The position numbers and the translations under genes are program-made. From Minisyncoccota bacterium (GTDB lineage Bacteria; Patescibacteriota; Minisyncoccia; Phycocordibacterales; UBA918), in contig JAWKSR010000001.1 in assembly GCA_041389005.1 (NCBI GenBank), positions 102,465-166,464 of the forward strand: 64,000 nt of DNA. The letters are read 5' to 3'. The notes beneath the pieces were generated by a model. It had not been told where the DNA came from and ran no database searches. It saw only the letters and a list, made by a program, of their open reading frames with translations. Of the stretch, positions 1 to 64,000 are shown one piece after another; positions within the stretch are counted from its first letter, which is position 1; every line of letters starts with the position of its first letter.

Positions 1-1905
1 GTGACTGGCTCAGGTAAGACCTTTACCGCCGCCAATGTCATTCAGGAAATACAAAAGCCCACACTCGTGATTGCTCATAATAAAACCCTCGCGGCGCAAC
101 TAGCACAAGAGTATCGAGACTTCTTTCCTGATAACGCCGTGCACTACTTTGTCTCTTACTACGACTACTACCAACCGGAGGCGTATATGCCAACCTCTGA
201 CACCTATATTGAAAAAGAAGCGCAGATTAACGAAGAAATTGACCGCTTACGACACGCTTCTACCCAAGCCTTGCTTACTCGTGAAGACGTCATCATCGTA
301 GCTTCAGTGTCTTGTATTTATGGTTTGGGTTCACCAGCTGAGTACGAGAAAAAGCATTTGCGCATTGAAAAAGGTTTTAGTACGACCCGTACCGACATGC
401 TCCGCACTTTGGTTGGTATGTACTTCGAACGCACTAATGCTGATCTGACTCCCGGACATTTCCGAGCAGTAGGAAACACGGTTGAAATCATGCCCACCAA
501 CGAACGAGTGATTTATCGTCTGAATTTCACTGGTACCACCGTAGACACTATTACAAAAATAGACGCTGTCTCACGCTCCATTATTGAAGAACCAGCCGTT
601 TTTTATTTATTTCCCGCCAAACACTTTGTTACGCCAGAGCAAGAGCGTAAAGTAGCTATGGCAGACATTAAGGCAGAGCTGGATGAGCAGCTTAAGCAGT
701 TTAAAAAAGACGGCAAGATACTAGAAGCTGAGCGCCTCAAACGTCGCACTGAGCATGATTTGGCGCTGATGCGAGAAGTTGGCTACTGCAATGGTATTGA
801 AAACTACTCACGGCACTTTGATCGGCGTAAGCCCGGTGAAGCGCCATATACCTTGCTCTCATATTTCCCGCACACAGAAGCAGGGGAGCCGGACTTCCTA
901 ACCATCATCGATGAGTCTCACGTCACCATTCCACAACTAAACGGTATGTATGCTGGAGACCGGTCTCGGAAAGATACCTTGGTAGAGCACGGCTTTCGCT
1001 TGCCGAGTGCCGTAGACAACCGCCCACTTAAATATGACGAGTTCCGCGAGCGAACCGGGCAAACCATCTATACTTCAGCTACCCCCGGTAAATGGGAGCA
1101 AAATTATAGTGAAGAACAGCAAGTACCGATGATTGAACAGATTATCCGTCCAACTGGTTTGGTAGACCCCGAAATTGACTTGCGCCCGATAGTGGAGAAA
1201 GGTGAGTATCCTGGGCAGATACGGGACTTTATTGATGAAGCAGTGACTGTCATTAAAAGTGGCGCACGAGTGTTGGTAACAACCCTCACTAAAAAAATGG
1301 CAGAAGACCTCACGGACTTCCTGGAAGAACGTGATATTAAGACAAAATACATTCACAGTGATGTTGACACGATTGAACGGATTGAAATTCTGACTGAGTT
1401 TAGAAAGGGTGATTTTGACTGCCTGGTAGGAGTGAACCTGCTGCGCGAAGGACTGGACCTACCCGAGGTAGAGTTGGTCGCCATTTTAGATGCAGACAAA
1501 GAGGGCTTCTTGCGTAGTGAAACCGCTCTCATTCAAACCATTGGTCGCGCCGCCCGCAACGTAAATGGACGAGTGGTGCTTTACGCTGACGAAGTCACCG
1601 GGGCGCTTGAGCGGGCAATCACTGAAACAAAACGCCGCCGTGAGCTCCAGCTCGCGCATAACAAGGAGTATGGTATTACGCCACAAACTATTAAAAAAGA
1701 GATTAAATCCATCGCTGACCAGTTGCGTACCGAGCATGATGAGACAGTTGACACGTTACTACGGGTGGATGTAGAACTATATAAAAAAAATCCAAAGAAA
1801 GTCTTGAAGGAAAAACGTCGGCAGATGGAAGAAGCTGTAGCGGTACTTGATTTTGAAACTGCCGCCATCATCCGCGATGAGATACGTTATCTAGAAGCGT
1901 TATAG
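1..1905 (+). CDS. uvrB: Excinuclease ABC subunit B (UvrB), 5' end off-window
   Basis: 634-aa ORF running from base 1. Walker A GSGKTFT at the start, DESH box (IIDESHV), QTIGRAARN motif, C-terminal UVR motif (FETAAIIRDEIRYLE). Confidence 0.95.
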   Translation: MTGSGKTFTAANVIQEIQKPTLVIAHNKTLAAQLAQEYRDFFPDNAVHYFVSYYDYYQPEAYMPTSDTYIEKEAQINEEIDRLRHASTQALLTREDVIIVASVSCIYGLGSPAEYEKKHLRIEKGFSTTRTDMLRTLVGMYFERTNADLTPGHFRAVGNTVEIMPTNERVIYRLNFTGTTVDTITKIDAVSRSIIEEPAVFYLFPAKHFVTPEQERKVAMADIKAELDEQLKQFKKDGKILEAERLKRRTEHDLALMREVGYCNGIENYSRHFDRRKPGEAPYTLLSYFPHTEAGEPDFLTIIDESHVTIPQLNGMYAGDRSRKDTLVEHGFRLPSAVDNRPLKYDEFRERTGQTIYTSATPGKWEQNYSEEQQVPMIEQIIRPTGLVDPEIDLRPIVEKGEYPGQIRDFIDEAVTVIKSGARVLVTTLTKKMAEDLTDFLEERDIKTKYIHSDVDTIERIEILTEFRKGDFDCLVGVNLLREGLDLPEVELVAILDADKEGFLRSETALIQTIGRAARNVNGRVVLYADEVTGALERAITETKRRRELQLAHNKEYGITPQTIKKEIKSIADQLRTEHDETVDTLLRVDVELYKKNPKKVLKEKRRQMEEAVAVLDFETAAIIRDEIRYLEAL

Positions 1906-1963
1906 AAAAGTTTATCTACAGCACTTAGTTTTTGAGACTATATAAGCGGGTATACTTAGGTAA

Positions 1964-3490
1964 ATGCCTGCCAAGAAGACAGCCGCTTCTCAGCGTGGGG
2001 AAAAGAAAAGTACAACTAAGAGCAGCCCAAAGAAGGCGGCGGCTGTTTTGAAGACTGTCAAAAAGACTTCCTCCAAAGGAACACCAGCTAAAAAATCAGG
2101 TGCAAAAAAGAAGATTCACAAAAGAAGTGTTAAAAAGCGCTCAGCAAAAAAATCTAGTAGTTTTAAAGCGACCACCCCAACAAATGTACTGGCGACGCTT
2201 AATCAAGAACTAAACAAAACCCCTAAAAAAGTAACTGAAGAGCCAAAAGCAGCCTTACGCAGACAACTCTCCTTGGCAGTATTATCCCCGTATCGTTTCC
2301 CGCTGACCGTTGAGCAAATTGCCACAGGATCTGCTCGAGTCGTAGGTATGGGATTTGTCGTGATGGGAGTGTTTATGACCTTACTGGCAGCTACCAGCTT
2401 TACCAGTTCACTGGCTACCCGGGTTGAAACGGCTTCACAATTAGCGACTGTGTATGATGCCAATGAGCTCGTAAGTGATTCAGAGGTTACGTACACCGCC
2501 ATCACAAAACCAGAAGCAGGAGCAACTGGTTTTGTTGTTAAAAAAACTTCCGATTCCACCGTACTGACCATGCAGCAAATGGGAGCGTCAGCGATACGTT
2601 TTGAAGCAGTTGATGCGCGTGGCGACGTATTTGTTCTTGGTGGGGAGGAAAAGCAACCAGGTACTTGGCAGGTAAGCTTACCACCAACAGCCAGCGGCAC
2701 AGAAGAGTATGTTGTCTCAGCTCGAGTTTCACTTGGTTCGTATGAGTATGTATCACAACGTAAGAATCTTACTTTAGCAGTGACCCCGGAAGTAGCTACG
2801 GCGGCAGCTCCAAGCACCACAACAGATGCTGGTCTACCATACCGGCAACTTCTAATTCAAAGAGAGCATGATCCATTAGATGATACTGATGATGATGGCT
2901 TGGTAGATTTTGACGAAGTGCATTTTTATGGCTTTTCTACTTCTACTCCTGACAGTGATGACGATGGAGTATCTGACAAAGATGAATTAGCACAAAACGC
3001 CACATCATCCAGGTCCTACGGTATAAGTTTATCTTCATTGCTACAGGTAACTGGAGTAGCAAAAGCCACCGGTAACGCGGTGATTTTCTCAGGTACGGCA
3101 CCGGCAAAGTCACAGGTTGTACTGGCTATTCCGAGCGCTGGAGTTTCGTACTTGGCGCGAGTAGATACCAAAGGTATTTGGCGGTTCGAAGCACCAGAGT
3201 TACCTGATGGTGAGCATTATGCTTTTTTGAGTTTTAGTGACGCTGATGGTGCCGCATTAGTGAGTAGTAAGTCATTCTTTTTTGCTAAAGACACTATACG
3301 TACCCACCATCATACCCACGGCAAAGAAATCACCCGCTTACGCTCGCAAATGGCAATGCTAGAGGTTTCGACACTAACTGATATCAAACTTGTGTTTGGA
3401 GCCATATCACTGATTGCAGTCGGGTTACTCTTACTTTTGCTATTCTTGTATGCCCGTAAATCAGATGATACCTCAGGTGAAGTAGCTTGA
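1964..3490 (+). CDS. Hypothetical membrane protein with a Lys-rich N-terminal tail, Asp-rich Ca-binding-like repeats and a C-terminal TM anchor
   Basis: 508-aa ORF. About a quarter of the first ~95 aa are Lys (KKAAA/KKSGAKKK runs). A TM segment (VVGMGFVVMGVFMTLLAA) follows. DDTDDDGLVDFDE and DSDDDGVSDKDE resemble thrombospondin-type-3 repeats. The protein ends in a hydrophobic helix followed by ARK. Confidence 0.6.
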   Translation: MPAKKTAASQRGEKKSTTKSSPKKAAAVLKTVKKTSSKGTPAKKSGAKKKIHKRSVKKRSAKKSSSFKATTPTNVLATLNQELNKTPKKVTEEPKAALRRQLSLAVLSPYRFPLTVEQIATGSARVVGMGFVVMGVFMTLLAATSFTSSLATRVETASQLATVYDANELVSDSEVTYTAITKPEAGATGFVVKKTSDSTVLTMQQMGASAIRFEAVDARGDVFVLGGEEKQPGTWQVSLPPTASGTEEYVVSARVSLGSYEYVSQRKNLTLAVTPEVATAAAPSTTTDAGLPYRQLLIQREHDPLDDTDDDGLVDFDEVHFYGFSTSTPDSDDDGVSDKDELAQNATSSRSYGISLSSLLQVTGVAKATGNAVIFSGTAPAKSQVVLAIPSAGVSYLARVDTKGIWRFEAPELPDGEHYAFLSFSDADGAALVSSKSFFFAKDTIRTHHHTHGKEITRLRSQMAMLEVSTLTDIKLVFGAISLIAVGLLLLLLFLYARKSDDTSGEVA

Positions 3491-3562
3491 GTCCACGTCT
3501 TTTGCTATACTCGCACTACTATTAACTTGGTTTCGGCTCCATCCGGAACCGTTTGTACGTGT

Positions 3563-6187
3563 ATGGCTAAGAAACAAACAAAAACTAGTTGGGAAGATCC
3601 AAATGATGAGAAGATCATTGTTCGTGGTGCACGGACGCACAATCTTAAAAATATAGACGTAGAGATGCCACGCCGGCGCATGATAGCAATTACTGGTCCA
3701 TCGGGTTCCGGGAAGTCATCATTGGCGTTTGACACTATCTTCGCAGAAGGACAACGCCGTTATATTGAGTCGTTGTCAGCTTATGCCCGTCAGTTTCTCA
3801 ATAAAATGCAAAAGCCTGACGTTGATGAAATCAGCGGTCTTTCGCCAGCCATTTCTATTGACCAGAAGTCAGCTAGTCGCAACCCTCGTTCTACGGTTGC
3901 CACCATTACTGAAATTTATGACTACCTGCGTATTTTGTACGCTCGTGTTGGGCAACCATACTGCCTTGACGTTGATGTGCCAATCGAGCGTCTCTCTCAA
4001 GATGAGATTCTCGGTATTGTTTTAAAGTCCATCGAAGAAAAAGAAGTGAAAAATGCAAAAAATGAACAGGTTATGGGTATTGACCTTAAAAAGGGTCGAG
4101 TAGCTATCTTCGCTCCATTGATTGTCGGACGTAAAGGGGAGTACTATCAACTTTTATATGATTTGCTGAATAAAGGTGTTGAGACCGTAAAAATAGACGG
4201 TGAAATAAAGCAGCTACGAGAGAAAATCGTTTTATCAAAAACCAAGCGACATGATATAGATGTCCTCATTGACGAAATTTATGTCAGTGAGTTTACCGAT
4301 GACCCTAAAGGCTCAAAAGAGCGTTTGTCTGAAGCGGTGGAATTGGCACTGCACGAGGCGGATGGTTTGGTAAAAATCGTCCGTCCCGATAGGAGCGAAC
4401 GGACACTATCAGCCAAGTTTATCTGTCCAGTCGATGGTTCATCATTTCCTGAGGTAGAACCACGGCTATTCTCTTTCAACTCCCCGTACGGCGCCTGTCC
4501 GGAGTGTAATGGACTGGGAGTAGTGGGAATTTTTCAAGATGAAGCGTGCCCAGTCTGTAAGGGCTCGCGCTTACGCCCCGAAGCACTTCGTGTCTACCTG
4601 GGTGGTAGTGGTAAGGAACTCGGCAAGAATATCGTTGATTTCACTAGTATGACCGTAGATGAAGCCGCTTCTTTTGTCGCTTCACTAAAACTAAGTAAAC
4701 AACAACAAGACATTGCCTGGCCCGCCTTACGTGAAATTATTGAGCGGCTGGAATTCATGAAAAATGTTGGGATTGAGTATCTTACGCTTGACCGTCGCGC
4801 GAACACGCTTTCTGGCGGGGAAGCCCAGCGCATCCGCTTAGCCTCACAACTGGGGTCTGGTCTGGTGGGAGCACTTTATGTGCTTGATGAACCAACTATT
4901 GGACTACATCAACGTGACAACGACCGTCTTATTAAAACTTTGACTGAGCTTCGTGATCTTGGCAATACCATTGTGGTAGTTGAGCATGATGAAGATACTA
5001 TTTATGCGGCTGACTATATCGTTGATATTGGTCCGGGTGCTGGCGTGCACGGCGGGGAGGTGGTAGTGGCTGATTATTTACCTAAGTTGTTGGATGCTAG
5101 TAAAAATACTTCCACTTCTTCCACCTTGGCGTATTTACGCGGAGAAAAGAAAATTGCCATTCCGGAGCGTAGGACGAGTGAAAAGGGCTCTATTAAAATT
5201 CGCGGTGGAAAAGCGTTTAATATAAAAAATCTCAATGTGGATGTGCCACTGGGGAAACTCATTACTGTCACTGGTGTGTCTGGGTCCGGAAAATCCACGT
5301 TTATGTATGAAATTCTCCACCGCAATTTACGCTCACGACTAGATAAAAAACACCGCACTCCAGAGACCTATAACGCTAAGACTTTCACTGGTACCGAGTA
5401 TCTAGGACGCTCCATTCTTATTGACCAGTCACCAATTGGGCGAACTCCACGTTCCAATCCAGCTACCTATACTGGCGCTTTCACGCATATTCGTGACTTG
5501 TTTGCTGCTACGAGTGAAGCTCGGGCTCGAGGTTGGAAGCCGGGGCGCTTTTCATTCAATGTTAAAGGCGGTCGCTGTGAAGCGTGTCAGGGTAATGGAA
5601 TGATTGCTGTTGAGATGCATTTTCTGCCAACGGTGTTTGTAACTTGTGATGTGTGCGATGGTAAGCGATTTACCAAAGAAACACTTGAAGTTGCCTACAA
5701 AGGCAAAAACATCCACCAAATCCTCCATATGACCATAGAAGAAGCAACTGAGTTTTTCAAAGACATTCCGGCTATTTATGAACGTCTGAAAACGTTACTT
5801 GATGTAGGACTCGGCTACTTAGAACTTGGACAGAGCGCCACCACACTTTCTGGTGGGGAAGCCCAACGGGTCAAGATAGCTTCAGAACTGTATCGTCCCC
5901 ATACGCAGAAAAGTATTTACTTACTTGATGAACCAACCATTGGTCTCCATTACGATGTTGTGAAGAAGTTGATTGAGATACTGCAGGAGCTAGTAAATCG
6001 CGGTAATACGGTAATGGTGATTGAGCATAATCTTGATCTTATAAAGTGCGCAGACTACATTCTCGACATTGGTCCTGAAGGCGGGGCTCAAGGGGGACTA
6101 CTCGTTGCAAAGGGCACCCCTGAAGAAGTGGCACAAGTTGACAAATCATTCACTGGTCAGTATCTCAAAAAAATGTTGAAAAAATAG
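3563..6187 (+). CDS. uvrA: Excinuclease ABC subunit A (UvrA)
   Basis: Two ABC modules (GPSGSGKSS and GVSGSGKST Walker A; LSGGEAQR signature twice) and CxxC zinc-finger pairs. ATG at 3563 chosen inside the longer ORF that opens at 3527. Confidence 0.95.
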   Translation: MAKKQTKTSWEDPNDEKIIVRGARTHNLKNIDVEMPRRRMIAITGPSGSGKSSLAFDTIFAEGQRRYIESLSAYARQFLNKMQKPDVDEISGLSPAISIDQKSASRNPRSTVATITEIYDYLRILYARVGQPYCLDVDVPIERLSQDEILGIVLKSIEEKEVKNAKNEQVMGIDLKKGRVAIFAPLIVGRKGEYYQLLYDLLNKGVETVKIDGEIKQLREKIVLSKTKRHDIDVLIDEIYVSEFTDDPKGSKERLSEAVELALHEADGLVKIVRPDRSERTLSAKFICPVDGSSFPEVEPRLFSFNSPYGACPECNGLGVVGIFQDEACPVCKGSRLRPEALRVYLGGSGKELGKNIVDFTSMTVDEAASFVASLKLSKQQQDIAWPALREIIERLEFMKNVGIEYLTLDRRANTLSGGEAQRIRLASQLGSGLVGALYVLDEPTIGLHQRDNDRLIKTLTELRDLGNTIVVVEHDEDTIYAADYIVDIGPGAGVHGGEVVVADYLPKLLDASKNTSTSSTLAYLRGEKKIAIPERRTSEKGSIKIRGGKAFNIKNLNVDVPLGKLITVTGVSGSGKSTFMYEILHRNLRSRLDKKHRTPETYNAKTFTGTEYLGRSILIDQSPIGRTPRSNPATYTGAFTHIRDLFAATSEARARGWKPGRFSFNVKGGRCEACQGNGMIAVEMHFLPTVFVTCDVCDGKRFTKETLEVAYKGKNIHQILHMTIEEATEFFKDIPAIYERLKTLLDVGLGYLELGQSATTLSGGEAQRVKIASELYRPHTQKSIYLLDEPTIGLHYDVVKKLIEILQELVNRGNTVMVIEHNLDLIKCADYILDIGPEGGAQGGLLVAKGTPEEVAQVDKSFTGQYLKKMLKK

Positions 6188-6252
6188 ATTGTACGTCACG
6201 TTCTTCCGTTCTAAAGTATAACTTCAGAGGTTCTCCAACGAAAGGTGCTGAG

Positions 6253-6468
6253 ATGACTGCTGAAGAGCAACACTCCATTACAAACATCGTCAATAACTTC
6301 ATTGACACCATAACATCTCCGGTCTACATGTCACCGGCTGACAAACGGGCTCATTTGGTGCAGTGCGCTCTGGCGTGTGGACAGACCACGAGTTGGGTCT
6401 TGCAATATGCCAAGGAATTGGTGGTACGCGGTCACCGATGTGCTTGGCAAAAAAAGGCGGTGCATTAG
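6253..6468 (+). CDS. Hypothetical small protein (71 aa)
   Basis: ORF only. Its stop codon sits inside a 10-bp hairpin (6455-6480), which gives it a plausible transcript end. Confidence 0.3.
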   Translation: MTAEEQHSITNIVNNFIDTITSPVYMSPADKRAHLVQCALACGQTTSWVLQYAKELVVRGHRCAWQKKAVH

Positions 6469-6480
6469 TTTGCACCGTCT
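6455..6480 (+). terminator. Stem-loop at the 3' end of the 71-aa ORF
   Basis: aggcggtgca/tgcaccgtct: 10 bp with one G.U and a 6-nt loop. A T-run follows a few nt downstream. Confidence 0.4.
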
Positions 6481-6504
6481 TAGACTTTTTCATACACTGC
6501 TAGG

Positions 6505-7740
6505 GTGATTAAAAGTGATTTACAAAAGAAAAAAATCCCAGACGCTTCCGGCGTTTATTTTTTCTTAGGAGCGAAAAAGGAGATTTTGTATATCGGTAAA
6601 GCAACATCACTCAAGAACCGGGTACGGAGCTACTTTGCGCCTGACCTTAATGAAAAACGTTCTGAACTCATTGAAAAAATGGTTGGAGATGCCAAGTCAA
6701 TTGATTGGACGGAAACTGATTCCGTACTTGAAGCGCTGATTCTGGAAACTAATCTCATCCGTACTCATAAGCCACGCTACAACACTATCGCCAAAGACGA
6801 TAAAAGCTATAACCATCTTATTATTACCAATGAAGAACTCCCTCGTGTCCTGATTGTTCGCGGCAAAGACCTAACTGAGCAATACACATCAAAAGAGATA
6901 AAGTACCACTTTGGACCGTTCCCAAGTGGAGCATTATTTAAAGAGGCATTAAAAATTATCCGCAAGCTATTTAAATTTTATGACACCAAACATGCAGTGA
7001 CACATAAGGTAAGTAAAATGGAGCGTGGCAAAATAGATTTCAATCGACAAATTGGCTTATATCCGAACACAGAAGACAAAAAAACCTATCAACAAGCCAT
7101 CCGACACATTCGTTTGTTTTTTGAGGGAAACAAACAGCAAATCATCAAAGAACTAGAAAAAGAAATGCACGCGCAAGCGAAGCGAGAAGCTTTTGAAGAG
7201 GCTGAACGCACTAAACGTAAGATCTTTGCACTGCAGCATATTCAAGATGTTTCACTCATTAAAGACGATGTACGTGTCTACCGAGATGAGCAGAATATTC
7301 GTATTGAAGCCTACGACATCGCTCACTTAGGAGGGAAAGATATGGTCGGGGTCATGACAGTCTTAGAAGGACTTCAACCGCAGACCAGTGAGTATCGAAA
7401 ATTTAAGATTATGAGTGTGAATGGCAGTAACGACCCGGCTGCCCTCAAAGAGGTGCTCGAACGGAGATTTACTCATACCGAATGGGCGTTACCACAGCTC
7501 GTTGTGGTAGACGGAAGTACAGCACAAAAAAATGTGGCGGAGCTAGTGATCAAAAAAGCTGGACTTGTTATACCGGTGGTGGGCGTGGTCAAAGACGCAA
7601 AGCATAAACCACAGCGTGTTATTGGTGCAAAAAAACTCACAACTGCATACCAAGATCACATTTTACTTGCCAACGCCGAAGCCCATCGCTTCGCTATTAC
7701 CTACCACCGGCAAAAAAGAAACAAACGCAACGTTCAGTAA
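6505..7740 (+). CDS. uvrC: Excinuclease ABC subunit C (UvrC), short form lacking the C-terminal HhH2 domain
   Basis: GIY-YIG motif (ILYIGKATSLKNRVRSYF), UVR-like helix (KELEKEMHAQAKREAFEEAERTKRKIFALQ) and endonuclease core (IEAYDIAHLGG). Only 411 aa, and the next gene starts ~20 nt later, so there is no room for an HhH2 domain. Confidence 0.85.
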   Translation: MIKSDLQKKKIPDASGVYFFLGAKKEILYIGKATSLKNRVRSYFAPDLNEKRSELIEKMVGDAKSIDWTETDSVLEALILETNLIRTHKPRYNTIAKDDKSYNHLIITNEELPRVLIVRGKDLTEQYTSKEIKYHFGPFPSGALFKEALKIIRKLFKFYDTKHAVTHKVSKMERGKIDFNRQIGLYPNTEDKKTYQQAIRHIRLFFEGNKQQIIKELEKEMHAQAKREAFEEAERTKRKIFALQHIQDVSLIKDDVRVYRDEQNIRIEAYDIAHLGGKDMVGVMTVLEGLQPQTSEYRKFKIMSVNGSNDPAALKEVLERRFTHTEWALPQLVVVDGSTAQKNVAELVIKKAGLVIPVVGVVKDAKHKPQRVIGAKKLTTAYQDHILLANAEAHRFAITYHRQKRNKRNVQ

Positions 7741-7761
7741 ACTTCCTTGGTTACAGAAGAC

Positions 7762-8668
7762 ATGAGTACAATGAAGCAGCCGAAGATTGGTTTTATTGGT
7801 CAAGGTTGGATTGGAAAGCACTATGCAGACGATTTTGAGAAACGTGGTTATCAAATAGTACGGTATGCACTTGAGCCGGAATATCTTGATAACAAACAAC
7901 TCATAGCAACCTGCGACATTGTTTTTATTGCCGTTCCTACCCCAACCACGATAAAAGGGTTTGTGGATGCCCATGTACGAGACGCATTACAATCTGTCGG
8001 TCAGGGTAAAATCGCTGTTATAAAATCAACCTTAGCAGTTGGCACAACAAAAGCTTTACAGACAGATTACCCAGACATTACCATTCTTCATAGTCCAGAA
8101 TTTTTACGTGAACGTACAGCCGCTTATGATGCCGCCTATCCAAACAGGAATCTCCTCGGCATTCCGATTGATAATCCAGACACGCTTGCCAAAGCGAAAC
8201 AAGTTTTAGAAATCCTTCCTGAGGCTCCCTATGCAAAAATCATGGATTCCAATGATGCCGAGTTAGTGAAGTACGCTGGGAACTGCTTTTTGTATCTGAA
8301 AGTGCTATACATGAACGCTCTCTTCAATGTGGTAGAAAATACTGGTGCAACGTGGGAGACAGTTCGTGAAGCATTGGTGCATGATCCGCGTATTGGTGCC
8401 AGTCACACTGAGCCAGTGCATACAAGTGGGCATGTAAATGACACAGGTCTTAAACAGCGTGGTGCCGGGGGGCATTGTTTTATCAAGGACTTTGAAGCGT
8501 TCAGGCACATGTATAACGAGCACGTCAAGGAAAAACGCGGACGGGATTTCCTATCAGCAGACTTCGTTGTATAACCAGTTCTTGCTCCGTACAAGCAGTA
8601 AAGATCTTGACCTGTTAGAGGTGTATTTGATTTATCGGACTGAAGCTCATGATATTATTAACCTATGA
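7762..8668 (+). pseudogene. UDP-glucose/GDP-mannose dehydrogenase-family protein, apparent frameshift near 8530
   Basis: Rossmann N-terminus (KIGFIGQGWIGKHY), SPEFLRERTA motif, catalytic-Cys motif GGHCFIKD. Frame 1 stops at 8574. Frame 2 continues (KNADGISYQQ...KDLDLLEVY...) to a TGA at 8666-8668 that overlaps the ddl ATG as ATGA, which suggests frame 2 is the true terminal frame. Confidence 0.55.
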
Positions 8669-9663
8669 GTCAGTATCGCACTGCAGTAATGCGAGGTGGA
8701 CCAAGTGATGAACACTTAGTATCTATGCAAACCGGCAGGTCTGTTATTGATGCTCTTTTGGATACTCAGTTTCAACCGATTGACATCACCATCTCACGAC
8801 AAGGTGAGTGGCTGGTAGACGGTTTTGTGCGCACGCCAGAAGCAGCTCTGAGTGCAATAGACGTAGTGTTTATTGCTCTTCATGGGTCATATGGTGAAGA
8901 TGGTACCGTACAACGCTTGCTTGATAGATTAGGAGTGCCCTATACCGGTAGTGGCGCTTTTGCCTCAAACCGTGCGATGAATAAAGTGCTTACCAAAGAA
9001 TTTCTTAAACCGCTTGGTATCAAAACACCGCGATATATGAAAGTCAGTAGAGATGTGACTGATGTCGCACGATTGGTGGATTCAATTTCGGGATTGTTTG
9101 GCGATCGCTATGTCGTCAAACCTGTAGATGGTGGATCATCGATTGCAACCACGATGGTCAAGGGTAATGCGGAGCTTTTACATACTATCCAGCATATGCT
9201 CCAGGAGCGTCCAGCAGTGCTCGTAGAAGAACAAATCATTGGTAAAGAAGCAACCGTAGGTGTGATAGATACTTTGCGTGGTCAATCTCACTACCACTTG
9301 CCTGCAGTTGAGATAGTGCCCCCAAGCGAAGCAGCCTTCTTTGATTATGAAAATAAATATAACGGGCAAACAGAGGAAATCTGTCCCGGACGTTTTTCAA
9401 TAGAAGAAAAAAGGGAATTGGGTGACATAGCGCGTACCGTACATGCCGCTATGGAGTTGTCGCAGTACTCACGCTCTGATTTTATGATTGCTCCGACAGG
9501 TATATTTTTCCTTGAGGTTAACACACTGCCCGGATTGACGCCGCAATCACTGTTTCCCAAGGCTCTTGATGCAGTTGGGATGTCGTATAGGGACTTCCTG
9601 TTGCATTTATTATCAAATGCGTTGGAAAGACGTTCGAAGCGCCTGGGTGCATTGTCAGTTTAG
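8665..9663 (+). CDS. ddl: D-alanine--D-alanine ligase
   Basis: 332 aa. ALHGSYGEDGTVQRLLDRLGVPYTGSG followed by an ATP-grasp region (FLEVNTLPGLT). Confidence 0.9.
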   Translation: MSQYRTAVMRGGPSDEHLVSMQTGRSVIDALLDTQFQPIDITISRQGEWLVDGFVRTPEAALSAIDVVFIALHGSYGEDGTVQRLLDRLGVPYTGSGAFASNRAMNKVLTKEFLKPLGIKTPRYMKVSRDVTDVARLVDSISGLFGDRYVVKPVDGGSSIATTMVKGNAELLHTIQHMLQERPAVLVEEQIIGKEATVGVIDTLRGQSHYHLPAVEIVPPSEAAFFDYENKYNGQTEEICPGRFSIEEKRELGDIARTVHAAMELSQYSRSDFMIAPTGIFFLEVNTLPGLTPQSLFPKALDAVGMSYRDFLLHLLSNALERRSKRLGALSV

Positions 9664-9710
9664 CCACAGGGTTACCAACGTCTTCTACTTTCTAGTGTTA
9701 AAATAAACAC

Positions 9711-10241
9711 ATGAAACACGAGAAAGCTCTTTTAGTACTTACTGCGTATGTAATAGGTTTTATTACCGCCTACATAGCTTTTGGATTGACTATAACCGGA
9801 CCAAAAGAAGCAGTGTATGTTACTACCACTCATTCCAAAGAGATAAAGCAGCATGAAGGCGCTACAACAGACGGTGTGGGGGTAGTAGAGACATCAGAAG
9901 GGCTGTTTGCGCTACTGGGTGCGCAGGAACGGGTCTTGAGTGCCCAAGCAATTTCGTTTGGTGCAGGAGCGGGTTATCACTATGATGTATTTGTCGCCAT
10001 GGCATCTCCGGATGGAAAGTATATCTATTATTGCGCCCAAGAAGATCGTACAAGCGACTCCTGTGTTGGTTATCTGTATGATGTGTTAGAAGACAAAACA
10101 CGTCAGGTTCATAACGAGAACAACGACCCAGTTTTACTACAGTCAACTGCTAAAAAAGTTTCGTGGCAAGATGGACAGTTGTACTTACCTATGTATCGTT
10201 CGTATGACATTATGCGTCCGTGGAAAGTGATACCGTACTAG
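9711..10241 (+). CDS. Hypothetical N-terminally membrane-anchored protein
   Basis: 176-aa ORF with one N-terminal TM helix (LLVLTAYVIGFITAYIAFGL). No family recognised. Confidence 0.45.
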   Translation: MKHEKALLVLTAYVIGFITAYIAFGLTITGPKEAVYVTTTHSKEIKQHEGATTDGVGVVETSEGLFALLGAQERVLSAQAISFGAGAGYHYDVFVAMASPDGKYIYYCAQEDRTSDSCVGYLYDVLEDKTRQVHNENNDPVLLQSTAKKVSWQDGQLYLPMYRSYDIMRPWKVIPY

Positions 10242-10306
10242 TGCATTGACTAGCGGGGCGAAAATAAGTAAGATATTGCGCACTTGTTGAATGTGTAACA
10301 TTCAAT

Positions 10307-10379
10307 GGGCCAATAGCTCAGTTGGCTAGAGCGCCTCATTTGCACTGAGGAGGCCGGGGTTCGAGTCCTCTCTGGTCCA
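10307..10379 (+). tRNA. tRNA-Ala (anticodon UGC)
   Basis: Hand-folded cloverleaf. Acceptor is gggccaa/ctggtcc with G3:U70 (the Ala identity pair). D-arm gctc..gagc. Anticodon stem cctca/tgagg with loop tttgcac. T-loop ttcgagt. Discriminator A. CCA is not encoded. There are two mismatches at the acceptor/T-stem junction. Confidence 0.8.
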
Positions 10380-10382
10380 CAC

Positions 10383-10420
10383 AACGAAAAAGACTTACCT
10401 TCTGGTAAGTCTTTTTCGTT
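10383..10420 (+). terminator. Intrinsic terminator-like hairpin after tRNA-Ala
   Basis: Perfect 17-bp stem aacgaaaaagacttacc / ggtaagtctttttcgtt with loop ttct. Confidence 0.7.
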
Positions 10421-10641
10421 GCTCTGAATCCAGATTAAGGACGAGAAAGACGAGCGATATGAGGAGCGCCACTTCTAGCGCGGCGAAACAGCGAGTCCGG
10501 GCAGGAAACTCTTATGAGCGTCAGCAAATTAGAGTTTGACGCCGAGTCTTCTCTACTTTCATCATAAAACGAAAAAGAAAACAAGAAAGAATGTGTACTA
10601 TACTATTCTTAATGCCCGACTTACACTCGACTGTTAACTCA

Positions 10642-10842
10642 ATGGGGAAGACGGTGACACAGATTATTCACTTTTCAAATGGAAATAAACGAACCTTTAG
10701 TGGAATTTTGACTGATTCGATAAAACAAGGCGAGTTTACCAAGATGATGCTTGTTGATGGGCGTATGTTGATGGTCAACACAGCAAACGTGGATTGCATT
10801 GAGGTGTTTAATGAAAGAATCGACCAAAAAATGCAGCCATAA
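10642..10842 (+). CDS. Hypothetical small protein
   Basis: ORF only. ATG at 10642 chosen inside the ORF that opens at 10591. Confidence 0.3.
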   Translation: MGKTVTQIIHFSNGNKRTFSGILTDSIKQGEFTKMMLVDGRMLMVNTANVDCIEVFNERIDQKMQP

Positions 10843-11011
10843 AACTTGCATTTATCCACTTTGCATTTGGGGAGTTTATGGTAATCTGGGGGCGCAAATG
10901 GGTGTTAGCTCATTTGGCTGCTAATTTTAGGCAATTCAGAGTCTTAGACCAGAACTGAGTCTAAATCTTTAATTGCCTCGAATTATCAGCTTCTGCTACA
11001 ACCTCGTTTGC

Positions 11012-11815
11012 ATGTTGTATATGTTTTCGTTTGTAGAAACAGCTCATGCGGCAGAAGGAATATCAGTAAAACTGGCACCGTACGTGTTGGGTGAGGTTGC
11101 TGGTGTACCGATAACCGCTACGTTAATCACTTCGTGGGTAACGATGATATTACTTGTGACCTTAGCCTTTTTTGTGACTAAAAACGTGCGTCTCATACCA
11201 GGAAAACTGCAAAGCTTTTTTGAGCTTTTGGTCGATGGAGTTGTTAGCTATATGACAACGGTGCTGGAAGACAGAAAACTGGCTATCAAATACTTTCCAA
11301 TTGTGATGACTATTTTCCTGTTTATCCTAACTATGAATTGGCTAGGGCTATTTCCAGGTGTTACCTCCATTGGATTTTTTGATGACCATCACCACTTGGT
11401 GCCGTTTTTGTATCCACCGGCTACTGATCTCAATATCACTATTGCCTTTGCCATCATATCGTTTGTAGTGATTGAATTTGCCGGCATTGCCGCTCTTGGG
11501 GTCTGGCGCTACGCTGGAAAGTTCATAAACCTTTCATTCCTCCGAAAGTTTAACTTCAATAACGTTCTGAATTTCTTTATTGGAATTATCGAACTCATTT
11601 CTGAACTAGCCCGACTTATTTCATTCTCATTTCGTCTGTTTGGGAACATATTTGCTGGTAAGACCTTACTCTTGGTGGTTATGGCACTAGCTACACCGTA
11701 TATTTTGCCAGTGCCATTGCTGGCATATGAGGTGTTTGTTGGTTTTATTCAAGCCTTTGTCTTTGCAATTTTGACGTTATTCTTCATCAAAGTTGCCATT
11801 ACGGAACCCCACTAG
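11012..11815 (+). CDS. atpB: F0F1 ATP synthase subunit a
   Basis: Multi-pass membrane protein with the subunit-a signature FRLFGNIFAG (essential Arg). First gene of the atp cluster. The start codon is uncertain (ORF opens at 10973). Confidence 0.9.
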   Translation: MLYMFSFVETAHAAEGISVKLAPYVLGEVAGVPITATLITSWVTMILLVTLAFFVTKNVRLIPGKLQSFFELLVDGVVSYMTTVLEDRKLAIKYFPIVMTIFLFILTMNWLGLFPGVTSIGFFDDHHHLVPFLYPPATDLNITIAFAIISFVVIEFAGIAALGVWRYAGKFINLSFLRKFNFNNVLNFFIGIIELISELARLISFSFRLFGNIFAGKTLLLVVMALATPYILPVPLLAYEVFVGFIQAFVFAILTLFFIKVAITEPH

Positions 11816-11887
11816 TACTAGTACCTGCCATTGAGTCCGCATTGGTATGTCGACTCAAAGTGTGTATTAGTCATCTAACAAATGTAA

Positions 11888-12157
<270 letters not shown>

Positions 12158-12172
12158 TGCACGTCAGCTGTA

Positions 12173-12262
12173 CACCATCTACTGCGTTGCGACTACGGTT
12201 TTGTCAGTCACGGTAGGTTACTACCGCTTCCTCCAAAATCTTGTCGCGCCTTGTATCTGGTG
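12173..12262 (+). repeat. Structured intergenic element, copy 1 (atpE-atpF spacer)
   Basis: A ~90-nt extended hairpin homologous to 17275-17364. Helices: caccatctac/gtatctggtg, gcgac/gtcgc, ggttttg/caaaatc, and an apical cggtag-gtta-ctaccg. Confidence 0.7.
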
Positions 12263-12301
12263 CACCCTGACACGCCCTATAAATTTCTAAAGAAATTTAC
12301 T

Positions 12302-12751
12302 ATGGAACAACTTATTCATGCCTTCGGTATAGATGCCAAGCTGATTGTTATCCAAATTATTAACTTTGGGCTACTTTTAGCTGCATTGTCGTATCTTTTG
12401 TACAAGCCTCTACTTAAGGTTCTACAAGACCGTGAAGATACGATTGCGCAGGGTATAAAGGACGCTGAATCAGCTGCCAAGGCCAAGGCAAAGGCGGCTG
12501 ACGAAAAAAAAGAAATCCTTACTGCCGCTCATAAAGAAGCAGGAGAGGTCGCTCTACGCGCGAAAGAAAGCGCAGAAGAGCAAGCCAATCAGATTGTTGC
12601 AACTGCCAACGACAAAGCAGGAGCAATCGTGACTGATGCTGAGAAGAAAGCCGGAGACATTCAGGCGCAAGCACGAGCTGACAGCGAGGCTGAAATTGCC
12701 AAGCTTGCTGTACTGGCGGCAGAAAAAGTACTTCGCGAAAAGACTTCTTAA
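12302..12751 (+). CDS. atpF: F0F1 ATP synthase subunit b
   Basis: N-terminal TM helix (LIVIQIINFGLLLAALSYLL) followed by a long charged Ala/Lys/Glu helix, in the atp gene order. ATG 12302 lies just past the repeat element. Confidence 0.8.
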   Translation: MEQLIHAFGIDAKLIVIQIINFGLLLAALSYLLYKPLLKVLQDREDTIAQGIKDAESAAKAKAKAADEKKEILTAAHKEAGEVALRAKESAEEQANQIVATANDKAGAIVTDAEKKAGDIQAQARADSEAEIAKLAVLAAEKVLREKTS

Positions 12752-12762
12752 CCACGTATGAA

Positions 12763-12882
12763 TCCCGTTAGAAGTTATGCAGTTACGGGTTTCAAGCAAA
12801 CTAAACTAGAATTACTAGAACTGTTACAAGGTTACGTTATTACATTAATCTTTGGTTGCATCGCAACTGACTTCTAACGGGA
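12763..12882 (+). promoter_or_regulatory. Long-range hairpin filling the atpF-atpH spacer and ending on the atpH start codon
   Basis: Perfect 13-bp inverted repeat: tcccgttagaagt (12763-12775) and acttctaacggga (12870-12882). Further inner pairing agtt..atgca / tgcat..aact. The last paired base is the A of the atpH ATG. Confidence 0.55.
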
Positions 12883-13256
12883 TGAAAGATCACTACATTA
12901 AAGCTGTTATTCAACTCTTGAAAGATGGGTTAGAGCCCAAGGCTGTATTTCGTGATCTGGTGCGCGTATTAGAGGCTCGGCATCATCAAAAGCTTTTACC
13001 TGCTATCTTAGCTGGTGTTGCTAAAGTGTATGCCAGTGCTCGTGGCTCTGACCAGCCAAAGGTTAAAGTGGCAAATGCTACGGTATCAAAAAAAGATATT
13101 ACTGCTGCCCTTAAGCTTCTTAATGTAGAAAAGGACCCCATTATCATTGAAGACGATACACTTATTGGCGGTCTGACCGCTACCTACCAAGATAAAATGG
13201 TAGACACTTCGTATAAAACGGCATTAACAAGGTTGTATCGAAGTATTAAACATTAA
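12882..13256 (+). CDS. atpH: F0F1 ATP synthase subunit delta (short, ~124 aa)
   Basis: C-terminal OSCP-like motif [25 protein letters not shown], positioned between atpF and atpA. Confidence 0.75.
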
Positions 13257-13284
13257 TCACCCACACCCTAATTATTCACTACCT

Positions 13285-14831
13285 ATGAGTACTGTAATTA
13301 TAGACAGAATCAAAAAAGAGATCGCTGATCTAGACACCACTGCTGAAGCTGAGGCAGTGGGAACCGTTATTACCGTGGGAGACGGTATTGCGGAGATTGA
13401 AGGACTTCGAGAAGCAGAAATGATGGAGATGGTTGCCTTCAATGACGCTGAAGGTAAAACGCTCGAAGAGACTATTGCCTCTGACGATGCACTCTATGGT
13501 TTGATTCTCAACCTCGAAGAAGATGTGGTAAAGGTGGTGATTTTGGGTGAGAGTAGTCGGGTGAAAGAGGGAATGACAGTGTTTCGGACTAAGAAACTAC
13601 TTTCTATTCCTGTTGGTGAAGGTATCATCGGGCGCGTAGTCAATCCGCTTGGTGAAGCAATTGATGGCAAAGGCGCATTTGACACTGACAAAGACATACC
13701 AATCGAACGGGTCGCCTATGGTGTAATGGAGCGTTCTGGTGTAAATGAACCAATTCACACTGGAATCAAAGCTATTGACTCCATGATTCCAATTGGTCGG
13801 GGACAGCGTGAGCTTATCATCGGTGATCGCCAGACTGGTAAGACCACTGTTGCCATAGACACCATTATTAATCAAAAGTATGAACCGAAGGAAAGTCGCC
13901 CGCTTTGTATTTACGTTGCGATCGGACAAAAGCGTTCCAAAACTGCAAGCCTGGTCGCCAAGCTCGAAGAAGCGGGCGCTATGGAATACACCACAGTAGT
14001 GGCAACATCAGCCTCAGAAGCATCACCGATGCTTTTCTTGGCTCCGTTTGCTGGAGCGGCTATTGGTGAATACTTCATGCAGCAAAGTAAGGATGTGCTG
14101 GTGGTGTTTGATGACTTAAGTAAACACGCCAATGCTTACCGGCAGATGTCACTTCTTCTGCGCCGTCCGCCAGGGCGAGAGGCATACCCAGGAGATATTT
14201 TCTATCTCCACTCCAGGCTTTTGGAGCGCTCTGCGAAACTGTCTAAGGAGTTAGGAGGTGGTTCAATTACAGCTCTCCCAATCATTGAAACACAAGAAGG
14301 AGACGTGTCTGCATATATTCCTACCAACGTTATTTCTATTACTGATGGTCAAATTTTCCTCGAAACTGACTTGTTTAACAAAGGTATCCGACCAGCGCTG
14401 AATGTCGGTATCTCCGTTTCTCGCGTTGGTTCAGCCGCTCAGACTAAAGCCATGAAGAAAGTGTCAGGTAAAATTCGTCTGGAGTTGGCGCAGTTTCGTG
14501 AACTGGAAGCCTTTATGCAGTTTGCTAGTGATCTTGATGAAGACACTAAAGCACGTATCGAATCAGGGCGCACTTACGTTGAACTTCTTAAGCAAGGACA
14601 GAATGAACCAATGCCATTTTACAAACAAGTCGTGTCTATCTATGCTGCCAACGCCGGTATCTTTGCGGGCGCGGCTGTTGAAAGACGCGTGAGCTAGAAG
14701 AAAAGTGGCTTGGCTTTATCGAGCGTGATCGTAAAGATATTCTTGAGACGTTAGAAACCGGTCGTGAACTCACTGATGAAGTAGTTGAGAAACTCGATAA
14801 AGCGATTGCGGACTTCAAAAGTGCACAGTGA
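13285..14831 (+). pseudogene. atpA: F0F1 ATP synthase subunit alpha, frameshift near 14680
   Basis: Walker A GDRQTGKT and a full alpha core in frame 1 up to 14697. The expected C-terminal helix ([47 protein letters not shown]) continues in the -1 frame to 14831. A single missing A in an A-run restores the frame. Confidence 0.85.
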
Positions 14832-14862
14832 ATACTACGGGAGGCAGTATAAGTAAACAACC

Positions 14863-15800
14863 GTGGCACTAAAACAGGTAAAAAACAAAATAATTTCCAC
14901 GCAAAAGACTGGCAAAGTGACCAGTGCAATGGAATCTGTCTCAGCTGTAAAAATGCGTAAGAGCCAGGAGAAGGCACTACAGGGGCGTCCGTACGTCTTT
15001 GCCGCTATGCGCATCCTCGCGCGACTCACCAACTCATGGGATGGTATACATCACCCACTTACTCAATCAAGGAGTGGAGACCTGTCTGCGTCCGGAAACG
15101 GACAGGCAGGCAAGCGACTACTGGTGATTGTGACCAGTGATAAAGGTCTCGCAGGGAGCGTGAACAGTGCCGTACTCAAAAAGGCTGAAGAAGTGCTCAA
15201 TACTGCTGATGTATCAACTTATGATGCTATCTGTGTCGGTCGAAAAGCGGTTGACTTTGCCCGGCACAATGACCTGGAAATTATTCATGAATACACTAAC
15301 GTGTCAGATGATGTCTCGGTAGACGATGTGGCGGGTATGACTGAGGCGGCAGTAAAAGGTTTTGCTGAGGGTACATACAACCATGTGCGTGCTGTATCAA
15401 AACTTCCTTTCTACCTTTGAACAACTACCAACCAAACGTCAGGTACTCGCCCTAGACCTGGCTGAAATCCACTATGTGATGAAGGGCATCGCTCCCAAGA
15501 CCGGTAAGTATGCAGATAATGAAGAGGCATCAGCTACTCACACACTTGATTATACCGTTGAACCATCGCCAGAGGCAGTACTTGATACGTTGATTCCACA
15601 GTTGGTGCAAGTTATGTTTTACCACGCACTTACTGAAAGCAAAGCCTGTGAGCATTCAGCCCGTATGGTGGCCATGAAAAATGCCACTGATAAGAGTAAA
15701 GAGGTGATTAAAGCACTGACAATCGAATATAACAAACCGTCAGGCGGCGATTACAGCCGAGGTATCGGAAATCACCGCTGGCGTAGAGGCAATGAAGTAA
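14863..15800 (+). pseudogene. atpG: F0F1 ATP synthase subunit gamma, two frameshifts
   Basis: ORFs 14863-15420 and 15362-15820 join as ...NHVRA(V)YQNFLSTFEQLP. The canonical C-terminus YNK(A)RQAAITAEVSEITAGVEAMK* is reached only after a second shift near 15735, with its stop at 15798-15800. Confidence 0.85.
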
Positions 15801-15882
15801 CTCAGTGTACTGAGTTTTAAGTGGTTACTGACCATTTAAAACTCGGCGGTACCGAGTAGATTAAAACAAATAACAATAAATT

Positions 15883-17273
<1,391 letters not shown>

Positions 17274-17274
17274 C

Positions 17275-17364
17275 ATCATTTGCTGCGTTGTAACTTGCAG
17301 TTTCGGCGGTCACCGTAGGTCTACTACGTCTTCCTTCAAAACTTTGTTACGCCTTGCATCTGAT
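17275..17364 (+). repeat. Structured intergenic element, copy 2 (atpD-atpC spacer)
   Basis: Homologous to 12173-12262. Helices: atcatttgc/gcatctgat, gtaac/gttac, agttt/aaact, and an apical cgtag-gtcta-ctacg. Confidence 0.7.
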
Positions 17365-17402
17365 ATCACTTAACTTCACTACTACCAACTAATTTAAAAC
17401 AT

Positions 17403-17651
17403 ATGGCAGAGCAAAAACTACTCAAATTAACAATCAGTAAAGTAGATGGTCCGGTCTATGACGGGGAAGTAGTTTCTGTGACAGTGCCAGGTATCGCAGG
17501 AGATATGACGCTACTGGCTCACCACGCCCCACTCATTTCTCCGCTTAAAGAAGGATCTATTGTTATTCAGGCAGAAGATGAGCAAAAGATCATACAAATC
17601 ACTGGCGGAACTCTCGAAGTATCTGAAAATCACGCCACTATTCTCATATAG
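17403..17651 (+). CDS. atpC: F0F1 ATP synthase subunit epsilon (N-terminal beta-sandwich only, 82 aa)
   Basis: Last gene of the atp cluster. Sequence VDGPVYDGEVVSVTVPGIAGDMTLLAHHAPLISPLKEG is typical of epsilon. No C-terminal helical hairpin is present. Confidence 0.8.
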   Translation: MAEQKLLKLTISKVDGPVYDGEVVSVTVPGIAGDMTLLAHHAPLISPLKEGSIVIQAEDEQKIIQITGGTLEVSENHATILI

Positions 17652-17705
17652 TTTCTGTGTATAGCGTACTTCTTGTTTTCTCTCTAAGGAGTACTATAGA
17701 AGCAT

Positions 17706-18208
17706 ATGGAAATAATCACCGTTGTCGCTATTTTATTTAGCGTTTTTGTATCACTTGGTGTTGGGGCGTCAACCCTGGCAGTGAGTGAGTTTTTTATGCC
17801 ATTAGCGATGGCACTATTGATAAAAGAGCGTGGCATGCTTGGAGTGGTGTATACCGTTTTACGAGTAGCGATGATTGGTATTTTACTTACCGCTATTGTT
17901 CTTGTGTGGCAGGGAGTGATGCCGCTCGCTATCGCTGGTAACATTTCAGCTTTTGGCGCTATGTGCTTCACCATGCTGGCTATTTTGTATGGCAATGCAC
18001 TCTCATGACCTGGCACATTGTCCCAAGTAATATTGGACCAGCTTTCCAGGCTGGTGCCTGGTATACACTTGGTATCGCTAACGCAGCGGTTGGTATTGGT
18101 CTCATGGCAACGTACCCTCAATATCTCATGGGATACGCTACACTTTTTGTAATCTTTTTGCTCGTAATAAACGGACTAATGCGCTACTTAAAATCTCGCC
18201 GTACTTAA
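17706..18208 (+). pseudogene. Hypothetical multi-pass membrane protein, one frameshift near 18000
   Basis: ORFs 17706-18008 and 17963-18208 are both strongly hydrophobic and join as ...LAILYGNAL(L)MTWHIVPSN when 1 nt is restored. Confidence 0.5.
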
Positions 18209-18217
18209 AGTAAAAGC

Positions 18218-21200
18218 TTAGCTGAGCTCTCCTGGCTTTCGGCTGTAGATAATTGGCACAAGAACCAGTGTAATAACGACTGAGAACAGTAAACCAAACA
18301 TCACCGCGTACGCGAGTGGTGCCCACAAGTCTCCCGCTACAGTGATGGAATCATACCAATAACCGTGGTAATGGTGGTAAGGATAATTGGTCGGAGGCGG
18401 CTGGCAGCGGCATCAAGCACTAGTTCTTTAAGTTCAGCGCTTGGTCGTTCACGGCGTAGATGATTCATGACGTCAATCAAGAGGATTGAGTTATTCACCA
18501 CAATACCGGAAAGGGCGATGAATCCCATCATAGAAGGAAAGGAAAGTGGACTCTGAGTGGCTGCTAGTCCAAACATAATACCGATAAGGGAGTACGGCAG
18601 GATTGAAAGTACGTACCGCGTATGGAGGAACGAGTTAAACTGCAATACCAACACACCGATCATAAGCACCACACCTACAATAAGCGCAATAAACATTTCA
18701 AGAAACGCTTCGTTTGATTCTTCAGTCTCTCCACCGCCAGTACTGATTTCAACGTCACTTGGGATGTCGAGTTTATTCTTAACTCGTTCTGCTAATAGTG
18801 TCTGCGTTTCGCGAGCGTTCACACCCTCACGTACATCTGCAGTAACTGAGACAACTCGCTTTTGACTTTCGTGGTTAATGACAGCGCTTGATTCACGTAG
18901 TGTCACATCAACAACACTAGAGAGAGGGACGCTGCCGCCAGCGGTTGTGAGCTCGATGCGCTCTAGCGCGTCTATAGACGTGATATTGGTCTCCTCTGCT
19001 AGTGCGTCTTTGTTGTTACTGATATTTAGCTTAACTGATATATCAATATCGCTATCCAGTGTAGTAATGGACGTAGCATCGGCGCCAAATACGGCGGAAC
19101 GCAGTACCTGAGATACAGTAAAGGCATCAAGACCAAGGGCGGCTGCTTTAGCACGATTAAGTGTAAGTACGTATTCGGTATTGTTGTTATTGGTGCTGGT
19201 GTTTACATTTACCACTCCGTCAGTCTCCTTGAAGAGCTGAGCGCTTTGATTGGCAATGTCAGTAATTTCAGTTAAATCATCACCTAAAAACTTTACAATC
19301 AGTGCTGCTCCCGTTGGAGGACCGTCACTCGGTTGATTGACCGTGAGTTTAAAGTCTCGAATTACGGCATACTCATCACGCAGAGCTTCTACAATTTCAC
19401 TACTGGTAGTATTCCGATCCAAACGAAGATTGATAAAAATGTTAGCAAACTTCTCACCTGATCCGCCGGCTCCGAATTGACTACCACTTCCTACCGTGCT
19501 GGTAAAAGCTTCAATATATGGTTTGTCGTAGAGAAACTCCTCAGCACGACGTAAGCCAAGATCAGTCACTTCCTTTACGGTCCCTTCTGGATATTCAATT
19601 TCAATAATAACGAAATCGACATCACTTTGTTCAAAGAAAACCACTTTTACCAACTGCAGGCTTGGCAGTATAGTCATCATCAGTACAACAGCAACAGCAA
19701 TCGAACTTAAGCGGGTGAGTGTGTGGTACAGAAGAAAGCGCCACTTTCCCAACTACGAGCGTGATACAGCTTAAGTAATTTGCGGGAGCTAAAGTATATT
19801 AATACGCCAGCAATAACCCCAGCATAAACGTTGATAGCTAAGAAAATAGCAGTGACCAAAAGTGCAAAGATAAGAGCTAGATAGGTATCAGCCCTGGCAA
19901 CGTCATAGATATATGGCGCGAGCTTGGCTCGATACCAACTCTCTGCTCGATGAGCATACTCAACCTGCATTTGCTCAAGCTTAGTGGTACTCCGCCGTCG
20001 CAAGAAACTAGCCGCCAGTAATGGAATGATAGCGAGTGCCACAAACATTGAGGCAAAAAGCAAGAAGATAAGGGTGAACGGAATACTGGCGATAAATTGA
20101 CCAATAACACCTGAGACAATCAGTAAACCAGCAAACATTGAGACTGTAGTCAAAGTACCAGCAATCAGTGGTGTTTTGAACTCTTTAATAGTAAGGAGCG
20201 CCGCTTCTTTCTTGTCGATAACAGGATTGTCCTTCATGCGGCGATTAATTCCCTCAACCATCACAATGGCTGAGTCAACCAAAATACCAATACCCAAGAT
20301 TAATGAGAAAAGACTGAGAAAGTTGATAGTGTTTCCAGAAAAGTACAGACCAATAAAGCCAAAAAGGAAAGACAAAGGAATAGCGCTACCAGCCAACAAC
20401 CCTTCGCGCCAACCAATTGCCACAATGAGCAGAAGCACCACTAGGGTTACAGTCTGAAGACCAGAGCTAGAGAGTCGCATCAAGTCTTTTTTTATTTGAT
20501 CACCAGAGTCATAAATGACCTGCACAGTCACTTCATCAAGTAAGTCTCCCTTACCCTGCAATTCTGCAAGGCGCTTGTTTACTGCTTCAGTTATTTCTGT
20601 GATGTCACCACCGCTTTGCTTATAAACATCCATTGAAACCGCGTGTTTTGAGGGTATGCCATCAACACTGACACGTGAAAGAGAACGTGACGGTGCGAGA
20701 CCATCTTCTACTCGTGCAATATCTCGAATAAACACTGGCTGTCCACCCAGGGTGGTTACAGCAACATTTAAAACATCATTACTATCTGAGAGATCACCTT
20801 CGAACGCGATGTTATAAGACACGCCATCGTGTTTGATCTGCCCGGCAGGTAACGTACGGTTTGCGCTTTGTAGCGCTGAAATCACTTGCCCTAAAGAAAG
20901 GTTGAAACGAGTAAGAGAAGCTTGGTCTACAATAACTGAAATTTCTCTGTCTCGTACGCCGCTGAATTCTACCCGTGAGACACCCGCGATGGTCTCTAGG
21001 TCTTTTTCTAGTTCGTCAGTTAGGACAGTGAAGCTATAATCACTAAGATCAGCCGCTAATGCTACAGAGATAATAGGTTGATCAACAAAGTTTACTTCGG
21101 ACACAACCGGGTCTTCAGCTTCACTTGGGAGCTCTTGCACGATTACGTCAATTTCGTCTTTGAGCTTTTGAATAGACTCATCTATATCAGCCTCGGCATC

Positions 21201-21479
21201 GAATTCCACGGTTACCACTGAGACTCCCTCTCGTGAAGAGGAAGTAATGGTGTCAACATTTTCAAGTGACACTAAGCCACGTTCAATCTCATTCGTAATT
21301 AAAGATTCTACGTCAGCTGCTGGTGCACCCGGCAATATTGTAGATACGATACCCACGGGTACAACCACTTCCGGTGATGATTCACGAGGAATGGAAAGAA
21401 GGCTGTAAGCACCAATACCCATTAAGGCCACTAAAAACAAGTACCCAAAACGGTTCTGGCGAATGAAAAAATCCCACAT
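18218..21479 (-). pseudogene. RND-family efflux transporter (AcrB-like), at least two frameshifts
   Basis: ORFs 19707-21479 and 18337-19752 together have the ~1050-aa, 12-TM, two-large-loop RND layout. They join at ...YHARS/LGKWRFLLYHT. The C-terminal helix (ITVAGDLWAPLAYAVMFGLLFSVVITLVLVPIIYSRKPGELS*) sits in another frame and ends at 18218. Confidence 0.8.
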
Positions 21480-21481
21480 AG

Positions 21482-23026
21482 TTAGTTTTTATTTACAGCT
21501 TCTACTTGATCGCCGGCTACCAAACCACGAGCGTCTGTAACAATTGCTTGTGATCGCTCAATGCCTGAAATGATTTCCACGCTCGTGCCGCGAATAGAAC
21601 CGAGTACCACCGGTACAGCAACCAGGTGGCCATCCTCAACTGCAAACACCGTACCATCTGTAGCTTGTAATTTTACCGCTGCTAGTGGAATAAACAGTGA
21701 ATTAGTAGGAGTTTCAACTGTAGAACTTTCAGTTAAGGTCACGGTGACAGTGTCCCCATTGGTTAAAGTCTGCGCTTCGGTAGCTATCTTTACTTCTGTT
21801 TTCTGAGTAGTGCTATCTATACCAGCTCCAATGTGAGTAACAGTACCTGTGTATTCACCTTCAATCAGTACTTCACTACCAACTGTGACACGATCAAGAT
21901 CAGACTCACCAAGAAAAACTGAGATTTCCAAAGCATTATTATTTGCCACTTTTGCAACCGGACTGAAAACACCAAGATAATCACTGACGTTAACTGAGAG
22001 TGAGTTTATAGTACCAGCGATCGGTGTCCGCATGATAGTTTTACTCAGATTTGCCTGAGCGGCACGTAGTGAACCTAGAGCTTGTTTAACTTGCGCATTG
22101 GCAGCTGAAACATTTCCTTCAGTGCCGCTGATTCGAGCTTTCTCTAGGTTTTCCTCCGCGGTTTTGTAGTTAGCCAAGTTTGACTTAAGGGCAGTCAATG
22201 CACCATCAATCGCCGCTCGATCTGCAATGAGAATGGCGTTGTAAGATTCAACCGCCACTCCGCCAACAGTTTGGTCGTGTTCTTGGTCATTCACTAGAGT
22301 GATAAATGTGTCGATTAAGTTCATCAAGCGTACACTCCATACCCCGGCTTCAGTCACTGACGTATCAAATTCAGCAGTTGTTTGTAGAGCGGTGGATCGT
22401 GCTTGCCAATTACTCATAATGTCTTGGAAGGCAACTCGCTCACCATTTACAAAACTTGTCTGCCCACGCCCATTAATGTAGAGGCCAGGCAGACTTCCGT
22501 TTGGGTTTGAAAAGAAATCATCAATGGTTGTACGTAAGACGTCATTACTAGTTGTGTAGAGTGTATTGTATGACGCAATAAGGTTGTTTTCAGCTACATT
22601 CACAGCATTTTCCGCTGAAGAAACACTCACATCGCTTTGACTCGCTGCGGCTAAAGCTGCCTCGTAAGCGCCTTGAGCCTGCAAAACAGCTGCCTGCTCT
22701 GCGCTATTCTCAAGTGTGGCTATGACGCTTCCCGCAGTAACATAAGCCCCTAATTCAACCGGCACTGATGTGACTCTGCCAGCGCGTTCAGTTTCAATTT
22801 CAGCCTCACTTACAGCTCGCACACTTCCCACAAACGAAGCAGTGTCGCCCTCAGCGAGTACTCCAGCTGGTGCCGTATAGACAACCGGAAACATACTCTC
22901 TTCTACTTCTTCGGCAGTATCACCGCGCAGATGTAGGACGACGCCGATAATTAGCAAAGCTACTATAGCTGCTGCCACTATGAGTACATTTTTCTTTCCG
23001 TACCACGAATACAAACGATGTAACAT
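21482..23026 (-). CDS. Efflux adaptor (membrane-fusion, HlyD/AcrA-like) protein
   Basis: 514 aa. N-terminal TM helix, long Ala-rich coiled-coil hairpin, beta-barrel C-terminus. Lies 2 nt upstream of the RND gene. Confidence 0.7.
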   Translation of the reverse strand: MLHRLYSWYGKKNVLIVAAAIVALLIIGVVLHLRGDTAEEVEESMFPVVYTAPAGVLAEGDTASFVGSVRAVSEAEIETERAGRVTSVPVELGAYVTAGSVIATLENSAEQAAVLQAQGAYEAALAAASQSDVSVSSAENAVNVAENNLIASYNTLYTTSNDVLRTTIDDFFSNPNGSLPGLYINGRGQTSFVNGERVAFQDIMSNWQARSTALQTTAEFDTSVTEAGVWSVRLMNLIDTFITLVNDQEHDQTVGGVAVESYNAILIADRAAIDGALTALKSNLANYKTAEENLEKARISGTEGNVSAANAQVKQALGSLRAAQANLSKTIMRTPIAGTINSLSVNVSDYLGVFSPVAKVANNNALEISVFLGESDLDRVTVGSEVLIEGEYTGTVTHIGAGIDSTTQKTEVKIATEAQTLTNGDTVTVTLTESSTVETPTNSLFIPLAAVKLQATDGTVFAVEDGHLVAVPVVLGSIRGTSVEIISGIERSQAIVTDARGLVAGDQVEAVNKN

Positions 23027-23093
23027 AATTTCTTAAATTTAGGTCTGCTTTTATTACTACAAAAATAGTAATATGTCAATGTAATTTAGTTTT

Positions 23094-23121
23094 TTGACTC
23101 ATCGAGTTAGGCTGATACAAT
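23094..23121 (+). promoter_or_regulatory. Sigma-70-like promoter (TTGACT-16-TACAAT) 7 nt upstream of the ATG at 23129
   Basis: TTGACT at 23094-23099, 16-nt spacer, TACAAT at 23116-23121. Confidence 0.45.
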
Positions 23122-23128
23122 ACTCGAC

Positions 23129-23440
23129 ATGTTTGGAAAATTCAAAGACATGGCAATGAAGAAGTTGTTAGAAAAGCAGCTTAAAAATGTGCCTGAAGAT
23201 CAGAAGGCCATGATCATGGCGTTAATGGAAAAAAATCCAGAAGTATTTCAAAAAATTGCTAAAGAAATACAAGCAGAAACTAAAAGCGGTGCTACACAAA
23301 TGCAAGCAGCCATGAAAGTTCTCCCAAGGTATCAAAAGGAAATCTTGGCAGCAATGCCACCAGAAATGAAACAAAAGCTTGTACAGATGCAAGCTGGTAT
23401 ACAAGGAAAATTTAATCCTAACGGTTCGGTTCGTAGATAA
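23129..23440 (+). CDS. Hypothetical Lys/Gln/Met-rich helical protein (103 aa)
   Basis: ORF with its own promoter-like and terminator-like signals. No family recognised. Confidence 0.45.
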   Translation: MFGKFKDMAMKKLLEKQLKNVPEDQKAMIMALMEKNPEVFQKIAKEIQAETKSGATQMQAAMKVLPRYQKEILAAMPPEMKQKLVQMQAGIQGKFNPNGSVRR

Positions 23441-23461
23441 GTAAAACAAAAAGCTATCAAC

Positions 23462-23492
23462 AAAAGAGGAGCGTCCGCGGCGCCCCTCTTTT
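23462..23492 (+). terminator. GC-rich hairpin followed by a T-run
   Basis: aaaagaggagcg...cgcccctctttt. Confidence 0.5.
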
Positions 23493-23508
23493 GTATACTA
23501 TAGCTACT

Positions 23509-24087
23509 ATGTCAAAGAAAATTCTAGTTTTGTTGGGTAACTCAGACACTGAAACATTCTCTGGTGCTATTGCTGATGCATACACGGGGAGTGCGGTAGA
23601 AGCAGGTCATGAAGTTGAACGCGTTAATATCGGTGAGCTTAACTTCGATCCTATTTTGCATAAAGGCTACAAGGTTATTCAAGAGCTCGAACCAGATTTG
23701 CTGGCTTTGCAGGATAAGTTTCGAGCTGCTGATCACATCGTGATTGTATATCCCAACTGGTGGTGCACCATGCCGGCAATCTTGAAAGGACTTTTTGACC
23801 GCTTTTGGATTCCGGGTTTTGCTTTTAACTTTGATAAAGAAACAAAAAAACTTGTTAAGCGTCTGGCCGGCAAAACAGCGCGGGTCATTATTGTAGCTGG
23901 TACACATTCACCATTTAAAACCTGGTGGCAGTTTGGCGACTATACCAATGAAATTCAATACGGAATTTTAGAGTTTGCTGGCATTAAGACAAAAGTGACT
24001 GCTTTTGGGCCCTGTGTAAAGGTAGGCGATGCCTGCCGAGCAAAGTGGCTCACGCGAGTAGCAAAACTTGCCAAAAAGGGTGTATAG
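23509..24087 (+). CDS. Flavodoxin-like-fold NAD(P)H dehydrogenase (quinone)/FMN reductase family
   Basis: KILVLLGNSDTETFSG N-terminus and HIVIVYPNWWCTMPAILKGLFDR, typical of the Flavodoxin_2 / NAD(P)H oxidoreductase family. Confidence 0.7.
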   Translation: MSKKILVLLGNSDTETFSGAIADAYTGSAVEAGHEVERVNIGELNFDPILHKGYKVIQELEPDLLALQDKFRAADHIVIVYPNWWCTMPAILKGLFDRFWIPGFAFNFDKETKKLVKRLAGKTARVIIVAGTHSPFKTWWQFGDYTNEIQYGILEFAGIKTKVTAFGPCVKVGDACRAKWLTRVAKLAKKGV

Positions 24088-24124
24088 AGTTGCTTGGAAA
24101 TAAAAGTTTTATTATATTAACTAT

Positions 24125-24263
24125 GCCCGGACTTGGACATGAAGTTCACGGTTAACGGATCGAGCGCCTACACTCAATATCGTAACTGAGATGCCGGGTA
24201 CAGGCGAAGGTTCATGCCTCCCTGCATGAACCTTCGCTGCCACCCCAACAAGGTGGCTTTTTT
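24125..24263 (+). ncRNA. Candidate ~140-nt small RNA or cis-leader (unclassified)
   Basis: Possible promoter TTGCTT-17-TATATT (24090-24118). P1 is gcccgg/ccgggt enclosing two small hairpins. A 14-bp perfect hairpin follows (24204-24237, loop cuCCCu preceded by gCC), then an intrinsic terminator gccacc/ggtggc plus T6 (24239-24263). Confidence 0.4.
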
Positions 24264-24295
24264 CTTTGTTATAAATCTGCTACCCTTACGCCACT

Positions 24296-25396
24296 ATGTC
24301 ATTGTCTGTTGGAATTGTTGGTCTGCCCAACGTTGGAAAATCAACCCTATTTACTGCCCTCACCAAAAATGAGGTGCTCATCGCTAATTATCCATTTGCT
24401 ACGATTGATCCTACCGTTGGAGTAGTGGCAGTACCTGATGCGCGGCTAGACAGTTTGAGTGCATTATCTAAAAGTGAACAGACGATTCCGGCAATTGTTG
24501 AATTTGTCGATATAGCTGGTCTAGTAAAAGGTGCCTCAGCAGGGGAAGGGCTGGGTAATAAGTTCCTCGCTAATATTCGTGAAGCCGATATGATTGCAGA
24601 AGTAGTCCGTATTTTTGAGGACGAAGATGTGCATCACGTGGCGGGTGCTATTGACCCTATGAGTGACATCGAGACCATCAACCTCGAACTCATCATGGCA
24701 GACGCTGAGACAGTTTCTAAGCGCTTAGGCACACTTGCACGTGAAGTCCGCTCTGGTGATAAAGACGCTAAAGCGCTACATGAATTGCTTGAGCGATTAC
24801 TACCGCACTTGGAGTCAGGTAAGCTAGCAAATAGCCTCGAGATGAACGACAAAGAACGTGCTCTGGTGAAAGGGCTACATTTGTTGACCATGAAACCATT
24901 TTTGTATGTTTGCAACCGCAAAGCTGGTGCCTTTAATTTAGATGAACAAAATGATGAACGTTGGCAAGAGCTGCTCGATTTCTTTTCTAGTAATAACGCA
25001 GAGTACGTTGTGGTTGATGCTGGTGTAGAGCACGAGCTACGTGATTTACAGGAAGAGGAAAAAACAGAATTCCGTCGCGAGTATGGTTCACAGGACAGTG
25101 GCATAGACGCGCTGATTCGCGCCTCTTATCATCGCTTGGGGCTCATGAGCTACTTTACTACTGGTGAGAAGGAGACTCGAGCGTGGACAGTGAGACAGGG
25201 GAGTACCGCACCAGAAGCTGGTGCCGCTATTCATACTGACTTTAAAGATAAGTTCATTCGCGCTCAAGTAGTTTCACATCAAGACCTAATAGCTGCCGGC
25301 TCAAAATCAGCCGCTCGTGACAGTGGCAAACTACGCACCGAAGGAAAAGAATACATTGTGCAAGATGGTGACGTAATTGAGTTCATGCACAGCTAA
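24296..25396 (+). CDS. ychF: Ribosome-binding ATPase YchF
   Basis: 366 aa. G1 motif GLPNVGKST and a C-terminal TGS-like domain. Confidence 0.9.
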   Translation: MSLSVGIVGLPNVGKSTLFTALTKNEVLIANYPFATIDPTVGVVAVPDARLDSLSALSKSEQTIPAIVEFVDIAGLVKGASAGEGLGNKFLANIREADMIAEVVRIFEDEDVHHVAGAIDPMSDIETINLELIMADAETVSKRLGTLAREVRSGDKDAKALHELLERLLPHLESGKLANSLEMNDKERALVKGLHLLTMKPFLYVCNRKAGAFNLDEQNDERWQELLDFFSSNNAEYVVVDAGVEHELRDLQEEEKTEFRREYGSQDSGIDALIRASYHRLGLMSYFTTGEKETRAWTVRQGSTAPEAGAAIHTDFKDKFIRAQVVSHQDLIAAGSKSAARDSGKLRTEGKEYIVQDGDVIEFMHS

Positions 25397-25448
25397 CTAT
25401 TGCTAAACCAGCAAAGCGGCGTATTCTGAAGAAAGAGGAGGTGTTCTC

Positions 25449-25592
25449 ATGATACCTGAACATCAAAAACACATCAGGTTACGAGTAGCGCTTGCGTTCA
25501 TCGCCGCTTTTACGTGGTTTTGCTATCTTATTGGAGCAGACTCGTATTTAGCAAAATCCACAATGACACTTATACGAGGAGGTCTTCTATGA
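25449..25592 (+). CDS. Small hydrophobic peptide (47 aa) with a strong SD
   Basis: AGAGGAGG lies 6 nt upstream of the ATG. The product has one TM helix (LRVALAFIAAFTWFCYLIG). Its stop overlaps the next ATG as ATGA. It is below the ORF-track size cutoff. Confidence 0.4.
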   Translation: MIPEHQKHIRLRVALAFIAAFTWFCYLIGADSYLAKSTMTLIRGGLL

Positions 25593-25825
25593 AAAGTTGT
25601 CTGAAAAACATTTTTGCTGCCATTTTCATGGCAGCGGTGATTGTATTTGCGTATTTGACGGTTTACCAAAAGGGAAACAGCGGTGCGGAGGAATCTGAGC
25701 TGATCAACATCTTTCTTTTTGCTCTCGTTCCCGCGTTTCTTTGTGCTTGGTTTATGCGTCGCGCCTTTCGTCGCTATGGCGTTTGGCGGATAAGCAAAGC
25801 ACTCACTGCCAAAAGTGCTCAATGA
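25589..25825 (+). CDS. Small two-TM membrane protein (78 aa) with a strong SD
   Basis: GAGGAGG upstream of the ATG at 25589. Two hydrophobic helices and a basic C-terminus. Followed by the hairpin at 25849-25874. Confidence 0.45.
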   Translation: MKSCLKNIFAAIFMAAVIVFAYLTVYQKGNSGAEESELINIFLFALVPAFLCAWFMRRAFRRYGVWRISKALTAKSAQ

Positions 25826-25848
25826 CCACTATCGGCAATGTGCCACGA

Positions 25849-25874
25849 AAACCCGGGAAATACGTCCCGGGTTT
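25849..25874. terminator. Bidirectional terminator hairpin between convergent genes
   Basis: aaacccggga / tcccgggttt: 10-bp perfect stem with A/T runs on both sides. Confidence 0.6.
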
Positions 25875-25886
25875 AATGTTTTCGCA

Positions 25887-26156
25887 TTAACTGCCTTGCT
25901 TTGGCGGATTGCGCCGTTGGACAGGACTAACTACGTTAGGGTTCCACTCAGCGGTAATTTCACCATGCTTCTCTTCAAAGTTTTTAAGTTCATGGCTAAG
26001 GTATTATTGTAAACGTTTCGCGTGGGCTGGAGTAAGGGAATACACCTGCGCTTGATTCCCAGAACTAATTGCCATCACAAAATACTCTGGCGAAAATCCA
26101 ACCTTTATATTTTCCGCTAATAATTTTGGCGCTTTTTGAATATCTTCAGCTTTCAT
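25887..26156 (-). pseudogene. DUF3467-like small protein interrupted by an in-frame TAA
   Basis: The 90-codon frame reads MKAEDIQKAPKLLAENIKVGFSPEYFVMAISSGNQAQVYSLTPAHAKRLQ*YLSHELKNFEEKHGEITAEWNP... The stop is at 26004-26006. Family motifs SPE.F, P.HAKRL and F..K.GEI lie on both sides of it. The start ATG overlaps the upstream GIY-YIG stop as ATGA. Confidence 0.6.
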
Positions 26157-26413
26157 CCCGTTAACGTTAGGAAGCGTTTAAGTCTATTTTTAAGATATGC
26201 TTTTCCAGGACCAGATTTTAAGTACTTTTCTCTCGTATGTGCATCATCTTCATTAAGACTGGCTTCATAATAAATAAGTTCCCAGGGCACTCCTTTCTTG
26301 GTGAAAGTAGACTGTCCTAGGTTGTGCTGACTTAAGCGTTTCCGTAAGTCATTGGTGACTCCCGTGTACAATTGACCACTTTTCTCGCTTTTGAGAATGT
26401 AGACATAGTACAT
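26153..26413 (-). CDS. GIY-YIG nuclease-family small protein (UPF0213-like)
   Basis: 86 aa: YYVYILKSEKSGQLYTGVTNDLRKRLSQHN. Confidence 0.8.
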   Translation of the reverse strand: MYYVYILKSEKSGQLYTGVTNDLRKRLSQHNLGQSTFTKKGVPWELIYYEASLNEDDAHTREKYLKSGPGKAYLKNRLKRFLTLTG

Positions 26414-26495
26414 AACAGATTAAACGTTAACGGGATTCATCGACATTATGCCAAAATTGTTACTTTTCCACCAATTCGGGCGTATAATACTGCAT

Positions 26496-27407
26496 ATGGA
26501 ACATACACCAAAAAATATGGCGCTTCAACTTGGCGCCCTCATCACCCTCGTAGTCTCTATTAGCAGCTTACTCGTACTACTATTCGGCGTAATTAACCTC
26601 TTGTTTCCAGACGCAGCCGATAGTTATTGGCAATATGAAAGTGCGCAAGACAGTATTCGCTATGCAATCGCAAGCTTAGTGGTCTTTTTCCCGACTTATT
26701 TAGTCCTCACTCGTAAAGTCAACGTAGCACGACGCCATGAGTCTGGTCTGTATCACACCCTTACCAAGTGGCTAGTGTACTTCGCCCTCTTGGTGGGTGG
26801 CTTGGTCATTTTAGGTGACTTGGTAGCTGTCATAATGGCTTTTCTTAACGGTGAACTTACCACTCGCTTTATTCTCAAAGCTGGCTCAATTCTAGTAGTG
26901 GTTGGTGCCGCGTTTTGGTATTACCAGAAAGATGCCCTTGGCTACTGGAACACTCGAGAAAGGGAATCTATTCGCATTGGACTTATTACCGCAGCACTGG
27001 TAGCTATCAGTGTTGTATACGGCTATGTACAGATTGACTCTCCAAGTGAAACCCGCGATCGAGCAATTGATGAACAACAAATAAATGATTTGACTGATAT
27101 GCAGTGGCGTATTGAAGCCCATATGGCAACTAATGGTCAGTTACCTGAGTCGCTTACAGAAGTCTACGAGGGACTAGATATGCCCGAGTCACCCGAAGAT
27201 CGAGATGCATACCAGTACGAAGTGACTGGGGAGACGACATATAATCTTTGTGCCACCTTCACCAGCGATAGACAAGATCGTAAAGATGAATATAGCTATG
27301 CGGTACCGGTAGCAGAAAAAGGTTACAATCCGCAAAACTACAACTGGGAACATGGCGTGGGTGAAACGTGTTTTGAGCGCACGGTCACTAAACCAGAAAC
27401 CCTGTAA
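26496..27407 (+). CDS. Multi-pass membrane protein with a soluble C-terminal domain (DUF5671-like N-domain, from memory)
   Basis: Four or five TM helices in the N-terminal half and an acidic C-terminal domain. ATG 26496 chosen inside the ORF that opens at 26448. Confidence 0.5.
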   Translation: MEHTPKNMALQLGALITLVVSISSLLVLLFGVINLLFPDAADSYWQYESAQDSIRYAIASLVVFFPTYLVLTRKVNVARRHESGLYHTLTKWLVYFALLVGGLVILGDLVAVIMAFLNGELTTRFILKAGSILVVVGAAFWYYQKDALGYWNTRERESIRIGLITAALVAISVVYGYVQIDSPSETRDRAIDEQQINDLTDMQWRIEAHMATNGQLPESLTEVYEGLDMPESPEDRDAYQYEVTGETTYNLCATFTSDRQDRKDEYSYAVPVAEKGYNPQNYNWEHGVGETCFERTVTKPETL

Positions 27408-27473
27408 TAAGTTGCGTTTTTAGAGAGGCACGGCATAATGACTCCTACGGTTAGTAACTAACGTGGGAGTTTT

Positions 27474-29947
27474 ATGCATAAAAAGTTCGACAGCACAGCT
27501 ATTGAGAAAAAGTGGCAAGCCAAGTGGCAAGCTGACGGTCTTTACGATGTCAAAGATCGTAATAGTGCTAAGGACAAAGAGTATGTGCTAGTAGAACTCC
27601 CATATCCCTCGGGCAATCTCCATATTGGACACTGGTACGCTTTTGCGGTACCTGACATTTACGTGCGCTTTCGGCGCATGACCGGTGTACAAGCCATTTA
27701 CCCGATGGGTTTTGACGCCTTTGGGTTACCCGCTGAAAACGCTGCCATCAAGCGCGGTATCAATCCTCGTGAGTGGACAGAGAGTAACATTGAGTTCATG
27801 AAAACCCAGTTAGCCAGCATGGGTAATGCCTTTTCATGGGACAAAACTGCCAGTACAATTGATCCTAGCTACTACAAATGGACGCAGTGGATGTTTACCA
27901 AGTTTTTTGAGAAAGACATAGCTTATCGCGGTAAAGGGGTAGTGAATTGGTGTCCAGGATGTAACACCGTGATTGCAAACGAACAAGTATTAGCTGATGG
28001 TACGTGTGAACGCAGTGGTGATGGTATCGAAAAAAGAAATGCCGCAGTGGAGCTTCGCATTACAGATTACGCTGACCGTTTAGTTGATGATTTGGACGAT
28101 CTTGATTGGCCAGAGCATATCAAAGAGGCCCAACGGCGCTGAATCGGGCGCTCAGAGGGTAGAAATAGATTTTAAGCTTTCGACTGGTGACACTGTGAGG
28201 GTATTTACCACTCGTCCCGACACGCTCTTTGGCGCCACGTATATGGTGTTGGCGCCAGAACATGATTTGGTACAAAAATCAAGACCACATCACCAACTGG
28301 ACTGAAGTAGCGCAATACATTGACCAAGCAGCGAAAGAAGATGAACAAGATCGCTTAGACGCAGGTAAAGAAAAGACCGGAGTGAAGCTTGAAGGTATAA
28401 CTGCTACCAATCCTGCTAACGGAGAGGAGATCCCTGTCTATATTGCTGACTATGTCCTTGCTTCCTATGGAACTGAGGCAATTATGGCAGTACCTGCTCA
28501 TGATGAACGCGATTTTGCATTCGCTCAAAAGTTTGATCTGGAGATACGTTATGTTGTACGACCATATGTGTCCTCAACCATAACATTTAATGGACCGGAA
28601 AATCATGGAGGCTACGAATCACCAAGTCACGCATTAGACTATGTATTAGAAAACGAATCTCAGGCCATCATTGGTTCCGGGAGTTTAATGAATTCAGGAG
28701 AGTTTGACGGCATGGATTCTGAGGGAGCGAAAGAAGCTATTGTAAAAAAGGTTGGAGGGCAAATGACCAATACCTATCGCTTACGTAACTGGTCAATCGG
28801 ACGACAGCGCTACTGGGGTGTACCGATTCCGATCGTCTACGATCCAGAAGGAAACGCACATGCGGTGCCAAAAGAACATCTCCCTTGGCTTTTGCCGGAA
28901 GATGTAGACCATACACCAACTGGTGAATCACCATTAGCAAAAAGTGAGGAGCTTAAAAAGCGAACAGAAGAGATATTCGGTGCAGGTTGGACACCCGAAG
29001 TTGAGACCATGGACACCTTTGTAGATTCTTCATGGTATTTCCTTCGCTACATTGACCCAAATAATACAGGGAGTTTTTCCTCGCTCCAGGCACAAAAGGA
29101 CTGGATGCCAATTGATATATATTTTGGCGGGGCAGAGCACACTACTATGCACTTACTCTACTCTCGCTTCTGGCAAAAAGCGCTGTTTGATCTCGGTTTA
29201 GTGAGTGCTGAAGAACCGTACAAAAAGCGTATCAATCGCGGGCTTATCCTTGGTCCAGATGGCAATAAGATGAGTAAAAGTAAGGGTAATGTGATAGACC
29301 CCGATGAACAGGTAAGTCGAGTGGGAGCGGATACGGTAAAAATGTACTTGGCTTTCATGGGACCGTACGGAGAAGTAGCTAACTACCCCTGGGATATGGG
29401 TGGTATTGCCGGTCTGCGTCGCTTTTTGGAACGAGTATATGGGCTTTCAGAGCATATTACAGAAGCAGAACCGACTGAAATGACGAAACTACTCCATAAA
29501 ACCATTGCAAAATTGGAGAAGGACATCCCTGAGTATAAGTTCAACACCGCAATTAGCGCTCTGATGGTCTTTATAAATCAAGCGGAAAAAGACGGACTTT
29601 CACAAAATAGTTACACCTTGTTCTTACGTTTGTTAGCGCCGTTTGCACCGCACATTACTGAAGAACTCTGGGAGCAGGCAGGGAACAAGACCTCCGTTCA
29701 TTTAGAATCGTATCCAGAGGCTGATACGACACTACTTGAAGATGAAGAGGTAACCATTGGTGTACAAATAAACGGGAAAGTGCGAGGAAATATCACATTG
29801 GCACCTGATGCCGATGAAACGACAGCAGTAGCTTTGGTTCGTGAGGACGCCAGCTTAGCTAAGTATCTTGCTGAAAAAGAGCCACAAAAAGTTATTTACA
29901 AACCAGGTCGAATCTTAAACCTCATTGTGCCTGACCAGAAGGGTTGA
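27474..29947 (+). pseudogene. leuS: Leucine--tRNA ligase, one in-frame TGA plus two frameshifts within ~120 nt
   Basis: HIGH (GNLHIGH) and KMSKS (NKMSKSKGN) motifs. TGA at 28140-28142 replaces the conserved Trp of QR.WIGRSEG. A frame change occurs at ~28160 (SEG/VEIDF) and another at ~28275 (LVQK/..DHITNW). Confidence 0.9.
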
Positions 29948-30085
29948 CCCTGCCCTGTCAGGCTTGTTGTGTAAATATTGCAAACCTTTTTCTAGTGGCA
30001 AACAGAGAACGTGTAAAGAAACAAAATCGGATTAATTTTGAGCACACCACAAAAATGACAAGCCTACTAGGGCGGGGTTGACCCT
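29941..30085. repeat. MITE-like or long-hairpin element at the leuS 3' end
   Basis: An 11-bp direct repeat gggttgaccct occurs at 29941-29951 and 30075-30085. It flanks imperfect inverted repeats gccctgtcaggcttgt (29952-29967) and acaagcctactagggc (30058-30073), which match at 13 of 16 positions. Confidence 0.35.
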
Positions 30086-30168
30086 TGTCAACTAACATGG
30101 TACAAATACCAGGCATAGAAACTTTATAGGCGTAATTACGCCACATTTCGGGAATTAAAGATGTTGTT

Positions 30169-31194
30169 ATGATCACATTTAAACCTAAACAAGTCACCAA
30201 AAAACTACTCGCTGTACTACCAGACCGCGCTCGCGATGTGCTAGAGAAGCGTTACGGACTCGGCAAAGATGTCGATATTTTTACATTGGAGTCAATTGGG
30301 CAAACTTACGGTATTACTCGTGAGCGCGTCCGTCAGATCGAGAATTATGGGATTTCTTCTATTCAAAAGTCTGAAGAGTATAAGGAGTTTCAGCCTATTT
30401 TTGATGAACTGCAATCAATAATTAATCAACTCGGTGGGGGATTGATTGCTGAAAAGGAACTACTTGATGAATTAGCTAGTGATCAAGCTACCCGAAATCA
30501 TCTCTTCTTTCTCCTAGTCTTAGGTGATCCCTTCTATCGAAGCAAGGAAAATACTTCATACGCACATCGATGGTTCACTGAGAAAAAAATTGCTGAAGCG
30601 GTTGAGTCAGCGCTGCGTTCAGTTTACAAAACACTGAGTCGAGATGAACTGATCTCAGAGGAAGAAGTCTTAAGTCGTTTCCGAAATGAGCTGATTGAAC
30701 TGGCTGAAAAACATGATGAACAAGTGCTTAAGCGCTGGCTCATGATTTCCAAAGATATTGCTTCAAATCCACTAGGTGAATGGGGTCATGCCTCTAGTCC
30801 TAATGTGCGAGTGAAGGGAATTCGTGATTATGCGTACTTGGTAGTAAAACGGCACGGTTCACCAATGCACTTCCGTGAAGTAGCAGAAGCAATTTCAGAA
30901 CTTTTTGGCAAAAAAGCTCACACTGCAACTACCCACAATGAACTCATTAAGGACGAACGCTTTGTGCTTGTAGGACGTGGTCTCTACGCTCTCACTGAGT
31001 GGGGTTACACAGCTGGTGTAGTTAAAGATGTACTCCGAGAAATTCTCGAGAAGCATGGACCTCTCACGCGTGAAGAAATCATCGACAAAGTCCGCAAGGA
31101 ACGATATGTGAAAGACAATACCATCGTAGTGAACCTGCAAGATCCAAATCTTTTTAAAAAGCTTTCCAACGGTTCATACATGCTGGTAGAGTAA
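30169..31194 (+). CDS. DNA-binding protein with a sigma-70 region-4-like HTH and a C-terminal HARE-HTH-like domain
   Basis: RARDVLEKRYGLGKDVDIFTLESIGQTYGITRERVRQIENYGISSI matches sigma region 4.2. The C-terminus (YLVVKRHGSPMHFREVAEAISELFGK...DERFVLVGRGLYALTEWGY) resembles the HARE-HTH of RpoE/delta. Confidence 0.6.
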   Translation: MITFKPKQVTKKLLAVLPDRARDVLEKRYGLGKDVDIFTLESIGQTYGITRERVRQIENYGISSIQKSEEYKEFQPIFDELQSIINQLGGGLIAEKELLDELASDQATRNHLFFLLVLGDPFYRSKENTSYAHRWFTEKKIAEAVESALRSVYKTLSRDELISEEEVLSRFRNELIELAEKHDEQVLKRWLMISKDIASNPLGEWGHASSPNVRVKGIRDYAYLVVKRHGSPMHFREVAEAISELFGKKAHTATTHNELIKDERFVLVGRGLYALTEWGYTAGVVKDVLREILEKHGPLTREEIIDKVRKERYVKDNTIVVNLQDPNLFKKLSNGSYMLVE

Positions 31195-31204
31195 TATTCC
31201 CCAC

Positions 31205-31235
31205 AAAACCCCGACACATTCTGTGTCGGGGTTTT
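31205..31235 (+). terminator. Intrinsic terminator
   Basis: aaaaccccgacaca / tgtgtcggggtttt: 14-bp perfect stem with a 3-nt loop. Confidence 0.75.
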
Positions 31236-31257
31236 GGTACGGTACAATAGACTCATC

Positions 31258-32646
31258 ATGTCCCACGGAGGTACTGAAGAATTTTATAAAGAACGCGTCC
31301 CTCTTTTTGGTTTTCTGATTGGTTGGATGAGTGGAAACGACATGGACTACGGTCCAGTAGCATTTGCAGTGGCTGCCTCACTGTTAGTCTTAGCCTTGTT
31401 TATTTTTGGAGTTTCCGGCGGACAAATCTTGTCAGTTTTTTTTGCCATAATTCCGATTTGGTTACCAATTATTTTATTTCTATTATTTTTTGAAAAATGG
31501 AATGAAATGGTAGGGCTTAAGTTTTATTTAAACAACGGGCGCACAACACTACGTATCAAGTTGCCTCAAGAAGTTACTAAGTCACCAGAAGCAATGGAAT
31601 TTGTTATTGCTCAAATACACAACACTGCTAATCCAGACAATCTCATGCAAACGTATTTGGACGGAAAACGTCCATTACCCTTTTCTTTTGAAATTGTTTC
31701 CATTGGTGGCGAGTTACGCTTCTATGTAAATGTACCTACGAAAAAGACAAAAGATGCGTTTGAAGCGAATATGTATGCTCAATACCCAGGGATTGAGATT
31801 GTAGAGGAACCGGTTGATTATGCAGCAGAAATACCGGGAAGTTTTGACCCCAGTAAAACAACTGTCTTTGCAGTTCATATGGGTAAAAAGAAAGATGGCT
31901 TTCTGCCCATTAAGTCTTACGTGGAATATAAATTGGATACCATGCCAAAGGAAGAAGAGAAGGTTGATCCAATAACACCTATGCTTGAAGTCTTTGCCTC
32001 TCTCAAACAACATGAGCGCTTATACATGCAGATAATAGCAACTTCATATAGAAAAAGTAGTTTCAAAATGGGCCAACTGATGCTTGGTGAAGGTCCCGAT
32101 TGGAACAAACCCTTGTTTGAGTATATTAACAAACTCTTAAATCGCGACCCAGACAAAAGAACCTCACTTGGTGATGGACAATTTGAGGAGCAAACAAGGC
32201 TAACTCCCGGAGAACGCGATACCATCACCGCTATGGAGAGAAATGCTGACAAATACGCTTACAACGTAGGTATACGCTGGTTGTATATCAATAAGGAAGG
32301 AGGTTTTAATGGAGATCTCATTAACCCAGTCATTCGCTCATTTAGTCAGTATGATATAAATACACGCAATCAAATTGGTGTTCGCTGGCGTACAGATCTC
32401 AACTACAAAGATTTAATTCCTGGTAGCAAAAAACGAATCGACAGTATGAGAAAAGCAGAACTTAAACTCTATAAGTTGCGAAAGTATTTCAATAACAGTG
32501 GTGCAGATGAACCAAAAATCTTTACTTCAGAAGAATTGGCAACGATGTTCCATGTCCCTGGCAAAGTGGCTATGACACCAACTCTTAACCGTATTGAATC
32601 AACCCGCAGTGAAGCCCCGAGCAACCTACCGACAATGCCCCAGTGA
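31258..32646 (+). CDS. Hypothetical membrane protein (two N-terminal TM helices, ~400-aa soluble domain)
   Basis: ORF. TACAAT at 31243-31248 lies 9 nt from the ATG. No Walker motifs found. The C-terminal motif EELATMFHVPG is noted but not assigned. Confidence 0.5.
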   Translation: MSHGGTEEFYKERVPLFGFLIGWMSGNDMDYGPVAFAVAASLLVLALFIFGVSGGQILSVFFAIIPIWLPIILFLLFFEKWNEMVGLKFYLNNGRTTLRIKLPQEVTKSPEAMEFVIAQIHNTANPDNLMQTYLDGKRPLPFSFEIVSIGGELRFYVNVPTKKTKDAFEANMYAQYPGIEIVEEPVDYAAEIPGSFDPSKTTVFAVHMGKKKDGFLPIKSYVEYKLDTMPKEEEKVDPITPMLEVFASLKQHERLYMQIIATSYRKSSFKMGQLMLGEGPDWNKPLFEYINKLLNRDPDKRTSLGDGQFEEQTRLTPGERDTITAMERNADKYAYNVGIRWLYINKEGGFNGDLINPVIRSFSQYDINTRNQIGVRWRTDLNYKDLIPGSKKRIDSMRKAELKLYKLRKYFNNSGADEPKIFTSEELATMFHVPGKVAMTPTLNRIESTRSEAPSNLPTMPQ

Positions 32647-32654
32647 GCGTATGT

Positions 32655-33659
32655 ATGGAAATTGAACCAGAAATAATCCAGCCAATCAGTAATTCTAAAA
32701 GCAAGCAACTTGCACTATCTTTTGGTTTAGTCGTTCTTGTTTGTCTGTTAGTCTTTGCATACTTACAGAATCCCAGCCGTAACTTTCCGATTGGTGAGGC
32801 AGTGGTGATTGAAACTGGACTAAGTGCTGCCGCAATAGCTGATGAACTTAAAGATAAGGAAGTCGTTCGATCTCGATGGCTTTTATATGCCATTCTTGTG
32901 GCTTTTCATGACCCAGCATCAGTTAAAGCGGGAACCTACGTATTTGACGCTCCACTGAATACGTTTGCCATTGCATCACGCATCACGGATATCGCCCCAC
33001 CGGCTGACACTGTAGCGCTTACGTTTCCAGAGGGGTATACAGTTCACGAATACGCAACTATCGCGACAGCGGCGCTTCCACAGTTTAACGCTGTTGCTTT
33101 TAAAGAGTTAGCCAGTAGTAGCGAAGGTTACCTGTTCCCGGAAACCTATTTTGTGCCATACGATTATAATGAAGAGGAACTGTTTTTACTTTTACGTGCC
33201 ACCTACGATGAACGCACTCGACACTTGCAAGATGTATTGTCAAACAACAAGCTGACTGAAAATGGCATTGTGATCTTAGCGTCAATTGTGGAGAGGGAGG
33301 CGAACACCCCGGAGTCAATGGAGATGGTCGCTGGGATTCTATTGTCTCGTATTGTACTTGGTATGCCGCTACAGGTAGATGCGGCCATGGAATATGCACT
33401 TGCCACACCTCTACAGGAACTGCTTCCAGGTGAGCTTGCTCTACAGATAAGAGAACTGGATTCCCCTTACAACACCTATAAATACAAAGGTTTACCACCA
33501 ACACCGATTGGCAACCCGGGACTTACCGCTATTGAAGCTGTTTTAAACCCGAAAAATAGCGATTATCTGTTTTATATTACTGGTATTGATGGTGAGTTCT
33601 ATTATGCGGAAACACTGGAGGAACATAACCAAAACATTGCTCGATACTTACGCGAGTGA
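32655..33659 (+). CDS. mltG: Endolytic murein transglycosylase MltG (YceG-like)
   Basis: N-terminal TM helix and YceG core (LASIVEREA, YNTYKYKGLPPTPIGNPG). Confidence 0.85.
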   Translation: MEIEPEIIQPISNSKSKQLALSFGLVVLVCLLVFAYLQNPSRNFPIGEAVVIETGLSAAAIADELKDKEVVRSRWLLYAILVAFHDPASVKAGTYVFDAPLNTFAIASRITDIAPPADTVALTFPEGYTVHEYATIATAALPQFNAVAFKELASSSEGYLFPETYFVPYDYNEEELFLLLRATYDERTRHLQDVLSNNKLTENGIVILASIVEREANTPESMEMVAGILLSRIVLGMPLQVDAAMEYALATPLQELLPGELALQIRELDSPYNTYKYKGLPPTPIGNPGLTAIEAVLNPKNSDYLFYITGIDGEFYYAETLEEHNQNIARYLRE

Positions 33660-33671
33660 TAGGCTCATCTC

Positions 33672-34730
33672 ATGAAAAAGCAAGTGTTTGTAGGGATGTC
33701 TGGTGGGGTGGACTCTTCAGTAGCGGCGTTGCGTCTCAAACAGCAAGGATATGACGTCACTGGCGTATTCATAAAAGTATGGCACCCGGAGTGGCTTGTG
33801 TGTAACTGGGAGGCTGAGCGACTTGATGCTATGCGTGTTGCTGCACACCTCGAGATTCCGTTTTTAACCTGCAATGCACAGGAAGCTTACAAAAAAGGTG
33901 TGGCAGACTACTTTATTGCCGAGTACGAAGCTGGACGCACCCCAAATCCGGACGTGATGTGTAACCAGCACGTTAAATTCGGAGCTTTTCTGGAATTTGC
34001 CAAAAAGCACGGTGCAGACTACATCGCAACAGGACACTACGCCCAAAATCATTGTATAGATGGCACGTACACATTAAAACGCGGAAATGATACGGACAAA
34101 GACCAAAGCTATTTCTTGTGGACGCTAACGCAAGAGCAACTCCAACACATTCTTTTTCCAGTTGGGGACACCCCAAAAAGTACCATTCGCAAAGAAGCAG
34201 AAACAGCTAAATTACCAACCGCTAAAAAGCAAGACAGTCAAGGAATTTGTTTCTTAGGGCATATTGATATCCCTGAGTTTTTGTCTCATTACGTCAAACT
34301 TATACCTGGTGAAGTACGTAATAAAAGTGGGGAGGTCATAGGAGAACATACAGGGGCTCTTGTATACACCCTTGGTCAACGACACGGTTTTACACTTCAC
34401 ACCAAAACCAACCAAGAAATTCCACATTACGTTGTTAGCAAAGATATAAAAGCCAACACTATTACAGTCGATACCACTCCAGGGCAAAAGCAGGCAGATT
34501 CCAAAATAATACTCCAGCAGATAAACATCATTACTGACGTGCCAACTGATGAGCAGCTTGAAGTGCAATTCCGCTATCGACAAAAACCACTGCCATCTCA
34601 CATAACAGACGTACAAGCAAATTCACTTACAATCGAGCCGCAAATTACGTACCATACCCCCGCTCCTGGGCAGTCCTGTGTACTATACCAAGGAGATGTA
34701 TGCCTTGGAGGTGGTATCATCACTGCATAA
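33672..34730 (+). CDS. mnmA: tRNA 2-thiouridine(34) synthase MnmA
   Basis: PP-loop GMSGGVDSSVAA, a conserved Cys (NPDVMCN), and DKDQSYFL. Confidence 0.9.
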   Translation: MKKQVFVGMSGGVDSSVAALRLKQQGYDVTGVFIKVWHPEWLVCNWEAERLDAMRVAAHLEIPFLTCNAQEAYKKGVADYFIAEYEAGRTPNPDVMCNQHVKFGAFLEFAKKHGADYIATGHYAQNHCIDGTYTLKRGNDTDKDQSYFLWTLTQEQLQHILFPVGDTPKSTIRKEAETAKLPTAKKQDSQGICFLGHIDIPEFLSHYVKLIPGEVRNKSGEVIGEHTGALVYTLGQRHGFTLHTKTNQEIPHYVVSKDIKANTITVDTTPGQKQADSKIILQQINIITDVPTDEQLEVQFRYRQKPLPSHITDVQANSLTIEPQITYHTPAPGQSCVLYQGDVCLGGGIITA

Positions 34731-34754
34731 GCTAATAAAACGAAAGATTGTCTT

Positions 34755-35585
34755 ATGTCTGTAATGATTACCAAAGCCGATGATACCAGGGAACCTTTTA
34801 AAGCTACTAAGCTACGCCGCTCTTTGAAAAAAGCTGGTGCTACTGCTGAGGAAGTGAGTGATATTGTAGGGAGAATTGAGGGTCTCCTTTATGACGGCAT
34901 GTACACTGAGGAGATATACCGAAAAGCCTTTGAGTTTTTACGTGAAGGAGAAGGTCCAAGTGCCGCCCGCTATTCATTACGAAGAGCATTGTTTGGACTT
35001 GGACCAACTGGTTTTCCGTTCGAAGACTTTTTAACTCGTTTATTTGCCGCTGAAGGATACCAGACAAAAACAAGACTTATTATTAATGGAAAATGTACTG
35101 CGCATGAACTGGATGTAGCAGCATATAAAGCTGATGATTCATTTGTGGTGGAAGCCAAGTTTCATGCCCGTCCGGGGATTAAGTCAGACCTCCAAGTTGC
35201 ACTGTATTGCTACGCTCGGAAACTTGATCTAATGGATAAACCCGTCTGTAGCGCCGATGTCTGTGGAATTCAGGATTTTATGATAGTAACAAACACAAAA
35301 TTCACCTCTGCCGCCGAAGCGTACGCAGAGTGTGTCGGGCTAAAGTTACTAAGCTGGGATTATCCAAAACATCACAACCTACATGACAGGATTCAGGAGT
35401 CTGGCTTATATCCAATTACGGTACTGCAAAACCTTTCTAATGCGCAAAAACGTGCTCTTATCGAACGTGGAATCATTGTGTGCTCAGATCTACTTAAAAA
35501 ACCCCATATGTTACGTCACGCTCATTTAAGTCCGCGGAAGGTTGAGGCAGTACTTTCCGAGGCACGTCAACTAGGAGACCGGTAG
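34755..35585 (+). CDS. ATP-cone domain fused to a PD-(D/E)XK (Mrr-like) restriction-endonuclease-fold domain
   Basis: The N-terminal ~90 aa match the ATP-cone pattern (ITKADDTREPFKATKLRRSLKKAG...EEIYRKAFEFL). The core HELDVAAYKADDSFVVEAKFH fits D...(D/E)xK. A helical HhH-like C-terminus follows. Confidence 0.7.
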   Translation: MSVMITKADDTREPFKATKLRRSLKKAGATAEEVSDIVGRIEGLLYDGMYTEEIYRKAFEFLREGEGPSAARYSLRRALFGLGPTGFPFEDFLTRLFAAEGYQTKTRLIINGKCTAHELDVAAYKADDSFVVEAKFHARPGIKSDLQVALYCYARKLDLMDKPVCSADVCGIQDFMIVTNTKFTSAAEAYAECVGLKLLSWDYPKHHNLHDRIQESGLYPITVLQNLSNAQKRALIERGIIVCSDLLKKPHMLRHAHLSPRKVEAVLSEARQLGDR

Positions 35586-35675
35586 TGATGTTTGATATAA
35601 TAGCCTGTATCTCAGCGGTTTTTTACCTTATCGTAGTGCCGCGAGGCTAATAGTCAGTAATAACGCAGATTTTGT

Positions 35676-36224
35676 ATGTCAGAAGTAGAAAAACAGGAGA
35701 GTCAAAAAACAATAGTGGCTTTTGTAGCCGGTCTTTTAGTGGGTGGTTTGTTAGTGTGGGTATTTAGCGCTGATAATCACAAACAATCAGAGATGTCAGA
35801 TGAAATGAATGACTCAACAAGCACCATGGTGGATGAATCAGCTGATAGTCAAGCTGATACAGATGATATGGATACAAGTGACACTACCAACAGTACACGT
35901 GAATCGCAAAGCGGTGATGCCAGTATCGAGGTACGTGATCAAGCGGCTGGAAATGTTGTGGCAATCGAAGGAGCGGTATATCCAAACGATGAGGGTTGGA
36001 TGGGCGTAAAAGATTACAATGATGGACAGCTTTCTGGTTTGCTCGGGGTTGCTCGCTTTAGCAAGGAACAGGGTTTGACCCCAACTGAAGTTGAACTGCT
36101 ACGAGCCACTGAAGCCGGTAAGCAATACGCCATTGTTTACTTTACAGAAAACGGTGACCGAGAGTTTAGCTTAGCTACTGATGTGCAAATTGATGATGTG
36201 GTGGCGGTCTTTACAGCACGCTAA
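35676..36224 (+). CDS. Hypothetical membrane-anchored acidic protein
   Basis: 182 aa. N-terminal TM helix, Asp/Ser/Thr-rich linker, beta-rich C-terminal domain. Followed by the terminator at 36248-36271. Confidence 0.5.
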   Translation: MSEVEKQESQKTIVAFVAGLLVGGLLVWVFSADNHKQSEMSDEMNDSTSTMVDESADSQADTDDMDTSDTTNSTRESQSGDASIEVRDQAAGNVVAIEGAVYPNDEGWMGVKDYNDGQLSGLLGVARFSKEQGLTPTEVELLRATEAGKQYAIVYFTENGDREFSLATDVQIDDVVAVFTAR

Positions 36225-36247
36225 GTCATCTACAGAATGTATGAAAC

Positions 36248-36271
36248 AAAAAGCCCCTTTAAGGGCTTTTT
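36248..36271 (+). terminator. Intrinsic terminator
   Basis: aaaaagccc / gggcttttt stem with a T-run. Confidence 0.7.
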
Positions 36272-36312
36272 GTTATTAGAGTCTGTGTTGTTCTCGCGGT
36301 ATAATCAAAAGA

Positions 36313-37098
36313 ATGGCTGAATACGTAAAAAAATATAATCCAAACCGTAGTGCAGACTGGAATTATGGGGGACGTAAGTGGCGCTTATCCCGCTCAAAGA
36401 TTGATTTTTTTGTCGAGTGTCCTCGTTGTTTTTAACTCGATAACAAATTAGGTACTAAACGCCCCGGCTTTCCATCATTTAATCTTAACATTGCAGTTGA
36501 TGAGCTCTTTAAGAAAGAGTTCGATGTTCATCGACAAGCTGGCACCCCACATCCAGTAATGAATGAGTACAAACTCGAGGCTATTCCTTTCGCTCATAAG
36601 GAGCTCGAGACGTGGCGCGACAACTTTGCCGGGATAGAACATACTCATGAACCAACTGGATTAACGGTCAGCGGTGCAGTTGATGATATCTGGGTAACAC
36701 CAGAGAAAAAATTGATCATTGTCGACTATAAATCGACTTCTAAAGCTGACCGAATTTTAGAGCTATCTGACAGCCCGTGGGATCAGCAATACAAGCGCCA
36801 ACTTGGTGTATACAAGTGGCTCCTCGAACAAAATGGTTTTGACGTAGAAGACATTGGTTATCTTGTGTATGCCAATGCCAGTAAAGATGAACCAGGGTTT
36901 GATAATAAACTTGTTTTTGAGACTACCTTAGTCCCAGTGCCAGTCGAAACCGACTGGATAGAACCAACTTTAGACCACATTAAAGTGTGTTTGGAGTCTG
37001 ATGAATACCCTGAGAGTGGGGAACATTGTGAGTTTTGTCCATATCGCGAAGCGTGTGGGCAAAAGCTGCTTAAAATACACCAGAAGAAAGGTGTATAA
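36313..37098 (+). pseudogene. Cas4/RecB-like PD-(D/E)XK nuclease with a 4-Cys cluster, interrupted by an in-frame TAA
   Basis: The frame reads MAEYVKKYNPNRSADWNYGGRKWRLSRSKIDFFVECPRCF*LDNKLG... with the TAA at 36433-36435, where this family usually has C..CFYL. Core IIVDYKSTSK. C-terminal CEFCPYREAC completes a C-x-CxxC...CxxC-type pattern. Confidence 0.65.
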
Positions 37099-37214
37099 GC
37101 CATTTGTTTTTAGTGTATGATGAAGGCATGATTAGCAGTAATGGAACCATACTATGTACACGTGGCTATAAGTTGGCTACATAACATACGCTGGTTTTTC
37201 TAGTGTAATTCAGT

Positions 37215-37529
37215 ATGAAAAACAATAATCTGCGCGACCTACAAAAGCAAAGTGAGGAGTTTCAACGATTACTAAACACTCTCAAAAGCCAAGTTGAAGA
37301 CGCACGTGATCGTCTCACTAAAATCCCATTAGAGGCACAGTCTTTAAAATCTGAACTAAAAACTATTGAAAATAGGCGAGAAGACATTAAACAGTTATTG
37401 CGTGATCTAGGGAACGAGCAAAATAAGGTGCAACGCGACTTGCGTGAGACAGAGCGCGAATTAGTCAAACAAACAGATGCTGCTCATGAAGCCTCGCGTG
37501 AGCTTGATCAGCTCAGAAGAGTAGCTTAG
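37215..37529 (+). CDS. Hypothetical coiled-coil protein (104 aa)
   Basis: Heptad-rich and highly charged (Glu/Arg/Lys/Leu) ORF. Its stop is 3 nt from the next start. Confidence 0.4.
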   Translation: MKNNNLRDLQKQSEEFQRLLNTLKSQVEDARDRLTKIPLEAQSLKSELKTIENRREDIKQLLRDLGNEQNKVQRDLRETERELVKQTDAAHEASRELDQLRRVA

Positions 37530-37532
37530 CGT

Positions 37533-38117
37533 ATGTATACCTACAAAATTGAGCAAGCCATCAAAGCCGCTGCTATCTTGCATGACGGGCAACTTCGAAA
37601 GGGAAATGTACCACTTCCATACATTACACACTTATATGCAGTAGCAATGATTCTCGAGAGTTATACAGATGATGAAGACACTATTGTCGCTGGCCTACTC
37701 CACGATACGATTGAAGATACCGACTATACACCGAAGGAGCTGGAGGCCGATTTCGGGAAACAAGTTTGTGAGGCTGTGCTGGCAGTTACAGAACCAGTGG
37801 AGGATTTAAGCTGGAAAGAAGCCAAAAAGCAGTATGCTAAACAACTAAAAAAAGCCCCGGAACGTTCACTCATGGTAGCGGCTGCTGATAAGATTCATAA
37901 TATGCGTAGTATTGTAGAGGACTATTACACTGACCACACGCGCTTCAAAAATGATTTCAAAGGTTCATTAGAAGATCGTATGTTGATGTACCAAGATATC
38001 AGTAACGTACTTAACGCTCGTCTTTCTAATGATATTATTGCTGAATTCAACCACGTTTACACCGAATATAAGAATTTTATTGTCGATGTCAAAAAAACCA
38101 CAGAAAAAAGCAAGTAA
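37533..38117 (+). CDS. HD-domain protein, RelA/SpoT-type (p)ppGpp hydrolase-like (small alarmone hydrolase)
   Basis: AAILHDGQLRKG...PYITHLYAVAMIL...VAGLLHDTIEDT is the SpoT/Mesh1 hydrolase HD signature. At 194 aa there is no synthetase domain. Confidence 0.7.
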   Translation: MYTYKIEQAIKAAAILHDGQLRKGNVPLPYITHLYAVAMILESYTDDEDTIVAGLLHDTIEDTDYTPKELEADFGKQVCEAVLAVTEPVEDLSWKEAKKQYAKQLKKAPERSLMVAAADKIHNMRSIVEDYYTDHTRFKNDFKGSLEDRMLMYQDISNVLNARLSNDIIAEFNHVYTEYKNFIVDVKKTTEKSK

Positions 38118-39921
38118 TTTTAATTACGTTCCTAAGCAAGTGCTACCTAAGCTCACCGCAGTTAAAACAAACTGGGATTTGAAAGGACTTTACTATAAAA
38201 GTGAAACTGATCCACAGATAGAGGCGGATATTAGAAAAACTGAACAGGAATACAAAAAATTTGTTAAAAAATGTAAGGGTAAGAATTTTACAACATCGCC
38301 AAAAACACTAGCCCGTGCCCTAACTGAGAAAGAGCGGCTCTCCAATTTACCAGAGGTGTCTCGACCCGGTCGTTATTTTAGCTTTCGTGCTGTTCTAAAC
38401 AGCAACGACAAAGTAGCAGAGAAACATTTAGCACTTTTAAATCGTCGCTTTCAAAAGGTAAGTAACTCCATACTATTTTTTACACTAACCCTTGGAGAAC
38501 TATCTACGAAGGAGCAACAACGGCTTTTGCGGGCTCCAGAGCTTGCGAAATTTAACTATTATTTAAAACGCATTTTTGCTAATGCTAAACATCATTTGAG
38601 TGAAGATCAAGAAAAGATCATTAACCTTAAAAGCAGTCAAAGTTACGGGCGCTGGGTTGATATGACTGAAAAGGTATTGAGTAACCGATCTATTGTTTGG
38701 GATAACAAAAAAATACCACTACCCGAAGCTTCAGAGATGGTTACTGTTGTCCCGAAATCACAACGAAATAAATTGTGGCGTTTGCTCACTAATGAGTTTG
38801 AAAAAGTAGCTGAAATTGCTGAACATGAGTTTAATGCCATCATTACCGATGTCCGCACCGAAGATGAACTCCGAGGATACAAAAAACCATATAGTGCAAC
38901 CGCGCTAGGTTATGAAGATAGCGAAGCAAGTATTGAAAACCTTGTAAGCGCTGTGTCGAGTAAAGGTTTTAAACTAAGTCACAAATTTTACAAACTCAAA
39001 GCGGAGTTAAGTGGCAAACCGACAATTCCATACGCTAACAAATACGACAGTATTGGGAGCGAACCCATCATACCGTTTGAACAAGCGGTTGAAATCTGTC
39101 GTGACATTTTTTATGCCCTCAAACCCGTGTATGGGGAAATCTTCGACACCATGCTACTCAATGGACAAATAGATGTCTATCCAAAACAAGGGAAGCGCGG
39201 AGGTGCTTTTATGTCGAGTGAGACGAATCAGCCTACTCATGTGTTCCTTAATCATATGACAAATTTCAAGTCTCTTGAAACCTTGGCTCACGAAATGGGA
39301 CATGCGATTCATTCTGAGCGCTCAAAACAACAACCGCTTATATACCAAGGCCATTCGATCTCAACCGCTGAAACAGCCAGTACACTGTTTGAGAATTTGG
39401 TTTTTGACGCCGTGTATGAGCAATCTCCAGAAAAACAACGAATAGTTTTACTCCATGACCGCATCAGCCGTGATATTTCAACCATGCAGCGACAAATTGC
39501 TTTTTTCAATGCGGAGTTGGAAATCCATAATACTATTAACGAGCACGGGGCTATGAGCACAGATGAATTACGACAGTGTATGGCAAAACACCTCCAGAGT
39601 TATTTAGGTCCAGCAGTATCTGTTGATCCGCGTGACGGCTACTCTTTTGTCTATATTCCGCATCTGCGCTATGGATTTTACGTGTACACCTACACGTTTG
39701 GATTGCTCATGAGTACCACTATGGCAAATCACTACAAAAAAGATCAGTCGTACATGCAACAAATAGATGCTTTTCTGTCTTCTGGTTCATCAGCTTCAGT
39801 GGCGGATATTTTTAAAAGCATTGGCATACAAACGCAAAAAAGTGACGTCTATCTTGACGCACTTAATAACCATGCGGCAGATATCAAGAAATTTGAGCAG
39901 TTTGTAAAGGCAAAGAAATAG
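38086..39921 (+). CDS. pepF: M3-family oligoendopeptidase F-like metallopeptidase
   Basis: About 610 aa with the zinc motif HEMGHAIH. The start is uncertain (ORF opens at 38029 and overlaps the HD gene). Confidence 0.8.
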   Translation: MSKKPQKKASNFNYVPKQVLPKLTAVKTNWDLKGLYYKSETDPQIEADIRKTEQEYKKFVKKCKGKNFTTSPKTLARALTEKERLSNLPEVSRPGRYFSFRAVLNSNDKVAEKHLALLNRRFQKVSNSILFFTLTLGELSTKEQQRLLRAPELAKFNYYLKRIFANAKHHLSEDQEKIINLKSSQSYGRWVDMTEKVLSNRSIVWDNKKIPLPEASEMVTVVPKSQRNKLWRLLTNEFEKVAEIAEHEFNAIITDVRTEDELRGYKKPYSATALGYEDSEASIENLVSAVSSKGFKLSHKFYKLKAELSGKPTIPYANKYDSIGSEPIIPFEQAVEICRDIFYALKPVYGEIFDTMLLNGQIDVYPKQGKRGGAFMSSETNQPTHVFLNHMTNFKSLETLAHEMGHAIHSERSKQQPLIYQGHSISTAETASTLFENLVFDAVYEQSPEKQRIVLLHDRISRDISTMQRQIAFFNAELEIHNTINEHGAMSTDELRQCMAKHLQSYLGPAVSVDPRDGYSFVYIPHLRYGFYVYTYTFGLLMSTTMANHYKKDQSYMQQIDAFLSSGSSASVADIFKSIGIQTQKSDVYLDALNNHAADIKKFEQFVKAKK

Positions 39922-39943
39922 TAATTTGTTACAATAACGCAAT

Positions 39944-40222
39944 ATGAATCTACTTTTTTGGGGAATGACACTAGGAGTCATCGGCAAGGGCATGCTAGCA
40001 CTTGGGGTTGTGTGGGTGCACATACAGATGGCAAATGAGCGGAGTATTGACGAGTTAGTTATCCGGTCATTTCGGACAGAACTTATTATCACCTTACTCG
40101 GCTTCTTTTTGATTGTTCTTGGGTATGCTATGGAAGTTGCTTTTATGGGTGGATTCACTTATTTACTCACCTGTGACGGTGCAGCCTGCGCCGCCTCATT
40201 AGGCTCACTCCTCTCGCAATAA
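39944..40222 (+). CDS. Hypothetical small membrane protein (92 aa)
   Basis: ORF with 2-3 hydrophobic helices. Confidence 0.4.
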   Translation: MNLLFWGMTLGVIGKGMLALGVVWVHIQMANERSIDELVIRSFRTELIITLLGFFLIVLGYAMEVAFMGGFTYLLTCDGAACAASLGSLLSQ

Positions 40223-40264
40223 TCATAGGTTTTGTTATAGTGCTGACACTAAACTGTTTTGTTT

Positions 40265-42234
40265 ATGTCCGGAAACGAGATCAGAAAAAAATACTTAGAC
40301 TTCATGGCACAAAAGGGACACGCAATCATCCCTAGTGCTGCGTTAGTGCCGGAAAATGATCCAACAACGCTTTTTACCGGTAGCGGTATGCAACCTTTGG
40401 TGCCTTATTTAATGGGCGAGACACATCCTAAGGGTACCCGACTAGCAGACTCACAAAAGTGCTTTCGTGCTGAGGATATTGAAGAAGTGGGTGACAACCG
40501 ACATACTACGTTTTTCGAAATGCTTGGAAACTGGTCGCTTGGAGACTATTTCAAAGCAGAACAACTTCCATGGTTCTTTGAGTTTCTTGTCGAAGAAGTG
40601 GGGTTAGATCCAAACCGATTGTATGTGACCGCCTTTATTGGCGATGAAAAAGCTGGTGTACCAAAGGATACAGAGTCAGTCAAAATTTGGCAGCAACTTT
40701 TTGCCGAAAAGGGAGTAAGCAATGAGGTGGCAGACATCGGTAGTGAAAATGATGGATATGCCCGTGGCATGAAAGATGGTGAGCGTATTTTCTACTACGA
40801 TGGAGCAAAAAACTGGTGGAGTCGCGCCGGAGCACCGGAAAAAATGCCAGTCGGCGAGATTGGTGGGGAGACAGTGAAGTCTTCTACGAGTTTACTGATA
40901 TAGAACACGACCCAAAGTGGGGAGAACACTGTCATCCAAACTGTGACTGTGGACGGTTTATGGAAATCGGGAACTCTGTCTTTATGGAGTACATAAAGAC
41001 AGAAACCAGTTTTGAGAAACTACCAAAGCAAAACGTAGACTTTGGTGGCGGACTTGAGCGTATTGCTGCTGCCGCCAATAACTCGCCTGATATGTTTGAG
41101 GTTGATCTTTTGAAAGATGTTGTGCTGGCACTTGAAGCAGCGTCAGGTAAGTCATACCAAGACAATCTAGAAGCCTTTCGCGTCGTCACCGATCATATCC
41201 GAGGAGCAGTGTTTATGGTTGGCGATGGTGTATTGCCGAGCAACACTGAGCAGGGCTATTTTGTGCGGCGTTTACTGCGTCGCAGTGTCCGGTATGCCGA
41301 TGCCCTTGAACTCCCGACTGGAAGTTTAGGTACTCTAGCAAGCAGTGTGATAAAAACCTATCAAACTCACTACACTAATCTATCTGATAAACAAGCAGAC
41401 ATAGTTCATACCATAAACCAAGAAGAAGAGCAGTTTCGAAAGACCCTAGCACGCGGTTTGCGTGAATTTGAAAAGCGGGATGTAACTATCGCCGCTGAAC
41501 CATTGAAACTAAAGTTAAACCCCGCCACCAAAAAGCTGTTAAAAGAGCAGTTTCCGCTCAAAGTAAAAGCGAAGAAATCATTTGAAGGTATCGGCGCGCG
41601 GCGCGCTTTTGAGCTTTTTACAACCTACGGATTTCCGATTGAACTAACCATAGAAGAAGCCGCTAAACACGGGAAAAAAGTAGACATTGAAGGGTTTGAA
41701 CGCTTAATGAAAGAACACAAAGAGAAATCCCGAGCTGGTGCAGAGCAAAAGTTTAAGGGTGGCTTAGCAGACCATTCGGAAAAAGTAGTGCAGTATCACT
41801 CAGCGACACACCTCATGTTAGCGGCTCTCCGCCACTTTCTTGGCGAACACGTCCACCAAGCAGGTTCAAACATCACTGGTGAGCGGTTACGCTTTGATTT
41901 CACCCATCCGGAAAAGGTAGAACGAGAAACATTAGATAAGATAGAAGCCTGGGTGAATAACGCTATCAAAATGGGAGGTGTGGTTACTACTGAAACCATG
42001 CCCAAAAACCAAGCTGAAAATGATCCAACTGTGGAGGGGAGCTTCTGGGATCGTTATCCAGATGAAGTAAAGGTCTATACCATGACTGGCACTGACGGCA
42101 CTATTTTTTCTCGCGAACTATGTGGTGGACCACACGTAGAAAAACTTGAAGATATTATTGGTACGTTCAAGATTAAAAAGGAAGAATCCTCCTCAGCTGG
42201 AGTACGACGCATTAAGGCTGTCCTGATTGACTAA
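40265..42234 (+). pseudogene. alaS: Alanine--tRNA ligase (short form), one frameshift near 40868
   Basis: Class II core (FFEMLGNWSLGDYFK) and editing-domain motifs (HSATHLMLAALRH, CGGPHV). ORFs 40259-40903 and 40816-42234 join at ...PVGEIGG/GDSEVFYEF when one G is restored in a G-run. Confidence 0.9.
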
Positions 42235-42293
42235 ACAAAGCCAACTCCACAGTAACAACCTGTAATACAGAAGCAAGCTAGTATAATAAAACC

Positions 42294-43481
42294 ATGTTTG
42301 GTCTTAAAAAACATGGTCCTGATGGGCGTTATGGTGCCATCATTGACATTGGTTCGGGTAGTGTTGGTGTCGGTATTGTCGTTTCCGATCCTTTGGAAGA
42401 AATGCCTCGAGTTTTGTGGACACATCGCGAACAGATTGTAGAGCGAGATACAGAAAATCTTAAGGTAGTTGAGAAAGATATTACTGTAGCGATTGTTAAT
42501 GCCGTGCTTGAGTTGGGGAACACTGGGATACAGTCCCTCAGACACTATGATGCGAGCGCTAAACTTCACGACATTCAGGTAGCAGTGTCAGCGCCGTGGT
42601 CATACACCGTTTCACAAACGACTACGGTAAAAAAGGAGCAACCTTTCCCAGTCACAGACCACCTCAAAGCAGAACTCACTCAAACAGCCATACAACAAGT
42701 AACTGAAAAGGCGCAACAAGCAAAAGAAGATGAACACTGTAAGGTGCGCATAGTTTCAAACGCAACAGTGCAATTGACTGTTAACGGCTATACCGTTTCA
42801 CAAACCTATAATCACTCTGCTACTGAACTTTCCCTCACACAGTTATTGGGTGTAGTGGAGGAGCGAATCGTCTCCGGGCTCGAAGACGCTTTGGAGAAAG
42901 TGCTCCCAGAAATACCATTGCAGGTACATACCTTTATGTACGTATACTCAAAAGGCTTACAAGATTTAGCCGGTGATATGTCACACGCCTGCTTAGTTGA
43001 TGTTACCGCACGCGCTACTGAGATCGGAACGGTCACCGGTGGAATTTTAAAACATACAACGCACATACCACAAGGAACTGCGACTTTGGCACAAAAAATT
43101 GCTCGGGTCTGCAATGTAACTACTGAAGAAGCTCGGAGTTACTTATATGAGTCTGCGAGCGATATAACAAATACTTTGACAAAAACGAAATTAGAGAAAC
43201 TCGCGGCCATTGATACAGACTACGAAACCGCCCTCACTGACTTACTTACTCAAACGCGAGCAGTAACACCAGTTTCAAATATTGTCTACTTACACACTGA
43301 GCAAGTGTTTGAGTACTATTTTAAAGAGCGATTCAAACACATACGAACCAAACGGTCTTACACTATACATCCGACTACCTCTTCACATTTCTCCAAAGTA
43401 GAAAGCAATGATACAGCGCTTCACTTATCTGCTTACGTTTTCCACAAGCGGCTAACAGACGTCCCGCTACAGGCCTCATAG
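42294..43481 (+). CDS. Hypothetical protein with an actin/Hsp70-fold (ASKHA)-like N-terminal motif
   Basis: GAIIDIGSGSVGVGIV resembles the phosphate-1 motif of PilM, FtsA or Ppx-type ATPases. The rest is unassigned. Confidence 0.35.
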   Translation: MFGLKKHGPDGRYGAIIDIGSGSVGVGIVVSDPLEEMPRVLWTHREQIVERDTENLKVVEKDITVAIVNAVLELGNTGIQSLRHYDASAKLHDIQVAVSAPWSYTVSQTTTVKKEQPFPVTDHLKAELTQTAIQQVTEKAQQAKEDEHCKVRIVSNATVQLTVNGYTVSQTYNHSATELSLTQLLGVVEERIVSGLEDALEKVLPEIPLQVHTFMYVYSKGLQDLAGDMSHACLVDVTARATEIGTVTGGILKHTTHIPQGTATLAQKIARVCNVTTEEARSYLYESASDITNTLTKTKLEKLAAIDTDYETALTDLLTQTRAVTPVSNIVYLHTEQVFEYYFKERFKHIRTKRSYTIHPTTSSHFSKVESNDTALHLSAYVFHKRLTDVPLQAS

Positions 43482-43508
43482 AGCGGTATACTTAGAGTAC
43501 GTACACGT

Positions 43509-44837
43509 ATGGATAAAAAGTGGAATTTGCAGGACATCCGACCCGCGACACCACGACGCAGTCAGCGTCCCGATCGTAGAGCTGACAAAGTTGAATCGGC
43601 AAGTGACGATTCACAAACCGTGGTCACTCATGATGCCAATGAGGGTGCTTTACGAGTGCAGATAAAAAATGGGAAAAAGCACTCCCGGCTGGGCTTGCTT
43701 GGTGCCTTTGGTTTGTTTTTTGTTATTATTTTGGGCGGTTTTATTCTTAGTTTATTGTCTGCCGGCGCTGAGGTTACGGTTGAACCTCGGCACCGAGAAC
43801 CAAACGTGAACGCGGCTTTTACTGCGTATCGAACGCCGCAAGTAGATGAGCTTTCCTACGAAACAATGGTCTTGGAAGCAGAAGGGGAGCGACAAGTGAG
43901 TGCTACTGGACAGGAAGAGGTGGAAGAACAAGCAGAGGGAGTTATAACTATATATAAAACTACTCCTGGTACTGAGCGACTCATCAAAAATACTCGCTTC
44001 GAATCACCCGATGGTCTGGTCTTTCGCGTAAAAGAGTCTGTCGTGGTGCCAGGTGCAGTAGAAAGTAACGGTGAAGTATCCCCAGGCTCTATCAACGCTG
44101 AAGTCTTTGCTGACAATGTAGGCGAGCAATACAATCTCGTAGCTAACACTCGCTTCACAGTTCCTGGGTTTAAGGAGGGAGGATATACTGAACTTTACAA
44201 TGCTATTTATGCGGAAAACACCGATGCGTTTACTGGCGGATTCTCGGGCGTTAAATTTGTGATTGATGAAAATGAACTTGAGACCGCTAAGCAAGCTTTG
44301 CAAACAGAATTACGGGATTCGTTGCTAGGAAGAGTAGACGCAGAAAAGCCAGCTGGGTTTGTGGTCTTTGAAAGCGCTATCACGTTTACCTACGAATCTC
44401 TCCCGGCAGTGGAATATGGCGAAAACCTTGCCACTATAAAAGAACGAGCATTACTTCAAATACCGATTTTTAAAGCTGAAGACTTTGCGGCATACATTGC
44501 TGCTTCAACCGTGCCAGGATACGAAGGAGAGTCCATGCGTATAGATAATGTTTCTGAGCTTGAATTTACGTACACCTCTGCTACGACAACCAGTACTGAC
44601 ATTGGTAACGTGGATTCAGTTGAATTCAAACTTGTTGGCAAGCCACAATTAGTGTGGACCTATGATGAAGAGCGTCTCAAGACAGATCTTTTAGGCGCTC
44701 CAAAAACCGCACTTACTTCAGTTCTTGGAGGGTACCCCGCGTTAGAAAAAGCACGGGCTGTCATTCGACCATTTTGGAAGCGTGCATTTCCTCAAGAACT
44801 TGATAAGATAGAGATTATTGAAGAGATACACCGCTAG
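43509..44837 (+). CDS. Hypothetical membrane-anchored protein (442 aa)
   Basis: Basic N-terminus, one TM helix (LGLLGAFGLFFVIILGGFILSLL), and a large extracytoplasmic domain. Confidence 0.45.
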   Translation: MDKKWNLQDIRPATPRRSQRPDRRADKVESASDDSQTVVTHDANEGALRVQIKNGKKHSRLGLLGAFGLFFVIILGGFILSLLSAGAEVTVEPRHREPNVNAAFTAYRTPQVDELSYETMVLEAEGERQVSATGQEEVEEQAEGVITIYKTTPGTERLIKNTRFESPDGLVFRVKESVVVPGAVESNGEVSPGSINAEVFADNVGEQYNLVANTRFTVPGFKEGGYTELYNAIYAENTDAFTGGFSGVKFVIDENELETAKQALQTELRDSLLGRVDAEKPAGFVVFESAITFTYESLPAVEYGENLATIKERALLQIPIFKAEDFAAYIAASTVPGYEGESMRIDNVSELEFTYTSATTTSTDIGNVDSVEFKLVGKPQLVWTYDEERLKTDLLGAPKTALTSVLGGYPALEKARAVIRPFWKRAFPQELDKIEIIEEIHR

Positions 44838-44910
44838 TCTCATTACCATGAGACTAAGAGCACTCTTCCTTGGTATCCACACAAAAGCGGTGCAAAGGGC
44901 GTTAAAACAG

Positions 44911-44939
44911 TTGACGTTTAGGCGTGTCTTTGTTACACT
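44911..44939 (+). promoter_or_regulatory. Sigma-70-like promoter (TTGACG-17-TACACT) upstream of infA
   Basis: Hexamers at 44911-44916 and 44934-44939. Confidence 0.45.
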
Positions 44940-44956
44940 CTCACCCGTTTAAAGTA

Positions 44957-45175
44957 ATGTCAGAACAGCAACCAGAAAACCTCGTCTACGGGACAGTGGA
45001 GGAGGCGCTACCCAATGCGCTTTTTCGAGTTGTGATGGACGAGACAGGTGAAACTGAATTAGCGTACCTCGCAGGTAAGATGCGTAAGTTCAGAATCCGA
45101 GTGCTCGTTGGAGACAAAGTAGCGATATTACCTGACCCTTATGGAGGTAAAGGTAGGATCACAAAGCGGTTATAG
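44957..45175 (+). CDS. infA: Translation initiation factor IF-1
   Basis: 72 aa. S1-like fold: [44 protein letters not shown]. Confidence 0.9.
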
Positions 45176-45184
45176 TATTCACGT

Positions 45185-45301
45185 ATGAAAGTTCGATCAT
45201 CGATCAAAAAACGAAGCGCAGATGACATTATCGTTCGCAGACGAGGGCGTGTTTACGTTATTAATAAGAAAAAGCCTCGCCACAAGCAACGGCAAGGCTA
45301 A
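45185..45301 (+). CDS. rpmJ: 50S ribosomal protein L36
   Basis: 38 aa: [38 protein letters not shown]. Below the ORF-track size cutoff. Confidence 0.9.
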
Positions 45302-45313
45302 TCAGTGTAGAGT

Positions 45314-45691
45314 ATGCGTATTTCCGGTATCACAATTCCAGACAACAAACATCTTTCGTTCGGTCTAACGAGTGTATATGGCGTTGGACGGGCACGGGCA
45401 AGCGAAATCTTGGCTGACCTCAAGATAGACGCTTTCACAAAGCCAACAGATCTCTCACCAGAGCAAGAAAACGCAGTCCGAGAGAAAATTGAAGCGTTCT
45501 TGATTGAAGGTGAACTAAAACGAAAAGTTTCAGCTGATATTAAGCGTTTGAAAGATATCCAGTCATATCGCGGTTCACGACACGCAAAGCGTCTTCCTGT
45601 ACGCGGGCAACGTACGAAAACTAATGCCCGCACACTCAAAGGTGCTAAGAAAACCATGGGTTCAGGTAAGCGTAAGCTTGAGAAAACGTAG
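45314..45691 (+). CDS. rpsM: 30S ribosomal protein S13
   Basis: MRISGITIPDNKHLSFGLTSVYGVGRARA...YRGSRHAKRLPVRGQRTKTNART. Confidence 0.95.
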   Translation: MRISGITIPDNKHLSFGLTSVYGVGRARASEILADLKIDAFTKPTDLSPEQENAVREKIEAFLIEGELKRKVSADIKRLKDIQSYRGSRHAKRLPVRGQRTKTNARTLKGAKKTMGSGKRKLEKT

Positions 45692-45718
45692 AATTTGTAA
45701 AATTTATCAGATATTCCT

Positions 45719-46150
45719 ATGGGTAAGAAACGTATTATAAAGAAAGGAGGTGGTTCAGACGTGGCAGGTACTTCACGGGCTCTTAATCGCGTGCCAAAAA
45801 AGAAGCTGGCGGCTGGACGGCTTAATGTTCTGGCTACCTTTAACAACACATTGGTAACCTTGTGTGACCAAAAGGGGAATAGTATTATCTCCGCTTCTTC
45901 AGGGGCGCTTGGCTTTAAAGGATCTCGTAAGAGTACGCCGTTTGCTGCTGCTAAGGTAGGCGAAATTATTGGTGATAAAGCGCAGCAAATGGGAATGAAA
46001 GAAGCCGAAGTGGTAATCCGCGGTGTTGGTGCCGGGCGAGAGTCTGCATTGCGTGCGTTTGCTGGCAAAGGTATCGCTATCAGTAAGATTACTGACAAGA
46101 CACCGGTCCCTCATAACGGTCCCCGTCCACCTAAGCCACGAAGAGTATAG
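45719..46150 (+). CDS. rpsK: 30S ribosomal protein S11
   Basis: GRLNVLATFNNTLVTLCDQKGN...GFKGSRKSTPFAA...DKTPVPHNGPRPPKPRR. Confidence 0.95.
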   Translation: MGKKRIIKKGGGSDVAGTSRALNRVPKKKLAAGRLNVLATFNNTLVTLCDQKGNSIISASSGALGFKGSRKSTPFAAAKVGEIIGDKAQQMGMKEAEVVIRGVGAGRESALRAFAGKGIAISKITDKTPVPHNGPRPPKPRRV

Positions 46151-46159
46151 TATTTGCGT

Positions 46160-46768
46160 ATGAAAATTGGTCCAAAATTCAAAATTGCTAAACGCCTCGG
46201 AGCCCCAATCTTCGAAAAGACTCAGACTCAAAAGTTTGCGTTATCTGAAGCACGTGGCGGACGCAAGCGGCAGCGCCGTCCTGGTGCAATGAGTGACTAT
46301 AAGCGTCAGCTTATTGAAAAGCAAAAAATGCGTTTTTCTTATGGTATCTCTGAAAAACAGTTGCGAAAGTATGTGGCACAAGCAGTTGAAAAAAGCGATC
46401 AGCCGATTGCTAAGCTTATGGAGCAACTGGAAATGCGCCTTGATAACGTTGCTTACCGCCTTGGTTTGGCAAAAACCCGCCAAATGGCACGTCAAATGGT
46501 CTCACATGGACACTTGATGGTAAATGGTAAGAAATTCACCATTCCATCACACAAAGTACGTACCGGCGATGTCATTACAGTCCGAGAGGGAAGTCAGAGC
46601 TCAGCACTATTTACCAACCTTGCTGAAGAACATCAGAATGCGGGAGTGCCAGGTTGGTTGAAATTTGATGTGAAGAAATTGTCTGGTTCGGTTGTTGGCA
46701 TACCGTCGTATGAGCCGTCTGAAACGCTGTTTGACCCTGAACAAGTTCTGGAATACTACAGTCGATAG
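46160..46768 (+). CDS. rpsD: 30S ribosomal protein S4
   Basis: GPKFKIAKRLG...YGISEKQLRKY...S4 domain (LDNVAYRLGLAKTRQMARQMVSHGHLMVNGK). Confidence 0.95.
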   Translation: MKIGPKFKIAKRLGAPIFEKTQTQKFALSEARGGRKRQRRPGAMSDYKRQLIEKQKMRFSYGISEKQLRKYVAQAVEKSDQPIAKLMEQLEMRLDNVAYRLGLAKTRQMARQMVSHGHLMVNGKKFTIPSHKVRTGDVITVREGSQSSALFTNLAEEHQNAGVPGWLKFDVKKLSGSVVGIPSYEPSETLFDPEQVLEYYSR

Positions 46769-46807
46769 TTAGTTGGAATTATTCATTTGTTAGTTAAGCG
46801 CATAATC

Positions 46808-47770
46808 ATGCTAGAAACAAACGTAGCACTACCAAGTAAACCACGTGTAGTCAAAGAAGAGGAATTTCAAGGGGTATATGAAATCGATGGTCTTTATCCT
46901 GGATATGGGCATACTCTAGGAAACTCATTACGACGCATTATTCTTTCTTCGTTGCCTGGCGCAGCTATTACACACGTAAAGGTGGACGGTGTTAAACACG
47001 AATTTGAGACCATTAGTGGTGTAAAGGAAGACGTGATTACATTGCTTCTTAACATCAAGCGGACTCGTATCGCTTTGCATAGCGATGAGCCAGTTACTAT
47101 GTCATTGAAGAAATCTGGCGCTGGCGTTGTAACTGCTAAAGACATCGAGGCTCCAAGTCAGATTGAAGTTCTCAGTCCTGACCAACACTTGGCAGAAATC
47201 ACAACTAAAAATGGTTCACTTGATATCGAGATGACCGTTGAACGCGGGCTTGGCTACGTAGCTCGTGAGATTCACCAAAAAGATAAGGTGGATATCGGTA
47301 GTATTGCTCTTGATGCTGTCTTTACACCGATTAGACGTGCAAACTACGAAGTTGAAAACATGCGTGTTGGCGATCGTACTGACTATAATCGTCTTCGTCT
47401 GTTTATTGAAACTGATGGGACTATGACTCCACGCGAGGCTTTGGAGCAAGCAATCGAAATCATGGTACATCAACTTAAGGCTGTTATTGGTTTCAAAGAA
47501 CCAGCGGTAAATGAGCCTGCTGAGGAAGTCGATGAGGCTACTACTGCCAAGCCAGAAGAGATCGACCCAGACGTATTAAAGACTCGTATTGAGACCCTTG
47601 ATTTATCTGCCCGTACTTTAAGCGCGCTAGAGGAAGCCAACATCCGTACTATCGGTGGACTTGTGCGAAAGAAAAAAGATGATATTCTTGCGCTCGATGG
47701 TATTGGTCCGAAAGGAGTAGAAGAAATCGTTGAATTGCTCAACGGCATGAACGTAGCTTTGGCTGAATAA
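46808..47770 (+). CDS. rpoA: DNA-directed RNA polymerase subunit alpha
   Basis: N-terminal dimerisation domain ([24 protein letters not shown]) and C-terminal domain ([23 protein letters not shown]). Confidence 0.95.
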   Translation: [320 protein letters not shown]

Positions 47771-47786
47771 TTTCAATTACAAACGT

Positions 47787-48143
47787 ATGCGACACGGAAA
47801 TAAAAACAGAACACTAAGCAGAACCCGTCGAGGACGTAGTGCTTTGCTTCGTGGTCTAGCTGTGTCTTTGATTGAAAACGGACAAATTAAAACAACTGAA
47901 GCAAAAGCTAAGGAACTTCGTCCCTTTGCTGAGCGCCTCGTAACCTACGGAAAGAAAGCGACTGTTGCTTCACGCCGGCTAGCGGCAACTGCGTTAGGGG
48001 AGCCTAAAGATGTGGTAATCAAAAAACTGTTTGATGAAATTGCTCCTACGTATAAAGAGCGGTCTGGTGGATACACTCGTATCATAAAAGTGGGACGAAC
48101 GGATGCTGGTCGCGATGAAGCAGTCATTGAGTTTGTTAAATAA
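47787..48143 (+). CDS. rplQ: 50S ribosomal protein L17
   Basis: MRHGNKNRTLSRTRRGRSALLRGLA...GGYTRIIK. Confidence 0.95.
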   Translation: MRHGNKNRTLSRTRRGRSALLRGLAVSLIENGQIKTTEAKAKELRPFAERLVTYGKKATVASRRLAATALGEPKDVVIKKLFDEIAPTYKERSGGYTRIIKVGRTDAGRDEAVIEFVK

Positions 48144-48145
48144 GT

Positions 48146-48508
48146 ATGGAAAAGGAAACGCAAACAAACGAATATACTATTGACGCTAAAGGTAAGCGTC
48201 TAGGGAAGGTTGCTACCGAAGCAGCAACTGTTTTGATGGGTAAGAATCGTACTGACTTTGCCAAGCATACTGTAGCTCCAGTAAGTGTGAAAATTGTTAA
48301 CGCTTCACAGCTTGATGTAACTGATAAAAAGAAAAATGAGATTTACCAGAGCTACTCTGGATATCCAGGCGGTCGAAGAACTGAAACACTCGAACACTTA
48401 GGAGAACGACGGGGATACGCAGAGGTTGTACGCCGCACTGTAAAAGGCATGCTTCCTAAGAATCGTTTGCAAAGTATTCTTATGCATAATCTTGAAGTAA
48501 CTGAATAA
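48146..48508 (+). CDS. rplM: 50S ribosomal protein L13
   Basis: IDAKGKRLGKVATEAATVLMGKNR...YSGYPGG...VKGMLPKN. Confidence 0.9.
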   Translation: MEKETQTNEYTIDAKGKRLGKVATEAATVLMGKNRTDFAKHTVAPVSVKIVNASQLDVTDKKKNEIYQSYSGYPGGRRTETLEHLGERRGYAEVVRRTVKGMLPKNRLQSILMHNLEVTE

Positions 48509-48512
48509 TTTT

Positions 48513-48920
48513 ATGGCTACTGCAACTAAAAAATACATAGAAGGAATCGGACGACGTAAGACAGCCTCTGCTCGCGTGCGTTTGACTCCAGCTAAAGCAA
48601 CTACTTTTTCAATCGATGGTAAAACTCTTGAAGAGTATTTTGGACACGAAGCACTTATTCAAGATGTGCAATCAGTTCTAGCTACAGAAGACGCTGGTAT
48701 TGAAAACTATGAAATTACAGCCAAAGTTTCAGGTGGAGGTCTTTCTTCACAAGCTGAAGCTATTCGTCTTGGTATTGCTCGAGCGCTCGTAAAGGAGAAA
48801 GCTGACCGCCGTAGTGCCCTTAAGAAAGAAGGTTTCCTCAAACGCGATCCTCGTTCAGTGGAGCGCAAGAAGTTTGGTTTACGTAAAGCCCGCCGCCGAC
48901 CTCAGTGGTCAAAGCGTTAG
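48513..48920 (+). CDS. rpsI: 30S ribosomal protein S9
   Basis: GIGRRKTASARVRL...GGGLSSQAEAIRLGIARAL...ERKKFGLRKARRRPQWSKR. Confidence 0.95.
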   Translation: MATATKKYIEGIGRRKTASARVRLTPAKATTFSIDGKTLEEYFGHEALIQDVQSVLATEDAGIENYEITAKVSGGGLSSQAEAIRLGIARALVKEKADRRSALKKEGFLKRDPRSVERKKFGLRKARRRPQWSKR

Positions 48921-48960
48921 AAAAAAGCCTCCCTGCGGAGGTTTTTTTCTAACGCTTTGA
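48909..48960 (+). terminator. Very long terminator hairpin overlapping the rpsI stop codon
   Basis: A 24-bp stem tcaaagcgttagaaaaaagcctcc / ggaggtttttttctaacgctttga with one G.U and loop ctgc. The inner part reads as a classic GC stem plus T7. Confidence 0.8.
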
Positions 48961-49689
48961 CGGCGGAGTGATGTTTCCGACTCCTTTCCTAGAGTTGGAA
49001 ACAAGCGAGCCGAGGCTCGAGGAGTACTTAGTACAATCATAGCGAAGCTGATGATTGTACTTAGTAACTTTCTAGAGGAAACGCGGTTTCTTACCATTTT
49101 GTCCGGTCCGACCGTGAGGGGAGATGTGTGTTTACGAAAGCGTAGGGGGAACAAGTTTATCTCAGCACATAACGGGGGCAGACAAACTCTGTCTTCACTC
49201 CCCGCCACCCAAAAACCGCCGGTAGGCAGTTCTTTGGTTGACTCGATGAAGCCCTTTATGTGACAAACTCGTTTATGAGTTCTAGGAACTCACCCTCCTC
49301 AGTGCGTTACCAACGTGGGTAACTTCACTTTTTCCACTTAGCCCGAGCCTTGTGTCAAGTGGTCTAGAATTCTTTCGTTGCCAAAGCATCACTAGCGCTC
49401 CGACTGACGTTCAAAGAGTCCTACAACGATGAACTCTTCGCCATTCCCACTGACGAATCAGTGGCATACATATAATACCAAGTTCGTAAAGATTCTTTTT
49501 ACCAGAATACACATTTGTGCGTTTGACAAGAATGCGATTCTTAAAAAAGCTTTGCAACATAACACTTTTGTTTGTTTTTGACTTCGCAAAAAAACAAATG
49601 TATATTTCAAACACGATGCATTCTCCAAACCGCATACTATGGTTTTCTCTGTTTAATGCACGCTTTAAAATTTAAAAACACTCACTGTA

Positions 49690-50296
49690 ATGACTGAAAA
49701 AAATTCTCAAGCAGCTGAGTCGGACATAGAACCAGTTAACGAAGAGTCATTTACTGACACGGAACTCGTTGAAGAGGAAACGCAGTATCAGGATAAACTC
49801 AAGAAACTGCGTGAAGAGCTCAAAAACAGTGCGACACTGAAAAAGAAGCACCTAGAAGACCTACAACGAGCTAAAGCCCGACTTTCTTAACGCTAAGAAA
49901 CGTTTAGAAAGCGAGAAAGAATCTGGTGAAGGATAATACTATCAACGAACTGATACGTTCTTTACTTCCGCTGTGTGACAGTTTTCATGTGGCTCGCTCC
50001 GATGATGCACTGTAGCGAAAGTACTGACCCAAAGTGGCGCTCTGGCGTAGAGCTATCGAGGCGCAACTTAAAAATGTGCTAAAGACTTACGGAGTAACTG
50101 CGATAGCATCTGAAAATGAAATGTTTGACCCAGAACACCATGAGGCAGTACAAACTGGTATTCCGGTGAAGACAAGGCACAAGATGGCGTAGTGATAACT
50201 GTTGTACAACCAGGCTATCAACGCACTGCAGCAGCTGACACCAATACCGTCATCCGTCCCGCCCGTGTCAGTGTCGGAGAATACACTCAGAAATAA
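49690..50296 (+). pseudogene. grpE: Nucleotide exchange factor GrpE, several frame changes and stops
   Basis: Segments in different frames: acidic N-terminus plus coiled coil (QYQDKLKKLREELK...DLQRAKA/FLNAKKRLESEKE), LLPLCDSFH, LKNVLKTYGVTAIASENEMFDPEHHEAV, GVVITVVQPGYQ...IRPARVSVGEY. Confidence 0.8.
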
Positions 50297-50336
50297 CTTT
50301 ACTTTAAGATTCACTGAATAACTATTATGGCAAAAA

Positions 50337-52210
<1,874 letters not shown>

Positions 52211-52263
52211 AGCGTAGCTATTCGCTCTGCCTGTAGTTTGTGGCATAATGCCAGCTATCAACC

Positions 52264-53326
52264 ATGACTAAGAAAGACTATTACGAAACACTCGGACTGG
52301 CTCGTGGTGCTAGTAAAGATGAGGTTAAAAAAGCCTTTCGTAAACTAGCTGCCAAGTATCACCCCGACAAAAAACTGGCGATGAAGCCAAGTTTGAGAGA
52401 TCAGTGAAGCGTACGCAGTATTGAGCGATGACAAGAAAAAGGCTGAATACGATGCCTATGGTCACGCCTTCTCTGGCAGCGGTGGTCCACAAGGCTGGGG
52501 TGGAGGAAACCCATTTGGCGGTGAAACGGGTGTTGAGTTTGATATCAACGATATCTTTGAAAACTTCGGCGATATGTTCGGTGGTGGTTTTGGCGGCGCG
52601 CGGCAAAAGCGGGGACGTGATATCTCAATTGATATTGAACTCACCTTTAAAGAAGCTGTGTTTGGCGTAGAACGGAAGGTCTTACTGTCTAAAAATAATA
52701 CCTGCAACCAGTGTCAAGGTAGTGGTGCTAAAGCAGGAACTGAACTCACCACTTGTGAGACCTGTAATGGCAACGGAAAAGTGCGCGAGACACGGCAGAG
52801 TATCATGGGTAGTTTTACTACCGTGCGAGCCTGCAGTGCGTGCAATGGCACCGGAAAGGTCCCGAAAGAAAAGTGCGGGCACTGTGCTGGAACAGGAGTA
52901 CGAAAGGAAGAGAGTGAAATCGCCATCAATATCCCAGCGGGAGTTGAAAACGGTGAGGTCATTCGTCTCACCGGGCAAGGTGAGGCTATACCACAGGGAG
53001 TACCAGGTGACTTATACGTGAAGTTGCACGTACACGGTGATCAGGACGTAAAACGCGATGGACTTAATCTTATCCGCACCCTACCGGTAAAGCTTACCGA
53101 TGCGCTTTTAGGTAACACCTATCATGTTGAGACCCTTGATGGGGGAGTGGATATAAAAGTTCCGGCCGGAGTCAAACACGGGGAAACGCTACGTATTAAA
53201 GGTAAGGGAGTGCCATCTGGCAACCGCCGCGGTGATTTCTTGGTCAAGATAACTATTGCCACCCCCACCAAACTCTCCCGCAAAGCGCAGAAGTTGGTTG
53301 AGGAATTAAGGGATGAAGGAGTATAA
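52264..53326 (+). pseudogene. dnaJ: Co-chaperone DnaJ, two frameshifts in the J-domain
   Basis: J-domain [37 protein letters not shown], then a shift, GDEAKFE, a second shift, and [18 protein letters not shown]. The intact remainder (52421-53326) has the G/F region and four CxxCxGxG zinc motifs. Confidence 0.85.
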
Positions 53327-53359
53327 AACACGCGCCCGGCACATATGCCGGGCGTGTTT
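53327..53359 (+). terminator. GC-rich hairpin plus T-run after dnaJ
   Basis: aacacgcgcccggca / tgccgggcgtgtt, followed by ttt. Confidence 0.65.
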
Positions 53360-53435
53360 GCTACCTGCTGAGTTCTCCAAAGATGATCAGGCTGAAAAAT
53401 CCCAAGCCCAAGTAGATAGAACCTTCAACAAAGGG

Positions 53436-53540
53436 TCATTGGAAAAAAGTACAGGTGCACTTGGCGGGTACGAAAAACATATACCCAACTATAAAAAGCA
53501 AGCCAGTCCCAGTAGCAAAAAGAGCATTTGTACACGACAT
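53436..53540 (-). CDS. Small hydrophobic peptide (34 aa as sequenced) with a strong SD
   Basis: AAAGGAGG immediately precedes the ATG at 53540 on the minus strand. Product is MSCTNALFATGTGLLFIVGYMFFVPAK... A second hydrophobic stretch continues in another frame to ~53363, so a frameshift is possible. Confidence 0.3.
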   Translation of the reverse strand: MSCTNALFATGTGLLFIVGYMFFVPAKCTCTFFQ

Positions 53541-53571
53541 ACCTCCTTTCGTGTTCTATGTAAAGTAAAAT

Positions 53572-54012
53572 ATGGTTGTAATTGAGTCAATATGCCTCAA
53601 CAAAATACTCAATTTGATTTTTGGCGATAGTAGGAAGCCTCAACATGCATTTGTCGTACATGAAGGTATCATTACCGACCGTGGTAGTCGGTATTCGGTC
53701 AGCTACGGTAAGGTGACCGAAAGGCGAGATGATATAAAATTCTTTCTTAAAGAGCTTAAACGTAACAAAAAGTATGCTAAAGCAACCCATAACACTTGGG
53801 CAGCCCGCGTTAGTCATGACGGTGCCATTTTTGAAACTAAAAACGATGACGGGAGACGGGCGCGGGTATGGTCATCCTGCGTGTAATGCAAAGAGAATAT
53901 TACTGATTGCGTTATCTGTGTGACGCGGTGGTTTGGAGGCGTCAAACTGATGGGCGACCGCTTCAAGCACGTCCAAGACGCTACTAAATACGCTATTAAA
54001 GACATCAAGTAA
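53572..54012 (+). pseudogene. IMPACT/YigZ (UPF0029) family protein, two frameshifts
   Basis: DRGSRYSVSYGKV...ATHNTWAARV...NDDG, then shift 1 at ~53852, (E)TGAGMVILRVMQRE, shift 2 at ~53896, then NITDCVICVTRWFGGVKLMGDRFKHVQDATKYAIKDIK*. Confidence 0.7.
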
Positions 54013-54073
54013 CCTGGGTAATTTATCCCAAACGCTAAAACTTTTCACTGCGTAAGGAGTCTATAATACACAG

Positions 54074-54588
54074 ATGGACACCGAAAACGCCCTTATATCG
54101 CAGATCTACTTCAGGAATCATTGTACTTGATTATTGTTGCTCATAATCTTCTGTTCTTTGCTTTGAAGAAGGGGAGACAGACTGTAACCAATATCATCCT
54201 CGGTCTGTATCTTGCTCTTTTGATATCGCTGGAGTTTCCGTTTTACGATCAGCTTTTACCGGCGACTCTGCCAGCACCGAATCAGCCGTGCATTCTGATT
54301 ATCTTTGCGTTTTTGCTTTTTTGAGCACCTGGTTATTTGCCCGCATCCTGCCGCGTGAATATGACGAACGAGCATTTGAGGCTTTTTTCCGGAAGCTCTT
54401 GCTGGCAGCGTAGGAACGATTCTTGTTATGATCTACAGCTACCACGTACTGCCAATTACAGACTTTATTACCCCAGGCTCGCCAATCAATTCTTCGGATC
54501 AGAACAAAGTTTCTTCTGGTGGCTCATGGCACCAATCCTAATCTTGTTCTTGTGTAAATTTGTATGGTGCCATTGTGGATTTTACTAA
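54074..54588 (+). pseudogene. Hypothetical membrane protein, fragmented
   Basis: Hydrophobic segments appear in several frames (LIIVAHNLLFFAL, NIILGLYLALLISLEFPFY, FFWWLMAPILILF). No family assigned. Confidence 0.3.
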
Positions 54589-55508
54589 GCCTTGGCGGTA
54601 CAGTCTTGGCAGTTGGTGGTACCTTGTTTGATAAATACTTGCACAAAGTACTTTAGTGATGCAAAAAGTGACACCGGAGCTGGTGCTTTGCTAATATTTT
54701 CTGCATATTTTTCAATTATCATTCTGGCAGCTCTTTTTTTATTTACCTTTTTCCCGGTTAATTGAATTTCAATCAGCTTCTATTAAATACGCTCTCGCGG
54801 CAGGATTGCTAAACGGATTATGGATATTGCTTTATTTACAGGCACTTAATCGAGTCGATGTATCAAAAGTGGTGCCATGTTCAGACCATACCAGCTTTTG
54901 GTTTAGTTTTTTGCTTTTTTTATCACACTAGGCGAAATTATTACCCTTGAACAGATGGGCGCAATGGGTTTGATGCTTGTCGGTGCTGTAATTTTGGTGC
55001 ATGAACGGCAACACAGTTTTTTTAAACTTGATCTTAAGACCTTGGCTTTAATGTTAAGTGCTGCTGGCTTAGTAGCATTGAGTCAAACACTTTTTAAGGT
55101 CAGTACCACGTACTCTAATTATGTAACGAGTGCATTTTGGCTTTGGCTCGGCTTCTTTTTGTTTGGACTGTGTATTCATATCCTAAACAGAAAATATCAG
55201 AACAATTTAAGTACCTCTTACACAAACGCGTACGTAGTGCATTGACACTCAACACCAGCAATGAACTATTTGATAGTCTTGGCGAATTGTTACTATTTGC
55301 TGCCATTATGATTGGACCGATCGCTTTGGTACAGACCTTAGGAGTGTACGAACCATTGCTTATTTTTCTTGTTAGTATCGTGTTGGCAATAAAGTATCCA
55401 CAACACTTCAAGGAAGACGTGGAACGAGAAGCTATACTGCAGAAGACTTTGGGTATCGGTGTTGTATTGTTAGGTAGCCTGGTGCTGTACAGTTTGATTG
55501 AAATATAA
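54564..55508 (+). pseudogene. EamA/DMT-superfamily-like transporter, fragmented
   Basis: About 10 hydrophobic segments over three frames. The intact tail 55137-55508 and the piece 54955-55245 look like tandem EamA halves. The assignment is tentative. Confidence 0.45.
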
Positions 55509-55518
55509 AATACACAAC

Positions 55519-56856
55519 GTGAGCACATGTGATTTTAAAAACAAGATAGTTGTTCTAGGTTATGGTTCGATTGCTAAGGCTGTTTTACCTTTGATTCCTT
55601 CACATTTTTCTACTCAATCACAATCCATTCTGGTGGTAGCGAGAGACATACCTGATCCTCAACTCATTGAACAATTAGGGTTCTCCTACCAAGAACACAC
55701 CCTCACCAAAACCAACTATCAAACAGTCTTGGATGATTTAGTTATGGAAGGTGACTTGCTCGTCAATCTGACCGCAGAAGTAAGTAGTCTTGATCTTATG
55801 CAGTACTGTACAGAACACAATGTCTTGTATCTTGATACTTGTATTGAATTGTGGGCAGACGAAATTGATCCAGATAGTAAAACGTATGATGAGCGTGAAC
55901 TGTTACTTAAGTTACAACGCTCTGTACCTCCGCAATCAAGTACTGCTTTGTCCTCTATGGGTGCGAATCCTGGCTTAGTTTCTCTTTTAACTAAACGACT
56001 TCTCCTTTTAATAGCGCATGAAGTCGGTGTGACACAAAAGACACCACAAATAAATGAAGAATGGGCGTTGCTGGCAAAAGAACTAACTGTCCGTATTATT
56101 CACATCAATGAGCGTGATACTCAGTATACGAGCGATCCAGTAACAGCAAACGATTTCTTAAGCACCTGGTCGGTAGAAGCCATGATTATGGAGAGCATCG
56201 AAGCAGCGGAGATGTCCATCGGGAGTCATGAAGAAGTCTTGCCAAATGGGGCACATTATAGTGGGAAGAAGAATCGACGTGATATCTACTTTGACGCCTC
56301 TGGCAAAGACGTACAAATCAAGACCTGGTTGCCACAAACAGGCGAACAATATGGAATGGTACTGAATCACAATGAACCGATGTCAATTGCAGAGTTGTAC
56401 TCTAAATGACAAGAACGATACTTATTCTCCAACTGTTTGCTGTGTATCACCCCTGATCAAACCATGGAGTCACTTACCTTACTGCCGATAATTATCAGAA
56501 AAAAGAAGGTAGGGTGCTTCTAAAAGATAGAGGATGGGAACGATGAACTAGGTGTGTTTATTATGACTGAGAAATATGGCTCTTTTTTGGCTGGGATCAC
56601 AACTCGATATACATTACCGCCCGCATTAATCCTGAAAGTTCTGCCACTTCACTTCAAGTAGCAGGTGGTGTTATTGCAGGCATGTGTTGATCGTAGAAAA
56701 TCCAAATCAGGGTCTTAATTGGACAGCCACTATCAACCATGGAAAGCTACGCTACTGGATTTGGCAGAAATGTACTGGGGCGGTTACGTATATAGACGTA
56801 CTGATTGGACACCTACATCAAAAAGTGCTGACTGCTTCAATTTAAACATTTTCTAA
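55519..56856 (+). pseudogene. Homospermidine synthase / saccharopine-dehydrogenase-like NAD-binding enzyme, 3' third fragmented
   Basis: KIVVLGYGSIAKAVLPLI (Rossmann), GDLLVNLTAEVSSLDLMQYC, VLYLDTCIELW, SSMGANPGLVSLLTK. After 56409 the frame breaks repeatedly, though the homology continues (…VAGGVIAG…, RTDWTP…). Confidence 0.55.
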
Positions 56857-56926
56857 GAGCGAGTAATTAACATTACATAAACTTACCTGACTTACTTTCG
56901 TAAAGAGAGTGCTAAAATAGATGTAA

Positions 56927-57270
56927 ATGGACAAAAAAACAAAGTTTTTAATAGTGGATTCATGATTGCTTTTGTCATGCTATCCGTCTCTGCAAAATAC
57001 TATAAGTTTTCAGTCGCAGAAGACTATTACATTTCAGCGGAATTAAGTTGCGATGTTGAAACTGAATCTTGCTTTGTCTGGGACTGTGACCCATCTGATG
57101 AAGAATGCGACCAAACTCATATAAGTATATCTGGAAACATGCTTCAAATGTTCCATTAGACCCACTCGTGGGCGAGTGTCCCGAACTGCAAATGTGTACT
57201 GCTGACGAAGACTGCGAGATAATTCTTTTGCTCTGAAGAAAGTTTGGGAGATGAAGAATTTTGCCATACT
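56927..57270 (+). pseudogene. Small Cys-rich secreted or membrane-anchored protein, fragmented; end approximate
   Basis: MDKKTKFLIV, a frame break, then FMIAFVMLSVS...CDVETESCFVWDCDPSDEECDQT..., with further Cys-rich text (ECPELQMCTADEDCE) in another frame. Confidence 0.3.
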
Positions 57271-57272
57271 GA

Positions 57273-57858
57273 ATGATGAGCTTTAGTAACGAAAACAGTG
57301 CGAACCTTTCTTGGGAGTAAATAAGAAACCCAGACTAGCCGAAAGCTCTGTCGCAGGAGTGTGTTATATTGCGCAAAACGCCATTAGGAAAATGAACTTC
57401 GATTGTTCAAGCTGGTCGTTGTGTTCATGTAACGCAAATTGACAACTCCGCTATGGAGCCCTACTGGTACTACGGCTTCCAGGTAGAGCGAGACGTTTAT
57501 TTTTATCCTTTATCAGTCAATGGAGAGCCCTGTTTGGATGGTATTTTTCGTATAAACCACAGTTGTGACCCCAATGCAGGCTTTTCTGGTCAGATATCTC
57601 TTTGTAGTTTCTCGTGACATATCATCCTGGTGAAGAGGATTTCCATGATTATGCTATGACGGATGTGGAAACAACTGATGAAGATGCCTGGTCTCCCGAA
57701 ACATGTAATTGTGGGACTGCAAATTGCAGAAAATGATCACCGGTCATGATTGGGAAAACCCTGAATCCGAGAAAAAAAAAAAAAGAAGCGCAGGCTATTT
57801 CTCAACACATGTTGCAAACGCAATCAAAAATGGAGCTCAAACAAATGCTAGACTGTAG
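57273..57858 (+). pseudogene. SET-domain methyltransferase-like protein, fragmented
   Basis: GIFRINHSCDPNAGF (NHSC motif), HPGEE.FHDYAM, post-SET CNCGTANCRK.ITGHDW. Several frame breaks. A 13-nt A-run lies at 57772-57784. Confidence 0.6.
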
Positions 57859-57895
57859 ATAATATGTTCTGTTCAGATGAGTTTTCTTTAGCTAT

Positions 57896-59562
57896 ATGAA
57901 ACTACAAGCAATTTGACCTCTTTTTAGTCCTGAGGTTCCTGCACTCATTTACTACTCCCATATTACTGCCGTAGTCATAACGCTACTTTTAAGTGATCTG
58001 TTATCTCAATGCAATAAAACGCTTCCAGCTAAAAAATCTTGCTAGCTATCTCAATTGCATTTTCAGCACTTTCCATTTTAGACATCTTCCTTGGACAAAT
58101 TAATGTGGGAGTAGTGATGTTTTTGTGGTCATTCTGGTTATCTTTGTTCATACTGATTTTCGGTCTAAGTTTCTATTTTCTTTATACCTTATCAAAGGGC
58201 ATGACATTTCGTTTAAATACAAACTTTCCTTTGTCGTCATACTCTTCTTGATTGAGGCATTCAGCCACACAGCTTAACTTAGAATATTTTGATCTAACTT
58301 ACTGAAGCAGGAGAAGGAGTTCTTGATGTTAAACACCGTATTCGGACTTTCCTTCGTTATCTTCTGTGCGTCAGTTCTCTTGGCTTTTATGCAGTTCGAC
58401 ACTAACGGATGAAGATAAGCAACACTCAGCACTACTAGCAACTACCGGCATTGGTTTATTCTTGTTGATCTTCTCTTTTGCAACGTACTTGGCAAGTATT
58501 GTGAGTATTGTCTTTAAGAATGGATCATTAGTATTTATTACTGAACAATATGGGTACTTTGGCATGACCATTTTCATTGGTTTCCTAGCGTACATAATTG
58601 TTCGTTACAAAGCTTCTCAGATCAAACTTATTGCCACTAGGGCAATTGTTGTTGCTTAGTACTGCTCATCGCCTCGCAGTTCCTGTTTGTGCGTAGCGAC
58701 GCTGCCATTGTACTTAGTGGAGTAACCTTAGCGCTTGCGTTCGGTTTTGGCTATTTACTTATTCGTAGTGTGCGGCGAGAGATCGAGCAACGCGAGGAGA
58801 TCGAGAAACTGGCGAAGAAGTTGGGCGCGCAAGCTAACAAGCGACTTAAGAAATTGGACCAACTTTAAATCTGAGTTTGTCTCGACGTTTCACATCAGCT
58901 CCGCAGCCCGCTCACATCTGTACGCGGCTACGCGTCTATGCTCATGGAGGGCTCCTTTGGTAAGCTGACACCTAAAGCTAAAGAAGCCATAGAGCGTATC
59001 AACGAGTCTGCCCGGATTTATGGCGTTGTCAGTAGAGGATTATCTTAATGTATCACGCATCCAGACGGGCAACATGAAGTACGAGAACTCTGACTTTAAT
59101 CTTCGTGATATGGCAGAACAAGTGGCTGACGAGTTGCGTCCGGAGAGGCATTCTCCGGCGGGGCTTATGGTTACTTTAGAACTGACCTGAGACGAAAGGT
59201 GTCGTGCATAAGGACATCGGCAAGACCAAGCAAGGGATACAAAATTTGGTAGACAACTCCATGAAATACATCTCAAAGGGCTCTATTAAAATCTTTGTAC
59301 ATGACAATAAACGCAAGAAACGCATATATGTTGATGTAATCGACACCGGTATTGGCATGAGTGGAGGAGATCGATCTACTCCAGTGTTTGATAAGTTTGA
59401 GCGAGCTGGAGAATGCTAACTATGTAAACGTAACTGGTACTGGACTTGGGCTCTTTGTCGCCCGGGAAATGGCACAAGCCATGGGTGTGACGTCTACGCT
59501 ACCTTCTAAGGGCGAAGGCAAAGGCTCAACGTTTACCTTTCGAGATGCCTGTACAGATGTAA
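57896..59562 (+). pseudogene. Sensor histidine kinase with a multi-TM N-terminal domain, heavily fragmented
   Basis: About 6-7 hydrophobic helices (57.9-58.75 kb). HisKA-like (F)VSTFHISSAARSHL is out of frame with (S)HQLRSPLTSVRGYASMLMEG. HATPase_c motifs NLVDNSMKYISKGS, DTGIGM, GTGLGLFVAREMAQAMG, GKGSTFTF. Confidence 0.65.
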
Positions 59563-59564
59563 AT

Positions 59565-59899
59565 ATGAAGCTTACAGGAATAACTATTGGTAAAAGTAGC
59601 TATCACCAAGGATATCCTTTGAAGGTTATGTAATGTTCTGGAATCAAAAAGCGTGGCTGGCAGTTGGATTCTACATTTATCACTATAGATGATACGGACT
59701 TGAAAGCAATTGCCGATGAATGGATGAGGGTTTGTGGTGGCCACATTTTTGGGAAAATAAGTCTTGATATGATTTTCTTTGTTTACAAAATAAAATATTT
59801 GAGGGTACCAATCAGATCATACCTAAACAAGACGCGATTCAGTATGGATTAAACATCGGAATACCAGAAGGTCAAATGCATTTCAAATTCGAATTATAA
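59565..59899 (+). pseudogene. Possible receiver-domain response regulator remnant
   Basis: Weak evidence only: it follows the kinase, is ~110 codons long, and shows scattered receiver-like strings (ITIDDTDLKAIA, ISLDMI, VPI..YLNK) across frames. Confidence 0.25.
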
Positions 59900-59917
59900 T
59901 CTGGTACTATCCTAGAC

Positions 59918-60851
59918 ATGGCTAAAAAACGACTACTGACTGGATTGCAATCTTCCGGCACCTTGCATATCGGCAATTACTTTGGGGCACTCAAACCATT
60001 TGTGGAGACGATGAGTACGAAAGTTTTTTGATGGTGGCAGACTACCATTCTTTAACCTCACTAAAAAACCCGGTGGCAGTGCGACAATCTACGATAGACG
60101 CTGTAAAAGACTATATCGCTGGGGGAGTAGACCCAGAGAAAGCGATCATATTTAAGCAATCTGATGTGTCACAACACACTGAGCTTGTCGATATTAAACT
60201 GCCAAGTGACTGTCCTGTTTTTGATGCAAGCACACGCCTACAAGGACAAGGTTGCTAAAGGATTGGAAGCTAATGCTGGTCTGTTTACCTACCCAATGCT
60301 GATGGCGGCAGATATTTTACTCTATGACACCGAAGTTGTGCCGGTAGGGGAGGATCAACGCCAACATGTCGAGTACGCCCGCGAAGCTGCCACTAAGTTT
60401 AACAACGTCTACGGTGAGACATTTACAACGCCACAAGAACGCATAAATGAGAGTACTGGTGTCATTCCCGGCACTGATGGTAAAAAGATGAGTAAGAGTT
60501 ACAAAAATACTATTCCACTGTTTGGTACACCACAAGAGATCGAGAAAGCAGTCATGAGTATCGTGACTGACTCAGACGGCGACCACCCGGAGCATGTCTA
60601 CAACATCCATACTTTAGAACCGAAGCCGAGCTCAAGCCACTATGGGCGAAGAACATAAAGGGCGTTATGGTGATCTGAAGAAACTACTTTGGCAGACATT
60701 GAAGCAACAGTAGCGCTAATGCGTGAGCGCCGCGATAGCCTGAGCGATGATGATGTGCGAGATATCCTAAAGGCTGGAGCAGAGAAGGCTCGAATACACG
60801 CTGAGCAAAAAATGACAGCCGTGCGGAGAAAAAGTAGGCGCTACTTTGTAG
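59918..60851 (+). pseudogene. trpS: Tryptophan--tRNA ligase, fragmented
   Basis: LLTGLQSSGTLHIGNYFGALKPF (HIGH-type), FTYPMLMAADILLYDTEVVPVGEDQRQHVEYAREAA, GKKMSKSYKNTIPLF (KMSKS). Several frame breaks and stops. Confidence 0.8.
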
Positions 60852-60865
60852 TTGACGTTTTATAA

Positions 60866-61053
60866 GGAGAGCGTTAGTCTAGAAGATACCAATGACGCGG
60901 ATGATAACGCTGAGGTTTAGTTTAATAAAACAAGGGTTTATGTATCATTAATGATACATAAACTGAAGTGGGTGGCACCACGTGGCAATCTACGAGATTA
61001 GTAAACGTCCCTGCATTCGTATTATTCACTAATATGCATGCAGGGACGTTTTT
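60866..61053 (+). promoter_or_regulatory. T-box-like riboswitch leader upstream of aspS
   Basis: Short Stem I (agcgtta 60870-76 / taacgct 60905-11). Perfect 14-bp Stem-III-like palindrome (60936-60963). T-box core GGGTGGCACCACG (60970-60982). Terminator aaacgtccctgcat / atgcagggacgttt plus T5 (61003-61053), whose 5' arm (CGTCCC) can alternatively pair with the ACG and GGG of the T-box core. Confidence 0.6.
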
Positions 61054-61160
61054 AAATGAAGAAACGAGCGCCCGCGACTATTCTGAATTTACAAAACCGA
61101 ATTTGCTCCCTTCTTAGAGCAAATTCCTGACGCACCCAGCATAAGATTAGATTAAATATT

Positions 61161-62518
61161 ATGGAAAGAATACTAAGTAAACAAACTCAAAGAACACATA
61201 TAGATAGCGAAGTAATCATTAACGGCTGGGTTGATGTTGCTCTCGACATCAGGGCAAATGGCGTTCTTCGACTTTCGCGACTGTACCGGCACCATCCAAG
61301 GTGTAGTCTTTGGGAAACCTGAGGTGCTTGAGGTAGCTAAGTCTCTACGCCCAGAGTGCATGCCGTTCGTGTCACTGGCAAGTGAATCGGCGACCAGATA
61401 ACATGGTCAACGATAAGATAGAGAACGGCACATCGAGCCTTCTGAAATCACCGGTATTGAAGTCTTAAGCCCTGCTGCTGAACTACCCTTTGACATGGAC
61501 GCTGAGCTCTTCATTGAAGCTAACTTTGACTATCGACCGTTTACCCTCCGTAGAGCGAGAACGGGCAATTTTCAACATTCAGGCGGCTATTACACGGTGT
61601 TACGGTGAAGGCCTACGTAGTGAAGGGTTTACTGAGTTCCAAGCACCCAACTGGTTGGTGGTGACGAGGTGGCGCAGAGGTCTTTAAAGTGAGTACTTCA
61701 AAGACCGCACCGCCACCTGGCAACCAGCCCACAGTTCTATAAACAGATCATGGTGGGTGCTTTTGAACGGGTCTTTTTCTTTTGCCACTGCCTTTCGGGC
61801 TGAGAAGAGTGCCACCACGAGACACCTTAGTGAATACACCTCACTCGATATGGAAATGGGTTTCATCGCCGATCACCTTGATGTGATGAAAGTAGAGACA
61901 GGACTGATGCGTCATATCACTAACCACCTCAAAGAACACCATCAAAAAGAACTTTCTATCCTTGGTGTTGAAGCACCTCTCGTGCCAGCCGGTGATATTT
62001 TTCCGCATATGAAATTGCGTGAGGCACAAGCGCTTATTAAAGAACGCACCGGAGCTGATAAGACCAACGAACCCGACTTAGAACCTGAGGATGAGCGCTG
62101 GTTGTGCCAGTACGCCCATGATGAACTAGGGAGTGACTTCATCTTCATTACTCACTACCCAGTGAGTAAACGCCCGTTCTATACGTATGAAGACGAGGCT
62201 GATCCAGGCTTTACTAAAAGTTTCGACTTGCTCTTCCGGGGCGTGGAAGTAACAACTGGTGGGCAGCGCGTACATGACCCTGAAGTGCTTAAGGCTAAGA
62301 TCACAGAGAAAGGGCTCGATCCTGAAAACTTCAGTTTCTACCTGCAAGCCTTTCAATACGGTATGCCGCCACACGGTGGGTGGGGGATGGGGCTCGAACG
62401 CCTCACCGCGAAGTTCTGTGGAGTACAAAACGTAAAAGAAGCCACCCTCTTTCCACGCGACATCAACCGTATCGACACCCTGCTTTATAAATCGGACGAG
62501 AGCAAAGACAGTGAATAG
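61161..62518 (+). pseudogene. aspS: Aspartate--tRNA ligase, archaeal/type-2 (~430 aa), N-terminal half fragmented
   Basis: The intact C-terminal part (61757-62518) has FRAEKSATTRHLSEYTSLDMEMGFI and GMPPHGGWGMGLERL. The N-terminal OB-fold text (VIINGWVDV..RD..., GTIQGVV) is spread over several frames. Confidence 0.8.
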
Positions 62519-62520
62519 TT

Positions 62521-63944
62521 ATGAAAATAAAAACCACAAAAGCAGCAATTGAAAAAACTCCTAAAAAATATGTGCGTTTGGTGTTATCCGAGAAAAGTAA
62601 AGATTATCACCGACTGGTGGAAAAAAGTAACGGGGTCATGGAGTATCACTTAGGTGTGGGAAAGTACAAAGATATTACACCACGGCAATTTACCACTCTC
62701 ATTCGTAGTATTGTACAAGCTGCCAACGCGCACAGCATACAGTATTTAGCAATACAGTTCTCCAAAACTCCGTTTACACAGCTAAAAGAACGTGGTGATG
62801 ATTGGGTAGTCTCAACCATAGCTGAAAATGTTTATTTAGCGGATTACAAATTCACTACTTATAAAACTGCTAATAAAAAGAAGAGCCAATTAGCAGAGGT
62901 GCTTCTCTGTGGTGGTTTAAAAAAGTCTGAGGAGGTAGCACTGAAACGTGGGGAAGTTGTGGCTACGTTTGTTAATCACGCTCGGGATATTGCCAGCTAC
63001 CACGGAACGATATGACCCCTTCAGTCTTGGGTAAGACTGCCCAAAAACTAGCAAGGGGCACGTCCATAAAAGTAAAGGTTTTGGGGCCAAGAGAAATTAA
63101 AAAAGAAGGTTTACACGCCTTATGGGCAGTCGGAAAAGGTGCCGATGACTTGCCTCGTTTCATTGTTATGGAATATTGGGGGGCAGGAAAAGCTCGTAAA
63201 ACCGATAAAAGTAAATCTAAACGACCCATTGTTCTTGTCGGCAAGGGTATTACCTATGACACAGGAGGATTGAACGTGAAGCCGAGCGGCAGTATGCATG
63301 ACATGCACATGGATATGTCTGGAGGGTCTTCAGTCATTGCTAGTATCGTCTGTGCGGCAAAACTGAAATTAAAGAAAAATGTTATCGTCATTGTACCTAC
63401 GGCAGAAAATGCCATTTCTGACCGATCCATGCGCGCAGGTGATATCATCAAATCTCACGCTGGAAAGACGATAGAGGTTGTCCATACAGATGCAGAAGGA
63501 CGACTTGTTTTGGCAGATGGTTTATCTTACGCGAGGCAGTATAATCCACGAGTTGTGTTGGACGTGGCTACCCTTACCGGAGCAGCCCTTGTGGCACTTG
63601 GTCAACACGCATCAGCGATTATGACAAGAGATGTGAAGCTACAGCAACGGCTAGAGGAGCTAGGTGAGTTAAGTGGTGATTATGTGTGGGCGTTGCCATT
63701 ATGGAAAGAATACGAACAGCATATCAAAAGCAGTCGTGCTGATATTGCTAATATTGCACCAAACTTCTCACGCTACGGTGGTGCTATCGAAGGAGGTTCT
63801 TTCTTAGCTACCTTTGCCCCTAAGTGTCCATGGGCACATATTGATATTGCACCACGCATGGAGAGTATCGCTAGTGACAAGTTAGCAAAAGGATCAACGG
63901 GAGAGCCTGTGCGTCTCCTGGTAAAGTTTCTTGAACAGTATTAG
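62521..63944 (+). pseudogene. pepA: M17 leucyl aminopeptidase, one frameshift near 63000
   Basis: ORFs 62521-63015 and 63012-63944 join at ARDIAS/LPRNDMTP when 1 nt is restored. Catalytic-domain motifs VGKGITYDTGG and HTDAEGRLVLAD. Confidence 0.85.
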
Positions 63945-64000
63945 TAGACAAAATGACACTAGAGGAAACACAACAAAGAATTCTTACCTCAGACGAATTT

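Follow-up and report, generated by a model that had tools for sequence, protein, structure and literature searches.

The gap between trpS and aspS in the window (the whole 64,000-nucleotide stretch of DNA that was analysed) raises the question of whether a member of the Patescibacteria controls an aspartyl-tRNA synthetase (AspRS) gene through a tRNA-sensing T-box leader, and, if so, which tRNA the leader reads and which parts it uses to do so. The genes on either side of the gap are as follows.

59918–60865, + strand: trpS, tryptophanyl-tRNA synthetase (TrpRS), with several frameshifts as assembled, read by three-frame translation
61161–62518, + strand: aspS, non-discriminating archaeal-type AspRS, assigned by tblastn with protein P0003 and by NCBIfam

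The NCBIfam models NF003483 (aspartate--tRNA(Asn) ligase; 304 bits on the window fragment and 488 bits on P0003, with a cutoff of 353) and TIGR00458 both confirm a non-discriminating archaeal-type AspRS. Of the enzyme, the last 253 aa are intact and 100% identical to an NCBI protein labelled 'Candidatus Paceibacterota'; its closest relatives are without exception aspartate--tRNA(Asn) ligases from Patescibacteria. Over the first 200 codons the reading frame shifts repeatedly, by our reading about eight times. In trpS, deletion of one A from GAGAAAAAG gives a typical TrpRS C-terminus (...AVRRKVGATL*), and the true trpS stop is probably TAG 60849–51. The gap, given as 310 nt in the earlier note, is 295 nt as assembled and 309 nt if this TAG is the stop. 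In relatives, too, trpS lies directly upstream of aspS. Two further genes of the window, dnaK and a histidine kinase gene, are frameshifted likewise, and amino-acid conservation resumes past every frameshift. The frameshifts in trpS and aspS are probably indel errors of the assembly and not gene decay, and single-base features of the leader therefore have to be read with caution. In particular, a G·A mismatch in Stem I and a missing A in the sequence GAAGU-GGG may be sequence errors.

At gathering thresholds, an Rfam search of the whole 64-kb window returns a tRNA-Ala only, with no T-box call. A permissive scan of the 551 nt at 60700–61250 matches the T-box family RF00230 (23.3 bits, E=0.0037). 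The scan that the earlier note had proposed thus gives a match, but 23 bits stand against a gathering score of 93, and by Rfam's own criterion the leader is not a called T-box. In the RF00230 alignment the posterior probability is high across the core, Stem III and the 3′ strand; its Stem I portion is forced onto the 3′ end of trpS, with deletions at 62 of the 67 distal Stem I positions. We rest the T-box identity on conservation in relatives, not on the RF00230 score.

The leader occupies 60887–61053, 5′ of aspS, and comprises a K-turn, a 4-bp hairpin with GAU and a following A in its loop, Stem III, the T-box core GGGUGGCACCACG with UGGC in its bulge, and a competing terminator. Its parts and immediate surroundings are listed below.

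60852–60880, + strand: possible sigma-70-type promoter, with −35 TTGACG at 60852–57, a 17-nt spacer and a weak −10 TAGTCT at 60875–80
60888–60916, + strand: ultrashort Stem I, 29 nt, covariance-model (R1) positions 1–30
A60888-C-C60890 with G60914-G-U60916, + strand: C-stem of Stem I, the base of the K-turn
60891–93 and 60894–95 with 60912–13, + strand: K-turn of Stem I, AAU bulge and tandem G·A
G60897-C-G60899 with C60908-G-C60910, + strand: hairpin of Stem I, with G60900·A60907 mismatch and AUGAUA loop
60903–60905, + strand: predicted specifier GAU (Asp codon) in the apical loop, followed by the conserved 3′ purine A60906
60917–60934, + strand: A/U-rich linker, 18 nt, lacking a Stem II S-turn and a IIA/B pseudoknot
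60935–60964, + strand: Stem III, 12–13 bp with UUAA loop, flanked by 5′ AAGGG and 3′ CUGAAGU
60970–60983, + strand: T-box core, with A1 5′ strand GGG 60970–72 and A2 5′ strand ACGU 60980–83
60973–79, + strand: T-box bulge UGGCACC (7 nt), with UGGC 60973–76 predicted to pair with the tRNA 3′ GCCA
60984–61004, + strand: distal extension of helix A2, small hairpin AAUCU-ACG-AGAUU in a constrained fold
61005–61011, + strand: shared strand ACGUCCC, pairing with 60980–83 and 60970–72 in the antiterminator and with 61043–49 in the terminator
61003–61053, + strand: intrinsic terminator, hairpin 61003–51 (14 outer and 7 inner pairs) and U5 61049–53
61054–61131, + strand: second conserved element, AAAUGAAGAAACGAGCGCCCGCGACUAUU..., then a hairpin AAUUUGC-loop-GCAAAUU and CCUGAC

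We collected 80 GTDB species-representative loci through an AspRS alignment and 80 metagenome loci through protein P0003. A plain search for GGTGGNACC finds the core, nearly always as GGGTGGCACCGCG, 100–190 nt upstream of aspS at many Patescibacteria loci. A covariance model, R1, was trained on nine Stem II-less relatives with the window left out, and its structure annotation comprises Stem I, A1 and A2 only. R1 matches the window at 60887–61013 over model positions 1–113 of 113 (53.7 bits, E about 6e-13), and the second match in the 64 kb is 12-nt noise (5.5 bits), leaving the leader as the only real match. The 13-mer core on its own has no statistical significance, since a window is expected to contain 0.24 occurrences with at most one mismatch by chance, and such a match turned up in 22 of 100 shuffles. 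The element as a whole is far beyond chance; the fold of the 209-nt leader has z = −6.7 relative to shuffles.

R1 also matches 12 of the 80 GTDB and 27 of the 80 metagenome aspS loci (about 39), all from Patescibacteria/Paceibacteria, with scores of 25–61 bits for members outside the training set. The matched leaders lie directly 5′ of a non-discriminating aspS or of a short operon with aspS as its last gene; one of them (L126) precedes an S51 PepE-like peptidase of the Asp-X dipeptidase family, which is followed by aspS. The proposal of a T-box leader with a terminator/antiterminator switch before an archaeal-type AspRS is thereby borne out: the core and the switch recur upstream of aspS at about 39 loci, with compensatory changes, and the enzyme assignment is that of NF003483. 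None of the 11 Patescibacteria loci with a leader that were scanned reaches the RF00230 gathering score, and the best scores among these leaders (34–50 bits) belong to the Stem II-containing ones. Canonical T-boxes of Chloroflexota orthologues (L076 and L079) score 117 and 115 bits with RF00230, L076 having a GAC specifier and a UGGC bulge, and are matched by R1 in the core only, with 12–13 bits. In many other relatives trpS abuts aspS with no leader between them, and the T-box is thus an optional insert in the trpS–aspS pair or the head of an independent aspS unit. In relatives, such independent units have a clear promoter of the form TTGAC(A/G/T)-17-TAnnnT located 5–13 nt before the K-turn. 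The corresponding site of the window, 60852–60880, did not pass the consensus scan and is at most a weak candidate promoter; read-through from trpS is equally possible.

The 32 distinct leaders were sorted into three architecture classes. The first (14 of 32) has a Stem II with S-turn strands GAAGAAC and AGUAGAAC, in most cases together with a IIA/B-type pseudoknot (GGGnGCGCCCG...AGCGC..UCG). The second (11 of 32), to which the window and L098 belong, has an unstructured linker and Stem III only. The third, 'minimal' class (7 of 32) has a 25–28-nt purine-rich linker and no Stem III, the whole sensor measuring about 100 nt. Consistent with its assignment, the window linker (60917–34) contains neither GAAGAAC/AGUAGAAC nor the GCGCCCG...AGCGC motif, and the same holds for L098, which is the closest intact relative of the window leader and is homologous to it over the full length. 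The element at 61054–61131, beyond the terminator, is common to the window, L098, L087 and L007, with its hairpin pairing kept by compensatory changes; this element has no Rfam match. A leader peptide (MKKRAPATI...) considered for the same segment was rejected, because neither its start codon nor its stops are kept across the loci (L007 has no ATG), whereas the hairpin covaries.

Every leader begins with CC-NNN-GA-N-(4–5 bp)-loop-(4–5 bp)-N-GA-GG, where the 6–9-nt loop contains N-U-G-A-C-A, and the window conforms to this pattern with ACC-AAU-GA-C-GCGG-AUGAUA-ACGC-U-GA-GGU. In the alignment of 20 sequences of the same length, 98.3% of the Stem I cells are paired and compensatory changes affect three of the four pairs of the hairpin (for example GCAG/CUGC, GUGG/CCAC and CCAG/CUGG); the covariation score is reached by 0 of 500 shuffles, and slid controls collapse. 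Across these 20 sequences CC/GG and both GA dinucleotides are invariant, and the third C-stem pair is A-U, G-U or G-C. At its base, Stem I has a GA motif that, judged by sequence, is a textbook K-turn, with a C-stem, a 3-nt bulge and tandem G·A. A canonical long Stem I, which combines a specifier internal loop and an AG bulge with interdigitated distal T-loops stacking on the tRNA elbow, is absent: the window has 29 nt with a 6-nt apical loop, and all relatives from the Candidate Phyla Radiation (CPR) likewise have no long Stem I. The earlier note was thus right that Stem I is too short for the distal platform, but its 42-nt Stem I (60870–60911) was mis-drawn, the conserved stem being 60888–60916. 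Specifically, the pairing AGCGTT/AACGCT (60870–75 with 60906–11) is conserved neither in L098 nor in other relatives and finds support in neither the MFE fold nor the family alignment; its 5′ arm lies within the promoter-like spacer, and its 3′ arm is the 3′ strand of the conserved Stem I.

The triplet in the loop of the hairpin is GAC in 31 of the 32 distinct leaders; the window alone has GAU. Since its register matches the UGACA of the family, the specifier of the window is assigned to GAU 60903–05 with A60906. The same register places it at the second GAU and not at 60900–02, where the earlier note had put it, and also rules out AAC 60906–08, whose three bases are the conserved purine A06, A07 of the mismatch and C08, which is base-paired in the hairpin. 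An Asp codon in the loop, GAC throughout and the synonymous GAU in the window, suggests that the leader most likely senses tRNA-Asp and not tRNA-Asn; the Asp-X dipeptidase family of the peptidase behind the L126 leader points the same way. The GAU of the window departs from the 'C-rule', and no other leader has it. The loop of L043 carries AAC where others carry GAC, which is the lone hint of Asn sensing. Immediately 5′ of the specifier, all 18 Stem II-less leaders have a U, as do 10 of the 14 with a Stem II (Fisher p = 0.028, phylogeny not corrected for); we speculate that this U would permit a fourth pair, with A37 of the tRNA, hinting at compensation.

Bacterial tRNA-Asp typically has G73 and a GUC anticodon, and tRNA-Asn also carries G73. 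The only tRNA gene of the window is tRNA-Ala, and the ARAGORN finds in the 160 relative loci comprise tRNA-Tyr and one tmRNA, with no tRNA-Asp among them. On the leader side, the earlier reading of the bulge as pointing to a tRNA with G73 holds: the bulge is UGGC in 29 of the 32 distinct leaders and UGGU in two, the remaining row being misregistered. In the window, GGGTGGCACCACG was found at 60970–60982, exactly where the earlier note had located the core, with UGGC at 60973–60976, and uGGGUGGCACCaCG at 60969–82 fits the conserved 14-nt T-box sequence AGGGUGGNACCGCG, with a 7-nt bulge between A1 and A2.

The strand ACGUCCC (61005–11) has two alternative sets of partners, namely ACGU 60980–83 plus GGG 60970–72, or GGGACGU in the 3′ arm of the terminator. 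This is the competition that had been proposed between the 5′ arm of the terminator and the ACG and GGG around the bulge. The 14-bp terminator with U5 at 61003–61053 was likewise correctly described, now with 14 outer and 7 inner pairs resolved and the U-tract at 61049–53. Calculated over 60930–61056, the terminator conformer has −53.4 kcal/mol and the antiterminator conformer −33.2 kcal/mol; a terminator about 20 kcal/mol more stable is as expected of a switch that needs the tRNA. A homologous terminator with a U-rich tail is present in nearly all leaders examined. In the window, terminator and U5 sit 110 nt upstream of the aspS start codon and so do not sequester the ribosome-binding site.

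Both antiterminator helices vary in the family in ways that keep their pairing. The outer pair of A1 is mostly G-C, with A-U in four leaders and G·U in one. The first pair of A2 is G-C, A-U (window, L101, L139) or G·U, and its fourth pair occurs in four Watson-Crick forms (A-U, U-A, G-C and C-G). In particular, three positions change together, with A60980/U61008/A61046 in the window and L101 and G/C/G in others. A shared nucleotide that covaries with both of its partners provides, by comparison of sequences, direct evidence for two alternative structures; covariation extends to Stem I, both antiterminator helices and the terminator. Extensions of A2 homologous to that of the window (GCAAUC...GAUUGC) occur in L098, L101, L087 and L157.

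Upstream of the core, the Stem III-like hairpin, earlier described as a perfect 14-bp one, is indeed a 28-nt perfect palindrome (60936–63), but it folds as 12–13 bp with a UUAA loop. Its context, ...AAGG[G]-hairpin-(CU)GAAGUA, is common to L102, L011, L098 and L106, and its flanks in the window fit the published 5′-RRRNG-Stem III-AA motif (PMC7583486). The A before GGGUGG is absent from the window, which reads GAAGU-GGG.

Taken together, homology, conserved architecture, covariation in each helix, the Asp codon and gene context, all shown here, make it likely that the element between trpS and aspS is a functional, Asp-specific, transcription-attenuating T-box of a Paceibacteria lineage. We infer tRNA binding, read-through and the source of affinity without Stem II, and propose the following course of events. 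The leader RNA would begin at or just before the K-turn at 60888. The hairpin would then show U-GAU-A in its 4-bp-closed loop to the GUC anticodon of tRNA-Asp, and the 3′ GCCA of the uncharged tRNA would pair with UGGC 60973–76 in the T-box bulge. This pairing would steady the antiterminator, formed by A1 (60970–72/61009–11) and A2 (60980–83/61005–08), with Stem III (60935–64) acting as a buttress, and RNA polymerase would read into aspS. With charged tRNA-Asp, the far more stable terminator (61003–51 plus U5) would be expected to form and transcription to stop at about 61053. As the leader has no elbow platform and no Stem II or IIA/B, capture of the tRNA must rest on anticodon–specifier pairing, K-turn geometry and the discriminator domain, to which a fourth pair, U-A37, may add.

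The evidence bears unequally on the other readings of this locus. A chance resemblance of the intergenic region to the T-box consensus might be suspected from the 23 bits of RF00230 relative to a gathering score of 93 and from the 0.24 near-matches to the 13-mer expected per window, but the R1 match (E about 6e-13), the full-length homology with L098 and the roughly 39 covarying orthologous leaders refute it, leaving a practically negligible probability. Another reading is a relic, in which trpS, leader and aspS are undergoing pseudogenisation, the T-box is decaying and non-functional, and the loss of Stem II, the mismatch and GAU are erosion. Such decay would account for the multiple frameshifts in trpS and in the N-terminal half of aspS, as well as for G60900·A60907, GAU in place of GAC and the A missing before GGGUGG. 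However, dnaK and the histidine kinase gene share the frameshifts, and conservation resumes each time, as is typical of indel errors; aspS belongs to the core genes of translation; the design without Stem II recurs in 11 distinct leaders and in the seven 'minimal' ones with covariation kept, and the aspS genes beside them appear full-length by their tblastn matches; and where the window departs from the family in A2 and the terminator, it does so with compensatory changes. We regard decay as improbable.

The remaining two readings accept the homology and differ in what is sensed or in what assists the sensing. Because the AspRS is non-discriminating, the leader could respond to tRNA-Asn, or to both tRNA-Asp and tRNA-Asn. 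Membership of the enzyme in the Asp-tRNA(Asn) ligase family, the AAC in the loop position of L043 and the G73 that tRNA-Asn carries as well all leave room for this. The AAC at 60906–08 of the window, which the earlier note had raised in asking whether Asp or Asn is sensed, is partly in the hairpin stem and lies outside the loop triplet, for which 31 of 32 leaders have GAC and the window GAU, both Asp codons; a GUU anticodon on GAU would have two wobble or mismatched positions. Asn sensing is therefore very unlikely, and the question is answered, very probably, in favour of Asp. It is also conceivable, though unlikely, that the leader is a real T-box homologue that needs a partner to provide the affinity it lacks, either an L7Ae/YbxF-like K-turn protein or the element at 61054–61131, or that its control is partly post-transcriptional. 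The K-turn consensus is perfect in almost every member in spite of the loss of Stem II, a review (PMC7583486) notes that T-boxes may be helped by K-turn proteins, and a second conserved structured element follows the terminator at four loci. Against a partner, we identified no protein candidate, the second element accompanies only four of about 39 leaders, and a conserved terminator with its U-tract lies 110 nt from the start codon, with no sequestering of a ribosome-binding site.

On our preferred reading, an Asp-specific transcriptional T-box, the window places T-box regulation in the CPR, in leaders that the Rfam threshold misses; no family of Rfam 15 takes them above threshold, and in the open-access literature covered by our search we found no paper tying T-boxes to CPR, Patescibacteria, Parcubacteria or Saccharibacteria. 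A T-box in the CPR fits an origin of T-boxes in a Firmicutes-Actinobacteria-Chloroflexi (Terrabacteria) ancestor, near which the CPR has sometimes been placed. The leaders further break the pairing by which a long Stem I is transcriptional and a short Stem I is translational and Stem II-dependent. Within one gene family they form a natural series, from Stem II, IIA/B and Stem III, through Stem III only, to neither, which makes the minimal needs of a T-box for binding and reading tRNA directly testable. A tRNA-sensing switch of about 100–125 nt would be a compact engineering part, and would join the very few native regulatory elements identified in Patescibacteria, where tools for controlled expression are sought.

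Comparison with known systems shows where the leader is new. A canonical RF00230 T-box, such as those of the Chloroflexota aspS genes L076 and L079, shares with the window the UGGC core, A1 and A2 competing with a terminator plus U-tract, a purine-flanked Stem III, the Stem I K-turn, GAC or GAU followed by a purine, and the same gene family. Unlike it, the window has no specifier internal loop, AG bulge or distal platform, displays the specifier in an apical loop, has a Stem I of 29 nt compared with about 90, and lacks the Stem II and IIA/B that most non-glycine T-boxes possess.

In the literature, a short Stem I belongs to actinobacterial translational ileS T-boxes, where Stem II together with IIA/B makes up for the truncation and is indispensable, and T-boxes with a truncated Stem I show negligible tRNA binding without Stem II; Stem II loss is described for glycine T-boxes only, with the long Stem I kept (PMC7583486, PMC11297988). 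The short-Stem-I model of TBDB has Actinobacteria as its only source (PMC7778990 and a preprint). The actinobacterial ileS T-boxes (M. tuberculosis, N. farcinica; TBDB 'class II') resemble the Paceibacteria leaders in their truncated Stem I without the elbow-binding module and, for 14 of the relatives, in an S-turn Stem II, in most cases with IIA/B. In N. farcinica the third specifier base and the next A are C18 and A19 (PMC7583486), and these bases stand at positions 18 and 19 of the CPR Stem I too. As the length of Stem I equals that of N. farcinica, the Paceibacteria leaders can be described as an actinobacterial-type decoding hairpin joined to a terminator. They differ in belonging to the Patescibacteria and in having a terminator, an Asp codon and aspS in place of an SD sequestrator, an Ile codon and ileS, and the window subclass has in addition lost the Stem II and IIA/B that are reported to be essential there (PMC7583486, PMC11297988).

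The glyQS glycine T-boxes are like the window in being transcriptional, in lacking Stem II and IIA/B and in linking Stem I to Stem III by a linker. Unlike the window, with its GAU and no platform, they have a long Stem I with an elbow platform and strong GGC-GCC pairing. By its sequence, the window subclass has neither known affinity module, the elbow platform or the Stem II S-turn. It may be, and we put this forward tentatively, at somewhat less than even confidence, that Paceibacteria possess a natural minimal transcriptional T-box that recognises tRNA-Asp and reads its charging without either module, through a contact not yet described. In such a T-box a 4-bp hairpin anchored by the K-turn would display the codon in its apical loop, and an unstructured linker would connect it to the discriminator. 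The compensating contact would have to come from candidates such as the fourth U-A37 pair, minor-groove contacts of the purine linker or a K-turn protein. The Paceibacteria architecture, an ultrashort Stem I like that of Actinobacteria combined with a transcription terminator, is new as a combination, though not a new principle.

In many Paceibacteria, aspS lies directly 3′ of trpS. The spacing between the two genes is 5–25 nt and devoid of a leader in some relatives (aspS loci L001, L004, L008, L013 and L023), while a T-box is inserted between them in the window and in L098, L081–84, L087, L106, L107 and L148. This distribution indicates that the T-box has been gained or lost repeatedly within the conserved trpS–aspS pair.

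A second conserved element is present between the T-box terminator and aspS:
window 61054–61131, second conserved element
L098:1090–1175, L087:~570–650 and L007:~2395–2480, its counterparts in relatives
The 5′ part of this element reads AAAUGAGnAAAnGAGCG-nnn-GCGACuAUU, and the 3′ part forms an extended hairpin, (G/A)UCCG-AAUyUGC...GCArAUU-CC-UGGAC, in which compensatory changes among the window, L098, L087 and L007 preserve pairing. Frames, starts and stops of a small-ORF reading of the element are all unconserved, and Rfam contains no match for it.

Several essential genes of the window carry many frameshifts:
~49900–52400, dnaK
58700–59630, histidine kinase gene
59918–60865, trpS
61161–61760, 5′ half of aspS
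In all four genes, amino-acid conservation picks up again past each frameshift, and at least one frameshift coincides with a homopolymer run (GAGAAAAAG in trpS). In the remainder of the window, ORFs are long and intact. The frameshifted genes look like indel-rich assembly patches, not pseudogenes, and single-base details within 56–62 kb of the window are not to be trusted.

Two further leader features occur among the relatives:
L003, L109, L110, L111, L112 and L116, 'minimal' leaders (example L110:1295–1395)
L107 ~650–670, L006, L011, L085 and L105, examples of a repeat 3′ of the U-tract
The minimal leaders lack both Stem II and the Stem III hairpin, so that the distance from the K-turn to the end of the antiterminator is ~100 nt. 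Their linker from Stem I to the core is just 25–28 nt long and purine-rich, with the 3′ end ...AAUGAGAC(C/A)AAAGUA, and three of them (L003, L110 and L116) have an extra small hairpin and U-run 3′ of the main terminator. In the leaders with a repeat, the 8–10 nt directly 3′ of the U-tract duplicate the 5′ arm of the terminator (e.g. GUUUCUACAAA) and are thus complementary to its 3′ arm, which suggests a possible third alternative pairing near the aspS start in these relatives. The repeat is absent from the window.

Variation also affects the positions predicted to contact tRNA:
L043:1486–1563, family member scoring 25 bits with R1, the covariance model built from nine Stem II-less relatives
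L117:1354 and L145:1246, Stem II-containing leaders with a UGGU bulge
The Stem I loop of L043 is AUUAACAAC, versus UCUGACAAC in relatives, placing an Asn codon at the specifier position; the bulge is UGGC, and the K-turn is not obvious. The L043 specifier may have switched to tRNA-Asn. In L117 and L145, UGGU replaces UGGC and the specifier is still GAC; with G73 as the discriminator base, UGGU would form a U·G wobble. Alternatively, the discriminator base may not be G73 in these two genomes.

The T-box does not always directly precede aspS. An acidic ORF of ~80–100 aa separates the two in L098, L104 and L148, and in L043 a 233-aa ORF with no assigned function precedes the non-discriminating aspS. 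Two GAC T-boxes head longer operons:
L015:832–978, T-box, followed by a 237-aa membrane or secreted protein, a 296-aa ORF and aspS
L126:436–543, T-box, followed by an S51 peptidase, a 79-aa ORF and aspS
The S51 peptidase of L126 weakly matches PepE/cyanophycinase, a family that releases Asp-dipeptides.
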